Below are positions 1 to 42,597 of a DNA stretch of 42,597 bases, in pieces. The notes below the pieces were generated by a model, which was given only the letters and a program-made list of their open reading frames with translations, had not been told where the DNA came from and did no database searches. The position numbers were made by a program, and so were the translations under genes. This DNA comes from a virus (Duplodnaviria > Caudoviricetes), in IMG/VR virus record IMGVR_UViG_3300030329_000920, positions 1 to 42,597 of that record. One strand, written 5' to 3'. Position 1 is the stretch's first letter. Each line of letters begins with the position of its first letter.

Positions 1-165
1 GACAATAGTTGCTGCATCACTTGTAGAACTTGTTGATATGCCATCATGGGTATAATAATATTGAACTTGTAAAACTTTACCACCACCAGCTCCAGAAACA
101 CTACCAGTGAAATTAAAGGTTTGACTTAAATCTATGCCACTTGGTTTAAGTAAAGTAAAAGCCAT
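1..165 (-). CDS. short tail fibre/receptor-binding protein, N-terminal part (truncated by window edge)
   Basis: Hand-translated from ATG at 165: MAFTLLKPSGIDLSQTFNFTGSVSGAGGGKVLQVQYYY... The GGGKVLQV motif parallels VGKIGQCV in 485..1321; TAATG overlap with the upstream gene. Confidence 0.7.
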   Translation of the reverse strand, partial: MAFTLLKPSGIDLSQTFNFTGSVSGAGGGKVLQVQYYYTHDGISTSSTSDAATIV

Positions 166-485
166 TATTCACTCTCCTTTGGGTTGTCCGTTCTAACTTT
201 GTTATAAGCAGTTTTATAGGCATCCCATTTTGTAGAACTGCCACCTATTTCTTTTTCTGTATATGCTTCCATAAAATCTTGAACACTTGGATATTCTAAT
301 GCTCTTTTTCTTGCGTAGGCATTATTTTCATATTCTGTTTGTAATTCTGCTTGTTTAGCTTTTATAGTATCAACAGCTATTGGTGTCGTTCCATTTAACC
401 AAGTTATTTTATTAATATCTTCATCATCAACACTAAATTGAGCATTAGAATTTATCGCTAAAATTGATTTTGTTATATCTGTCAT
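165..485 (-). CDS. tail fibre assembly chaperone-like protein
   Basis: 106 aa; Y..KR..EYPS..D and W....NKVR..NPK motifs typical of fibre chaperones; directly downstream of a fibre gene. Confidence 0.65.
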   Translation of the reverse strand: MTDITKSILAINSNAQFSVDDEDINKITWLNGTTPIAVDTIKAKQAELQTEYENNAYARKRALEYPSVQDFMEAYTEKEIGGSSTKWDAYKTAYNKVRTDNPKESE

Positions 486-1321
486 TATGCCAATACCTCC
501 ATAGCTGTTATTGTTGAGCCAGTTGTTACATTTGCACCTAAACCACCTGTATCATTTGGTCTGTTTAAATAAAGTGGGCCAGAGTTAGTTTTCCATTGTA
601 ATTTGTAAGTTAGGCTTGATGAACTACTCGGAGCATCTAAAATTGTATGAGATAAATTGTGCATACGATAAGTAGATTGACCATCTTGTGCTTGTCTAAA
701 AGCAAAGGTATAACCATCACTATCTGCTCTACCAAGAACTGTACTATCTCTTAATAAATTAATTGGCTGATTTGCTGTTGCACCACCACTTACATATGCT
801 TGAACTAAAACTAAAACTTTAGAACTACTAGCTGAAGGTGTTATTGATAAAGTCATTCCAGATATATCAGCAAAAGTGTCAGCATTAATAGAGGTTGTTG
901 ATGTTACTAAAGTTGAAACACATTGTCCTATTTTACCTACACTAGCCGAGCCACCTAAAGAAACTGCCGAGCCATTTAATGTAATACTAGAGTTAGCAAG
1001 TTTAGAGTTTGCTATGCTACCAGCGAGCATATCAGAGGTTACACTGCCAGTTGAGGGAGCTTGTGTACTAGAAATTTTAGCTAAATATATGCAAGTGACC
1101 TTATCGCTAGCGACAAGAGTTGCTCCAAGCGTAATGCGACTTGAAGTTGTTAAAGTAAGTGTAGAATTTTCTTGAACTACTCCATTAACTAAAATGATAA
1201 CTGAACTTAAAGAATTTATGCTTTGATTTAAGTCTATATAATTTTGCGTAAGTCCAGTGAAATACTGGTTAGCTTCTTGCGATATAAACCCTGATTGAGG
1301 CTTAGTTCCTAAATATGCCAT
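485..1321 (-). CDS. tail fibre/receptor-binding protein
   Basis: MAYLG..P N-terminus, VNGVVQ motif, Ser/Thr-rich body, C-terminal ITPS.SSSKVLV...YKLQW...STITAMEVLA domain. Confidence 0.7.
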   Translation of the reverse strand: MAYLGTKPQSGFISQEANQYFTGLTQNYIDLNQSINSLSSVIILVNGVVQENSTLTLTTSSRITLGATLVASDKVTCIYLAKISSTQAPSTGSVTSDMLAGSIANSKLANSSITLNGSAVSLGGSASVGKIGQCVSTLVTSTTSINADTFADISGMTLSITPSASSSKVLVLVQAYVSGGATANQPINLLRDSTVLGRADSDGYTFAFRQAQDGQSTYRMHNLSHTILDAPSSSSSLTYKLQWKTNSGPLYLNRPNDTGGLGANVTTGSTITAMEVLA

Positions 1322-1328
1322 GTATCTC

Positions 1329-1646
1329 CTATGCTACGTCAGTTAATAAAGAAACAATTACGTCTGCTGTGCCACTATCTTTTTTGACTTTTATTGCTCC
1401 ACCACTAGGAATAACTATTTTTCCTTGAACACACTCTAGTGAACTTCCTGTTAGTAGAGGTGCATTTTTAATTATGTATCTATCGTTAGAGCCATCATTA
1501 AGAACTGCGTCTACATTTATAGAAGAAGTACCTGTGTTAGAAATAAGTAAACCAATTACGATTTGCTTATTAGAAGTTGCAGAGACAACGGTAGTCAAAT
1601 TGTTATCAGCTAATGTTGCGTCAGCTTGTGAAAAATTATTTGCCAT
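1329..1646 (-). CDS. small tail-associated structural protein
   Basis: 105 aa, beta-rich, MANNF start; follows a fibre ending IPFAIALG, a common pairing in marine podoviruses. Confidence 0.55.
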   Translation of the reverse strand: MANNFSQADATLADNNLTTVVSATSNKQIVIGLLISNTGTSSINVDAVLNDGSNDRYIIKNAPLLTGSSLECVQGKIVIPSGGAIKVKKDSGTADVIVSLLTDVA

Positions 1647-1649
1647 GTG

Positions 1650-3224
1650 TTATCCTAATGCTATTGCGAATGGGATACTATTATCCGTTGCCGCAATGGT
1701 TAAAGTTTCATTACTTCCATTATTATTCTCAGTGAAAGTAACATTTGTTCCAGCTACTAATTTACCGTTAAGATAACCAGCAGTACTGTCGTTAGATGAT
1801 ACTTTAGAAGTTTCATCTGTGTTAACTCCGATGGAAGACCATGCAGAGCCATTATAATATTTTAAAACATTTGAAGTTGTATTGTATACTAAGTCACCTT
1901 CATCTAAAGAAGATGTAGGGTCACTTGAAGCTACTCTATATCTTTCAGCAAAACTATTTACTCCACTAATATTTGAAGCAGTGGTGTTCACATTAGCTAT
2001 AGAGCCAGCCACAGTGTTTACGTTAGCGATTGCTCCACCAACAGTGTTTACGTTGCTTATTGACCCGGCCACTACATCTATTTCTGAACTTGCTTCAGCT
2101 AAATCATCAGCTACAGCTTCTATTTCTGTTAATTTATTTTCTACTGCTGCAACATCTGCTGATATTCCAGCAACAGCAGTTATATCACTAGAAATCCCGG
2201 CAAGTGTTGTTATGTTAGCATTTTGCCCAGCTACTGTGTTTATATTACTAGCATTTGAATTAACTGTATTAATTGCTGTTTGGTCTGATGATGTTGGTGT
2301 TGTTCTAAGCCATGTTGTGCTACCTAAATCATAGACTTTCATTACATTATTTGTTGAGTCAAAATATAATGCTCCATCAATTAAACTTGCACCATCATTG
2401 TCTTGAGTAGGGTCTGAACTTTTTGCTCCTAAATATCTGTCATCAAAGCTATCATAGCTAGCTGCGGCACTTGTTGCAGAACTTGCTGCATTAGTAGCTG
2501 ATGTGCTTGCATTGCTCGCTGATGTACTAGCTTCACTTGCTTTAGTCGTTGCAGTTGACGCTGACGTACTTGCAGAAGTTGCTGACGTACTAGCTTCACT
2601 AGCTTTTGTTGTCGCTGTACTAGCCGAAGTGGCTGCACTTGTAGCCGATGTACTAGCTTCACTTGCTTTAGTCGTTGCTGTACTAGCACTAGTACTTGCA
2701 CTAGTGGCAGAACTTGCTGCACTTGTGGCTGAACTAGCCGCCGCAGTTGCTTGAGTTGTTGCTTGAGTTACTTGTGAAGTAGCCGCAGTTTCAACAAAAT
2801 TCTTTGTTGCGGCGTCTTGTGCTGACGTAGGGTCAGTAACATTTCTTAATTTTTTACTACCTACATCATATTGGAAATCTGTATTTGAGATTTTAATAAC
2901 ATCATCTGCGTCATCAATAGCTTCTTGTGACATAAAGAAAGCTTGGTTTGAATCTGTATCTAAATCGTTTTCAGTTAAGACTGAACCTGCCGCATAATCA
3001 ACTAATCTTGATGTTTGACTTGTTGTTCGTCTTATTTCAATAGAACTATCATTGGCCGGGGCAGAATCAAAAGTAATCTGTGTTCCAGCACCGTTCCATG
3101 TAAAAGCAGTTGTGGCTGAACCCCCTATAGTAACAGTTATATCGCTCTGCGACCTATAACTAAAAGGTACAGCGTAAGCAGTGGTTGAACCATTGCCGGT
3201 GTATCTCACAAATGAGTTAGCCAT
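1650..3224 (-). CDS. tail fibre protein with T7 gp17-like N-terminal adaptor domain
   Basis: N-terminus YTGNGSTTAYAVPFSY...IEIRRTT...LTENDLD...QAFFMSQEAID matches the T7 gp17 adaptor pattern; Ala/Ser/Thr coiled repeats follow. Confidence 0.9.
   Translation of the reverse strand: MANSFVRYTGNGSTTAYAVPFSYRSQSDITVTIGGSATTAFTWNGAGTQITFDSAPANDSSIEIRRTTSQTSRLVDYAAGSVLTENDLDTDSNQAFFMSQEAIDDADDVIKISNTDFQYDVGSKKLRNVTDPTSAQDAATKNFVETAATSQVTQATTQATAAASSATSAASSATSASTSASTATTKASEASTSATSAATSASTATTKASEASTSATSASTSASTATTKASEASTSASNASTSATNAASSATSAAASYDSFDDRYLGAKSSDPTQDNDGASLIDGALYFDSTNNVMKVYDLGSTTWLRTTPTSSDQTAINTVNSNASNINTVAGQNANITTLAGISSDITAVAGISADVAAVENKLTEIEAVADDLAEASSEIDVVAGSISNVNTVGGAIANVNTVAGSIANVNTTASNISGVNSFAERYRVASSDPTSSLDEGDLVYNTTSNVLKYYNGSAWSSIGVNTDETSKVSSNDSTAGYLNGKLVAGTNVTFTENNNGSNETLTIAATDNSIPFAIALG
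2460..2760 (-). repeat. 63-bp (21-aa) degenerate coding tandem repeat in the tail fibre
   Basis: TSASTATTKASEAS core recurs three times with a 21-aa period, with degenerate flanks. Confidence 0.8.
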
Positions 3225-3239
3225 TCATACTCCTTTTCT

Positions 3240-3260
3240 TTCTAATATGGGTACTAATTA
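3240..3260 (-). promoter_or_regulatory. phage RNA polymerase promoter (tail fibre)
   Basis: Minus strand TAATTAGTACCCATATTAGAA; variant of the motif at 18098, 27481, 29991 and 37003; intergenic, upstream of an AGGAG RBS. Confidence 0.8.
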
Positions 3261-5777
3261 TCTATCTTCTGGGAAGATTTCTCCAAACAATCTAAGTGAC
3301 TGTTGTATTCCTAACATATTTTGCCAAGCCAATAAGCTTGTAGCATTATTCCAATCTGTTCTATTATAACTTCTATCTGGATTTAATGTTGCTTTTCCCG
3401 GTGCTTGTATAGCTGGTAAAAGTTTTTGGAATATTAATGAATATGTTGGATTACCAGTTATAATGTTTGTGTCTAGTCCACTACTTCTAAAGTGAAACAG
3501 TGGGTCTTCTCTAAATGGACTTAATCCTAAATCAATTAATGGTGGCATAATAGACGCAAATGCAGCTCGTTGAAATGCAGCTTTTGCAATTGATTCTGTA
3601 GACAACCTTTCTTCTAAAAACTTTTTAGCATCACTTCTTAATAATGATTGTGCGTATGACTGTAATATATAAGCATTTCCAGCCATAAACATACTCAACA
3701 TATAGCCTTCAAAAGCTTGGAAGTCTCTAAATTTTAATCCATGAATTAAATGTTTACCATAAGCAGTCATCATAAAACTTCTAAATTGAAATAAAGTTTT
3801 ACCTAATGTTCCGTCTGGTGTTCCACCAATACCTCTTAGCATTCCAAAATATGCTGTTTCACCAATGTCATTTTCTTGAACAGTTCGTCTTGCAAAACGT
3901 CTTACAGCAACAACAAGGGCTGCTCTTGCCTCATGGTCAGTCCATAAATCTAAATTAGCCATGTGGAGTTTACCACCTATTTCACCTTTTTGATATTTAG
4001 CGTGTTCTTTAAATTGTTGCATAATACGTTCACGCATTCTAGGACTAATACCTAAGTCTAACATTCTTTCAGCGTCTTTAGTTCCAAGTTCAACACCTAA
4101 AACTTTTTTAGAAAATATTTTTTTACCAGTGTTTGCTTCTGTTGCAAATTTAGTTAATAATTCTTTAACAGTAATACGTTGCATTATTGTGTTGGTAAGA
4201 AACATACCAGAAACTACTGAAGTACCTCTGTTACCAATATCTAAAAACCGCTCTGCTTTTCCAATAGTTTCATGCCCCATACGAGAACCAAAGTCATCTG
4301 TTTGGTTTGTAATAGCTTGTAGTGTTTTTTGTGAACCAATGCCCCCAAACCATATCTCAGCTTCAGCTAGTAGTGGGTCTTCAAGCGTACCATCTTTCAT
4401 TTTCTTTAACATTTTACGCATTGCTGGTACGTGTTTAAGAGTGTTAATTATCCCTACATTAGTCATAACAATCCCAAATTCTGCAATTTGTGGAAATCCT
4501 ACTTGGTTCATTAATCGTGAAAAATTATATTTACGTATAAATCTAGCAGCAGTTGATAAAGTTCCAGTAGGGTCATTTTCAAGTGGGACTCCTACTAAAT
4601 GTTTCCAGCCATCTTCTAAAGCTTGTACTTCTATTTCAGCTTTATTATCTGATACGTTTTTACCTCTGTAATTTGCTCTAGTTTGATTTATAAGTTTACG
4701 CCATTCACTGTCAGATTTAATTCCTTTTTGTGCTAAAGCAATTCTACCAGTTGTTGAATTAGCATAATTTAAGAATAATAATTCAGCGTCATTTTCAAAT
4801 AAGTCTTCTATGTTATATTTACCATCACTATATTTTTCATCTAATTGAATACGATGTTTAAGATAAGAAGGTGAACCAGTATCTTCTCTAACTACTTTAA
4901 ATAAATCGTCAGCTATTTCATCTATCTTATCTAAACCTAAATCTGTTTTATCTTGAAGTAATGTTCTAAATGTATCTTTCTTTTCCATAGAAGTAAGTAC
5001 ATGGTTAAGATTAATTCCTTGCTCTACTTTACTGCCTCTAACTACTTGCATTAAATGTCTTGCTACAGCAAATCTTGCTGTTTCATCTATATGTTTAGAA
5101 GACGAAGACAACATTGCTTTAGATAAGAAACGAACTACATTCTCTTCACCTATTTCAGCTACTAAGTCATCTAACTTTTTACGTGACCATATTCTTGTTA
5201 TATATCTATAATTAGTCTCAACATCTTCTGCTCCACGTACACCAACATTTTTCATCATTTCTAACAATTCTCTATATTGATTACGTTGTATGTCAGCCAT
5301 AGCGTCCACCCATTTATTTCCTGTAGGTGTATCACTACGAATAGCTTTAGAGACTAAAGAATTAAATTCTGCTCTAGCATCACCACTAAAACTACCTAAT
5401 GTTATTTTTCTACCATTTTGCTTCTGTTCTGATACCCACCCTTTAAAATTTATAGAGTGTGCTTTATTGTAAATTAATCGTTGTCTATCATGTTCAATGC
5501 CTTTTAATAAACTAGCTGATGAAGGTCTTACCCAACCTTTTTTAGCAGCTCCTACCGGGTCTTCAAATAATAACCAACCTAGTTTTCTTACAAAAGAATT
5601 TTTAGAACTGTTAGTGGCATTGGCTCTATCAAATCTATAACGTGAAGCCCATGTCATAGGAGCGTCATCAGCGTCATCAAAAAACTCCCAACGCTTTTCT
5701 TTTACAAAATCCATTGCGTCAGTTTCGTTATCAAACGTATCTAATAATTCTGCTTTATTAATATCACATTCTGCCAT
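3258..5777 (-). CDS. internal virion (ejection) protein, C-terminal portion of a gp16-like protein
   Basis: 839 aa; ...GKTLFQFRSFMMTAYGK... motif seen in gp16-position proteins; immediately precedes the tail fibre. Confidence 0.75.
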   Translation of the reverse strand: MAECDINKAELLDTFDNETDAMDFVKEKRWEFFDDADDAPMTWASRYRFDRANATNSSKNSFVRKLGWLLFEDPVGAAKKGWVRPSSASLLKGIEHDRQRLIYNKAHSINFKGWVSEQKQNGRKITLGSFSGDARAEFNSLVSKAIRSDTPTGNKWVDAMADIQRNQYRELLEMMKNVGVRGAEDVETNYRYITRIWSRKKLDDLVAEIGEENVVRFLSKAMLSSSSKHIDETARFAVARHLMQVVRGSKVEQGINLNHVLTSMEKKDTFRTLLQDKTDLGLDKIDEIADDLFKVVREDTGSPSYLKHRIQLDEKYSDGKYNIEDLFENDAELLFLNYANSTTGRIALAQKGIKSDSEWRKLINQTRANYRGKNVSDNKAEIEVQALEDGWKHLVGVPLENDPTGTLSTAARFIRKYNFSRLMNQVGFPQIAEFGIVMTNVGIINTLKHVPAMRKMLKKMKDGTLEDPLLAEAEIWFGGIGSQKTLQAITNQTDDFGSRMGHETIGKAERFLDIGNRGTSVVSGMFLTNTIMQRITVKELLTKFATEANTGKKIFSKKVLGVELGTKDAERMLDLGISPRMRERIMQQFKEHAKYQKGEIGGKLHMANLDLWTDHEARAALVVAVRRFARRTVQENDIGETAYFGMLRGIGGTPDGTLGKTLFQFRSFMMTAYGKHLIHGLKFRDFQAFEGYMLSMFMAGNAYILQSYAQSLLRSDAKKFLEERLSTESIAKAAFQRAAFASIMPPLIDLGLSPFREDPLFHFRSSGLDTNIITGNPTYSLIFQKLLPAIQAPGKATLNPDRSYNRTDWNNATSLLAWQNMLGIQQSLRLFGEIFPEDR

Positions 5778-5779
5778 AA

Positions 5780-7567
5780 TTATTTACATTTTAGAACGTC
5801 AATTGTTCCGTCTTTATTTGTACGAACAATGACTTCATCATTTATCCCTTCTGCGTTTTCTCTTAATAAAATTTCTTTATGCCCATCTGAACGAACCATA
5901 GTGTTTTTATTTATATCAAAAGTAGGGTCTTCCCAATCTGCTTTTTTGTTATCTAAACCTTTGTAATATTTTTCACCTTTAGAAGTCATTACCATTCCAT
6001 TCTTTTTTAGTAATGCCGCCTCTTCTGCTTTTAAAGTATCTAATAAAGATTTTTCATACTTACTTAAATTTCCTGTTTTACGAATAGCACCAAAAGTTCC
6101 ACCTAATAATGCACCAAATAAAATACCATATTTAACATCGTCCATATCCATCTCAGGATTTTGTGTAGCAAAATATGTTTCAATAGCACCAATAGATATA
6201 CCACCAGCTAAACTTGACCTAAAAATATTTTTTAATCTAGTTGCTTTTTGTGTTAAACTCATAACACTTACAGCAGTACCTACTCCTGTTTCAGCCGCAG
6301 CTATTGCTATCCATGCTGCTGGGTCTAAGATAGTAGCAGCAAGTGTTAATGCTATTCCTTTGCCTTGACCTTGAGACATAATAATTTTTTTCTTTTTTTC
6401 GTAATCAAGAATTTGTCTTCGTATTTCTAAACCATGAGCGTAACTGTGAACAGATTCAAAGTTATCTAAATATTCTGCTGGAAGGTCTTTCATAAAAATT
6501 TCAAAGTCTTCTTTTTTAGGAACGTAATTAACATCAGGTGCTAAGTCTGGTCTTCCCATTTGATTCATAATCATAGGAATAATTTGATTACTAACAATTG
6601 CTTGTTTAGTTGCATCGCCTAAAGAATATTCATTTCTTAATCCTTCAGCTAGTATATCACTTTCTTTATCAATTAATTTTTGTTCAAGGTCACTTCTAGG
6701 TTCATTATACGTTGACTCCCAAGAACCCGGCTCACTTAATCTATCTAAGTAACCATCATCTATTGTTTGTTGTACTTCTACTTTAGCTTTTTCTTTAGCT
6801 ATTTTTGTTTCTTCTGTTTCAGTTTGAAACTCTTTTAATTTTTCTGCCTCTGCTTCTGCTTCTAAATTAGACACCATTGAACCAATCCACTCAGACCCAG
6901 TATCAGCAGTATCTAAAATTTTTCTTGTTGTTTGTTCGTCTTCAAATACTTCACGAAAAGCACCTTCATCAAAGGTAGTAAAAGACTCTACTTTTTCTGT
7001 AATTTCATCTTCTGTTAAATCATCTAAGTTTTTTTTAGCGATAAAAGATTGAAGAAAATCAGCTTCAGAGTTTCTTCTAGTGTTATAAGCATCACCAAAA
7101 TTTCTTAAATTAGCTATAGCACCATCCCAATCACCACTTGTAGTTTGTTTCCAAAAGTTAGGAGTTCGTGATTTTAAATCTCCATATTGAAATGCTACAC
7201 TAGCAAGTGCTGTTGCTTGTCCTTCATTTAATGTATCAAAAGATGTACCTGTTTCAGACTCCCAAGAATTTTTAAGATTTAGTAATGCTTCACTTTTAGC
7301 AAATTTATTTATTAATTGTGCTTCTTCATCACTTACTTCTAAAAAGGACGCAACTTCTTCCGCTTTAGCACCTTTTAACATTAAGTATGGTGCTAATTTA
7401 TTAATTAGTTTTTGTGGCAGTCCTTCTAAATCTTCTAGTGACCTTTGCCCTAAATCAAATCCTGAGGCAATAGTAACACCAGAATTAGAACCTTCAGCGT
7501 TAGGTACATATCCTTGAAGTCTATATCCTTCTTTTTCTAATATAAATTCCCAATTAATATTACTCAT
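5780..7567 (-). CDS. internal virion protein with N-terminal pesticin-like lysozyme domain
   Basis: INWEFILEKEG...GYVP...SGVTIASGFDLGQ...ALASVAFQYG...RRNSEA matches the pesticin muramidase pattern; later hydrophobic segments; gp16 position. Confidence 0.75.
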   Translation of the reverse strand: MSNINWEFILEKEGYRLQGYVPNAEGSNSGVTIASGFDLGQRSLEDLEGLPQKLINKLAPYLMLKGAKAEEVASFLEVSDEEAQLINKFAKSEALLNLKNSWESETGTSFDTLNEGQATALASVAFQYGDLKSRTPNFWKQTTSGDWDGAIANLRNFGDAYNTRRNSEADFLQSFIAKKNLDDLTEDEITEKVESFTTFDEGAFREVFEDEQTTRKILDTADTGSEWIGSMVSNLEAEAEAEKLKEFQTETEETKIAKEKAKVEVQQTIDDGYLDRLSEPGSWESTYNEPRSDLEQKLIDKESDILAEGLRNEYSLGDATKQAIVSNQIIPMIMNQMGRPDLAPDVNYVPKKEDFEIFMKDLPAEYLDNFESVHSYAHGLEIRRQILDYEKKKKIIMSQGQGKGIALTLAATILDPAAWIAIAAAETGVGTAVSVMSLTQKATRLKNIFRSSLAGGISIGAIETYFATQNPEMDMDDVKYGILFGALLGGTFGAIRKTGNLSKYEKSLLDTLKAEEAALLKKNGMVMTSKGEKYYKGLDNKKADWEDPTFDINKNTMVRSDGHKEILLRENAEGINDEVIVRTNKDGTIDVLKCK

Positions 7568-9761
7568 AATTTTCTTCTATCCATTTCTTTTGTTCTTCTG
7601 GTTTCATTTCATTCCATTCTGTTCCACCCATACCAAAATCCCAATAATATTTTGGTTTATATAGGTAATTCTTTCCACCTACTTTGTAAGGATAATTCTT
7701 TTCCATACTTTCTTTAATTGAATTGTACCATTTAGTGTGGCCAGATAAGATTTGGTTTAAAATTTGGTCAGTCTCATATTCCCATTTCATTTGAGAAATG
7801 TTTTTAATTGCTTTTGTATTTTCTAAAGTTCCATCAATATATTTATCTTGTGATTCACTTACACCGTAAGTCGTATCACCAGTAACACCTTTAGGTGTGT
7901 AATCATCTAAAACTTGTGACGCTGAGAAATATACAAATGTTCCGTCATCTTGAATAACAGGCATTTGTGTGGCTTTTTGTGATAGCATAAACCAACCACC
8001 TTGAATTGGTTTTAAGAAAATATCATCTGCGTCATACTCTTGAATATTATTTTCTTCTACCCATCTTTCAGAAATAAATTTACTTCTGTCTGTTATAACA
8101 TCAGGATTTTTATTTTCTAAAGCCGCAGCATTAACTAAAACACTATCAATTAAAACAAAGCTATTAGCAACATCTTGTAATGCTTGTTCAACAGCACTCT
8201 CAGCAGCATTTCCAGTAAATAACCATTCAGCGTCTACTGCTTCTATTGGCATTCCAAAATTGTAATATATTTCTGCTAAAGCCATGGCTTTATTTAAAGC
8301 AATACTTACATCATAATTATCTACACCTTTAAATTTATCAGCCCACCAAGAATTAAATGCACCTTCTAAACTACTTCTTACATCAGGTACTAAAGAAACT
8401 GGAATAGATTTATTATCAACATTGTCAGTTAAAGTTTTAGAAATAATTACTAAAGCTTCTTGATATGTTTTTCCAGTTGTTGTTAAATGTTCTATGCCAT
8501 TGTAAAAAGCTTTTTGGTCATCACTTAAATATAAGTGTGCTTGTCCTTTAGAGCGTAAAAATTTATAATGTTTTAATCCTAATTCTATTTTGTTAATTTC
8601 TGGTGTAGTTATTTGTCTGTCAACATTTATAAAGTCGTAAGGGTTAGTTGCATTAAAGCCTATTTCTAAAGCGTTCTTCCACTCCGGGTGAATAAATCCT
8701 TTTGTCTTGTCAAAGACACCGTTCATAATCCAAAATTCTCTTTGGTCTTCTGGTATAATATTTTGAGCAATAGCTTCATCTACTTGTCCAGTAATAAGAG
8801 TTTGCCAACCAAGTATAGCTTTATCTTTGTCACCTTTCTTTAAAAGTTTGTGTGGCTCTGCTATCATCATAGTCATAAAGTCCATAGTACTAGCACCATC
8901 ACTTGCTTTGCTATAAATTTCATTAAGAATTTTAATTGATTTTTCTGCTGTATCTTTATTATCTAAGAAACTAGGTAACTGTCCGTTTTTACCTCTTTTA
9001 GATGTTAGTGCTGAAACAATAAAATCTAAAGTTTCTGGGTCTGCACCAACAGTTTTAAATATATCTACTTGGTTATCTAAGTAATCAAGAACTGTATCAT
9101 TCATTTGGTCAAAGGTTAAAAATCCTTCTGACTCTTTTGTTTGAATTAACATTTCTACAGCTTGTAAACGGTCTTTATTATTATCTAATGCAGCTAAAGA
9201 TGTATCTAATTGTGTGTAAAATGTAGATTGTTTGTCTTGTATAAGTTGTAAAGCGTCTGCTTCTAACTTTTTACCATTAATGTCTACTCTAAATTTATCA
9301 AATATTTCATTATAACCTCTTATGTATGAAGAACTCATACCGTCAAAACTTCTATTGACTGATTCAAATTGTTCATCAAGATTTATTTTAGCAAGATTTT
9401 GTCCAACAACATTTGTTTCAATAGATTTTTTATCTTGCATTGCATGAGCCATACCAAAGTTAACGTCAGTAACAGCCGCAGCATATTGACTATCTAATCC
9501 TTTTACTCTTGGGTCACCCTTTTTAATTAATTCTTTAATTTCATCTGGGTCAGTAATGCCTTCTGCTTTTAATTGCTCAAAAACATCTTGGGCTACTTTT
9601 TGTTTATTGTTAACATATGACTTACCAAAACTTCTAAAATTTTGTTCAAAGTTAGATAACGCATTAGCGACTTGTTCTAGTTCATTTGTTCTAGGTGTGT
9701 TAGGTCTACCCCCTGATGTTCCTTGATAATAAATGTTTTGTACTGGACTTTTATATACCAT
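7560..9761 (-). CDS. internal virion protein (gp15 position)
   Basis: 733 aa, helical composition; size and synteny match T7 gp15. Confidence 0.65.
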   Translation of the reverse strand: MVYKSPVQNIYYQGTSGGRPNTPRTNELEQVANALSNFEQNFRSFGKSYVNNKQKVAQDVFEQLKAEGITDPDEIKELIKKGDPRVKGLDSQYAAAVTDVNFGMAHAMQDKKSIETNVVGQNLAKINLDEQFESVNRSFDGMSSSYIRGYNEIFDKFRVDINGKKLEADALQLIQDKQSTFYTQLDTSLAALDNNKDRLQAVEMLIQTKESEGFLTFDQMNDTVLDYLDNQVDIFKTVGADPETLDFIVSALTSKRGKNGQLPSFLDNKDTAEKSIKILNEIYSKASDGASTMDFMTMMIAEPHKLLKKGDKDKAILGWQTLITGQVDEAIAQNIIPEDQREFWIMNGVFDKTKGFIHPEWKNALEIGFNATNPYDFINVDRQITTPEINKIELGLKHYKFLRSKGQAHLYLSDDQKAFYNGIEHLTTTGKTYQEALVIISKTLTDNVDNKSIPVSLVPDVRSSLEGAFNSWWADKFKGVDNYDVSIALNKAMALAEIYYNFGMPIEAVDAEWLFTGNAAESAVEQALQDVANSFVLIDSVLVNAAALENKNPDVITDRSKFISERWVEENNIQEYDADDIFLKPIQGGWFMLSQKATQMPVIQDDGTFVYFSASQVLDDYTPKGVTGDTTYGVSESQDKYIDGTLENTKAIKNISQMKWEYETDQILNQILSGHTKWYNSIKESMEKNYPYKVGGKNYLYKPKYYWDFGMGGTEWNEMKPEEQKKWIEENYE

Positions 9762-10267
9762 TAACTAACTCCATATTCATATTCATCTTTCTTGTATTGA
9801 AGACCAGCACCAGCTAAATTTAAAGCTAATCCCATCATTGAAGGTTTAACTGGTATAGGTAAATTATTAATAGTTTTCTGATAACTACCAAAAGCTTCTT
9901 GCTCTTTTCTCATAAGAGAAACAATATCTTGATTAAATGCTGCATCTACATCAACCATATCCATACTTGCCGCAGCACCAATATCTTTAAAGATAGCATT
10001 AGCATTTCCAGCATTCATGTTTAAAGCTTCTGCAATAGAAGAAATTTTTGCTATTTTAGCTTTATACTTTTCTCTAGTTTTCTCTTCTGCTGCTTTTTGA
10101 AGTTGATAATCTACTTGTCCAATATCATCTAAGTAACTTTTACTAGCATTTTGTTTTGCAATAAAGTTAGCATGAACAGATTGATTATATTTCTTTTTGT
10201 CTGCTTGATATTGCATAACTTTACTGCCGACATTTATCGCCATTCCGGCCGCTTGAATGCTACACAT
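9761..10267 (-). CDS. internal virion protein (gp14-like)
   Basis: MC start, Ala-rich, C-terminal KPSMMGLAL..AGAG; synteny. Confidence 0.7.
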   Translation of the reverse strand: MCSIQAAGMAINVGSKVMQYQADKKKYNQSVHANFIAKQNASKSYLDDIGQVDYQLQKAAEEKTREKYKAKIAKISSIAEALNMNAGNANAIFKDIGAAASMDMVDVDAAFNQDIVSLMRKEQEAFGSYQKTINNLPIPVKPSMMGLALNLAGAGLQYKKDEYEYGVS

Positions 10268-10736
10268 TATTCATCTCCTTTATTACAAATATAAAATCTT
10301 TATTCTCTACTCCGTAGGGTAGTTTTTTTCTGGGTTCAAATCCTAAAAACTGTAACCACTTTAATGATTGCCAATTTCTTTCATCTACAAAGTTATATAA
10401 AAATTTATAACCTTCACCCATTTCCTCAATCCACTTAGGACACTCTCTTAAAAATTGTCTAGTGTGATTAAATAATTGTTCACTTGATAATAACCAAGCA
10501 ACACCGTATTGTGGGTCTTGTTCGCTTGGTGTTGAACCAAACATACCAATAACACCTTCCTGTTCTGTACCTAGTATGGTAAATGTTTTATGTTTTTCAT
10601 ACGTAAAAGGTAACACTAAAGCTTTTAGTGGTGTTACTCCGTGTGACGCTTTAATTTCTTGTTTATCAAGTTTTCTCATTTTAGGGGCTAATTCTAAAGC
10701 GTCACTTAGAACAGCTTCCCTTACACATTTTTCCAT
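10260..10736 (-). CDS. gp13-like protein with GNAT acetyltransferase fold (DUF2833-like)
   Basis: MRKLDKQEI...AWLL...LYNFVDERN..SLKWLQFLGF motif; follows tail tube B. Confidence 0.75.
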   Translation of the reverse strand: MEKCVREAVLSDALELAPKMRKLDKQEIKASHGVTPLKALVLPFTYEKHKTFTILGTEQEGVIGMFGSTPSEQDPQYGVAWLLSSEQLFNHTRQFLRECPKWIEEMGEGYKFLYNFVDERNWQSLKWLQFLGFEPRKKLPYGVENKDFIFVIKEMNNV

Positions 10737-13231
10737 TATCCTCTTCTTGAGCGTCTATGATAAAACCCTTCAATTTCTGCTGAAATAAAATGACTTGGTA
10801 AGTGAGAATTATTGTTAAGAGTACAAGTAAATTTTGTATTTTGTGATTGTATCGGTATTCTATATGTCCCACTTGCGATGTTAGGCTGTCCTATTACAGA
10901 GTTTGCAGAATTAATTACATTACCACTCATTTCATAAGTTGTTGTTGAACGTCCTTCTGGTGTTACGTCTACAGTAAAGAAACCACTATCTTCATAATCT
11001 ACTGACATGGTTCTTATTTGATAACGTCCTGAAGTTATAGACATTGCCCCACCTTGTCCTTGCTCTTTCATATATGGTTTTGTAAACTGATAACTAGAAT
11101 TAAACTTAGCACCAAACACACAAGAAGTGTGATTGCCTTCAACAATAACTGTTGTACTGTTTTGAGAAACAATATTTAAATCAGCACCATTAGTAGCGTC
11201 TACACAAAATAATGTTTGGTTATCAGTATACGGAACAGTAAAAGTTGTTTGGTCAGTAGTTGCATTATATGAACCAGTGAGTGTGCTAGTCTTCATATCT
11301 AAATGAATAGAAAATCCTAAAGAACCAAAATCAGGATTACGTAAATCTATACGCAATAGTTTAGCGTTAGTATTTTCATTAACTAAGACATACAAATAAC
11401 TGTCATAAGCCTCGGCTGATAATATTTGCATATTATTTAAAGTCCAAGTAGACCAAGACGATTGTACTTTTTTATTTGCGTCAAAGAAATATTTATAAAT
11501 ATATAAAGTGTTTGCATTGGTTGCTGTTACAGCACTTCCCGGAGTGTAAGGTGCAGTGTTAGAGCCATCAATTGTATCGTGACATAATACAACCATTGTA
11601 TCTTCAATTTGATTTGAAATAATTTTGTATGCGTTATTAGGAATTAATTTACTAACACCTACAGTTATATCTATACCATCATTTGTAAGTGTATCATCAT
11701 CTGCAAAGTATTCTGTTATAGCTGTTTTATCATTTCTGTTTTGTGCAAAATAAACAAATTTACCAGCAGATTTTGGAGCAACACTTGTATCATGTGAGAA
11801 TGTACTAGTCTTAGCAAGAACTGCTGATGTTGGTGTTATACTGTCACCTGAAGATTCTAATATATATTGTGCTTCTTCAGAAAATAATAAAAGTTGCTCA
11901 TTAAAATCTATAGAGTTATAAAGTTTGTTTACAGTAGTACCACTAGCTGCAATATCAATAGGGTCAGTATCTAATACATCTGTTCCTGTTGTTGCATAGA
12001 AATTATAATACTTACCATTTTCTGAAAGTATTAAATTTTGGTCAGCAATAATCCCTAATCTGTTTTGAAAGAAAGTTAAGTTGTTTACTGTCTTACCAAC
12101 AAAACTAGGTGCTGAATTTGTATCAGCGTCACCAGCCACTCTATCAGTCCATGTTGCTTTTCTAAAAGTAAATGTACCATCATTATTGTTTATTAGAGTG
12201 TGTGGCATTGTTGTAGAGTCTAATCCTACTTTAACTCCCGGCCCAACAGTTTCTTTCCATACACCATTGCCTTCAAACTTTACATAGTAGTCCGATAAAG
12301 CGTCACCTTCATCACCAGTTATTTTTATAATAACTCCAGTTTTTCCATACCAAGGTAAATTTGCAAAATCAGAAATAGTATCTTTAATGGCGTACATTGC
12401 TTGGTTACCAAAACCATCTGTAGTTTCTACTGTATAAGCTTTACCATCTGGTACACTTGCATATAAAGTGTTACCATAAGATTCAAATGTAAATTCAGCA
12501 GTTATTCCTGAATAGTTTTTTAATCCTTGTGAGGTGCTTAACTGGGCGCCGGTATCTGTTCTAACAGTTTCAAAACCAATACCGTCAGCAGCACCGTCCC
12601 ACTCTGAACTTGAAGTTCCATACATAAGTATGTCAGCTATTTTTGCAGTATCTCTAAACTTACCATCTGTACTTGCGTCATTACCAGTTGGCATTTGAAA
12701 ACGCACTTCAATAGGATAAGCTATATCTGCATGAGTAAGTTTAACTTTATACTCTCTACCGTATTGTGAACTTTTCACATAAATTAAAAATTCTTCTACT
12801 TTAGCTGCTGTTGTTGAAGTGTTTTCTGCAACAGTTTTTTGTTTATTAGAAACAAATGTATAATCAGCAATATTTGTAAATCGTAAATCTTCTAAAGCGT
12901 TGGATGTAGCAAGATAACTTACCCCATCAGGAGTACTAACAGTTTTTTCATTTCCAGATAAATCAAATACTTTAACACCTTGATTATAAAACACTGCTAA
13001 GTATTGATTTGAACTATCTCTATTAATCCAGTGTACGTGTGCATTATTGGGGAAAGCTTGGCTAGAAAGAATATTAGCTACAAAATCTGAGGAAGGTCTT
13101 TTTGATAATCCGTCAACAAGGTTAGACGAAAAGTTTACTTGGGATTCAGCTTGTGAAACATTACGTTGAACTGGGTTTTGTTGGCTAATCCCATTTATAA
13201 GGTTGGGTATGGATTGCGAAACTACTGGCAT
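10736..13231 (-). CDS. tail tubular protein B (nozzle, gp12-like)
   Basis: QSIPNLINGISQQ, GLSKRP, PSFVG, FFQNRLG, TDPID and QSSWSTW motifs; 831 aa. Confidence 0.95.
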   Translation of the reverse strand: MPVVSQSIPNLINGISQQNPVQRNVSQAESQVNFSSNLVDGLSKRPSSDFVANILSSQAFPNNAHVHWINRDSSNQYLAVFYNQGVKVFDLSGNEKTVSTPDGVSYLATSNALEDLRFTNIADYTFVSNKQKTVAENTSTTAAKVEEFLIYVKSSQYGREYKVKLTHADIAYPIEVRFQMPTGNDASTDGKFRDTAKIADILMYGTSSSEWDGAADGIGFETVRTDTGAQLSTSQGLKNYSGITAEFTFESYGNTLYASVPDGKAYTVETTDGFGNQAMYAIKDTISDFANLPWYGKTGVIIKITGDEGDALSDYYVKFEGNGVWKETVGPGVKVGLDSTTMPHTLINNNDGTFTFRKATWTDRVAGDADTNSAPSFVGKTVNNLTFFQNRLGIIADQNLILSENGKYYNFYATTGTDVLDTDPIDIAASGTTVNKLYNSIDFNEQLLLFSEEAQYILESSGDSITPTSAVLAKTSTFSHDTSVAPKSAGKFVYFAQNRNDKTAITEYFADDDTLTNDGIDITVGVSKLIPNNAYKIISNQIEDTMVVLCHDTIDGSNTAPYTPGSAVTATNANTLYIYKYFFDANKKVQSSWSTWTLNNMQILSAEAYDSYLYVLVNENTNAKLLRIDLRNPDFGSLGFSIHLDMKTSTLTGSYNATTDQTTFTVPYTDNQTLFCVDATNGADLNIVSQNSTTVIVEGNHTSCVFGAKFNSSYQFTKPYMKEQGQGGAMSITSGRYQIRTMSVDYEDSGFFTVDVTPEGRSTTTYEMSGNVINSANSVIGQPNIASGTYRIPIQSQNTKFTCTLNNNSHLPSHFISAEIEGFYHRRSRRG

Positions 13232-13233
13232 AA

Positions 13234-13845
13234 CTAACCCCTATTAGAGCGTTTGTTGCCACGGTTAGTAATGTAATTCATATTGTATTCATCTTTAAGA
13301 ATGTTTGCGTCCATTGCTCTAGAGTCAGCCGCCTCGAATGCTACGTGTGCTTCTTGCTCATCTAAGTTAGCAAGTTTAACTAATTCACTTGCACCAATAT
13401 ATCGAGCTGCAAATCTTCTTGACGCTTTAACTACAATGTAACGTCTTGCGTACTCCGGGATATGTTCAAACTGTTGTACTAAAACTTTATCTACTTGAGG
13501 GTTGTATGTGAATACATCTGTTTTATTTTTTAGGTCATACAAAAATCCATTACGAATAGTGTATTGATATAAATATTGATTAGGCGGTGATGCCTCGACT
13601 TGAACACAGTTAGAATCTAAAGGTACTTTGTTGTCTGTGTCTCTTGACATTGTAATTTCAAATTCTCTATTAAAGAACCATCCTTGAGATTGAACACTCA
13701 TAGATGTTTCATCTAAAATGTTTTTAGCTACAGCCACGTCAGTACCGATGTTTCCAGTTATACTAGAGACTGGTGCCTCACCAATAAAACTAAGCATGGT
13801 GTTTATCGCTTGTAATTCAGTTGTGGGTGTAATCTGTGTTGTCAT
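13234..13845 (-). CDS. tail tubular protein A (gp11-like)
   Basis: TELQAINTMLSFIGEAPV...QSQGWFFN...IPEYARRYI motifs. Confidence 0.95.
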   Translation of the reverse strand: MTTQITPTTELQAINTMLSFIGEAPVSSITGNIGTDVAVAKNILDETSMSVQSQGWFFNREFEITMSRDTDNKVPLDSNCVQVEASPPNQYLYQYTIRNGFLYDLKNKTDVFTYNPQVDKVLVQQFEHIPEYARRYIVVKASRRFAARYIGASELVKLANLDEQEAHVAFEAADSRAMDANILKDEYNMNYITNRGNKRSNRG

Positions 13846-13922
13846 ATTTTCCTATTTTACCGGGGTATAATCATACTGCTCACTTGCTACAACGCTCTGT
13901 GCGTTGAGATATGAGCCTAAAA

Positions 13923-13950
13923 TTTTTTCAAAAGGGGGCATTTAGCCCCC
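13923..13950 (-). terminator. intrinsic terminator after the capsid gene (T-phi equivalent)
   Basis: Minus strand GGGGGC-TAAAT-GCCCCC-TTTT, about 30 nt after the capsid stop codon. Confidence 0.85.
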
Positions 13951-13979
13951 AATTGATAATTTATTATAAAAATTAAAGA

Positions 13980-14975
13980 TTAAGCTTCTTTAATTCCTAC
14001 TGCCGCTTCAGGTCTTAGAACTCCATGACCCATTGCGTACTTACTTACCATTAATGTTCCTTGACGTCTCATGTCATATTCCATTTCGGAAGCCAAATCC
14101 ATAAGCTTAACCGTACCGGCTGCTGATGGGTGAGAAACCAAACAAACATAATTTGCTAAGTTAACTTGTTGTGGGTTAGAGCCACCTTGAGTAGCACTAC
14201 CACCCGGCACTCCAGTATTTGAAGAAAGGTCAGCAGCGATGTCACCGAAGTGAGCAGTCGGTACTAACTCAATTCCAGCAACCTTCATTACTTTACCTTC
14301 TTTAACACCACCGTTTGCTCCACCACTGTAGTCAATGTTGACTGCATTTGTAGCGTTAGCCATTTTGTAGTATTCTTCAAGTCTGATGAATGCTTTTCTA
14401 CCTTCTTTTGGAACGTAGTTAGCGTCTAGTTGTTTTGCTGCATCGAACAAAGAATCAATCATTGCATTTGCAGCAGTTGCCGCAGTTGCACTTGCGATTG
14501 AAGTGTTTGTTAATACAGTTCCAGACGCATACCCTGAGTCACCTACGTTAGCTGACCCTTGAGCTGCTTGTCCAATAGTTTGTAGAACGTGTTTATCTTT
14601 TTGGAATGCTAATGCTCTTCCAATTTCTGTGCTGTATGCACTTCTTACATCCCAATGATTTTTAGCTTCCTCTAGGTTAGATAAAAATACACTTGAGATT
14701 AAAAGGTCATTAATTGTAATAACCTTTTCATTGTGGTTTACGTCACTTCCTGTGATTTCTGCCCCCGGTGTGTGGTATTCTGCACCAATTCTTCCCATAA
14801 CAGGAAATGTTGCAGATTTTCCAGAAGATATGGAGCGAACCATATCAGCACCGTTAGTAACTGTAGACCTTTCAAACGCAGTAAGAACTTCTCCTGAAAA
14901 GACTTTGAGAAACAAGGCATCTTCACTACCAGAAGCATTGACTTTACCAACACTTACTGGTGTTGCTGCTGTCAT
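13980..14975 (-). CDS. major capsid protein (gp10-like)
   Basis: ALFLKVFSGEVLTAF, ISSGKSATFPVMG, EKVITIND and YAMGHGVLRPE motifs. Confidence 0.97.
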   Translation of the reverse strand: MTAATPVSVGKVNASGSEDALFLKVFSGEVLTAFERSTVTNGADMVRSISSGKSATFPVMGRIGAEYHTPGAEITGSDVNHNEKVITINDLLISSVFLSNLEEAKNHWDVRSAYSTEIGRALAFQKDKHVLQTIGQAAQGSANVGDSGYASGTVLTNTSIASATAATAANAMIDSLFDAAKQLDANYVPKEGRKAFIRLEEYYKMANATNAVNIDYSGGANGGVKEGKVMKVAGIELVPTAHFGDIAADLSSNTGVPGGSATQGGSNPQQVNLANYVCLVSHPSAAGTVKLMDLASEMEYDMRRQGTLMVSKYAMGHGVLRPEAAVGIKEA

Positions 14976-15036
14976 AATAATCTCCTTTAGTTTAGATTGT
15001 TAAATCGCCTTACATATCTTTCAGTTTCATAATCAA

Positions 15037-15110
15037 GATTGTCCCTTCGCAAAGAGGTCAAGTCATTAGACTTAATTATGTTTGGCAGTCACCTCAAATC
15101 ATTTGAAGTG
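15037..15110 (-). promoter_or_regulatory. structured capsid leader (two hairpins)
   Basis: Minus strand CACTTCAAA-TGA-TTTGAGGTG and TTGAC-CTCTT-TGCG-AAGGG-ACAA in the scaffold-capsid gap. Confidence 0.55.
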
Positions 15111-15113
15111 CGA

Positions 15114-15848
15114 CTATAGATTGCTAACTTTTAATTTAGCTTGTACGTCATTTCTGTATGCTACATCATTTGCATATCTTGCGTCATTCATTGCTGCTGT
15201 TACTTCAGCCCATGAGCGATAACCTTGTGCATTTGATATACTTGGGTTTTGACCTGTTTGTAATTTAGGGTCACTACCTTCGGCAGTTTTATAACGTGCA
15301 TTAAGACCTTGAACAGCTAATCTAGTTTGTTCAATGTCACCACTGTTAACAGCTTTATTGTATGCAGTTTGTTCAGCTTCAGTTAAATTGTTACTAGCCC
15401 ATTCTGTCATACTTTTATATGCCTCTGCTCCCCCTACTTCTTGCTTAATTGAATTAGAAGTTTGTTGAGCAATTGCTTCTTGCCCTTTTATAAAAGCGTC
15501 TACGTAATCTTTTGGAATACCGGCCTTTTGTAAGGACTCATAAGAACTTTCATCTAACTTTCCATTCTCATTATATTGTTGTTGTAGTGAAGTCATATCA
15601 AGACCTGCACTTTCAACAGCTTGTTCAGCTTTATCTATTGATAAGTCATCTGCTTTCTTAGGTTCATCTTTTACTTCTTCTTTAAGTTTGGGTTCACCTA
15701 ATTTAGTTTCTAACTCACCGTAAGCTTTAGCCATATCTTCAGGCGTACTAAATTTTTCAGGTAACCATTCTGGTCTCTCTGGTTGAGCCACCTCTTCTGG
15801 TTTTTCTGATGTTGTTACACCTTCATTTATTTCTACTTTTTCTACCAT
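15114..15848 (-). CDS. capsid assembly scaffold (gp9-like)
   Basis: RPEWLPEKF...LAKAY-like, VGG.EAY..M.EWA and AM.D.RY..D.AYR motifs; lies between portal and capsid. Confidence 0.92.
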   Translation of the reverse strand: MVEKVEINEGVTTSEKPEEVAQPERPEWLPEKFSTPEDMAKAYGELETKLGEPKLKEEVKDEPKKADDLSIDKAEQAVESAGLDMTSLQQQYNENGKLDESSYESLQKAGIPKDYVDAFIKGQEAIAQQTSNSIKQEVGGAEAYKSMTEWASNNLTEAEQTAYNKAVNSGDIEQTRLAVQGLNARYKTAEGSDPKLQTGQNPSISNAQGYRSWAEVTAAMNDARYANDVAYRNDVQAKLKVSNL

Positions 15849-15849
15849 T

Positions 15850-17424
15850 CTATCCTTGTGGTTTTGTTACGTTGTCTGCAACTTTTGGAGCAACATCTTG
15901 TGCTGTGTCCATCATCTGTTGTTGCATTTGCATTTGTTGTTGTTGCATTTGTTCTTGCTGTAATTGTTCAGGAGATTTAATTAAACCTTCTGTTTCAATT
16001 CCATGTCCTGTTGCTAATCTTTCAACTAAATCACCTACGTTTAATAAGTTAGCAGCTTGAGGATATATTTGTGCAAGTTGTGCTACTTGTCCAACAAACT
16101 CTGATAATTTCTGTAAGTCATTTCCTCTTCCTAATGCTTCAACACCAGTGATGATTGTAGGCCTTACAGAACCTTTAGGAAGTTTTGGAATTTCATTCTT
16201 ACTTCCCATTCTTATCATTAGTAACTGAACTAATGGTAATTGTAATTCTTGTGATAATAAAGAATAGATACCACCCATTGCAGTTTCTAATTCGTTAGCC
16301 ATATAACGTATCTCTTGAGCAGTGACACGTTCAGCTTGTCTTTGTATTGCTGTGTTTAATAAGAAAGCATATTGTAGCCTTTCTTCTAAACGTCCAATAG
16401 CTTTTTCTACTGTTTGTAAATCATAAAACTTTTCTGCTTGTAATACAGAAACATCATCTTTGTTTCCTGTAATTATATCACCGTTACGTGATACTGCTAT
16501 GTCTCTCTTCTTTGTTGTAGAATTTGGTTTAACCATGAAAACCATTTTAGCACTAGCAGCACTAGACTCTACCATTGCTTGAGATAAACCTTCTAATGAT
16601 TTTAAATCACCAATGTATTCTTCTACATAAGAACGTCCATAATCTTCACCATCAACTCTAATCATTCTTAAAGCTAGCCAAGGTAATTGGTCTGCATTGT
16701 GTTCACCAATAGAAGAAGGTATTTTTATACCGTGGACTTCTTGACATATATAAAATTTCTTATCGTTTAGTTTATAAATGTGTGTATATAAATCACAATT
16801 AGTTTCAGATTTAATTTCTTCTTTACTCATCTTTTGAATAACTAATTGTCTTACATCTTCATCAAGAGATAAAATTGATATACTTTCTTTTACAACTATT
16901 TCTAAAATATTTCCTTCACCATCACGCTTACACACAAATTGATTTAAAGGGAAGACACGCATTGTGCCTTGTTTTGGTATGTGACACAAAACATTTCCAC
17001 CAACAATTAATTGTTTTATAGCTTCAAATATCGGAACACGTAAAGAAAGAGCTTCAATCTTTGACATAACTTCACGTTCAATTTTAGCTAAAGATTTTTC
17101 AATAGAAGTTTTAACTTGCGGTTGTTCATCGACTTGTTGTTTAGCTTTGCCTTCTATCGCTAATCTAAAAAATGGTTGGTTGGGGGGAAGTAATAGTAGG
17201 AGTAATTTTGAAGCAAGGTTGTTAACACCTCTGCTACCTACTGATTGAAAAGGACTGTAAAAGTCTTGGGAAGGGGTGAAAGAATTTTCTGGTATTAATG
17301 TTGGAATGGTTAATTCAGAGCATTGTCTACCTCTATTAAGATAATGTTCTCTATCCTCGGTTAGTCTGTCATATCGGCTTTGTGCTGTATCTACAAGATT
17401 GTAGTTAATCATATCATCAGCCAT
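15850..17424 (-). CDS. portal (head-tail connector, gp8-like)
   Basis: QSVGSRGVNNLASKL, GEDYGRSYVEEY and ERVTAQEIR motifs. Confidence 0.97.
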   Translation of the reverse strand: MADDMINYNLVDTAQSRYDRLTEDREHYLNRGRQCSELTIPTLIPENSFTPSQDFYSPFQSVGSRGVNNLASKLLLLLLPPNQPFFRLAIEGKAKQQVDEQPQVKTSIEKSLAKIEREVMSKIEALSLRVPIFEAIKQLIVGGNVLCHIPKQGTMRVFPLNQFVCKRDGEGNILEIVVKESISILSLDEDVRQLVIQKMSKEEIKSETNCDLYTHIYKLNDKKFYICQEVHGIKIPSSIGEHNADQLPWLALRMIRVDGEDYGRSYVEEYIGDLKSLEGLSQAMVESSAASAKMVFMVKPNSTTKKRDIAVSRNGDIITGNKDDVSVLQAEKFYDLQTVEKAIGRLEERLQYAFLLNTAIQRQAERVTAQEIRYMANELETAMGGIYSLLSQELQLPLVQLLMIRMGSKNEIPKLPKGSVRPTIITGVEALGRGNDLQKLSEFVGQVAQLAQIYPQAANLLNVGDLVERLATGHGIETEGLIKSPEQLQQEQMQQQQMQMQQQMMDTAQDVAPKVADNVTKPQG

Positions 17425-17431
17425 TTAATAC

Positions 17432-17632
17432 CTATACTTCTGGAGTATTTCCCGGAATATTTAAATCAGTTTGCATATCCATAGTTCCAGTTTTCTTTTT
17501 CTTTTTCTTTTCTATTTCTAAATTATCTTCTGAAGCTAATTCGATTTCTGGTGCCATTTCATCTGGTTGTGCTACTGATTGAACAGGCTGAACTTGTTTT
17601 TGTACTGGTTGTGAGCCGCCTCCAAAACACAT
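17432..17632 (-). CDS. small virion protein (gp7.3-like position)
   Basis: MCFGG start, basic KKKKKKTG..LQ-like tail, directly upstream of the portal. Confidence 0.55.
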   Translation of the reverse strand: MCFGGGSQPVQKQVQPVQSVAQPDEMAPEIELASEDNLEIEKKKKKKTGTMDMQTDLNIPGNTPEV

Positions 17633-17646
17633 ATCTTTCTCCTTAT

Positions 17647-17883
17647 CTAATAATGATGAACACTTCCGGGATTATTATGGCCCGGAATATACAAACCACT
17701 GCCTAACTCTGGGTCATCAGTATTGTTATTGTTGTTACCATTGTTATTATTGTTTGAAGTATCTATTGATAAATCATTATCATCTTCTTCAGGATTTATA
17801 GGGTCTTTAATGTTTCCATCGACAAACTCTAAATGGGGGTCAGGACGTTTATAGACAGATGGTTTATTACTGCCTATACACAT
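17647..17883 (-). CDS. hypothetical protein, Asn/Asp-rich
   Basis: MCIGS start, GLYIP near the C-terminus, RBS present; gp6.7/7.3 region. Confidence 0.55.
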   Translation of the reverse strand: MCIGSNKPSVYKRPDPHLEFVDGNIKDPINPEEDDNDLSIDTSNNNNNGNNNNNTDDPELGSGLYIPGHNNPGSVHHY

Positions 17884-17884
17884 A

Positions 17885-18088
17885 TTATCCTTCTCCTAAT
17901 AAATTGTTTTCGTTACGTTTCTTTAATTCAATTAACCAATTGACTACACTGCGTTGACCAGCCTTAAACCAAACAACTCTGTCTTCGTCTTTAATGTCAG
18001 GTGCTTGATTAGGATAAACTTTATCTAAAGTTTTCACTAAATCTTCTACAGTGTAGGGTAATTGAATGTCTTCTAAAGGGTTTTCCAT
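17885..18088 (-). CDS. conserved small podovirus protein
   Basis: LDKVYP...VWFKAGQRSVVNWL motif commonly seen upstream of the portal in T7-like phages. Confidence 0.7.
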   Translation of the reverse strand: MENPLEDIQLPYTVEDLVKTLDKVYPNQAPDIKDEDRVVWFKAGQRSVVNWLIELKKRNENNLLGEG

Positions 18089-18097
18089 ATAATTTCC

Positions 18098-18119
18098 TTC
18101 ATATATGGGTACTAATTAA
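18098..18119 (-). promoter_or_regulatory. phage RNA polymerase promoter (head operon)
   Basis: Minus strand TTAATTAGTACCCATATATGAA, at the start of the structural module. Confidence 0.85.
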
Positions 18120-19066
18120 CCCCATAAATCACCAGTTAGGCTACCTTTTGCATACTCTGTGGCCCTGTTCTCAAAGAAATTAGTGTGTTCCACTCCATTT
18201 AATATCCAATCAAGCCAAGGTAGAGGATTATCTTTAACTGCAAAGTTAGGTTTTAGACCTAATTGTAGTAACCTTCTATCTGCAATGTGTCTTATATATT
18301 GTTTAACTTGGTCAGGTTCTAAGCCTTCTACTCCACCTTGTTCAAAAGCTAAGTCAATAAACTTATCTTCTAACATGACCATGTCTCTACAAATATCATA
18401 TAAAGTTTTCTTAAAGTCATCATTCCAGATATGTTTATTCTCATCGATTAAAGTATGGAAAAGTTTAATCATGTTTTCTACATGGTGGCTTTCATCACGA
18501 ATACTCCATGTAACTATCTGACACATACCTTTCATTTTACCAAAGCGTTGAAAGTTTAGCAGCATTATAAAAGACGCAAACAATTGTAAGCCTTCTCCAA
18601 ATGCAGAAAATACAGCTAGTTCTCTAGCCAACCCTTCTACACCCTCACCTTTATTATTAAACAAGTAGTCATGCTTATCAGCCATAGCTTTATATTCTTG
18701 AAAAGCTTTGTACTCACTGTCTGGTAATCCAATTGTATCATTTAGTAATGAATAACTGTGTGCATGATTTGCTTCACTTGTAGCAATAGCAGATAACATC
18801 ATTCTTATTTCTGGTGGTTTAAATTTAGGAATATAATTATCTAGATAAGCTTGTGCTATATCTACATCACCTTGTGTAAAGAATTTTAATATCTGTGTTA
18901 TTAAATTTTTTTCCTCACTAGTTAATCGTTCATTCCAATCTCTAACATCTTCGGCTAAAGATACTTCACTAGGTAACCAGTGCATTTTCTGTTGCATATC
19001 ATAAGCTTCAAAAGCCCAAGGATATTGGAATGGTTTATAATAGCTTCTCTCTTTTAATAAACTCAT
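18116..19066 (-). CDS. nrdB: class I ribonucleotide reductase beta subunit
   Basis: YKPFQYPWA, HWLPSEV, EANH, EGLQLF, RDESHH and NFFENRATEY di-metal motifs; start moved to the MSLL ATG at 19066. Confidence 0.95.
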   Translation of the reverse strand: MSLLKERSYYKPFQYPWAFEAYDMQQKMHWLPSEVSLAEDVRDWNERLTSEEKNLITQILKFFTQGDVDIAQAYLDNYIPKFKPPEIRMMLSAIATSEANHAHSYSLLNDTIGLPDSEYKAFQEYKAMADKHDYLFNNKGEGVEGLARELAVFSAFGEGLQLFASFIMLLNFQRFGKMKGMCQIVTWSIRDESHHVENMIKLFHTLIDENKHIWNDDFKKTLYDICRDMVMLEDKFIDLAFEQGGVEGLEPDQVKQYIRHIADRRLLQLGLKPNFAVKDNPLPWLDWILNGVEHTNFFENRATEYAKGSLTGDLWG

Positions 19067-19203
19067 ACAAACCACCCCCACCAATCAAATAACTCTAAAG
19101 CTTCTATCACTATTATAATTGCTAATTCTACAGCTAGGACTGTATGATAAACAGTCCATAGCACTGATTGTTTTTGTCCGTCTATTGATTTATATTCTTT
19201 CAT
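19063..19203 (-). CDS. 46-aa single-pass membrane protein
   Basis: Hand-translated MKEYKSIDGQKQSVLWTVYHTVLAVELAIIIVIEALELFDWWGWFV; TAATG overlap with nrdA and ATGA overlap with nrdB. Confidence 0.75.
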   Translation of the reverse strand: MKEYKSIDGQKQSVLWTVYHTVLAVELAIIIVIEALELFDWWGWFV

Positions 19204-20960
19204 TATGCTTGACAAGCTAGACACTCTTCCTCTGAATCTGGTCTAACTACCCTTTCTATTTTTGTTGATAAAATTTCTGCTCTTCTAATTGCCTCTGAAC
19301 GACAATAGTACAGTGTCTTAATTCCTTTTTTCCAAGCTGATAGATGTAATAAATGTAATTCTTTTATGTTTACATCTGCTGGGACAAATATGTTTAAACT
19401 TTGTGACTGACAAATTTCTTTTTGTCTGTCAGCAGCTAATTCAATTATCCATCGTTGGTCAATCTCAATTGCTGTAGCAAATACATCTTGCTCCCACTCA
19501 TTTAATTCATCTAAATGATATACAGAACCTCGGTTAGCAACAATGCTTTTCCAAACTTCATCATTATCTATTCCTTTTTTCTGTAAAAGTTTTTGTAAAT
19601 GTTTGTTTTTAATAAAGTGTGTGCCACTCATTGTTTTCTGTGTAAAAGCATTTGCTCTTAATGGTTCAATGGAAGGACTAGTTTCACCACATATAATACT
19701 ACTACTTGCGTTAGGAGCAATTGCTAAAATATGTGCAAACCTTTTTCCAGTTCCTTCCATGTCAGGAGCTTCACCTCTTTCTTTTGCTAGACACTCCGAC
19801 TCTCTTTCTGCTTCTTCTTTAATTTGTTTAAAGATAGCTTTGTTAGTGGTCTTTGCCAACACACTAGCAAAAGGAATATTTCTATGTTGTAAGTATGAAT
19901 GAAAACCCATTGTGCCTAGACCAATACTACGCTCTCTCATTGCAGAATACTTAGCACGTTCTAATTCATCAGGAGCATTCTCAATAAAGAATGTTAAAAC
20001 GTTATCTAAAAATCTTACAACGTCTGGTATGAATTGTTTATTACCTCTCCACTCATCAAACTTTTCTAAGTTTAAACTTGAAAGACAACATACTGCTGTA
20101 CGGTCTTCATTTGTAGGTAAAGTAATTTCACTACATAAATTAGAATGATGTACTTTTAATCCAAGTCCCTTTTGACTGACAGGCAAATGCTTTTGTATAG
20201 TGTCAATAAAGGCAAGGTAAGGTTCACCAGTGGCAACCCTAGTCTCAAGAATTTTTTGCCACAATTTTCTAGCACTAACGGTACGTACAACTTTTTTAGT
20301 ATGAGGGTCAATGAGTTCCCAACTATCATTGGCGTTAGGATTATTAGTACACTCATCAATAAGAGACATAAACTTATCAGAAACATTAATACCGTGATGA
20401 AGGTTAAGACACTTACGATGAATGTCCCCACCACTCGGCTTACGTATTTCCAAAAATTCTTCAATCTCAGGGTGTGAAATATCTTGGTAACTTGCATAAC
20501 TTCCTCTTCTTGTTTTACCTTGAGAGAACGCTAACATTTCTGAGTCAACAACGTGCATGAATGGGATTGAACCAGTAGATGTTGAGCCACCAGAAGTAGA
20601 TGTTCCATCACTTCTAACGTCACCCCAATAACCACCAATACCACCACCTACTGTTGCTAACCAAGCGTTCTCTGTATAATGTTTTGTTAAACCTTCTCTG
20701 CTATCTGGTACGTAATTTAAAAAGCATGAGATAGGCATTCCTTTTTTAGTTCCACCATTTGTCAATATAGGTGTTGCGAACATGAACCATAGGTTCGATA
20801 CATAACTATAAATTCTATTGGCCATTTCATCATCATCTGAAAAAGCTTTTGATACTCTCATGAATGCTTCTTGAGGACTTTTCTCCTCATCAGTTAAGTA
20901 TCTATCTTTTAATATTTTTAATCCAGCCTCGGTTAGTAATGTATCTTTGCTATAGTCCAT
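19203..20960 (-). CDS. nrdA: class I ribonucleotide reductase alpha subunit (no ATP cone)
   Basis: ATPILTNG, PISCFL, SNLCSEI, APNASSS, TLYY and C-terminal CLAC motifs. Confidence 0.95.
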   Translation of the reverse strand: MDYSKDTLLTEAGLKILKDRYLTDEEKSPQEAFMRVSKAFSDDDEMANRIYSYVSNLWFMFATPILTNGGTKKGMPISCFLNYVPDSREGLTKHYTENAWLATVGGGIGGYWGDVRSDGTSTSGGSTSTGSIPFMHVVDSEMLAFSQGKTRRGSYASYQDISHPEIEEFLEIRKPSGGDIHRKCLNLHHGINVSDKFMSLIDECTNNPNANDSWELIDPHTKKVVRTVSARKLWQKILETRVATGEPYLAFIDTIQKHLPVSQKGLGLKVHHSNLCSEITLPTNEDRTAVCCLSSLNLEKFDEWRGNKQFIPDVVRFLDNVLTFFIENAPDELERAKYSAMRERSIGLGTMGFHSYLQHRNIPFASVLAKTTNKAIFKQIKEEAERESECLAKERGEAPDMEGTGKRFAHILAIAPNASSSIICGETSPSIEPLRANAFTQKTMSGTHFIKNKHLQKLLQKKGIDNDEVWKSIVANRGSVYHLDELNEWEQDVFATAIEIDQRWIIELAADRQKEICQSQSLNIFVPADVNIKELHLLHLSAWKKGIKTLYYCRSEAIRRAEILSTKIERVVRPDSEEECLACQA

Positions 20961-20967
20961 GTTTATT

Positions 20968-21273
20968 TTAATCCTTTTGTTGTTGTGTTATTTCTCTTTC
21001 TTTCTTTTCACATTCCCCGGCGATTGCCATGTAAGCCGAGGCGTCCACATAGGTATCATCAGTTCTGTTACCTAACATTGTCCTTGCAACTTTTAATAGG
21101 TTCATCATTACTGCTACATCGTGTGGACTAATTCTTCTTTGTAAATAGATTGTCCAAAAATTTGCGATGTTCATGTGGTTAAGATACTTGTCACCGTACT
21201 CTTTAGCACGGTCACCAGCCACTAACTCTTTAGCTTTATCTAAAAAATCTTTTGTGGTTTTTAAATCTGCCAT
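20968..21273 (-). CDS. DUF6378-like all-helical nucleotide-related protein
   Basis: DR..EYG...NIANFW...DVAVMM.LLKVAR...DTYVD..AY pattern. Confidence 0.7.
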   Translation of the reverse strand: MADLKTTKDFLDKAKELVAGDRAKEYGDKYLNHMNIANFWTIYLQRRISPHDVAVMMNLLKVARTMLGNRTDDTYVDASAYMAIAGECEKKEREITQQQKD

Positions 21274-22004
21274 AAATTTATTTCTCCTGTTGTTTTATTG
21301 TATTCGCCATGTCTTAATATTCTTGCCACTTGTGCTTGTTGTAATGCGTCAGCTTCAGTTAGATTATTTTTTTCATAAGTCTTAACCACTAGCTGCCACA
21401 TATCTTTTACGGACATTGCTTTATCCGTTAAAATTTTTTCAGCAGTTTTTATTCCAACTGAGGGACAGCCATTAAATCCGTCAACGCTGTCCCCAGTTAG
21501 AGTCTGTATTAAATGCCACCAATCACAATCATTCTTTTTTCTTAGGACTATATTTTTTCCGTCCTTAGAAATGTATGAAGGTATTTGCATTAGGTCTTTA
21601 TCCAAAGAACATATAATTCTTTGCTCACCTTTGTTCGGCTCAGTGGCAAGTATACCGAGAACATCATCTGCTTCTAGATTAGGAAGGACTATAGCATTAT
21701 ACTCTTCCTTTAAATGTTCCCTCAATGCTCCTAATACTAAAGGCTTTCGTTTGTGTTTACGATTATCCTTATAGCTAGGTAATACATCTTTTCTAAAATT
21801 CTTAGAGTCAGTTAAAGCTATAGTTACACTGTCTGCCTCTAAGTTTTCTTTTAGATTTTCAATTTCTGTATACAGTAAACTCTTAGCATAATTTTCATCT
21901 GCGTGGAGTGTCCATAACCCCTCTCCCCAATTGGTATCTACCTCTGCCATAGTAGCAGATTTGTATGCAAGTATATCACCGTCAATTAGTAATCTTCTTT
22001 TCAT
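21261..22004 (-). CDS. 5'-3' exonuclease (gp6-like)
   Basis: LIDGDILAY, YKDNR, LEADDVLG, DKDL and GDSVDG..GCP.VG motifs. Confidence 0.95.
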   Translation of the reverse strand: MKRRLLIDGDILAYKSATMAEVDTNWGEGLWTLHADENYAKSLLYTEIENLKENLEADSVTIALTDSKNFRKDVLPSYKDNRKHKRKPLVLGALREHLKEEYNAIVLPNLEADDVLGILATEPNKGEQRIICSLDKDLMQIPSYISKDGKNIVLRKKNDCDWWHLIQTLTGDSVDGFNGCPSVGIKTAEKILTDKAMSVKDMWQLVVKTYEKNNLTEADALQQAQVARILRHGEYNKTTGEINLWQI

Positions 22005-22023
22005 TAATCCTCCAGTGGATAGG

Positions 22024-22401
22024 TTATGTTAAATTTTTTTTCTGAAACAATTCAGATAAGGGAATAAGAATGCACTTACTTGCATGGTTATCACCAATCA
22101 TTTTAAAATTATCTTTAAATTTTTCTGCAATCTTTTTTAGTTTAGGTACATCAAATATTAATTTACAATAATCTTCTTTTCCAATTGATAATATATGTAC
22201 CCAATAGTCAGCCTCGGTTTTATGTAAGCCACTAGGTTTACCATAGTTTTCTATTTCAATAGCTATGTTACCAGTCTTAGCCCACCAATCCCTTTCAGTT
22301 TTAACTTCTATTTTATTTTTATCTTGGTCTAATAAAGCTGCAACTTTTTGTTCTCTCTCTTGACCATACTTTAAGTCTAAATCAAATTTTGTATTTTTCA
22401 T
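22024..22401 (-). CDS. PD-(D/E)XK nuclease-like protein
   Basis: G..RE...IEVKTER....TGNIAIE...GKPSGL..TEADYW; start placed at MKNTKF (TAATG overlap with the polymerase stop). Confidence 0.6.
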   Translation of the reverse strand: MKNTKFDLDLKYGQEREQKVAALLDQDKNKIEVKTERDWWAKTGNIAIEIENYGKPSGLHKTEADYWVHILSIGKEDYCKLIFDVPKLKKIAEKFKDNFKMIGDNHASKCILIPLSELFQKKNLT

Positions 22402-24119
22402 TAATGCGTTCCACTCCAATTATTTGAGATTTTATATTCGCCAGTTAATGGCACTCTTAATTTGAAATGTTCGCCAGTTCGTTTAATACATTCGACAGCT
22501 AACTTTCCTACTTCTTCTGCTTTGTCTTTATCACATTCAACTTGTATCTCATCATGTACCCACAACAATTGTTGAACACCTTTAATATGACTAACAGCTT
22601 TATCAAATTCAACTAGCCATTGCTTACATACAATAGCACCAGCACTTTGTAATAATGTATTCAATGCACTGTGTTGATTTCTGACTTTTACTTTTCTTTT
22701 ATCAAGACCAAGTAAGTAGCCACGCTCTGCGACTAACTTTACTTGTTCAATTAATTTACTTAATGCTGGTAATCTATTAAGAAATTGTTTTCTTACTCTA
22801 GCTGCGTCACGATTTGATTTACCAGTGACCTCTGCTATCTTTGCCACTCCAGCACCATAAAGCCAAGCGTACAGAAAACGCTTACTTGCGTCTCTTGTAT
22901 CTAGTCCAGCTAATTTCTGATTTGTAGTATGTATGTCACCATTGACTACAATGTCAGCATACTTACCATTATCAAACTTTGCGATATAGTGTCCAAGTAA
23001 TCGTAACTCTAATCCTGAAACGTCAATACCAACTAAAGATTTAGTAGGTGGTACAGTAAACAATTCTCTAAACTGTTTTCCATAAGGAATGTTAACAGCC
23101 GGGACTTGTTGTAAGTTAGGTTTACTTGCAGTCGCTCTCCCGGTAACAGCATTGTTTGTATTTACAGTACCGTGTAAGCGTCCATTCTTTTCTAATTTTA
23201 AATAAGCATTACTACCTTCGGCTAACATACCAATACGTTTTTCTAATAAGAAATAACGTGCTAATAATTTAGCTTCAGGATAGTTTAAACTGTTTAAAAC
23301 TTTATCATCTACTTTTGGTTTACCATCAGGAGTAAAATCTTTTGGCTTCCAATCATATTTAGTTTGTAATCTATCAGCAATGTGTTGTCTGCTTGAAGGA
23401 TTAAACTCAATGACTTTATCTTTTAATGGCTTACCAGTTTTTTCAGAAACTCTTTTAATAGTTATAGGTAAAAAAGTTTCTTCCATTTCCTTTCTAATGT
23501 TTTCTCTTTCATTAGATAGTTCAGAGTAAAGAGTAATTGCTTTATCTTTATCAAACATTATGCCATATCTTTCTTGTCTACCAATTAAATCGGCCACAGC
23601 GTGTTCAAGTTCTAATGATTGCTCTGAATATTTTTGCTCCAAAATTTTTCGGTATAAAGTATATGTAACTTCTACATCTTGAATACAATACTCAAGCATT
23701 TCTTCATTGTATTCTGACCAATCAGTTTCAATCTGCTGTTTATAATTTCCTAGTCTAACTCCCCATGCTTTTAAGCTATGCTTGTTGACTAATTGTCTTG
23801 GAAAATCTTTTACATGAACTCTAGTCATGTCTGACTCCATTAAGTCTGACCAAATTAGGCGTGTTGCTACTAGAGTGTCAAATATTTTAGCTTTAGTTTT
23901 AAATTGAAAAAGTTTTTCTAAAACTGGGATGTCATACTTAATAATATTATGTCCTATAATAGTATCAGCTTTTTCTAATTTGTTTGTACCTTCCCACCAA
24001 TTGTCTCTAGTGTATGATGTAATTTCATTTGTCTCTATGTCTTTTAAGACAAGGCAATGAAGCTGTGACACATCATCAAGTAATCCGTTTGTTTCTATAT
24101 CAAATACATAACTAGACAT
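22401..24119 (-). CDS. family A DNA polymerase (gp5-like) with 3'-5' exonuclease domain
   Basis: FDIETNGL, GHNIIKYD, FNPSSR, TGR, DVSGLELR (motif A), KRFLYAWLYG (motif B) and VHDE (motif C); 572 aa. Confidence 0.97.
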   Translation of the reverse strand: MSSYVFDIETNGLLDDVSQLHCLVLKDIETNEITSYTRDNWWEGTNKLEKADTIIGHNIIKYDIPVLEKLFQFKTKAKIFDTLVATRLIWSDLMESDMTRVHVKDFPRQLVNKHSLKAWGVRLGNYKQQIETDWSEYNEEMLEYCIQDVEVTYTLYRKILEQKYSEQSLELEHAVADLIGRQERYGIMFDKDKAITLYSELSNERENIRKEMEETFLPITIKRVSEKTGKPLKDKVIEFNPSSRQHIADRLQTKYDWKPKDFTPDGKPKVDDKVLNSLNYPEAKLLARYFLLEKRIGMLAEGSNAYLKLEKNGRLHGTVNTNNAVTGRATASKPNLQQVPAVNIPYGKQFRELFTVPPTKSLVGIDVSGLELRLLGHYIAKFDNGKYADIVVNGDIHTTNQKLAGLDTRDASKRFLYAWLYGAGVAKIAEVTGKSNRDAARVRKQFLNRLPALSKLIEQVKLVAERGYLLGLDKRKVKVRNQHSALNTLLQSAGAIVCKQWLVEFDKAVSHIKGVQQLLWVHDEIQVECDKDKAEEVGKLAVECIKRTGEHFKLRVPLTGEYKISNNWSGTH

Positions 24120-24405
24120 TTAAATTTACCTTTACTAATTTAATAATATTACATGATGGAATGACAGTAGAAGAACCTGCATCACCTAACGACTCATCTT
24201 TTTTATAATTAAAATCACTCATTAAGATATGTACGTCTTCATCTTTTTTAATGAGCCAACCTGTACTAACACATACGCATGGTTTAGATTTTAAAACCTC
24301 TGACATTTCTTTCCATGAAGGGTCAGACTCAATGTCTTTCCAATAAGCAACATAGAACCCATAGTTAAATGGAATGTTAGGTAATTTTACTTTTCTTTTT
24401 TTCAC
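24112..24405 (-). CDS. conserved hypothetical phage protein
   Basis: W.DI....W...C.STGWL...IP..NI pattern; GTG start with GGAAGG RBS. Confidence 0.65.
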   Translation of the reverse strand: MKKRKVKLPNIPFNYGFYVAYWKDIESDPSWKEMSEVLKSKPCVCVSTGWLIKKDEDVHILMSDFNYKKDESLGDAGSSTVIPSCNIIKLVKVNLNV

Positions 24406-24496
24406 GCTTAAATTTCCTTCCTACAAAAAATACTATTACATTTTGAACTGTGTTTATTGTCACCATTGCTAGTAACCAAGCTTCCCACATATCCAT
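24377..24496 (-). CDS. 39-aa membrane micro-protein
   Basis: Hand-translated MDMWEAWLLAMVTINTVQNVIVFFVGRKFKREKKKSKIT; TAATG-coupled; fills the gap between neighbouring ORFs. Confidence 0.6.
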   Translation of the reverse strand: MDMWEAWLLAMVTINTVQNVIVFFVGRKFKREKKKSKIT

Positions 24497-24693
24497 TAAT
24501 GAACCGTTACTACTCTTATTAAAACTCTAGTCGCTGCCTCTTCAAACATTGATAATTCATTTAATGTTAGTTCAGCAGCAACTTTTGTTTTATGGTTTGG
24601 TACATCAATAAATACTTCAAGAAATGGATTTGCTTGTGCAACTTTAACTGCTATGCTTATCTCTTCTGTTATTGTCCAATACTCAGAAGTCAT
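24496..24693 (-). CDS. hypothetical protein
   Basis: 65 aa from MTSEYW; overlaps the primase end. Confidence 0.6.
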   Translation of the reverse strand: MTSEYWTITEEISIAVKVAQANPFLEVFIDVPNHKTKVAAELTLNELSMFEEAATRVLIRVVTVH

Positions 24694-26266
24694 TAGCTGA
24701 CTCCGTTGTTTCAATTAAACAAGAAGTTTCATCATCAAAGAATAATGTTCCACACTTACCTGTGTCACCATTGTGTCTATTTTTTAATACTCTGACTGTT
24801 GTATAGTTTTTCTTTTCCTCATCATTTTGATTTCTCTCTAAGGATATAACACCATCACTAAGTTGACTAATAGCATGACTACCCCTCAAAGAATTAAGAG
24901 AAGTCTGTACTCCGTCCTCATATCCTTTGTTACCTTCTGGCCTTCTTAAATGTGAAACTAAAATTAATCCTATGCCTGTTTCTTCAACTAAGGTTCTAAG
25001 CTTAGTCATTGTTACATCAATTAATTTTCTTTCGTCTAAATTTTCTAAACCAGAAATGACAATTGAAAGATGGTCAAGAATAACCCACCGTACACCAAGA
25101 CCTTTAGCAAGATAACGAATTTTGGATAAGAGATTCTCAGACTCGGTACTTCCAAAACTATCATATAAATAAAGTAAACCACTACCCACTGTTGAACTAA
25201 AACTATTTCTAAAGTCATCTTCACTGACCCCTTCTTTTGTTAAATGTAATGGTTTTTGTAAATCTATCCCCATAATGCCTAGAGCAGTACGCTTAACGCT
25301 TTCCTCTAGGGCAATGTAACCAACACTCTCACCTTGCTTAATTAAGTGGTGGGCAATTTGCCTACACAATTGAGACTTACCTTGTCCTGTTCCTGAAGTT
25401 ACAGTTATTAATTCTCTTCTTCTCATTCCAAGCGTTTTTTTATTTAAACACTCAAATGGATATGGAATTGTTTCTGTGTCATCTTCTTTTACCAATGTTT
25501 CAAAAATATCTTGGCCAGAAATTATTCCGTCAGGGCGATACTCTTTCGCACCCCACATACAATCTATTAATTGTTTTGTTTCCCCGGCTACTAACATTTC
25601 GTTAGGGTCTTTGCGTGGTAGTGTTGCTATTTTACATTTGTTAGGTGTAAATAATTTAGAGCATTCCTCTGACGCTTTTTTACCAGCTTCATCATTATCA
25701 AACATGAGAATAATTTTTTCAAATTTCTCAAGCCATTCTAATTGTTGTTGTAAATCTTTTTTAGCACCTTGGCTGCCAGTCTTAACAGATACTACAGCCC
25801 ATTTATTATTTTGTATTTGAGATAAACTCATTGCGTCTATCTCACCTTCAACTATACACACTTGCTTACCACCATCACGCCACAAGTTTTGTCCAAAGAG
25901 TACAGCTTGTTTACTGTCCCCTATCCATTGAAAAGATTTATTTGGGTAACGTAATTTTTGTGCAACTAATTTATTATTTTTGTCGTAGTAGTTTGCAATT
26001 TGAACAGTAGTATTTTTATGCTTACCAATTTTGTAATTAAATTTACTGACTGTTTCTTTATTTATTTTACGTTTAACTAATGGTCTTGTTTCACCTGATA
26101 TTAAATTAGAATTAACTTCTTTCAATGATATGTCCTCGTTGTTGTAATTAGAATAATATTGACCACAACCAAAACAATGTCCGTGGTTATCTGAATATAC
26201 TGCTACGTTATCTTTTGAGCCACATTCAGAGCAAGGTGCATGATAAAGAAATTCGCTTTCTTCCAT
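24683..26266 (-). CDS. primase/helicase (gp4-like)
   Basis: CSECGSKD...CFGC zinc ribbon, EGEIDA and FDNDEAG TOPRIM motifs, SGTGQGKS Walker A, LDHLSI, LVSHLRR, LRGS, KNR; start at MEESEF with AAGGA RBS. Confidence 0.97.
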   Translation of the reverse strand: MEESEFLYHAPCSECGSKDNVAVYSDNHGHCFGCGQYYSNYNNEDISLKEVNSNLISGETRPLVKRKINKETVSKFNYKIGKHKNTTVQIANYYDKNNKLVAQKLRYPNKSFQWIGDSKQAVLFGQNLWRDGGKQVCIVEGEIDAMSLSQIQNNKWAVVSVKTGSQGAKKDLQQQLEWLEKFEKIILMFDNDEAGKKASEECSKLFTPNKCKIATLPRKDPNEMLVAGETKQLIDCMWGAKEYRPDGIISGQDIFETLVKEDDTETIPYPFECLNKKTLGMRRRELITVTSGTGQGKSQLCRQIAHHLIKQGESVGYIALEESVKRTALGIMGIDLQKPLHLTKEGVSEDDFRNSFSSTVGSGLLYLYDSFGSTESENLLSKIRYLAKGLGVRWVILDHLSIVISGLENLDERKLIDVTMTKLRTLVEETGIGLILVSHLRRPEGNKGYEDGVQTSLNSLRGSHAISQLSDGVISLERNQNDEEKKNYTTVRVLKNRHNGDTGKCGTLFFDDETSCLIETTESANDF

Positions 26267-26294
26267 TGCACAATCCTTAAAAAATTTTTTGGGT

Positions 26295-26330
26295 AAAAAT
26301 AAAGCCGACTCAGAGGGTATCCAAGTCGGC
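26295..26330 (-). terminator. intrinsic terminator between endonuclease and primase
   Basis: Minus strand GCCGACTTGGA-TACCC-TCTGAGTCGGC followed by TTTATTTTT. Confidence 0.7.
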
Positions 26331-26380
26331 ACTACGAAAGGGTTACCCTATGAAAAGTAACGCCTCTCAAATCTTATATA

Positions 26381-26791
26381 CTACTTTATTTCATTTAGCC
26401 ACTCCTTAGGTATAAATTTGTCTGCGTATTTAAAACCATGCTTCTCACACCACATAGCGTAAGTAGTTTTTGATTTTTTAGAAATTTTTGTCTTAGAATT
26501 AGAAAAGACAAATCGTAAATCAAGTTTAGGATATTGCTCTTTTACTAATAAAGTCTTTTGTTTATCTGCTGTTAAAAATCTTCCTTTACCCTCAATGTGC
26601 ATGATACCACCTTTCTTTTTCTCTAAGACAAAATCTGGTGTGTATCTATGCACCTTTTGGGGTTTGGTATATTTGATAACTTGACTTTCGTATTCAAAGT
26701 CTACGTTTTCGGAAATTAATTGTTCAGCAATTTGAACTTCTAATCCTGAACGGTATTTAGAAGTCTTCTTCTTCTGATACCTTTTCCTCAT
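26381..26791 (-). CDS. endonuclease I / Holliday junction resolvase (gp3-like)
   Basis: YRSGLE, YTPDF, IEGKGRF, LDLRFVF, TTYAMWCEKHGF and IP.EW motifs; start at MRKRYQ. Confidence 0.95.
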   Translation of the reverse strand: MRKRYQKKKTSKYRSGLEVQIAEQLISENVDFEYESQVIKYTKPQKVHRYTPDFVLEKKKGGIMHIEGKGRFLTADKQKTLLVKEQYPKLDLRFVFSNSKTKISKKSKTTYAMWCEKHGFKYADKFIPKEWLNEIK

Positions 26792-27374
26792 GTCTTTCCT
26801 CAAATTCTTCCACTGTGGGAGCGTGTTGATAGCCTTCCTCTTCTTTAAATCCGAAAGAAGAATTATTACCTTCAACTAATTTAAGTACTTGAGCAGCTTT
26901 TAGACGCATAGAAACTCCAGCCCCTACCATTGATGTAAAGTATGGAATTAATTCAGCACTAACTTTAATTTCTGAACCACCCCAAATATTTACATTTTGA
27001 ATTGGCTTTCCTTTTGCGTCTACAACAACTGGTTTATTAGGAAATGTTTCACCAGTCTTTGTAGTTATCTTTGCTTTACATTTAAATTTAAAGATAACAT
27101 TTCCGGTAGGGTTACCATCATCATCAACCTCATCAAAATATGGTGGGTCTGCTTGTTTAACTGGTTTACCCTTACTCTTCTCTTTTCCAAGAGTAACAGC
27201 TTCCTCAATGACTGTGTCAATTTTAGATATTAAATCTTTAGCTTCATCTTTGCTAATAATTAAATTAGTTCGGTAGTCACCTACTTCACTAAATTTAGTA
27301 TCAGGAGCATGAAGCCAAGGGTATTGTGCAACACCTTTCGGTGTTACAACTTTAGTATAATTTATTTTAGGCAT
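26757..27374 (-). CDS. single-stranded DNA-binding protein (gp2.5-like)
   Basis: TPKG...YPWL..PD, IWGGS, GVSMRLKAAQV, acidic tail ending in DF. Confidence 0.93.
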   Translation of the reverse strand: MPKINYTKVVTPKGVAQYPWLHAPDTKFSEVGDYRTNLIISKDEAKDLISKIDTVIEEAVTLGKEKSKGKPVKQADPPYFDEVDDDGNPTGNVIFKFKCKAKITTKTGETFPNKPVVVDAKGKPIQNVNIWGGSEIKVSAELIPYFTSMVGAGVSMRLKAAQVLKLVEGNNSSFGFKEEEGYQHAPTVEEFEERHEEKVSEEEDF

Positions 27375-27468
27375 CCTCGTCCTCTTCTATTTCTTCCAAG
27401 ATGAACCCTCTGTTCATCATGTCAACTGCCACATCAAGTGGCAAATTTCTGTATTCTTCTTTAACCAT
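27367..27468 (-). CDS. 33-aa acidic micro-protein
   Basis: Hand-translated MVKEEYRNLPLDVAVDMMNRGFILEEIEEDEDA; strong AAGGAG RBS just after the phage promoter. Confidence 0.75.
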   Translation of the reverse strand: MVKEEYRNLPLDVAVDMMNRGFILEEIEEDEDA

Positions 27469-27480
27469 GGTTAACTCCTT

Positions 27481-27504
27481 TGGTTCATATAGGGGTACTA
27501 TTAA
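27481..27504 (-). promoter_or_regulatory. phage RNA polymerase promoter (replication operon)
   Basis: Minus strand TTAATAGTACCCCTATATGAACCA, identical to the copy at 37003..37026. Confidence 0.88.
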
Positions 27505-27518
27505 CCCACTAGTGGATT
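27503..27518. promoter_or_regulatory. palindromic operator-like site AAYCC-N6-GGATT
   Basis: AACCC-ACTAGT-GGATT overlapping the upstream edge of the phage promoter; sister copies at 30014, 30102, 30228, 30277 and 22006. Confidence 0.6.
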
Positions 27519-27521
27519 GTA

Positions 27522-29954
27522 TTAGGCGAAGAAAAATTCGCTCTTTAAAACTTCCTCAATATTGAAGTCCCCTTTTTCGGGAACTTCAGGAAGTTTGCTT
27601 TTTTGTTTGTCGCTAAGTATTGGTTTAATTGTTTCTTTAAAATCTTCTAAAGGACAACTCTTCGAATACATTTCAACAAACGACTCTCTTATTGTTTCTG
27701 AAAGAACTTGGCTGTCAGCAGCAAGTGTTCCAAAACTATCATGCACATTACAAAAATGTATAAGACCTTTATCGTAAGCATTAGATACAGTTAACATCAT
27801 GTGGGCTGAGTCTTGTGCGTGAATAAAGTTAGGCGGTAAACCATTACTCGCTTTAAGTACTGATAGTTTTTCTGTTTCAACATTTATTCTTGGTTTAATT
27901 ACTTCACCAAAAAGTTTTGTCTTAACTCTCATTGACTTAAATTCCGGGTAATCTTGAATGACAGGAAATCCTACAGGATTATACCAAACAATAGGATGAC
28001 CATTCTTAGCAAGAATACTTGCACATTTTTTTAGATAATCCATACCTTGTCTTGGTGCAGATAAAACTTCACCCATACTGTCCCATATTACTCCAGCCAT
28101 AAACGAACAAGCTTCAAAAGCTAGCTTGCCACTTCCAAATGGGTGTCCCTCTCCAGCGTCTTTTCTTTTGACTAAGTTTTCATCAACAAAGTCACTACAA
28201 GAATATCTAGTAGAGCCATAAGGACTTGTCATAATAGGACGTTTAACTGTTGAGCGTTTAACTCCATAGTCTAGCCAAAGTTTTGCAAATGGGCTGTCTG
28301 TCATTTTCTTTAGGTTTTCAATACCTTTATCTTTGACAACTGTATAAACATCTTGTGGAACATCACTGTTACTTAAATTAACAGCTTCAGCAGTTCCTTT
28401 GTGTTTTAAGATTGCTGCATAGTGTTGAATACCGTTACATGAACCGTCTTGAGAACAGATAAAACTACTTTCATATCCATAACCATGTTCTTGAAACTGC
28501 ACCCATTCATTACACCAAGCTAAGAATTGAAAAGGCTTATCAGCTTTTTCCCATTCTCTATTTCTAAATGGGTCTTCTTGCATTTCTTTAAACACATCAA
28601 AGTTTTCATTGACCCATTGCACTTGCTCGTCTCTAGTAACTTTATCAATTCCATAAAGCCCAGCCCCGGTAACTGCTAACCAATACGCCCCATTATTTTC
28701 TTCAGTAATTTTTTTACCAGTTCCAAAAAGGTGTAATGCTTTTGCAAAGTCAACTCCTTGCCCATTAAGATAATTTGTAACTTGATAACAACGTGACCTA
28801 AAATCTAATGTATGACAATGGTAGAAAATTTTATCTAAAAACATTTCTGCAATCCACATAACTTTAGCAAACAATAATCTTTTAGATTTTTGTCTAGCAT
28901 TTTCAGTATGTATAATTACAGCTTCTTGTCTGTATTTTTTTCTAGCTTCGGCATTAGTTTCAATGTCATGTGGTTTAGAAGGTAAATCTTCTAGTTCTGC
29001 TTTTGGTAAACCACCAATAGATATATTTTTATCCCATGCTTTTTTTAAAACATTAAAGATAAAGTGATTAATTTTATATGGTGTATTTTGTTGTGCATTT
29101 ACTGCCTTATAAACAATTGGCATTTTCACATCTTCTAAATTCTTTAGGTTTTTTCGATTATGATATTTTACTAATGCCAAGGGTTTTATGTGTCTTGAGT
29201 AATAGCCACCGCCTTGAGCCTTCCCCTCTTCCCACATTCTAGGTGGTACTATTGTTGGAAAGTATTCTGGGGCCAGTACCTCTAAAAAATCATTACGATT
29301 ATTAATCCACTTTATTGTTTCATCTGTAGCTAATAAAGTTCTTTCAAGGCGTTTTCTTTTAGGCAACATTTCAATCTTACATAGCCCGGTCGAAACACAC
29401 ATAAGTTCTATTAACTTGTACCCTACGTGTACCTTTTCGCCCCTAGTCCATTGAGTCCACTCAATACCATTTTTTTGTGCTGACTCTCTAAGCTTCCTTC
29501 TTTTATACTGATACCCAAATGACCTCTTATCTAGGTCAGCTTTAACAATTCCATAGTGTTCAGGATTTGACTCCTCAAATAATCGTAGTGCCGTCTCATC
29601 TTCTATTTTACTTGCAACATTAATTGCTGCACTTGTTAACTTCCGAGAAATAGTAATAGAATTAATAACTGATTTAGCAGTAACTAATGCAGCAATATTA
29701 GGCTCTATAAGACCTAAAAGCTTCCTAGCTATAGGTACTACTCCCTTTGTCTGTTCCCCCTCGTCTACATACTTTTGTATGGCGTCTGATAAAGGCTGAA
29801 TAGAATTTGCTAATAGTGTCTTTCCATAGTTAGCAAAACTTTCCTCGCCCCTTTGTTTGTGGTCAGTGACCCTTTTGTTGAAACGATTAATACCTCGTTC
29901 CCTCATGTCTTTTTCTAGTTCTAATTGTTCCCTTAAATATTCAAATGGTAACAT
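27522..29954 (-). CDS. single-subunit DNA-directed RNA polymerase (gp1-like)
   Basis: P.IVPP..W, LDFRSRCY, QDGSCNGIQHY, R.TVKRPIMT.PYG, PPNFIHAQD and VHDSFGT motifs; C-terminal FFFA. Confidence 0.98.
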   Translation of the reverse strand: MLPFEYLREQLELEKDMRERGINRFNKRVTDHKQRGEESFANYGKTLLANSIQPLSDAIQKYVDEGEQTKGVVPIARKLLGLIEPNIAALVTAKSVINSITISRKLTSAAINVASKIEDETALRLFEESNPEHYGIVKADLDKRSFGYQYKRRKLRESAQKNGIEWTQWTRGEKVHVGYKLIELMCVSTGLCKIEMLPKRKRLERTLLATDETIKWINNRNDFLEVLAPEYFPTIVPPRMWEEGKAQGGGYYSRHIKPLALVKYHNRKNLKNLEDVKMPIVYKAVNAQQNTPYKINHFIFNVLKKAWDKNISIGGLPKAELEDLPSKPHDIETNAEARKKYRQEAVIIHTENARQKSKRLLFAKVMWIAEMFLDKIFYHCHTLDFRSRCYQVTNYLNGQGVDFAKALHLFGTGKKITEENNGAYWLAVTGAGLYGIDKVTRDEQVQWVNENFDVFKEMQEDPFRNREWEKADKPFQFLAWCNEWVQFQEHGYGYESSFICSQDGSCNGIQHYAAILKHKGTAEAVNLSNSDVPQDVYTVVKDKGIENLKKMTDSPFAKLWLDYGVKRSTVKRPIMTSPYGSTRYSCSDFVDENLVKRKDAGEGHPFGSGKLAFEACSFMAGVIWDSMGEVLSAPRQGMDYLKKCASILAKNGHPIVWYNPVGFPVIQDYPEFKSMRVKTKLFGEVIKPRINVETEKLSVLKASNGLPPNFIHAQDSAHMMLTVSNAYDKGLIHFCNVHDSFGTLAADSQVLSETIRESFVEMYSKSCPLEDFKETIKPILSDKQKSKLPEVPEKGDFNIEEVLKSEFFFA

Positions 29955-29990
29955 TTATACTCCTTCTATAGAGGGCGTTAGTAACCCCCT

Positions 29991-30015
29991 TGGTTCATAT
30001 AGGGGTACTAATTAA
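29991..30015 (-). promoter_or_regulatory. phage RNA polymerase promoter upstream of the RNA polymerase gene itself
   Basis: Minus strand TTAATTAGTACCCCTATATGAACCA. Confidence 0.85.
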
Positions 30016-30292
30016 TCCATAGGTGGATTGTTCAGTACCTAAGTTTAATGTGTTTTTGGATTGCTGTTAGTTACTGTAAATCTAGGAAAAAATGCTTAAT
30101 CAATCCTATGGTGGATTGTAAAAAGAAATGGATTAGCAAACCTGTGGTTTAAGCCACTCACCCATCTCTCCTCGGTTATCATTCCCATGGTTTTATAGTA
30201 AAACTAACAACAAATCCAAAAAAATTTAATCCACTAGTGATTTTTACCCAACGGTTTTTGCATATCCGTTGGCTCTAACCCATCAGTGGATT
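30014..30292. repeat. four AAYCC-N6-GGATT-type palindromes flanking the attP core (operators or integrase arm sites)
   Basis: 30014 AATCC-ATAGGT-GGATT; 30102 AATCC-TATGGT-GGATT; 30228 AATCC-ACTAGT-GATTT; 30277 AACCC-ATCAGT-GGATT. Confidence 0.7.
30133..30171 (-). mobile_element. attP core: 5' half of tRNA-Ser(GCT)
   Basis: GGAGAGATGGGTGAGTGGCTTAAACCACAGGTTTGCTAA gives the acceptor 5' strand, D arm, anticodon stem 5' strand CAGGT and loop TTGCTAA, then the tRNA pattern stops; about 60 bp downstream of the integrase. Confidence 0.85.
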
Positions 30293-31139
30293 TCTCTAAA
30301 ACATTCACAAATTTAGATAGTGTAGTACTAAGTACTGTTGCGTATCGCTCCACCATCCTAACATCAGAATGTCCTAGCCATTGTTGAACAACTTTGTGTG
30401 GAACTTCTTTATTAAGAAGTCTGCACGCCAATGTTCGTCTAAAGCTATGAAGGGTAAATCTTTTATCCCCTTCAAGACCCATTGCTTTTCGAATTTTCCT
30501 AAACGTAGTGTCAGGTCTCCAATAAGCAAAATGTTGAAATAAGCATTCGTCAGGATTTTTATTTTCTGTAAACCGATTGACTATTTCTTGACTTCTTGAA
30601 GTTAAAGGTACGCCCCTAGGCTGATTGTTTTTTGTATCATACAAAGTTATATAACCTTCAAAACAATCTTTTACCCGGAGAGTCCTCAACTCATTTAGTC
30701 GCATTCCAGTATCTAATAAGAGAATATAAAAATCTCTATCGTCTTTGTAATGTGACCCCCAAGAATTAAGAATATTAATCATCTGTTGCTCTTCAGCTTC
30801 CGTTACATATCTTAACTCATGCTTTGGTTCTTTATACCAATTTATGAAAGGCCTTCGCTCTAATTTATATGTACTATAACGTTTTTGACAAAAAGTTATC
30901 ATTGTACTTAGAGCAGACAAGTATCTATTCTTTGTGGCGTTACTTATATTCTTTTTATTTAAGTCAGCCATCAGACCGTCTATCACCCCTTCATCAATAT
31001 CATTGATAAAAAAGTCTTCACCAAAATATTCAACAATATACTTGGCTCGTCCTACAACAACATCATCTTTGCCATTATCCCATTGCAAAGTTTTAACTTG
31101 CTTAAAGACTTGTCCAAGTTCTTTTGGATTGTGTCTCAT
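30234..31139 (-). CDS. int: tyrosine integrase
   Basis: TGMRLNE (R), TKN (K), LHSFRR (HxxR), LGHS (H), ERYA (Y); start at MRHNPK after a GGGGGTGA RBS. Confidence 0.95.
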   Translation of the reverse strand: MRHNPKELGQVFKQVKTLQWDNGKDDVVVGRAKYIVEYFGEDFFINDIDEGVIDGLMADLNKKNISNATKNRYLSALSTMITFCQKRYSTYKLERRPFINWYKEPKHELRYVTEAEEQQMINILNSWGSHYKDDRDFYILLLDTGMRLNELRTLRVKDCFEGYITLYDTKNNQPRGVPLTSRSQEIVNRFTENKNPDECLFQHFAYWRPDTTFRKIRKAMGLEGDKRFTLHSFRRTLACRLLNKEVPHKVVQQWLGHSDVRMVERYATVLSTTLSKFVNVLEKSTDGLEPTDMQKPLGKNH

Positions 31140-31179
31140 ACCTACTAATTCACCCCCTTTCAAATATGTTAAAGTATTA

Positions 31180-31503
31180 TTAAGAGATAGTCTCATACAA
31201 TCTCTTTCCTCTGTTAGTTAATTTAACTAACTTTCTTCTACGCTCAAATGGGTCTTCTTCAGCGACTAAAAAGTTTAATCCTTCTTTTTGTCTCCAAGAA
31301 TACTTTGAGAGTAAACTTACATTTCTACTAACGCTAGATTGTGCCATCGCCAATTTCTCGGCAATAACAGTCATCGGCACACCCTTATCTTTAGCGTGTA
31401 AACCTACATAAAGAAAAACTGCTATAGTTTGACTTTGTATGTCAGCGTCAAACTTCCGAAATTCCTCAATTGCATTAAAAAGTTTAATAGCACTTGTATT
31501 CAT
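31180..31503 (-). CDS. MarR-family winged-helix regulator
   Basis: IAEKLAMAQSSVSRNV helix-turn-helix and EDPFERRRKLVKLT.RG wing. Confidence 0.9.
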   Translation of the reverse strand: MNTSAIKLFNAIEEFRKFDADIQSQTIAVFLYVGLHAKDKGVPMTVIAEKLAMAQSSVSRNVSLLSKYSWRQKEGLNFLVAEEDPFERRRKLVKLTNRGKRLYETIS

Positions 31504-31581
31504 CTGTCTTTCCTCTGTTTGTTTTTTTCACCTTTATACTGCTGTAAATTAATAAACTAACAGTAACCAAGTATCGGAAGG

Positions 31582-31710
31582 TTATATAACGAATATTCGC
31601 CAATAACCAAAGTCAATAATGTATTCATTATTTTGTTTCACTATTTTAAATGAAGACCAAGTTTTCCAAGACTCGATATATATTTTAAACAATAAAATGT
31701 TAAGATACAT
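31582..31710 (-). CDS. 42-aa hypothetical protein
   Basis: Hand-translated MYLNILLFKIYIESWKTWSSFKIVKQNNEYIIDFGYWRIFVI; AGGAG RBS. Confidence 0.65.
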   Translation of the reverse strand: MYLNILLFKIYIESWKTWSSFKIVKQNNEYIIDFGYWRIFVI

Positions 31711-31719
31711 TAAGACTCC

Positions 31720-31818
31720 TTATTTTTTTGGTGGTTCTGGTTTTGTACTATATAAAATATTTAATGGTAATCTAGGTTTCCAAGTTTTAGATTTCCTAAC
31801 TTTTTTATATTTTTTCAT
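31720..31818 (-). CDS. 32-aa basic micro-protein
   Basis: Hand-translated MKKYKKVRKSKTWKPRLPLNILYSTKPEPPKK; GAGGGGGGGTG RBS. Confidence 0.55.
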   Translation of the reverse strand: MKKYKKVRKSKTWKPRLPLNILYSTKPEPPKK

Positions 31819-31863
31819 AATTTATAAATTCACCCCCCCTCACATAATTATGTGTTAATTTGA

Positions 31864-32109
31864 TTAATTATTAATAACTTTTAAATATTCTTTTTCATTA
31901 TTATAAATAACACCACCTCTTGAAAGATATTTTCCCTCTTTTTCTGCAATAGCCCAAGAAATAGCTTTTTCTTCTCTTTCTTCGTCTGTTTCTGCATTTG
32001 GAAAATAAAGCTCACCTCTTTCAATAGGATATTTTTTATTATCTATAATAATTTTAAAGCCAGAACCTGCCCAATAACTATGTTGGTCAATTTTAATATT
32101 ATATTTCAT
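31864..32109 (-). CDS. early hypothetical protein
   Basis: 81 aa from MKYNIK; shares the AATGAAAGTGAGAAAYATG leader with the next gene. Confidence 0.65.
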   Translation of the reverse strand: MKYNIKIDQHSYWAGSGFKIIIDNKKYPIERGELYFPNAETDEEREEKAISWAIAEKEGKYLSRGGVIYNNEKEYLKVINN

Positions 32110-32293
32110 GTTTCTCACTTTCATTTACTGATTTATTATGTGAAACAAAATACCCTTTTCTCTTTTTATCGTAATAAATTAAAGGTATTGTTTTTAAATA
32201 TTGATTATATTCTTTTTTATTCATTTTAACTTTTTTATCTAAAATTAAAACTTGATTATCAATTAAAATAGGTTGTTTAACTGTTTTATACAT
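32099..32293 (-). CDS. early hypothetical protein
   Basis: 64 aa from MYKTVK; same leader as the 32109 start. Confidence 0.6.
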   Translation of the reverse strand: MYKTVKQPILIDNQVLILDKKVKMNKKEYNQYLKTIPLIYYDKKRKGYFVSHNKSVNESEKHEI

Positions 32294-32478
32294 ATTTCTC
32301 ACTTTCATTATTGTTATAATGTTTGTATATTTTGTCGCATAAAATACGCCCCTCGTAAATATGCGAATTTGCATTAATCCCGGGAATGAGTGGATAATCT
32401 CGCCCCTCGCCCCTTCAAAACTGTCTCATAATTGAGCATACAAGAGGTTTAAGAGGGCCAGTCGACCCTCAGTACCCC

Positions 32479-32670
32479 CTAAAAATTAGGTATTATTGTT
32501 TCGCCCCTATCTAATAATTCTTTAAGATTGTCTGCAATTGTTTTAAAATTCTCAGCTTCAATCTCATTACCATACCATTCATGGTCATATTGCAATTGCC
32601 TAGCCTTTTTATATTCGACTAGGCAATCACTTAATCTATCGTCTTTAATGCTCGTGCTCAGATAATTCAA
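32479..32670 (-). CDS. early hypothetical protein
   Basis: Y..EW.G....G...IPNF ending; TTG start uncertain. Confidence 0.55.
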   Translation of the reverse strand: MNYLSTSIKDDRLSDCLVEYKKARQLQYDHEWYGNEIEAENFKTIADNLKELLDRGETIIPNF

Positions 32671-32857
32671 CGGTCACTTTTACATTATGTAAATGATGAC
32701 CTTCTTCTAAGCCCTCAATAATACCTTCTAATTTTTTCCAATGTATAGAATTAGAAGAATTAACTTCACCACATTGAACTATTTCAGATTTCTTTTTCTT
32801 TTCGTTCCACTCATGGTCAAAAAGTTTAATTTTATAAGTATCAATATATACACTCAT
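32645..32857 (-). CDS. early hypothetical protein
   Basis: 70 aa; GGAAGGAAAACTATG leader; ATGA overlap. Confidence 0.65.
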   Translation of the reverse strand: MSVYIDTYKIKLFDHEWNEKKKKSEIVQCGEVNSSNSIHWKKLEGIIEGLEEGHHLHNVKVTVELSEHEH

Positions 32858-33177
32858 AGTTTTCCTTCCGTAGTAGTTTTTAAAACATCTTCAATTTTCC
32901 AAAACATTCGTTTTAGTTCGATGTTTTCATTTTGCAATTTCTTGTCCTCTTTTATATCCATATAGATGACAAAACTGTCAGCTTTTTCTTTAGATATAGA
33001 ATGATACCAAGAACCCCTTCCCCTATACCTTCTTGTATAGGAGAAATCTTTATTTAAGTATTTTTTGAAAAGGGACATAAACAATTGTCCCTCATCATCA
33101 TTAGGCACACCATAAAAAATATAACCACCACGTTTGCCATTATTATTTTTCAATAAGCGTTTTTGAAATTCATTCAT
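32854..33177 (-). CDS. early hypothetical protein
   Basis: 107 aa; KKYLN...Y..RYRG motif; AGGAG RBS; ATGA overlap. Confidence 0.65.
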   Translation of the reverse strand: MNEFQKRLLKNNNGKRGGYIFYGVPNDDEGQLFMSLFKKYLNKDFSYTRRYRGRGSWYHSISKEKADSFVIYMDIKEDKKLQNENIELKRMFWKIEDVLKTTTEGKL

Positions 33178-34163
33178 AGGGCAACTCCTTCAAAGATATG
33201 TTTAATAACGTCAACAGTCCAACCATTGCCAATCATTTTATATCTTTGTGAATTGCTTACGCCTTCGGTGTAGTTATCATCAACTGTTTGCAATCTCTCA
33301 CATTCAAGTGGTGTTAACTTACGCCAATCGCTACGCTCTAAACCATACTCTTTAGGATTAAAATTAGTAGCAACTTTAGGCTCTCTATTTCCACCACCCA
33401 TTGTATTTAAAGTAGGTGCTTTTCCTTCCTCAGAATAAACACGCTTTAAACAATCATGTCCGTTGATGTCTTTAGCAATACCAACTTGAACCAAACCGTT
33501 TTTACTAGCCCTAACTTTTTTTACAAAGTCTAAACCTTTTTCAGTAGTAACGATTTGTCTTCTAGCTTTTTTTACATACTGTAACGGATTAATACCGTGA
33601 CTATAATTAGCGTCTATACAATATGATTTGTCCCTATCAACAAAGCCATACTCAAGAATATCTTTAAGCATAATTCCTTTGTCACTTGGAACAGTTACAT
33701 TTGGAATATTAGTCCAATATAACCTTCGTCTATGTTGAGCCGATACAAGACTAGAATTAATCTCAATTGGTTCAACACCTAAATGATGTGAAATAACATC
33801 TTGCCATTCCTTTTTCATTTTAACATTTTCAAGAAGGAAATATTGTGGTTTTAATTCTTGAACTAATTTTACAAATTCAAAGAATAGTTTTCCTCTTGGG
33901 TCTTCAAAGTTTAGTTTAGTCATAGACGCATTGCTAAATGATTGACAAGGAGAACCCCCTATAATCATGTCAATACGGTCTAATTTGGATATGTCTATTT
34001 TAGTCACGTCCCCTAAATGAATAGTATTTGGAAAGTTTTTCTTAGCAATAGAAATTGCATACTTATCAATTTCACTTGCGTAATACTTATCAACTTTAAT
34101 ACCACTTCTTTTAAGTGCTAACTGACCACAAGACATACCATCAAATAATGACAGTACATTCAT
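33174..34163 (-). CDS. DNA cytosine-5 methyltransferase
   Basis: VLSLFDGMSCG (motif I), GGSPCQSFS (catalytic PC), LLENV, Q.R.RLYW, RKLTPLECERLQ and YKMIGNGW motifs. Confidence 0.95.
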   Translation of the reverse strand: MNVLSLFDGMSCGQLALKRSGIKVDKYYASEIDKYAISIAKKNFPNTIHLGDVTKIDISKLDRIDMIIGGSPCQSFSNASMTKLNFEDPRGKLFFEFVKLVQELKPQYFLLENVKMKKEWQDVISHHLGVEPIEINSSLVSAQHRRRLYWTNIPNVTVPSDKGIMLKDILEYGFVDRDKSYCIDANYSHGINPLQYVKKARRQIVTTEKGLDFVKKVRASKNGLVQVGIAKDINGHDCLKRVYSEEGKAPTLNTMGGGNREPKVATNFNPKEYGLERSDWRKLTPLECERLQTVDDNYTEGVSNSQRYKMIGNGWTVDVIKHIFEGVAL

Positions 34164-34228
34164 AGTTTACCCTTCCGTATTTGAGAAAAGCAATCGCCCC
34201 TTGCAATCGCCCCTCGCCCCTTCACAAT

Positions 34229-34257
34229 AAAAAAAGGAGCGAAAAGTTTTCGCCCCT
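34229..34257 (-). terminator. intrinsic terminator upstream of the methyltransferase
   Basis: Minus strand GGGGCGAAA-ACT-TTTCGCTCC followed by TTTTTTT. Confidence 0.75.
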
Positions 34258-34381
34258 CGCCCCTTAGTACTATGCAAGGAATTAAGTCTTTTTCAAAACT
34301 TAACCAATAAACAATATTAAATAAAAATATTATTTAGTTTTTGTTTATTGTTTAAGCCTTCAAATAGTTTTTTTATGATTG

Positions 34382-34645
34382 TTAATTATCGTCTAAAATA
34401 ATATTTTTAATATCATCTAGTTTATTTTGTAATATTGTAGCATTTTTTAATTCTAAATTTCTTTTTATAACGCTTTCATTTTTAAAATATTTTAAATTGC
34501 TACGAATATAATGCACTAAATCTATATCTCCATAATTGACAAAACCAAGACTAGAACTTTCATAATCTTCATTTAAAAAATCTATAACATCACAAGGAAT
34601 AGTTTTATCATCATAAAGTAATTTTATTAATTTTCTTAATTTCAT
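34382..34645 (-). CDS. early hypothetical protein
   Basis: 87 aa; IP.D........Y.S.S....YGD.DLVH.IRS pattern; GAGAGG RBS. Confidence 0.65.
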   Translation of the reverse strand: MKLRKLIKLLYDDKTIPCDVIDFLNEDYESSSLGFVNYGDIDLVHYIRSNLKYFKNESVIKRNLELKNATILQNKLDDIKNIILDDN

Positions 34646-34669
34646 AGTTTAAACCTCTCATTAGTTTTT

Positions 34670-35383
34670 TTAATTAGTGTCCAAAACAAATCCGCTATAA
34701 TCTGTTTTAGCTTTTCCTTTTGCAATCAAACCACAAATAGAGTTTTTAATATCTTTAAATCTTAGGTCGCTTTCATCAGCATTTAAAACATTAAACCCTT
34801 TAAAAGTTTTGGGTAAGTATTTTCTAAATACAGCCGATATATTGCCCCCTAATTTTAAAATATTAAAAGCTTCAATTCTGTTATCCTCATTTAATGAATA
34901 CGTAAGATAATAATTTGAAGGTAGTTGACCATTAACAAATTTTAACGCCCTTTTATAAATTTTTGTATAATCATAAAATTGAACTGTTGGAAATTGTTGA
35001 ATGATATTATAGTTTTCCCACGCTATATCAGACGTACCATTTAAACGAATACAAGGAATTAAATTTTTACTTTCAGCGTTTTTAATAAATAGTTTTATTT
35101 CTTTTATTAACTGATTTAAAAAACTTTCACGCTCTTGAATGAACCAACGTGTTTTGTTAATTCTACCCAATTGCACATTACTGAATGCACCGTGGCCGGC
35201 CGTATTCAAACAAGCTTTTTTACAGCCATTACTTGCCATAGGACAAACATTAAAACCGCTAAGATTTGAAGGTGCTAAATATAAAATAGCGGTCATATAA
35301 CCGTATTTTTGACCTTTTACAGTCTTAGCGTTTTTATCAATGTTTAAAAGTTTTTTAGACTTTGTAAAATTTAATTTTTTCAT
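34670..35383 (-). CDS. GP88-like protein (radical-SAM-like Cys motif)
   Basis: CPMASNGCKKAC, IRLNGTSD, FYDYTK, SDLRF and GL.AKG motifs; start at MKKLNF after a GGAAGGGTGA RBS. Confidence 0.7.
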   Translation of the reverse strand: MKKLNFTKSKKLLNIDKNAKTVKGQKYGYMTAILYLAPSNLSGFNVCPMASNGCKKACLNTAGHGAFSNVQLGRINKTRWFIQERESFLNQLIKEIKLFIKNAESKNLIPCIRLNGTSDIAWENYNIIQQFPTVQFYDYTKIYKRALKFVNGQLPSNYYLTYSLNEDNRIEAFNILKLGGNISAVFRKYLPKTFKGFNVLNADESDLRFKDIKNSICGLIAKGKAKTDYSGFVLDTN

Positions 35384-35438
35384 AGTTTCACCCTTCCATA
35401 GTTTTAAAAAAACCATTGAAGGCTTAAACAATAAACAA

Positions 35439-35796
35439 ATATATTGAGGTGCTTAGTTAATAGGCTAGCCCACAGCGTCAGCCGTATAATTAAACCGTGT
35501 AATAATGTGTTAATTTGAAATTAACTAAATTGTTTTTAAACGCTGTTAAGAACTGATTAATATTACTGTTAGTAATATCTATCACGCCTTCAAAGCGTCT
35601 AGTATTATCTTTAAATAATCTATAAACTTTAATTTTATAAAAATTGTTTTTATAGTCATTGCCGATTGTCCTTAAATAATTATTTAAGACAATTTCATAT
35701 TTATTATTTTTTAAAGTGTTATTTTGTTTCATAGTTTCACCCTTCCATTCCATAGTTTTAAAAAAACTAGCCTATTAACAAAGCACCAAAATATAT
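35439..35796. repeat. inverted repeat pair A (27/30 bp; arms 35439..35468 and 35767..35796)
   Basis: ATATATTGAGGTGCTTAGTTAATAGGCTAG versus CTAGCCTATTAACAAAGCACCAAAATATAT. Confidence 0.9.
35490..35732 (-). CDS. first early gene, hypothetical
   Basis: 80 aa from MKQNN; leader essentially the same as that of the 35383 start. Confidence 0.65.
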   Translation of the reverse strand: MKQNNTLKNNKYEIVLNNYLRTIGNDYKNNFYKIKVYRLFKDNTRRFEGVIDITNSNINQFLTAFKNNLVNFKLTHYYTV

Positions 35797-36515
35797 TATT
35801 GCAATCGTGACCTTCTTTTAATGTTTATCTTTTCGAATTTGGACAACGAAAAGCATTAAACCGCCTTCACGATTAAGAGGACTTTCAGAAAGTTAAGGCT
35901 CGACCATATCCAACAATTTAGAGAACCCTTCGCCTAGACCAATAAACCGCCTTACTGACTCAATTTTTATAATAGGACTGTTATAAAGGCCGTTTAAAAA
36001 ATGTAAAAAAATATAGCCTTATTTTTATTTAAACATTTAATTTATTTAATCAACCCTTAAACGCATTAAATTTAATAATAGATTAATTCATATGGACATT
36101 TATTTTATTAATAGGTCTTTAAGTAGTCTAAATATGTAAAATGCGTTTAAAGGTGCTTTTTTTAAGTCTCAGTGAGTTTTTATGTGTTTTGCGACTAATC
36201 ACACTAAGGCTAGGCAATAAGCCAATTTAAAGGTGTAGTATGAGATTGTTTTGAAAAAAAATAGACTCTATCTGAAACAAAAAGCCAAAATAAAACTAAA
36301 AGTTAGCTAAAAATACCCAACGGTTACAATAACCGATTAAAAAGGCTTGATTTTTAAGGAATTTATTAGGATTTTAAAAGAGCCTATGGGGAAACTGGCT
36401 CTTCTTCTTAATATGATAGGGTCTCAGATTTTTTTATTAAATTTATTCATGCACATACGTATTAATCTCTTTATTAGATAGTATGGTAAGATATAAAAGA
36501 TAAGTAACTCTGTAA
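35797..36515. other. non-coding region, probable junction of the genome termini and site of early host promoters
   Basis: About 700 bp, AT-rich, no ORF; lies between the last late gene and the first early gene, where T7-like terminal repeats collapse in assemblies. Confidence 0.6.
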
Positions 36516-36986
36516 TCATAAGCTTCCAATCACCTTAGACAACAATATAGTATACCTACTGTCCTCTGCGTAACCACCAAGGTTATGCACTAAGACATCT
36601 AAGGAAACACCTTTAGCTTTTAATACCCGGAATTTGACATAATTATGGTGAGTCTCAATAACGTCTATGTAGTCTTCAACTGACTCGCATACATCGTTAT
36701 ATACCTTTACCCCAAAGTTAGCATTAGGGTTATCTAAAGGTTTTAATTGTGGTACGTGGCTCTTAAATGTCCTGATACCGAATAAGTTATTACCTTCTTT
36801 AGCAAATCTACTAGTACCCCATCCACTCTCTAATGCTGCTGTACCTATAATTAGTTTAATGGGTATGTCCCGGTGGTCAATTGCTTGTATACACCCTTCT
36901 ACCCTCTCTATGAACTTTTCTTTAACACTACTAGAGTATACTATAGTACTCCATAGTATACATATAACTAACACTATATATCTCAT
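36516..36986 (-). CDS. GH73 glucosaminidase (Bax-like) peptidoglycan hydrolase with N-terminal hydrophobic signal
   Basis: AALESGWGTSRFAKEGNNLFGI and YAED..Y motifs; start at MRYIVLVICILW. Confidence 0.85.
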   Translation of the reverse strand: MRYIVLVICILWSTIVYSSSVKEKFIERVEGCIQAIDHRDIPIKLIIGTAALESGWGTSRFAKEGNNLFGIRTFKSHVPQLKPLDNPNANFGVKVYNDVCESVEDYIDVIETHHNYVKFRVLKAKGVSLDVLVHNLGGYAEDSRYTILLSKVIGSL

Positions 36987-37002
36987 TGGGTAACCCCCCT
37001 CT

Positions 37003-37026
37003 TGGTTCATATAGGGGTACTATTAA
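37003..37026 (-). promoter_or_regulatory. phage RNA polymerase promoter near the right genome end
   Basis: Minus strand TTAATAGTACCCCTATATGAACCA. Confidence 0.88.
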
Positions 37027-38732
37027 AACCACCTTGTATCTTGGTGCTTTCTACCGAGAGCATTTTCCATAAATCTATCTAAATCTTTTTGTAAAAGGTC
37101 ATTCTTATGCTCATTAAAGGCCAATACTTGGTCTCTATCCATTCTTTCTACCCAATAGCCCACAGCAATAGATAATGCGTCTAAAGCGTCATCATGCCTT
37201 AAAGAACCCTTATCCTTTGTTATTCTAGTCATTTGTTTAAACAATTGGTGGTCTACGTCTTCTTTAAAATCTTCTTTGACTAATTCTTGGCTAATAACTA
37301 GCCTATGTTGGTTCATAACAGGCTCTAGAGTGTCTATAATACGTAATTCCTTCTGTTTAGAGTGTCTTACCTCTTCAATACTACAAGGATGTATTCTAGA
37401 CATTATAGGCTTCAATAATTGTGTAGCCATCCCATCACCAAAGTTACTCTCAATAACAACATAGTTAACGTCATTATCTTTTGCCATTTGGCTTAATCGT
37501 TCTAAAGTTTGGTCACTATATCCACCTTTCAATCCGCCAGCAGCAGTCAAATACAAGACACCATGCAACATTTTAACTATTGCATAGCCAGTTCTGTCTT
37601 GTCCACGACCTGAGGGGTCAATAGACATAACAGAACCTTCAAATGGAGCATATTCATTGCTCATGTGCATTGGGGCTACCCAATAGTCACCTTTAAGTCC
37701 TACATTCGGTAATTCACTGTCTATGGCTTTAATTTGTTCAATACCACCAGCCCATTGTATCTTTGCTGGTGCTTCTTTCCAAGATTCTATCCCAGAAACG
37801 CATATTAAATCGTTTAATTTAAGAGGGTACTTTTCTAAATCGCTTAATGTTGTATCAAGCATAAATTGAAGAGCAAAACCACTACGACCATAAGATGCTT
37901 GACGTTCCATTAGGTCTACTTCATCAAATCTTTTAGGGTCTGTTGGCTTACCTTCTAATTTTTTATCTTCTTTTAATTCATTTAATATTTTAGGAGCAAG
38001 TTTACTGCCTAAATTTATTATTTGAGTTTTAGTAGGATATAATGCAGTCCATATTCTAGTGTCGAAACCACGTTCTTCAAGGTCATTGTATAATGACATT
38101 TCAGTCTGTGGAGTTCCTAGGAATACAATACGTCCTACTTCAGGTTTGATGATAGCGTCAAATTCTTTAACAGTCTCACCCAACCTATCCCTCATTAATT
38201 GTGTTTGGGAATTGTTTGCTGACTCAACGTCATCGGCAATAATTAAATCTGCTCTTGACCCGGTTAGCTGCGATGTAACGCCTAATGATTTAACGGAAGG
38301 AGCGTGAGAGGCTCTTGCCGGGGCTACATCAAAACTTACTTTAGAATGTCTTTGGTCATCTCTAGGTGCTAAATGTTTTAGTATAGGCATTTCACCTATT
38401 AGTCTTTGAGTAAAAGTACTAAAATCATCAGCACGGTTTTTAGATGCTGAAACAACAAGTATGTTTCTTTGAGGGTTAAGTAATAATTGGTGACATACAA
38501 ATGCAGATGTAATCCAAGATTTTCCTACACCACGAAAAGCTTCTATAACGATACGTTTAGAACCGTTTTGTAGGTAGTCTGCTATGTCATATTGTATAGG
38601 GGTAGGGTCAGGAAGATTAAGATGTTTCCATGCAAGGTATAAAAAGTTTTTGAAGTTTTTTAACTGTGGCTCAATTTCCTTTTCTTTTGTTTTAGACCGT
38701 CCCACCATAACTGGTGTTTTCTTCTTCATCAA
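37023..38732 (-). CDS. terL: terminase large subunit (gp19-like)
   Basis: EAFRGVGKSWIT, TGSRADLIIADDVE, LGTPQ, IDPSGRG.D, ESNFGDG and HDDALDAL motifs. Confidence 0.97.
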   Translation of the reverse strand: MMKKKTPVMVGRSKTKEKEIEPQLKNFKNFLYLAWKHLNLPDPTPIQYDIADYLQNGSKRIVIEAFRGVGKSWITSAFVCHQLLLNPQRNILVVSASKNRADDFSTFTQRLIGEMPILKHLAPRDDQRHSKVSFDVAPARASHAPSVKSLGVTSQLTGSRADLIIADDVESANNSQTQLMRDRLGETVKEFDAIIKPEVGRIVFLGTPQTEMSLYNDLEERGFDTRIWTALYPTKTQIINLGSKLAPKILNELKEDKKLEGKPTDPKRFDEVDLMERQASYGRSGFALQFMLDTTLSDLEKYPLKLNDLICVSGIESWKEAPAKIQWAGGIEQIKAIDSELPNVGLKGDYWVAPMHMSNEYAPFEGSVMSIDPSGRGQDRTGYAIVKMLHGVLYLTAAGGLKGGYSDQTLERLSQMAKDNDVNYVVIESNFGDGMATQLLKPIMSRIHPCSIEEVRHSKQKELRIIDTLEPVMNQHRLVISQELVKEDFKEDVDHQLFKQMTRITKDKGSLRHDDALDALSIAVGYWVERMDRDQVLAFNEHKNDLLQKDLDRFMENALGRKHQDTRWF

Positions 38733-38919
38733 ACGGTAAATCTTCTGTTATATTTTTAGGTGTTTCTTTTTCTATTTCTACACCAAATGTTTTACAAACT
38801 TCCAGACAAACCTTGAGTTCACTAGCAGTAAGTTTTTCACCGCTAGTGAGATACTCATAGGCTTTGTCTACTAAAAGTGTCGGAAGGATTTTGCTTTTAG
38901 CTTCGAATGAGTTAGCCAC
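38692..38919 (-). CDS. terS: terminase small subunit (gp18 position)
   Basis: 75 aa; L.SGE.LTASEL.V...LPF pattern; directly upstream of terL. Confidence 0.65.
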   Translation of the reverse strand: MANSFEAKSKILPTLLVDKAYEYLTSGEKLTASELKVCLEVCKTFGVEIEKETPKNITEDLPFDEEENTSYGGTV

Positions 38920-39038
38920 TAAAATATACTATTCCACAATACAATTAAGAGTATTGCTGCTACTCCATAAATAAATAATTTAAGTCCTCTTGGTAATCCT
39001 CTCCATGAGTATTTAAATTCGTCTAAAAAATTTTGCAT
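38919..39038 (-). CDS. 39-aa membrane micro-protein
   Basis: Hand-translated MQNFLDEFKYSWRGLPRGLKLFIYGVAAILLIVLWNSIF; AGGAG RBS; TAGTG overlap with terS. Confidence 0.7.
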   Translation of the reverse strand: MQNFLDEFKYSWRGLPRGLKLFIYGVAAILLIVLWNSIF

Positions 39039-39046
39039 TTATTCTC

Positions 39047-39430
39047 CTATTTCTTTTTAAATAATTTAGTTGCACCCTTAATTCCAAAAGACGCACTAAC
39101 AATTAATCCTAAACTGTAAAAATACCAGTCAGGCGTTTGCTCTAAGGCTTGAAACCCTCTTTCTACATAAGTAACTGTAAAAGGTATAAAGCACAAAATT
39201 AATGGAAGTGAGAAAACAATAGTTAAGTATTCATCTTTCCACGAACCTTGTGAACCTTTAATTGCTTCTAAATCCCAGTCAGCTTCACCTTTTATTTGAG
39301 CTTCCATTAGAGAAGTTTTAGCTTTTATTTCTGTTACTTTTTGTTCAGCTTTAGCTTTTTTTGTGTCTACAAAGCCTTTTACGCTTGTAGAGACAATATC
39401 AACGACTGGCCCTAAAAGTAAATTTAGCAT
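39047..39430 (-). CDS. putative holin (3TM holin-like)
   Basis: SWKDEYLTIVFSLPLILCFIP...P.WY...LIVSASFGIK with a basic C-terminus. Confidence 0.65.
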   Translation of the reverse strand: MLNLLLGPVVDIVSTSVKGFVDTKKAKAEQKVTEIKAKTSLMEAQIKGEADWDLEAIKGSQGSWKDEYLTIVFSLPLILCFIPFTVTYVERGFQALEQTPDWYFYSLGLIVSASFGIKGATKLFKKK

Positions 39431-39555
39431 TTGCCACACCCACATTTACATTTATTTTTTCTTACTAAGAATAGTAAGATTACTAATATGATTAAGTTTA
39501 AAGCTGAAATATCATTCATCAGTAAACTTCCTATCATGTCTGATTTTTTATCCAT
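39424..39555 (-). CDS. 43-aa membrane protein with Cys-rich tail
   Basis: Hand-translated MDKKSDMIGSLLMNDISALNLIILVILLFLVRKNKCKCGCGKC. Confidence 0.65.
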   Translation of the reverse strand: MDKKSDMIGSLLMNDISALNLIILVILLFLVRKNKCKCGCGKC

Positions 39556-39605
39556 TAGTATCCTTTAGGTTTTGGCTTTGGTTTTGGCTTTGGTTTTTTT
39601 GGCAT
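39555..39605 (-). CDS. 16-aa Pro-Lys repeat peptide
   Basis: MPKKPKPKPKPKPKGY; AGGA RBS; TAATG overlap with the downstream ORF. Confidence 0.55.
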   Translation of the reverse strand: MPKKPKPKPKPKPKGY

Positions 39606-39608
39606 TTG

Positions 39609-39812
39609 TTATCCTATCTTTAAAATTTTCATTATTGTCCATATTGCACCGACTGTAGCACCAATCCACATAACAGCTTTAATACTACCTTTGCCTGTAG
39701 CCATTTCTTGTTTAAGTGATTGTATAGCTGACCTATTTTCTTTAACTTCTGTCTTTATCTCATCTAAAGATTTTTTAATGTCAGCTACTTGTTGTTCCCA
39801 ATCACTACTCAT
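39609..39812 (-). CDS. coiled-coil protein with C-terminal transmembrane helix (lysis region)
   Basis: Heptad pattern followed by GKGSIKAVMWIGATVGAIWTIMK. Confidence 0.7.
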   Translation of the reverse strand: MSSDWEQQVADIKKSLDEIKTEVKENRSAIQSLKQEMATGKGSIKAVMWIGATVGAIWTIMKILKIG

Positions 39813-39874
39813 GTGCAACTCACTATTGATGACACTATTAAAATAAAAGCTAATACAAAAAACAATGTTCGCAT
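39809..39874 (-). CDS. 21-aa hydrophobic peptide
   Basis: MRTLFFVLAFILIVSSIVSCT; TAATG and ATGA overlaps on both sides; GAGGA RBS. Confidence 0.55.
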   Translation of the reverse strand: MRTLFFVLAFILIVSSIVSCT

Positions 39875-40107
39875 TAATATTTATCCTCTAGTATCTTTTT
39901 AATTTTTAAATTACCTTCTGCGTCAGGTTCTAATTCAGCTTTTACTAATCCACACTCATAACGAATAACATTACTTCTATTATCAGCAAGATTACGTTCA
40001 GCCTCACGTTTTAACTTTAAACAGTTTGACATACCACTAGTTAACATATGACCGTCCAAACTACTATTAACAAACATACAAAGTGCGAATACTGTTTCAA
40101 CTACCAT
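39874..40107 (-). CDS. hypothetical protein with three Cys
   Basis: 77 aa; VFALCMF...CLKLKREAER...YEC pattern. Confidence 0.65.
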   Translation of the reverse strand: MVVETVFALCMFVNSSLDGHMLTSGMSNCLKLKREAERNLADNRSNVIRYECGLVKAELEPDAEGNLKIKKILEDKY

Positions 40108-40453
40108 TTTGTCTTACCTTGTCTTTTAATTTTTCTACATCACCTAAAACTTTATCCATGTCTTTTTGTAACCTCTCAATGTTAACTCTGTTATTCATCA
40201 TAGACTCCATTTCTGTTTGTATTTTTTCTAATTGCGTAGCTGTAAACTCAATCAACATATACTGTTCATTGTCGATAGGTTTTTGGTCTGCGGCTTTTAA
40301 TAAGTCAGCTTCAAATAAAGTTGCTCTTAGCTCTAAATTATTTAATCTTTCAATCGTCCCAAAGTAAGCCCACACACCTATTGCTGTCGCTATAAGTATA
40401 CTTATTAGGTTTCGCATTGGCATTGAAATTGCCGTATTTTCTGAAATTTTCAT
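40097..40453 (-). CDS. N-terminal transmembrane plus coiled-coil protein (possible inner-membrane spanin)
   Basis: LISILIATAIGVWAYFG followed by a long helical/coiled region; lysis-region position. Confidence 0.55.
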   Translation of the reverse strand: MKISENTAISMPMRNLISILIATAIGVWAYFGTIERLNNLELRATLFEADLLKAADQKPIDNEQYMLIEFTATQLEKIQTEMESMMNNRVNIERLQKDMDKVLGDVEKLKDKVRQNGS

Positions 40454-40471
40454 TCACAATCAGGACAAGGA

Positions 40472-40660
40472 TTAATCATTTGCACTATCCCATTCATCTT
40501 GTAATGCTTTCAATCCATCAGTACATTCTTTTTCAGTAGGTTTGCTTCCTCCATCATGTACTATTAAATTTGCATAAATTTTATTTCCACTATCTGACCA
40601 ACCAAACCATTGACCTTTTCTCACTGTCACTAAATAATGTTCTATATGTGTTGGTCTCAT
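40472..40660 (-). CDS. small fibre chaperone-like protein
   Basis: 62 aa; QWFGW...IYANL...KPT..E....L..LQ..WD; follows a fibre gene. Confidence 0.55.
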   Translation of the reverse strand: MRPTHIEHYLVTVRKGQWFGWSDSGNKIYANLIVHDGGSKPTEKECTDGLKALQDEWDSAND

Positions 40661-40661
40661 T

Positions 40662-41192
40662 TTACGTGTCTCCTATTCGTTTAAAAACTACATAAGTTAC
40701 ATTTTGAGCTGAGTCACATTGTGTGTGTGCATTTCCATCTTGACTTGAAGTACCAAATCTAACTTTTACATTTGATGTATCTGTTACATCAATTATTTTA
40801 ACTAAAGTTGATGTTCCATAAACTCCATTTCCAGTCGCACTTCCCCAAGATTTAGAAGCATTACTATAAGAACTATTATTTGTTGTTACTTGCATTAATG
40901 ACTCAATATATTGATTATCTCCTGCACCAGAATAATTATGAACAAAAGTGATTTCCCATACCCCTGTGCTTGGAAAAGTCCATATGCCTGACGAAACCGA
41001 CATCCCTGTACCTAAATTTATAGGAGAGTCATCATCTTCTCTTTCCCAATTAGAACTTATTGGATTAACGTCACCTTGAAAGTTTGTGGTTACTCTCCAT
41101 GTGTCAGCTTCAGTAATTCCACCTTGAACATAATTACTTGTAGGCAAAGTGCCAGTAACTCCTTGTGCTAAATTTAAAAATGTCTGTGCCAT
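40662..41192 (-). CDS. short tail fibre/receptor-binding protein
   Basis: GVTGTLP..N...GITEAD.WR...SSGIWTFPSTG...KVRF...T...F.RIGDT; C1q-like beta composition. Confidence 0.65.
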   Translation of the reverse strand: MAQTFLNLAQGVTGTLPTSNYVQGGITEADTWRVTTNFQGDVNPISSNWEREDDDSPINLGTGMSVSSGIWTFPSTGVWEITFVHNYSGAGDNQYIESLMQVTTNNSSYSNASKSWGSATGNGVYGTSTLVKIIDVTDTSNVKVRFGTSSQDGNAHTQCDSAQNVTYVVFKRIGDT

Positions 41193-41504
41193 CTATGGTT
41201 TCTCCCAAACTGTATGTGTTAATTTTCCATCGCTATCTCTAGCAAGTAATTCATCATATTTATCTTCAGAATAATCTTGTGGTATATCTCTTAAAGATTT
41301 TCTCCATGCTGTTTGTTCTGAAGTCATTTCGCCTCTTGAAACCCACCAATCAGTTTGTTCTAAAAACTGTTGTCTTATTCTTTTAATTCTAGAAAGTTTA
41401 GACGCATCACTATTATATTCTGCAATATCTTTTTCTCTTTGTGCTTTTTCCTCATCTGTAAAAGGGGTAGGCACACCATTTATTATATTAATTAATTCAC
41501 TCAT
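41193..41504 (-). CDS. tail fibre assembly chaperone
   Basis: R...LEQTDW...W RKSLRDIP...W.KP motif. Confidence 0.8.
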   Translation of the reverse strand: MSELINIINGVPTPFTDEEKAQREKDIAEYNSDASKLSRIKRIRQQFLEQTDWWVSRGEMTSEQTAWRKSLRDIPQDYSEDKYDELLARDSDGKLTHTVWEKP

Positions 41505-42460
41505 GCGTTTACAATCCCATATACTCTAATGCTATGATACGATAATGTACCAGCATTTGTTTCAAATTTAATTCCATCTGCATTTTGATTTGCTGTAGCA
41601 CTATTAGCAAAATTACCTACATATAATTTATCACTACCACCATTTTTAAATGAGTATGTTCCATTTATCATGTGCCTTCCAAAAACATCTGTATTAGGGT
41701 CATAAACAGTAAAATCAAAAGCAACATAATGTGCATTACTATCACTATCTATATCTGCTTGTGCAAAAGCTCCATAAGTAGCTGTGTGATTACCATAATT
41801 ATTTTGTGCTTGGCTTTCTCCATCAGTTATATAACTTGTTCTTTCTAAATTTATGTATTCATTTGAATTTTTATCTGAACTACTTGCTCTCAATCTAAAT
41901 TTTATCCAAGTATCAGTAGATGGAGCAATCATGCCTATAATTCTGTAAGCTCTGTAAGTAGAAGAAAAAACACTATCAAAAGTAACTGCAGCTGCTGAAC
42001 TTGAACTCTCTGAGCCACCAAGATAAACTAATCCACCACTAGGAGCTTCTGCCCAAGTAAGTCCACCAGTATTACCAGATTGTGCTGTAAGCATATATCC
42101 GTTTGTTGGTGAGTTAGAAACTTGGAGTTTACTTTCATTAATTGCTTCTGCACCTACTTTAGGTTGAGTAACAGCACCATCTGAAACTGAAGTTAAAACT
42201 CCAACTCCAAAATGTTTTATTCCATTACATACTGAACTACTACTAGGAGTAAAATCAAAAGTAACAGTCGAGCCTGAAACAGTATAATTTCCTGATTGAA
42301 TAATTCCGTCAATTTGAATTTGTAATGCGTCAGCACTTACTGGTACGAAAGCTGTTGAGTTTTGTGTTAAGTTGAAAGTAGCATCACTTCCATTAAATGT
42401 TAAATTATCGAGAGTTGATATATTATCTATTTGGTCAATCCCTCTGCCTATGTAACTCAT
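41501..42460 (-). CDS. tail fibre/receptor-binding protein
   Basis: MSYIGR start, IDGIIQ, YTVSGSTVTF; C-terminal GGLVYL...FSSTY..Y...GIKF...IRVYGI domain. Confidence 0.7.
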   Translation of the reverse strand: MSYIGRGIDQIDNISTLDNLTFNGSDATFNLTQNSTAFVPVSADALQIQIDGIIQSGNYTVSGSTVTFDFTPSSSSVCNGIKHFGVGVLTSVSDGAVTQPKVGAEAINESKLQVSNSPTNGYMLTAQSGNTGGLTWAEAPSGGLVYLGGSESSSSAAAVTFDSVFSSTYRAYRIIGMIAPSTDTWIKFRLRASSSDKNSNEYINLERTSYITDGESQAQNNYGNHTATYGAFAQADIDSDSNAHYVAFDFTVYDPNTDVFGRHMINGTYSFKNGGSDKLYVGNFANSATANQNADGIKFETNAGTLSYHSIRVYGIVNA

Positions 42461-42597
42461 AATTTATCCATCTCCTCTTTTACTTTTGTCCATGTAATTT
42501 CTGAATGAGGACAAGTAGTAGTTACTATTGCAGTTTTTCCATTTGATTCTGTTCCTGTTTGCCAACTAATATTATTAAAATCTTCTTCTGTTTCAAT
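42457..42597 (-). CDS. C-terminal part of a small fibre chaperone-like protein (truncated by window edge)
   Basis: Hand-translated IETEEDFNNISWQTGTESNGKTAIVTTTCPHSEITWTKVKEEMDKL*; ATGA overlap with the 42460 start. Confidence 0.65.
   Translation of the reverse strand: METEEDFNNISWQTGTESNGKTAIVTTTCPHSEITWTKVKEEMDKL

Follow-up and report, generated by a model that had tools for sequence, protein, structure and literature searches.

Two inverted repeats, A and B, lie end to end in the early region of the 42,597-nt stretch of viral DNA analysed here (the window), each enclosing whole protein-coding genes. As far as sequence comparison can tell, their pairing is conserved among related phages while the letters and the enclosed genes change. 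Both stems very probably pair as RNA, and the likeliest role suggested for them is cutting by host RNase III: we give a probability of about 60% to a transcript in which A and B form abutting helices and RNase III cuts both. The evidence comprises the repeats, their intergenic placement, covariation, a bias towards the mRNA strand, variable cargo and a single cargo orientation.

The window and its two stems

The main genes of the window were all on the minus strand. The terminase (38732-37023) was followed by an endolysin-like gene, a noncoding gap and small early genes, and then by a GP88-family gene, a C5 DNA methylase, a MarR-like regulator, a tyrosine integrase and a T7-type RNA polymerase. 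The closest phage matches were the uncultured MedDCM-OCT-S42-C7 and the Pelagibacter phages HTVC309P, HTVC134P, Bylgja and HTVC120P. An att-like core of 39 bases (30171-30133, minus strand) had 86 exact matches in bacterial genomes; the hosts among the 80 matches listed were marine alphaproteobacteria, some labelled Pelagibacteraceae or HIMB59. The core was the 5' part of tRNA-Ser(GCT) in all eight genomes checked. We infer a SAR11-type host for the window phage; SAR11 are the commonest bacteria of the ocean. Gene content, best phage matches and the tRNA-Ser att-like core together identify the window as a T7-like temperate pelagiphage of the HTVC019P type. This group is described in bioRxiv 410191, where the accessible part of the text gives tRNA-Cys, -Leu and -Arg as its integration targets, with no 'tRNA-Ser'. 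Searching genome contigs for prophages with a GP88 alignment pattern gave 147 pattern matches, none of them confirmed.

The features of the early region, in the order of transcription, were:

36026..36053, minus strand: putative weak promoter-like site (TTG ... TA-rich hexamer), assigned by position
35798..36022, minus strand: noncoding leader, exchangeable among relatives; predicted 5' product if stem A is cut
35767..35797, minus strand: arm A1, opening arm of stem A, with one U of the central U·U at 35780
35733..35766, minus strand: leader with ribosome-binding site, within loop A
35490..35732, minus strand: 80-aa ORF, cargo of loop A, no PHROG or Pfam match
35438..35468, minus strand: arm A2, closing arm of stem A, with the other U of the U·U at 35455
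35406..35439, minus strand: arm B1, opening arm of stem B (exact core 35439-35416), abutting A2
35384..35405, minus strand: second copy of the leader and ribosome-binding site
34670..35383, minus strand: GP88-family gene, 237 aa (Pfam PF17338, E 3.7e-52; phrog_1617)
34382..34645, minus strand: 87-aa ORF, second gene of loop B
34340..34373, minus strand: arm B2, closing arm of stem B (exact core 34363-34340)
34288..34314, minus strand: degenerate B1 copy directly after B2, which can refold outer B2 into a local hairpin
34234..34265, minus strand: terminator-like G-rich hairpin and U-tract, upstream of the DNA methylase gene

Pair A (35797-35767 with 35468-35438) was complementary at 28 of 31 positions, with 298 nt between the arms; on slightly narrower bounds, the 27 of 30 given by the initial annotation was reproduced. 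Its interior held a 2x2 U-rich loop and one U·U (35780·35455). The exact core of pair B (35439-35416 with 34363-34340) was complementary at 24 of 24 positions across 1052 nt and reached ~35 bp via one bulge and a G·U pair, in agreement with the perfect 24 nt and the extension described before. Likewise, the ORFs 35732-35490, 35383-34670 and 34645-34382 did lie inside the loops with all arms intergenic, and a nearly identical leader did follow each opening arm (35733..35766 and 35384..35405). Folding of 35815-34320 as RNA formed both helices, abutting, in the MFE and the centroid structure. Both were also present in the folds of the isolates HTVC309P and Bylgja (MFE only).

B was the longest exact inverted repeat of the 42.6-kb window (24, the runner-up being 16), and in 60 third-order Markov copies of the window the longest never exceeded 18. 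Two sequencing runs, possibly the source samples themselves, contained the full stretch in a single contig without differences. Since the contigs were unbroken in two runs and both stems occurred in cultured isolates, the stems are not a one-off assembly artefact, the outcome that the initial annotation had named as a danger. The sequence is AT-rich, and one related contig (L005, ~3290-3470) has a 60-nt perfect fold-back at arm A1 that is likely an assembly error in that contig, but with the shuffle control, the cultured isolates and the compensatory changes described below, the probability of chance or artefact is negligible.

A loose promoter-like pattern was found 150–290 nt upstream of A1 in 27 of 31 loci; the site at 36026..36053 did not pass a sigma-70 consensus scan. 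The U-tract of the G-rich hairpin at 34234..34265 was missing in several relatives.

Distribution, covariation and cargo

We collected 200 loci with a GP88 match, 155 after duplicate removal, with two alignment scans contributing the best 80 of 424 and the best 80 of 423 matches. A scan for the G-rich motif gave 21 loci, of which those with a GP88 match were scored for stems. Stem scores were bimodal across these loci. With T7-like neighbours, 27 of 38 loci for A and 32 of 37 for B scored at least 25, and without such neighbours 96 of 101 for A and 90 of 91 for B scored at most 16. The misses in the first group were two distant GC-rich phages and three loci with a single weak neighbour match, plus, for A, six loci cut short upstream; two of these six, HTVC134P and HTVC120P, carried A1 at the opposite end of the record. 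High scorers in the second group were four short contigs with the group's arms and the promoter-like L192. A score of at least 22, selected with a scheme treating G·U as neutral, was reached by 31 A and 33 B non-duplicate loci, which are related and amount to about seven lineages per stem, not 31 independent cases. The stems were present in the cultured phages HTVC120P, HTVC134P, HTVC309P and Bylgja.

Stems were missing at ~90 GP88 loci of other phage types, and none was found at these positions in L038 and L040 (distant GC-rich T7-like GP88 loci), L214, L223 and L224. Abutting stems were also missing in the Pelagivirus and Votkovvirus records checked, whose RNA polymerases had 38–49% identity to that of the window, as compared with 72–98% for the stem-bearing phages. 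Scattered long-range pairings scoring 18–26 in Pelagivirus, T7 and LUZ100 were not common to several genomes and were rejected as chance. The gapped stem scan, at a threshold of 18, did not list T7's known hairpins, and therefore it misses weak hairpins; no stem scored above 19 in the T7 early region. Inverted repeats in L022, L024, L025 and L192 were rejected as stems and look like convergent promoter copies: in these loci, from another phage type, inverted sigma-70-like promoter copies flank the GP88 block.

Units of repeat, leader, ORF and repeat with compensatory changes, which the initial annotation had anticipated in related phages, were found. Anchored on a shared pentamer, the alignment of B had 227 of 231 cells paired. 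Without the lineage of the window it had 206 of 210, with 13 of 21 columns changed on both sides, and in slid controls only 77–99 of 209–220 cells paired. The arms of A paired at 91% with their own partner and at 48% across lineages, and the internal U·U was kept in all 16 distinct A cores. Column counts for A were left unused, as the automatic U·U anchor was misplaced in two of 11 A rows. When cores were redefined by Watson-Crick pairs only, the mRNA-strand reading of the single mismatches gave nine G·U, one A·C, 10 U·U, five A·A and two U·C. The 9:1 ratio of G·U to A·C (p 0.02, contexts not independent) points to one strand, in the mRNA sense. Covariation and this bias both support the RNA-level pairing that had been proposed from the window alone.

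The cargo was variable. Each loop A (298–732 nt) held between one and three small ORFs, which together belong to at least six families; the 80-aa ORF family of the window occurred in four loci. Loop B (997–1143 nt) held GP88 and one of two unrelated small genes, the 87-aa ORF family in 27 of 33 loci and the other family in six. In all 64 stems the first start codon was 16–34 nt inside the opening arm (17–34 nt in the 31 A loci), beyond the core stem; ribosome-binding sites were never within core stems, and the last stop codon was 2–99 nt ahead of the closing arm. A related strain with ~180-fold contig depth had the same order, with 184 bases inserted directly ahead of A2; its leader differed, the replaced segment ending at 35796, the outer end of A1.

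Such exchange agrees with one half of an alternative in the initial annotation, that the repeats delimit swappable or invertible DNA cassettes: the units are swappable among relatives, but nothing indicates that they invert. All cargo was in sense orientation, with inverted cargo in none of 31 A loops and none of 33 B loops, and no strand-switch joints were listed in eight sequencing runs, which consist of assembled contigs in which rare forms are lost. It is very unlikely that the arms act in DNA, as sites where cassettes are inverted or exchanged site-specifically by an enzyme such as the phage's tyrosine integrase. The phage does have an integrase gene and its cargo is swapped, in one case exactly to the outer end of A1, but the integrase has its own tRNA-Ser att-like core elsewhere, and homologous recombination at the conserved arms and leaders accounts for the swapping. 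A mismatch is retained at the centre of stem A, the sequences of A and B are unrelated, the arms vary between lineages, and wobble pairs favour the mRNA strand; both orientations and matching crossover cores, as expected of invertible segments, were not found at the stems. Given the covariation, the G·U bias, the variable cargo and the lack of inverted cargo, the stems are almost certainly RNA structures, not recombination sites.

Two runs labelled 'metatranscriptomic' were flagged as probably DNA. The only run recorded as RNA contained a 170-nt contig (depth 2; 35782-35948) that ends inside arm A1 and was given no weight.

Proposed RNase III processing and other RNA-level readings

In the mechanism that we propose, a first early transcript would be made from an upstream host promoter, and the arms of A and B would pair co-transcriptionally into abutting long-range helices of ~23–35 bp. 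Host RNase III would then cut both helices near their centres, like 16S/23S rRNA stalks. The predicted products are a leader RNA of ~240 nt, a cassette-A and a cassette-B mRNA, each with its ends held together by the inner half-stem and its ribosome-binding site free, a short junction piece between the stems, and a downstream RNA, at whose newly made 5' end the B1 copy after B2 could form a hairpin. The phage would gain separate, end-protected early messages, presumably of greater stability, and gene content that can change with the processing signal left as is.

The dimensions of the stems fit this enzyme. The ideal RNase III substrate is a helix of 22 bp (PMC3867540); the stem cores had 23–40 pairs, and both stems thus reach the required length of ~22 bp or more. 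Both arms lie on one RNA strand, of which the transcription is assumed, and the helix is favoured in folding. B. subtilis RNase III cuts mRNA duplexes of 10–36 bp with up to 505 nt between the sites, and pairing beside its cut sites exceeds 90% (bioRxiv 2023.03.12.532304). A mismatch at the target site may limit RNase III to cutting one strand (PMC3867540), and the central U·U in stem A could mean one-strand nicking, or binding without cutting. An RNase III gene (TIGR02191) was found in five of five genomes matching the att-like core, taken as those of likely hosts, and in four of them over the cut-off. In the four likely host genomes examined, the pre-16S and pre-23S stems were 22–37 bp, which supports the pre-rRNA-like geometry put forward initially.

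The E. coli proximal- and distal-box rules for RNase III (in part from PMC1540722) did not separate the stems from shuffles (two-sided score 113 vs 113.7, p 0.6). This test has little power, because the pre-16S stems of the likely hosts themselves score only 5–8. Newly mapped E. coli RNase III sites also match the consensus poorly (PMC5371410). A perfect single proximal box was found in nine of 14 stems, with 5.9 expected (p 0.07).

In six of seven Pelagivirus records, a hairpin of ~22 bp was conserved between genes. It formed only in the mRNA strand, contained an A·A mismatch and had an upper stem that covaries:

L079:1500-1545, 1837-1880; L339:1019; L340:1339, 1854; L342:1306, 2019; L076:4721; L077:4884: Pelagivirus early-region hairpin

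This hairpin is a candidate T7-style RNase III site, and hairpins of its type were also found further downstream in four of 14 stem-bearing loci. A profile built from the Pelagivirus hairpins, which are themselves putative RNase III sites and of which some end in a U-tract, scored 69.6 against 14 representative long stems, as compared with 15.3±9.7 for pair shuffles (0 of 2000), and 60.0 vs 29.0±12.1 for GC-matched windows (p 0.007). The test was post hoc, devised after the likeness had been noticed, and the window's own stem A misses the profile (score -0.7).

The helices may also form and stay uncut, as clamps against exonucleases or as a device for stop-to-start ribosome recycling, perhaps with RNase III or a phage protein bound to them. 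Paired termini lengthened the half-life of RNA in E. coli, and RNase III expression was without effect there (PMC1635301); the short distances from the last stop codon to the closing arm and from the opening arm to the first start codon suit recycling, and the E. coli box score was negative. However, an internal clamp in an uncut polycistronic RNA shields no real end unless the RNA is also cut beyond it, the arms are similar to local hairpins whose size suits RNase III, and the competing hairpin after B2 covers mostly its outer half, which is simpler to understand after a cut. Uncut clamps are thus unlikely, though the most serious rival to cutting by RNase III.

B2 is directly followed by a copy of B1's outer part, which forms the competing hairpin: the outer 7–10 bases of B2 folded locally with it in 19 of 21 loci. 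The exact B1 copy was longer than in shuffles (p<0.05) in 14 of 21 loci; the signal is moderate, as shuffled sequence still pairs 5–7 of 12 bases. The window's own copy can pair across the greater part of B2, at -27.4 kcal/mol (20 °C). With RNase III cutting, this copy would provide a 5' hairpin for the downstream RNA. A switch is another conceivable use: B1:B2 and the local hairpin at B2 would alternate, depending on transcription speed or loop translation, and set termination or the translation of methylase, MarR and integrase. Besides the reach of the copy into B2, the terminator-like hairpin that comes next and the upstream bases of A1, which can invade the start of B1 in several lineages, favour such a switch. 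Yet the long helix wins in the MFE, ribosome-binding sites are outside the core stems in all cases, the U-tract is unconserved, and L200 and L205 lack the local hairpin, which makes a switch improbable.

If RNase III does cut, a further step is conceivable but doubtful, namely that the released cassette is a closed-loop mRNA, either ligated into a covalent circle or behaving as one, its ribosomes passing from the last stop codon back to the first start codon. Such cassettes would be long-lived plug-in mini-messages and, together with a free structured leader RNA, would suit slow-growing SAR11 cells.

Comparison with known systems

The stems would work like an rRNA processing stalk but are neither that nor a T7-type hairpin. 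In bacteria, the leader-trailer stalks of pre-16S and pre-23S rRNA are cut by RNase III. Both they and the phage stems are long-range helices, 22–37 bp in rRNA, with a weak centre, enclosing a whole gene, and two such units follow in series on one transcript. The phage cargo differs in being protein-coding and variable, the phage stems abut without a spacer tRNA, and their cutting is only predicted. No rRNA gene is enclosed, and a boxA-like conserved site, as in the upstream antitermination of rRNA operons, was not found in 20 loci; boxA mimicry was therefore rejected.

T7 early mRNA is cut by RNase III at local hairpins. These sites belong to a phage of the same order, and they too are intergenic, between the first genes of the early region. 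T7 hairpins are local, whereas the arms in the window are 0.3–1.1 kb apart (loops of 298–732 and 997–1143 nt across the loci), so that a cut would leave paired 5' and 3' ends rather than a 3' hairpin. Type I toxin mRNAs also have long-range pairing around a small ORF, in which 5'-3' contacts hide the ribosome-binding site. In the phage the ribosome-binding site is free in the loop, with none sequestered in 64 stems, and no antisense partner was seen.

The long-range duplexes of B. subtilis are intramolecular mRNA helices of 10–36 bp cut with a 2-nt stagger across hundreds of nt, similar to what we predict here, but they span at most 505 nt, and the accessible part of their description does not present them as intergenic arms around serial whole cistrons (bioRxiv 2023.03.12.532304). 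Engineered paired-termini antisense RNAs share flanking inverted repeats that pair the ends and give a longer half-life, and differ in being artificial, noncoding and RNase III independent (PMC1635301).

In the literature covered, which left most subscription and older T7, SP82 and SPO1 work outside its scope, we found no description of such stems on phage mRNA. The main texts of the pelagiphage papers examined contained neither 'RNase' nor 'inverted repeat'. To our knowledge, what is understood of early mRNA processing in phages comes chiefly from the local hairpins of T7. If the proposed processing is true, it would be a second way to cut and stabilise early messages, in a lineage of T7's order, and a modular socket for accessory genes. 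The layout is directly testable with cultured phage-host pairs (HTVC120P and HTVC134P on HTCC7211; also HTVC309P and Bylgja) and a sister genus that uses hairpins.

The noncoding leader upstream of A1 (window 36022-35798, minus strand; L003:3364-3560; L337:1805-1985; among others) is 150–290 nt long, and several interchangeable types of it exist. Cleavage of stem A would free it as a small RNA. In one type (seven loci) the 5' end pairs with a segment ~130 nt further on, and the inner hairpins covary, with five of 28 pairs changed on both sides. The leader had no Rfam match and weak folding z-scores. Rfam gave no credible family in the early region of the window (29900-37100; one match with E 0.43) or in 10 related loci.

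In two T7-like marine phages of higher GC content (L073:3208-3571 and L074:848-1214), a rod of ~75 bp, made up of three nested segments, closed a loop of ~195 nt directly after the terminase gene. A phage with 63% GC (L042:972-3995) had GC-rich palindromic elements repeated between early genes.

Four copies of a 35-nt motif stand ahead of gene blocks in the window (18089-18123, 27475-27509, 29985-30019 and 36997-37031) and are probably promoters of the phage RNA polymerase. All 13 copies of GGGGCG in the window are on the mRNA strand, and six other pelagiphage genomes almost lack the motif. Its longer form GGGGCGA has 10 copies, clustered in the early region and at the start of the RNA polymerase:

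34263, 34256, 34220, 34213, 34200, 32507, 32413, 32406, 29851, 29443, minus strand: GGGGCG-type motif

GGGGCG may bind a protein, mark a strand-specific nick or serve as a variant ribosome-binding site.
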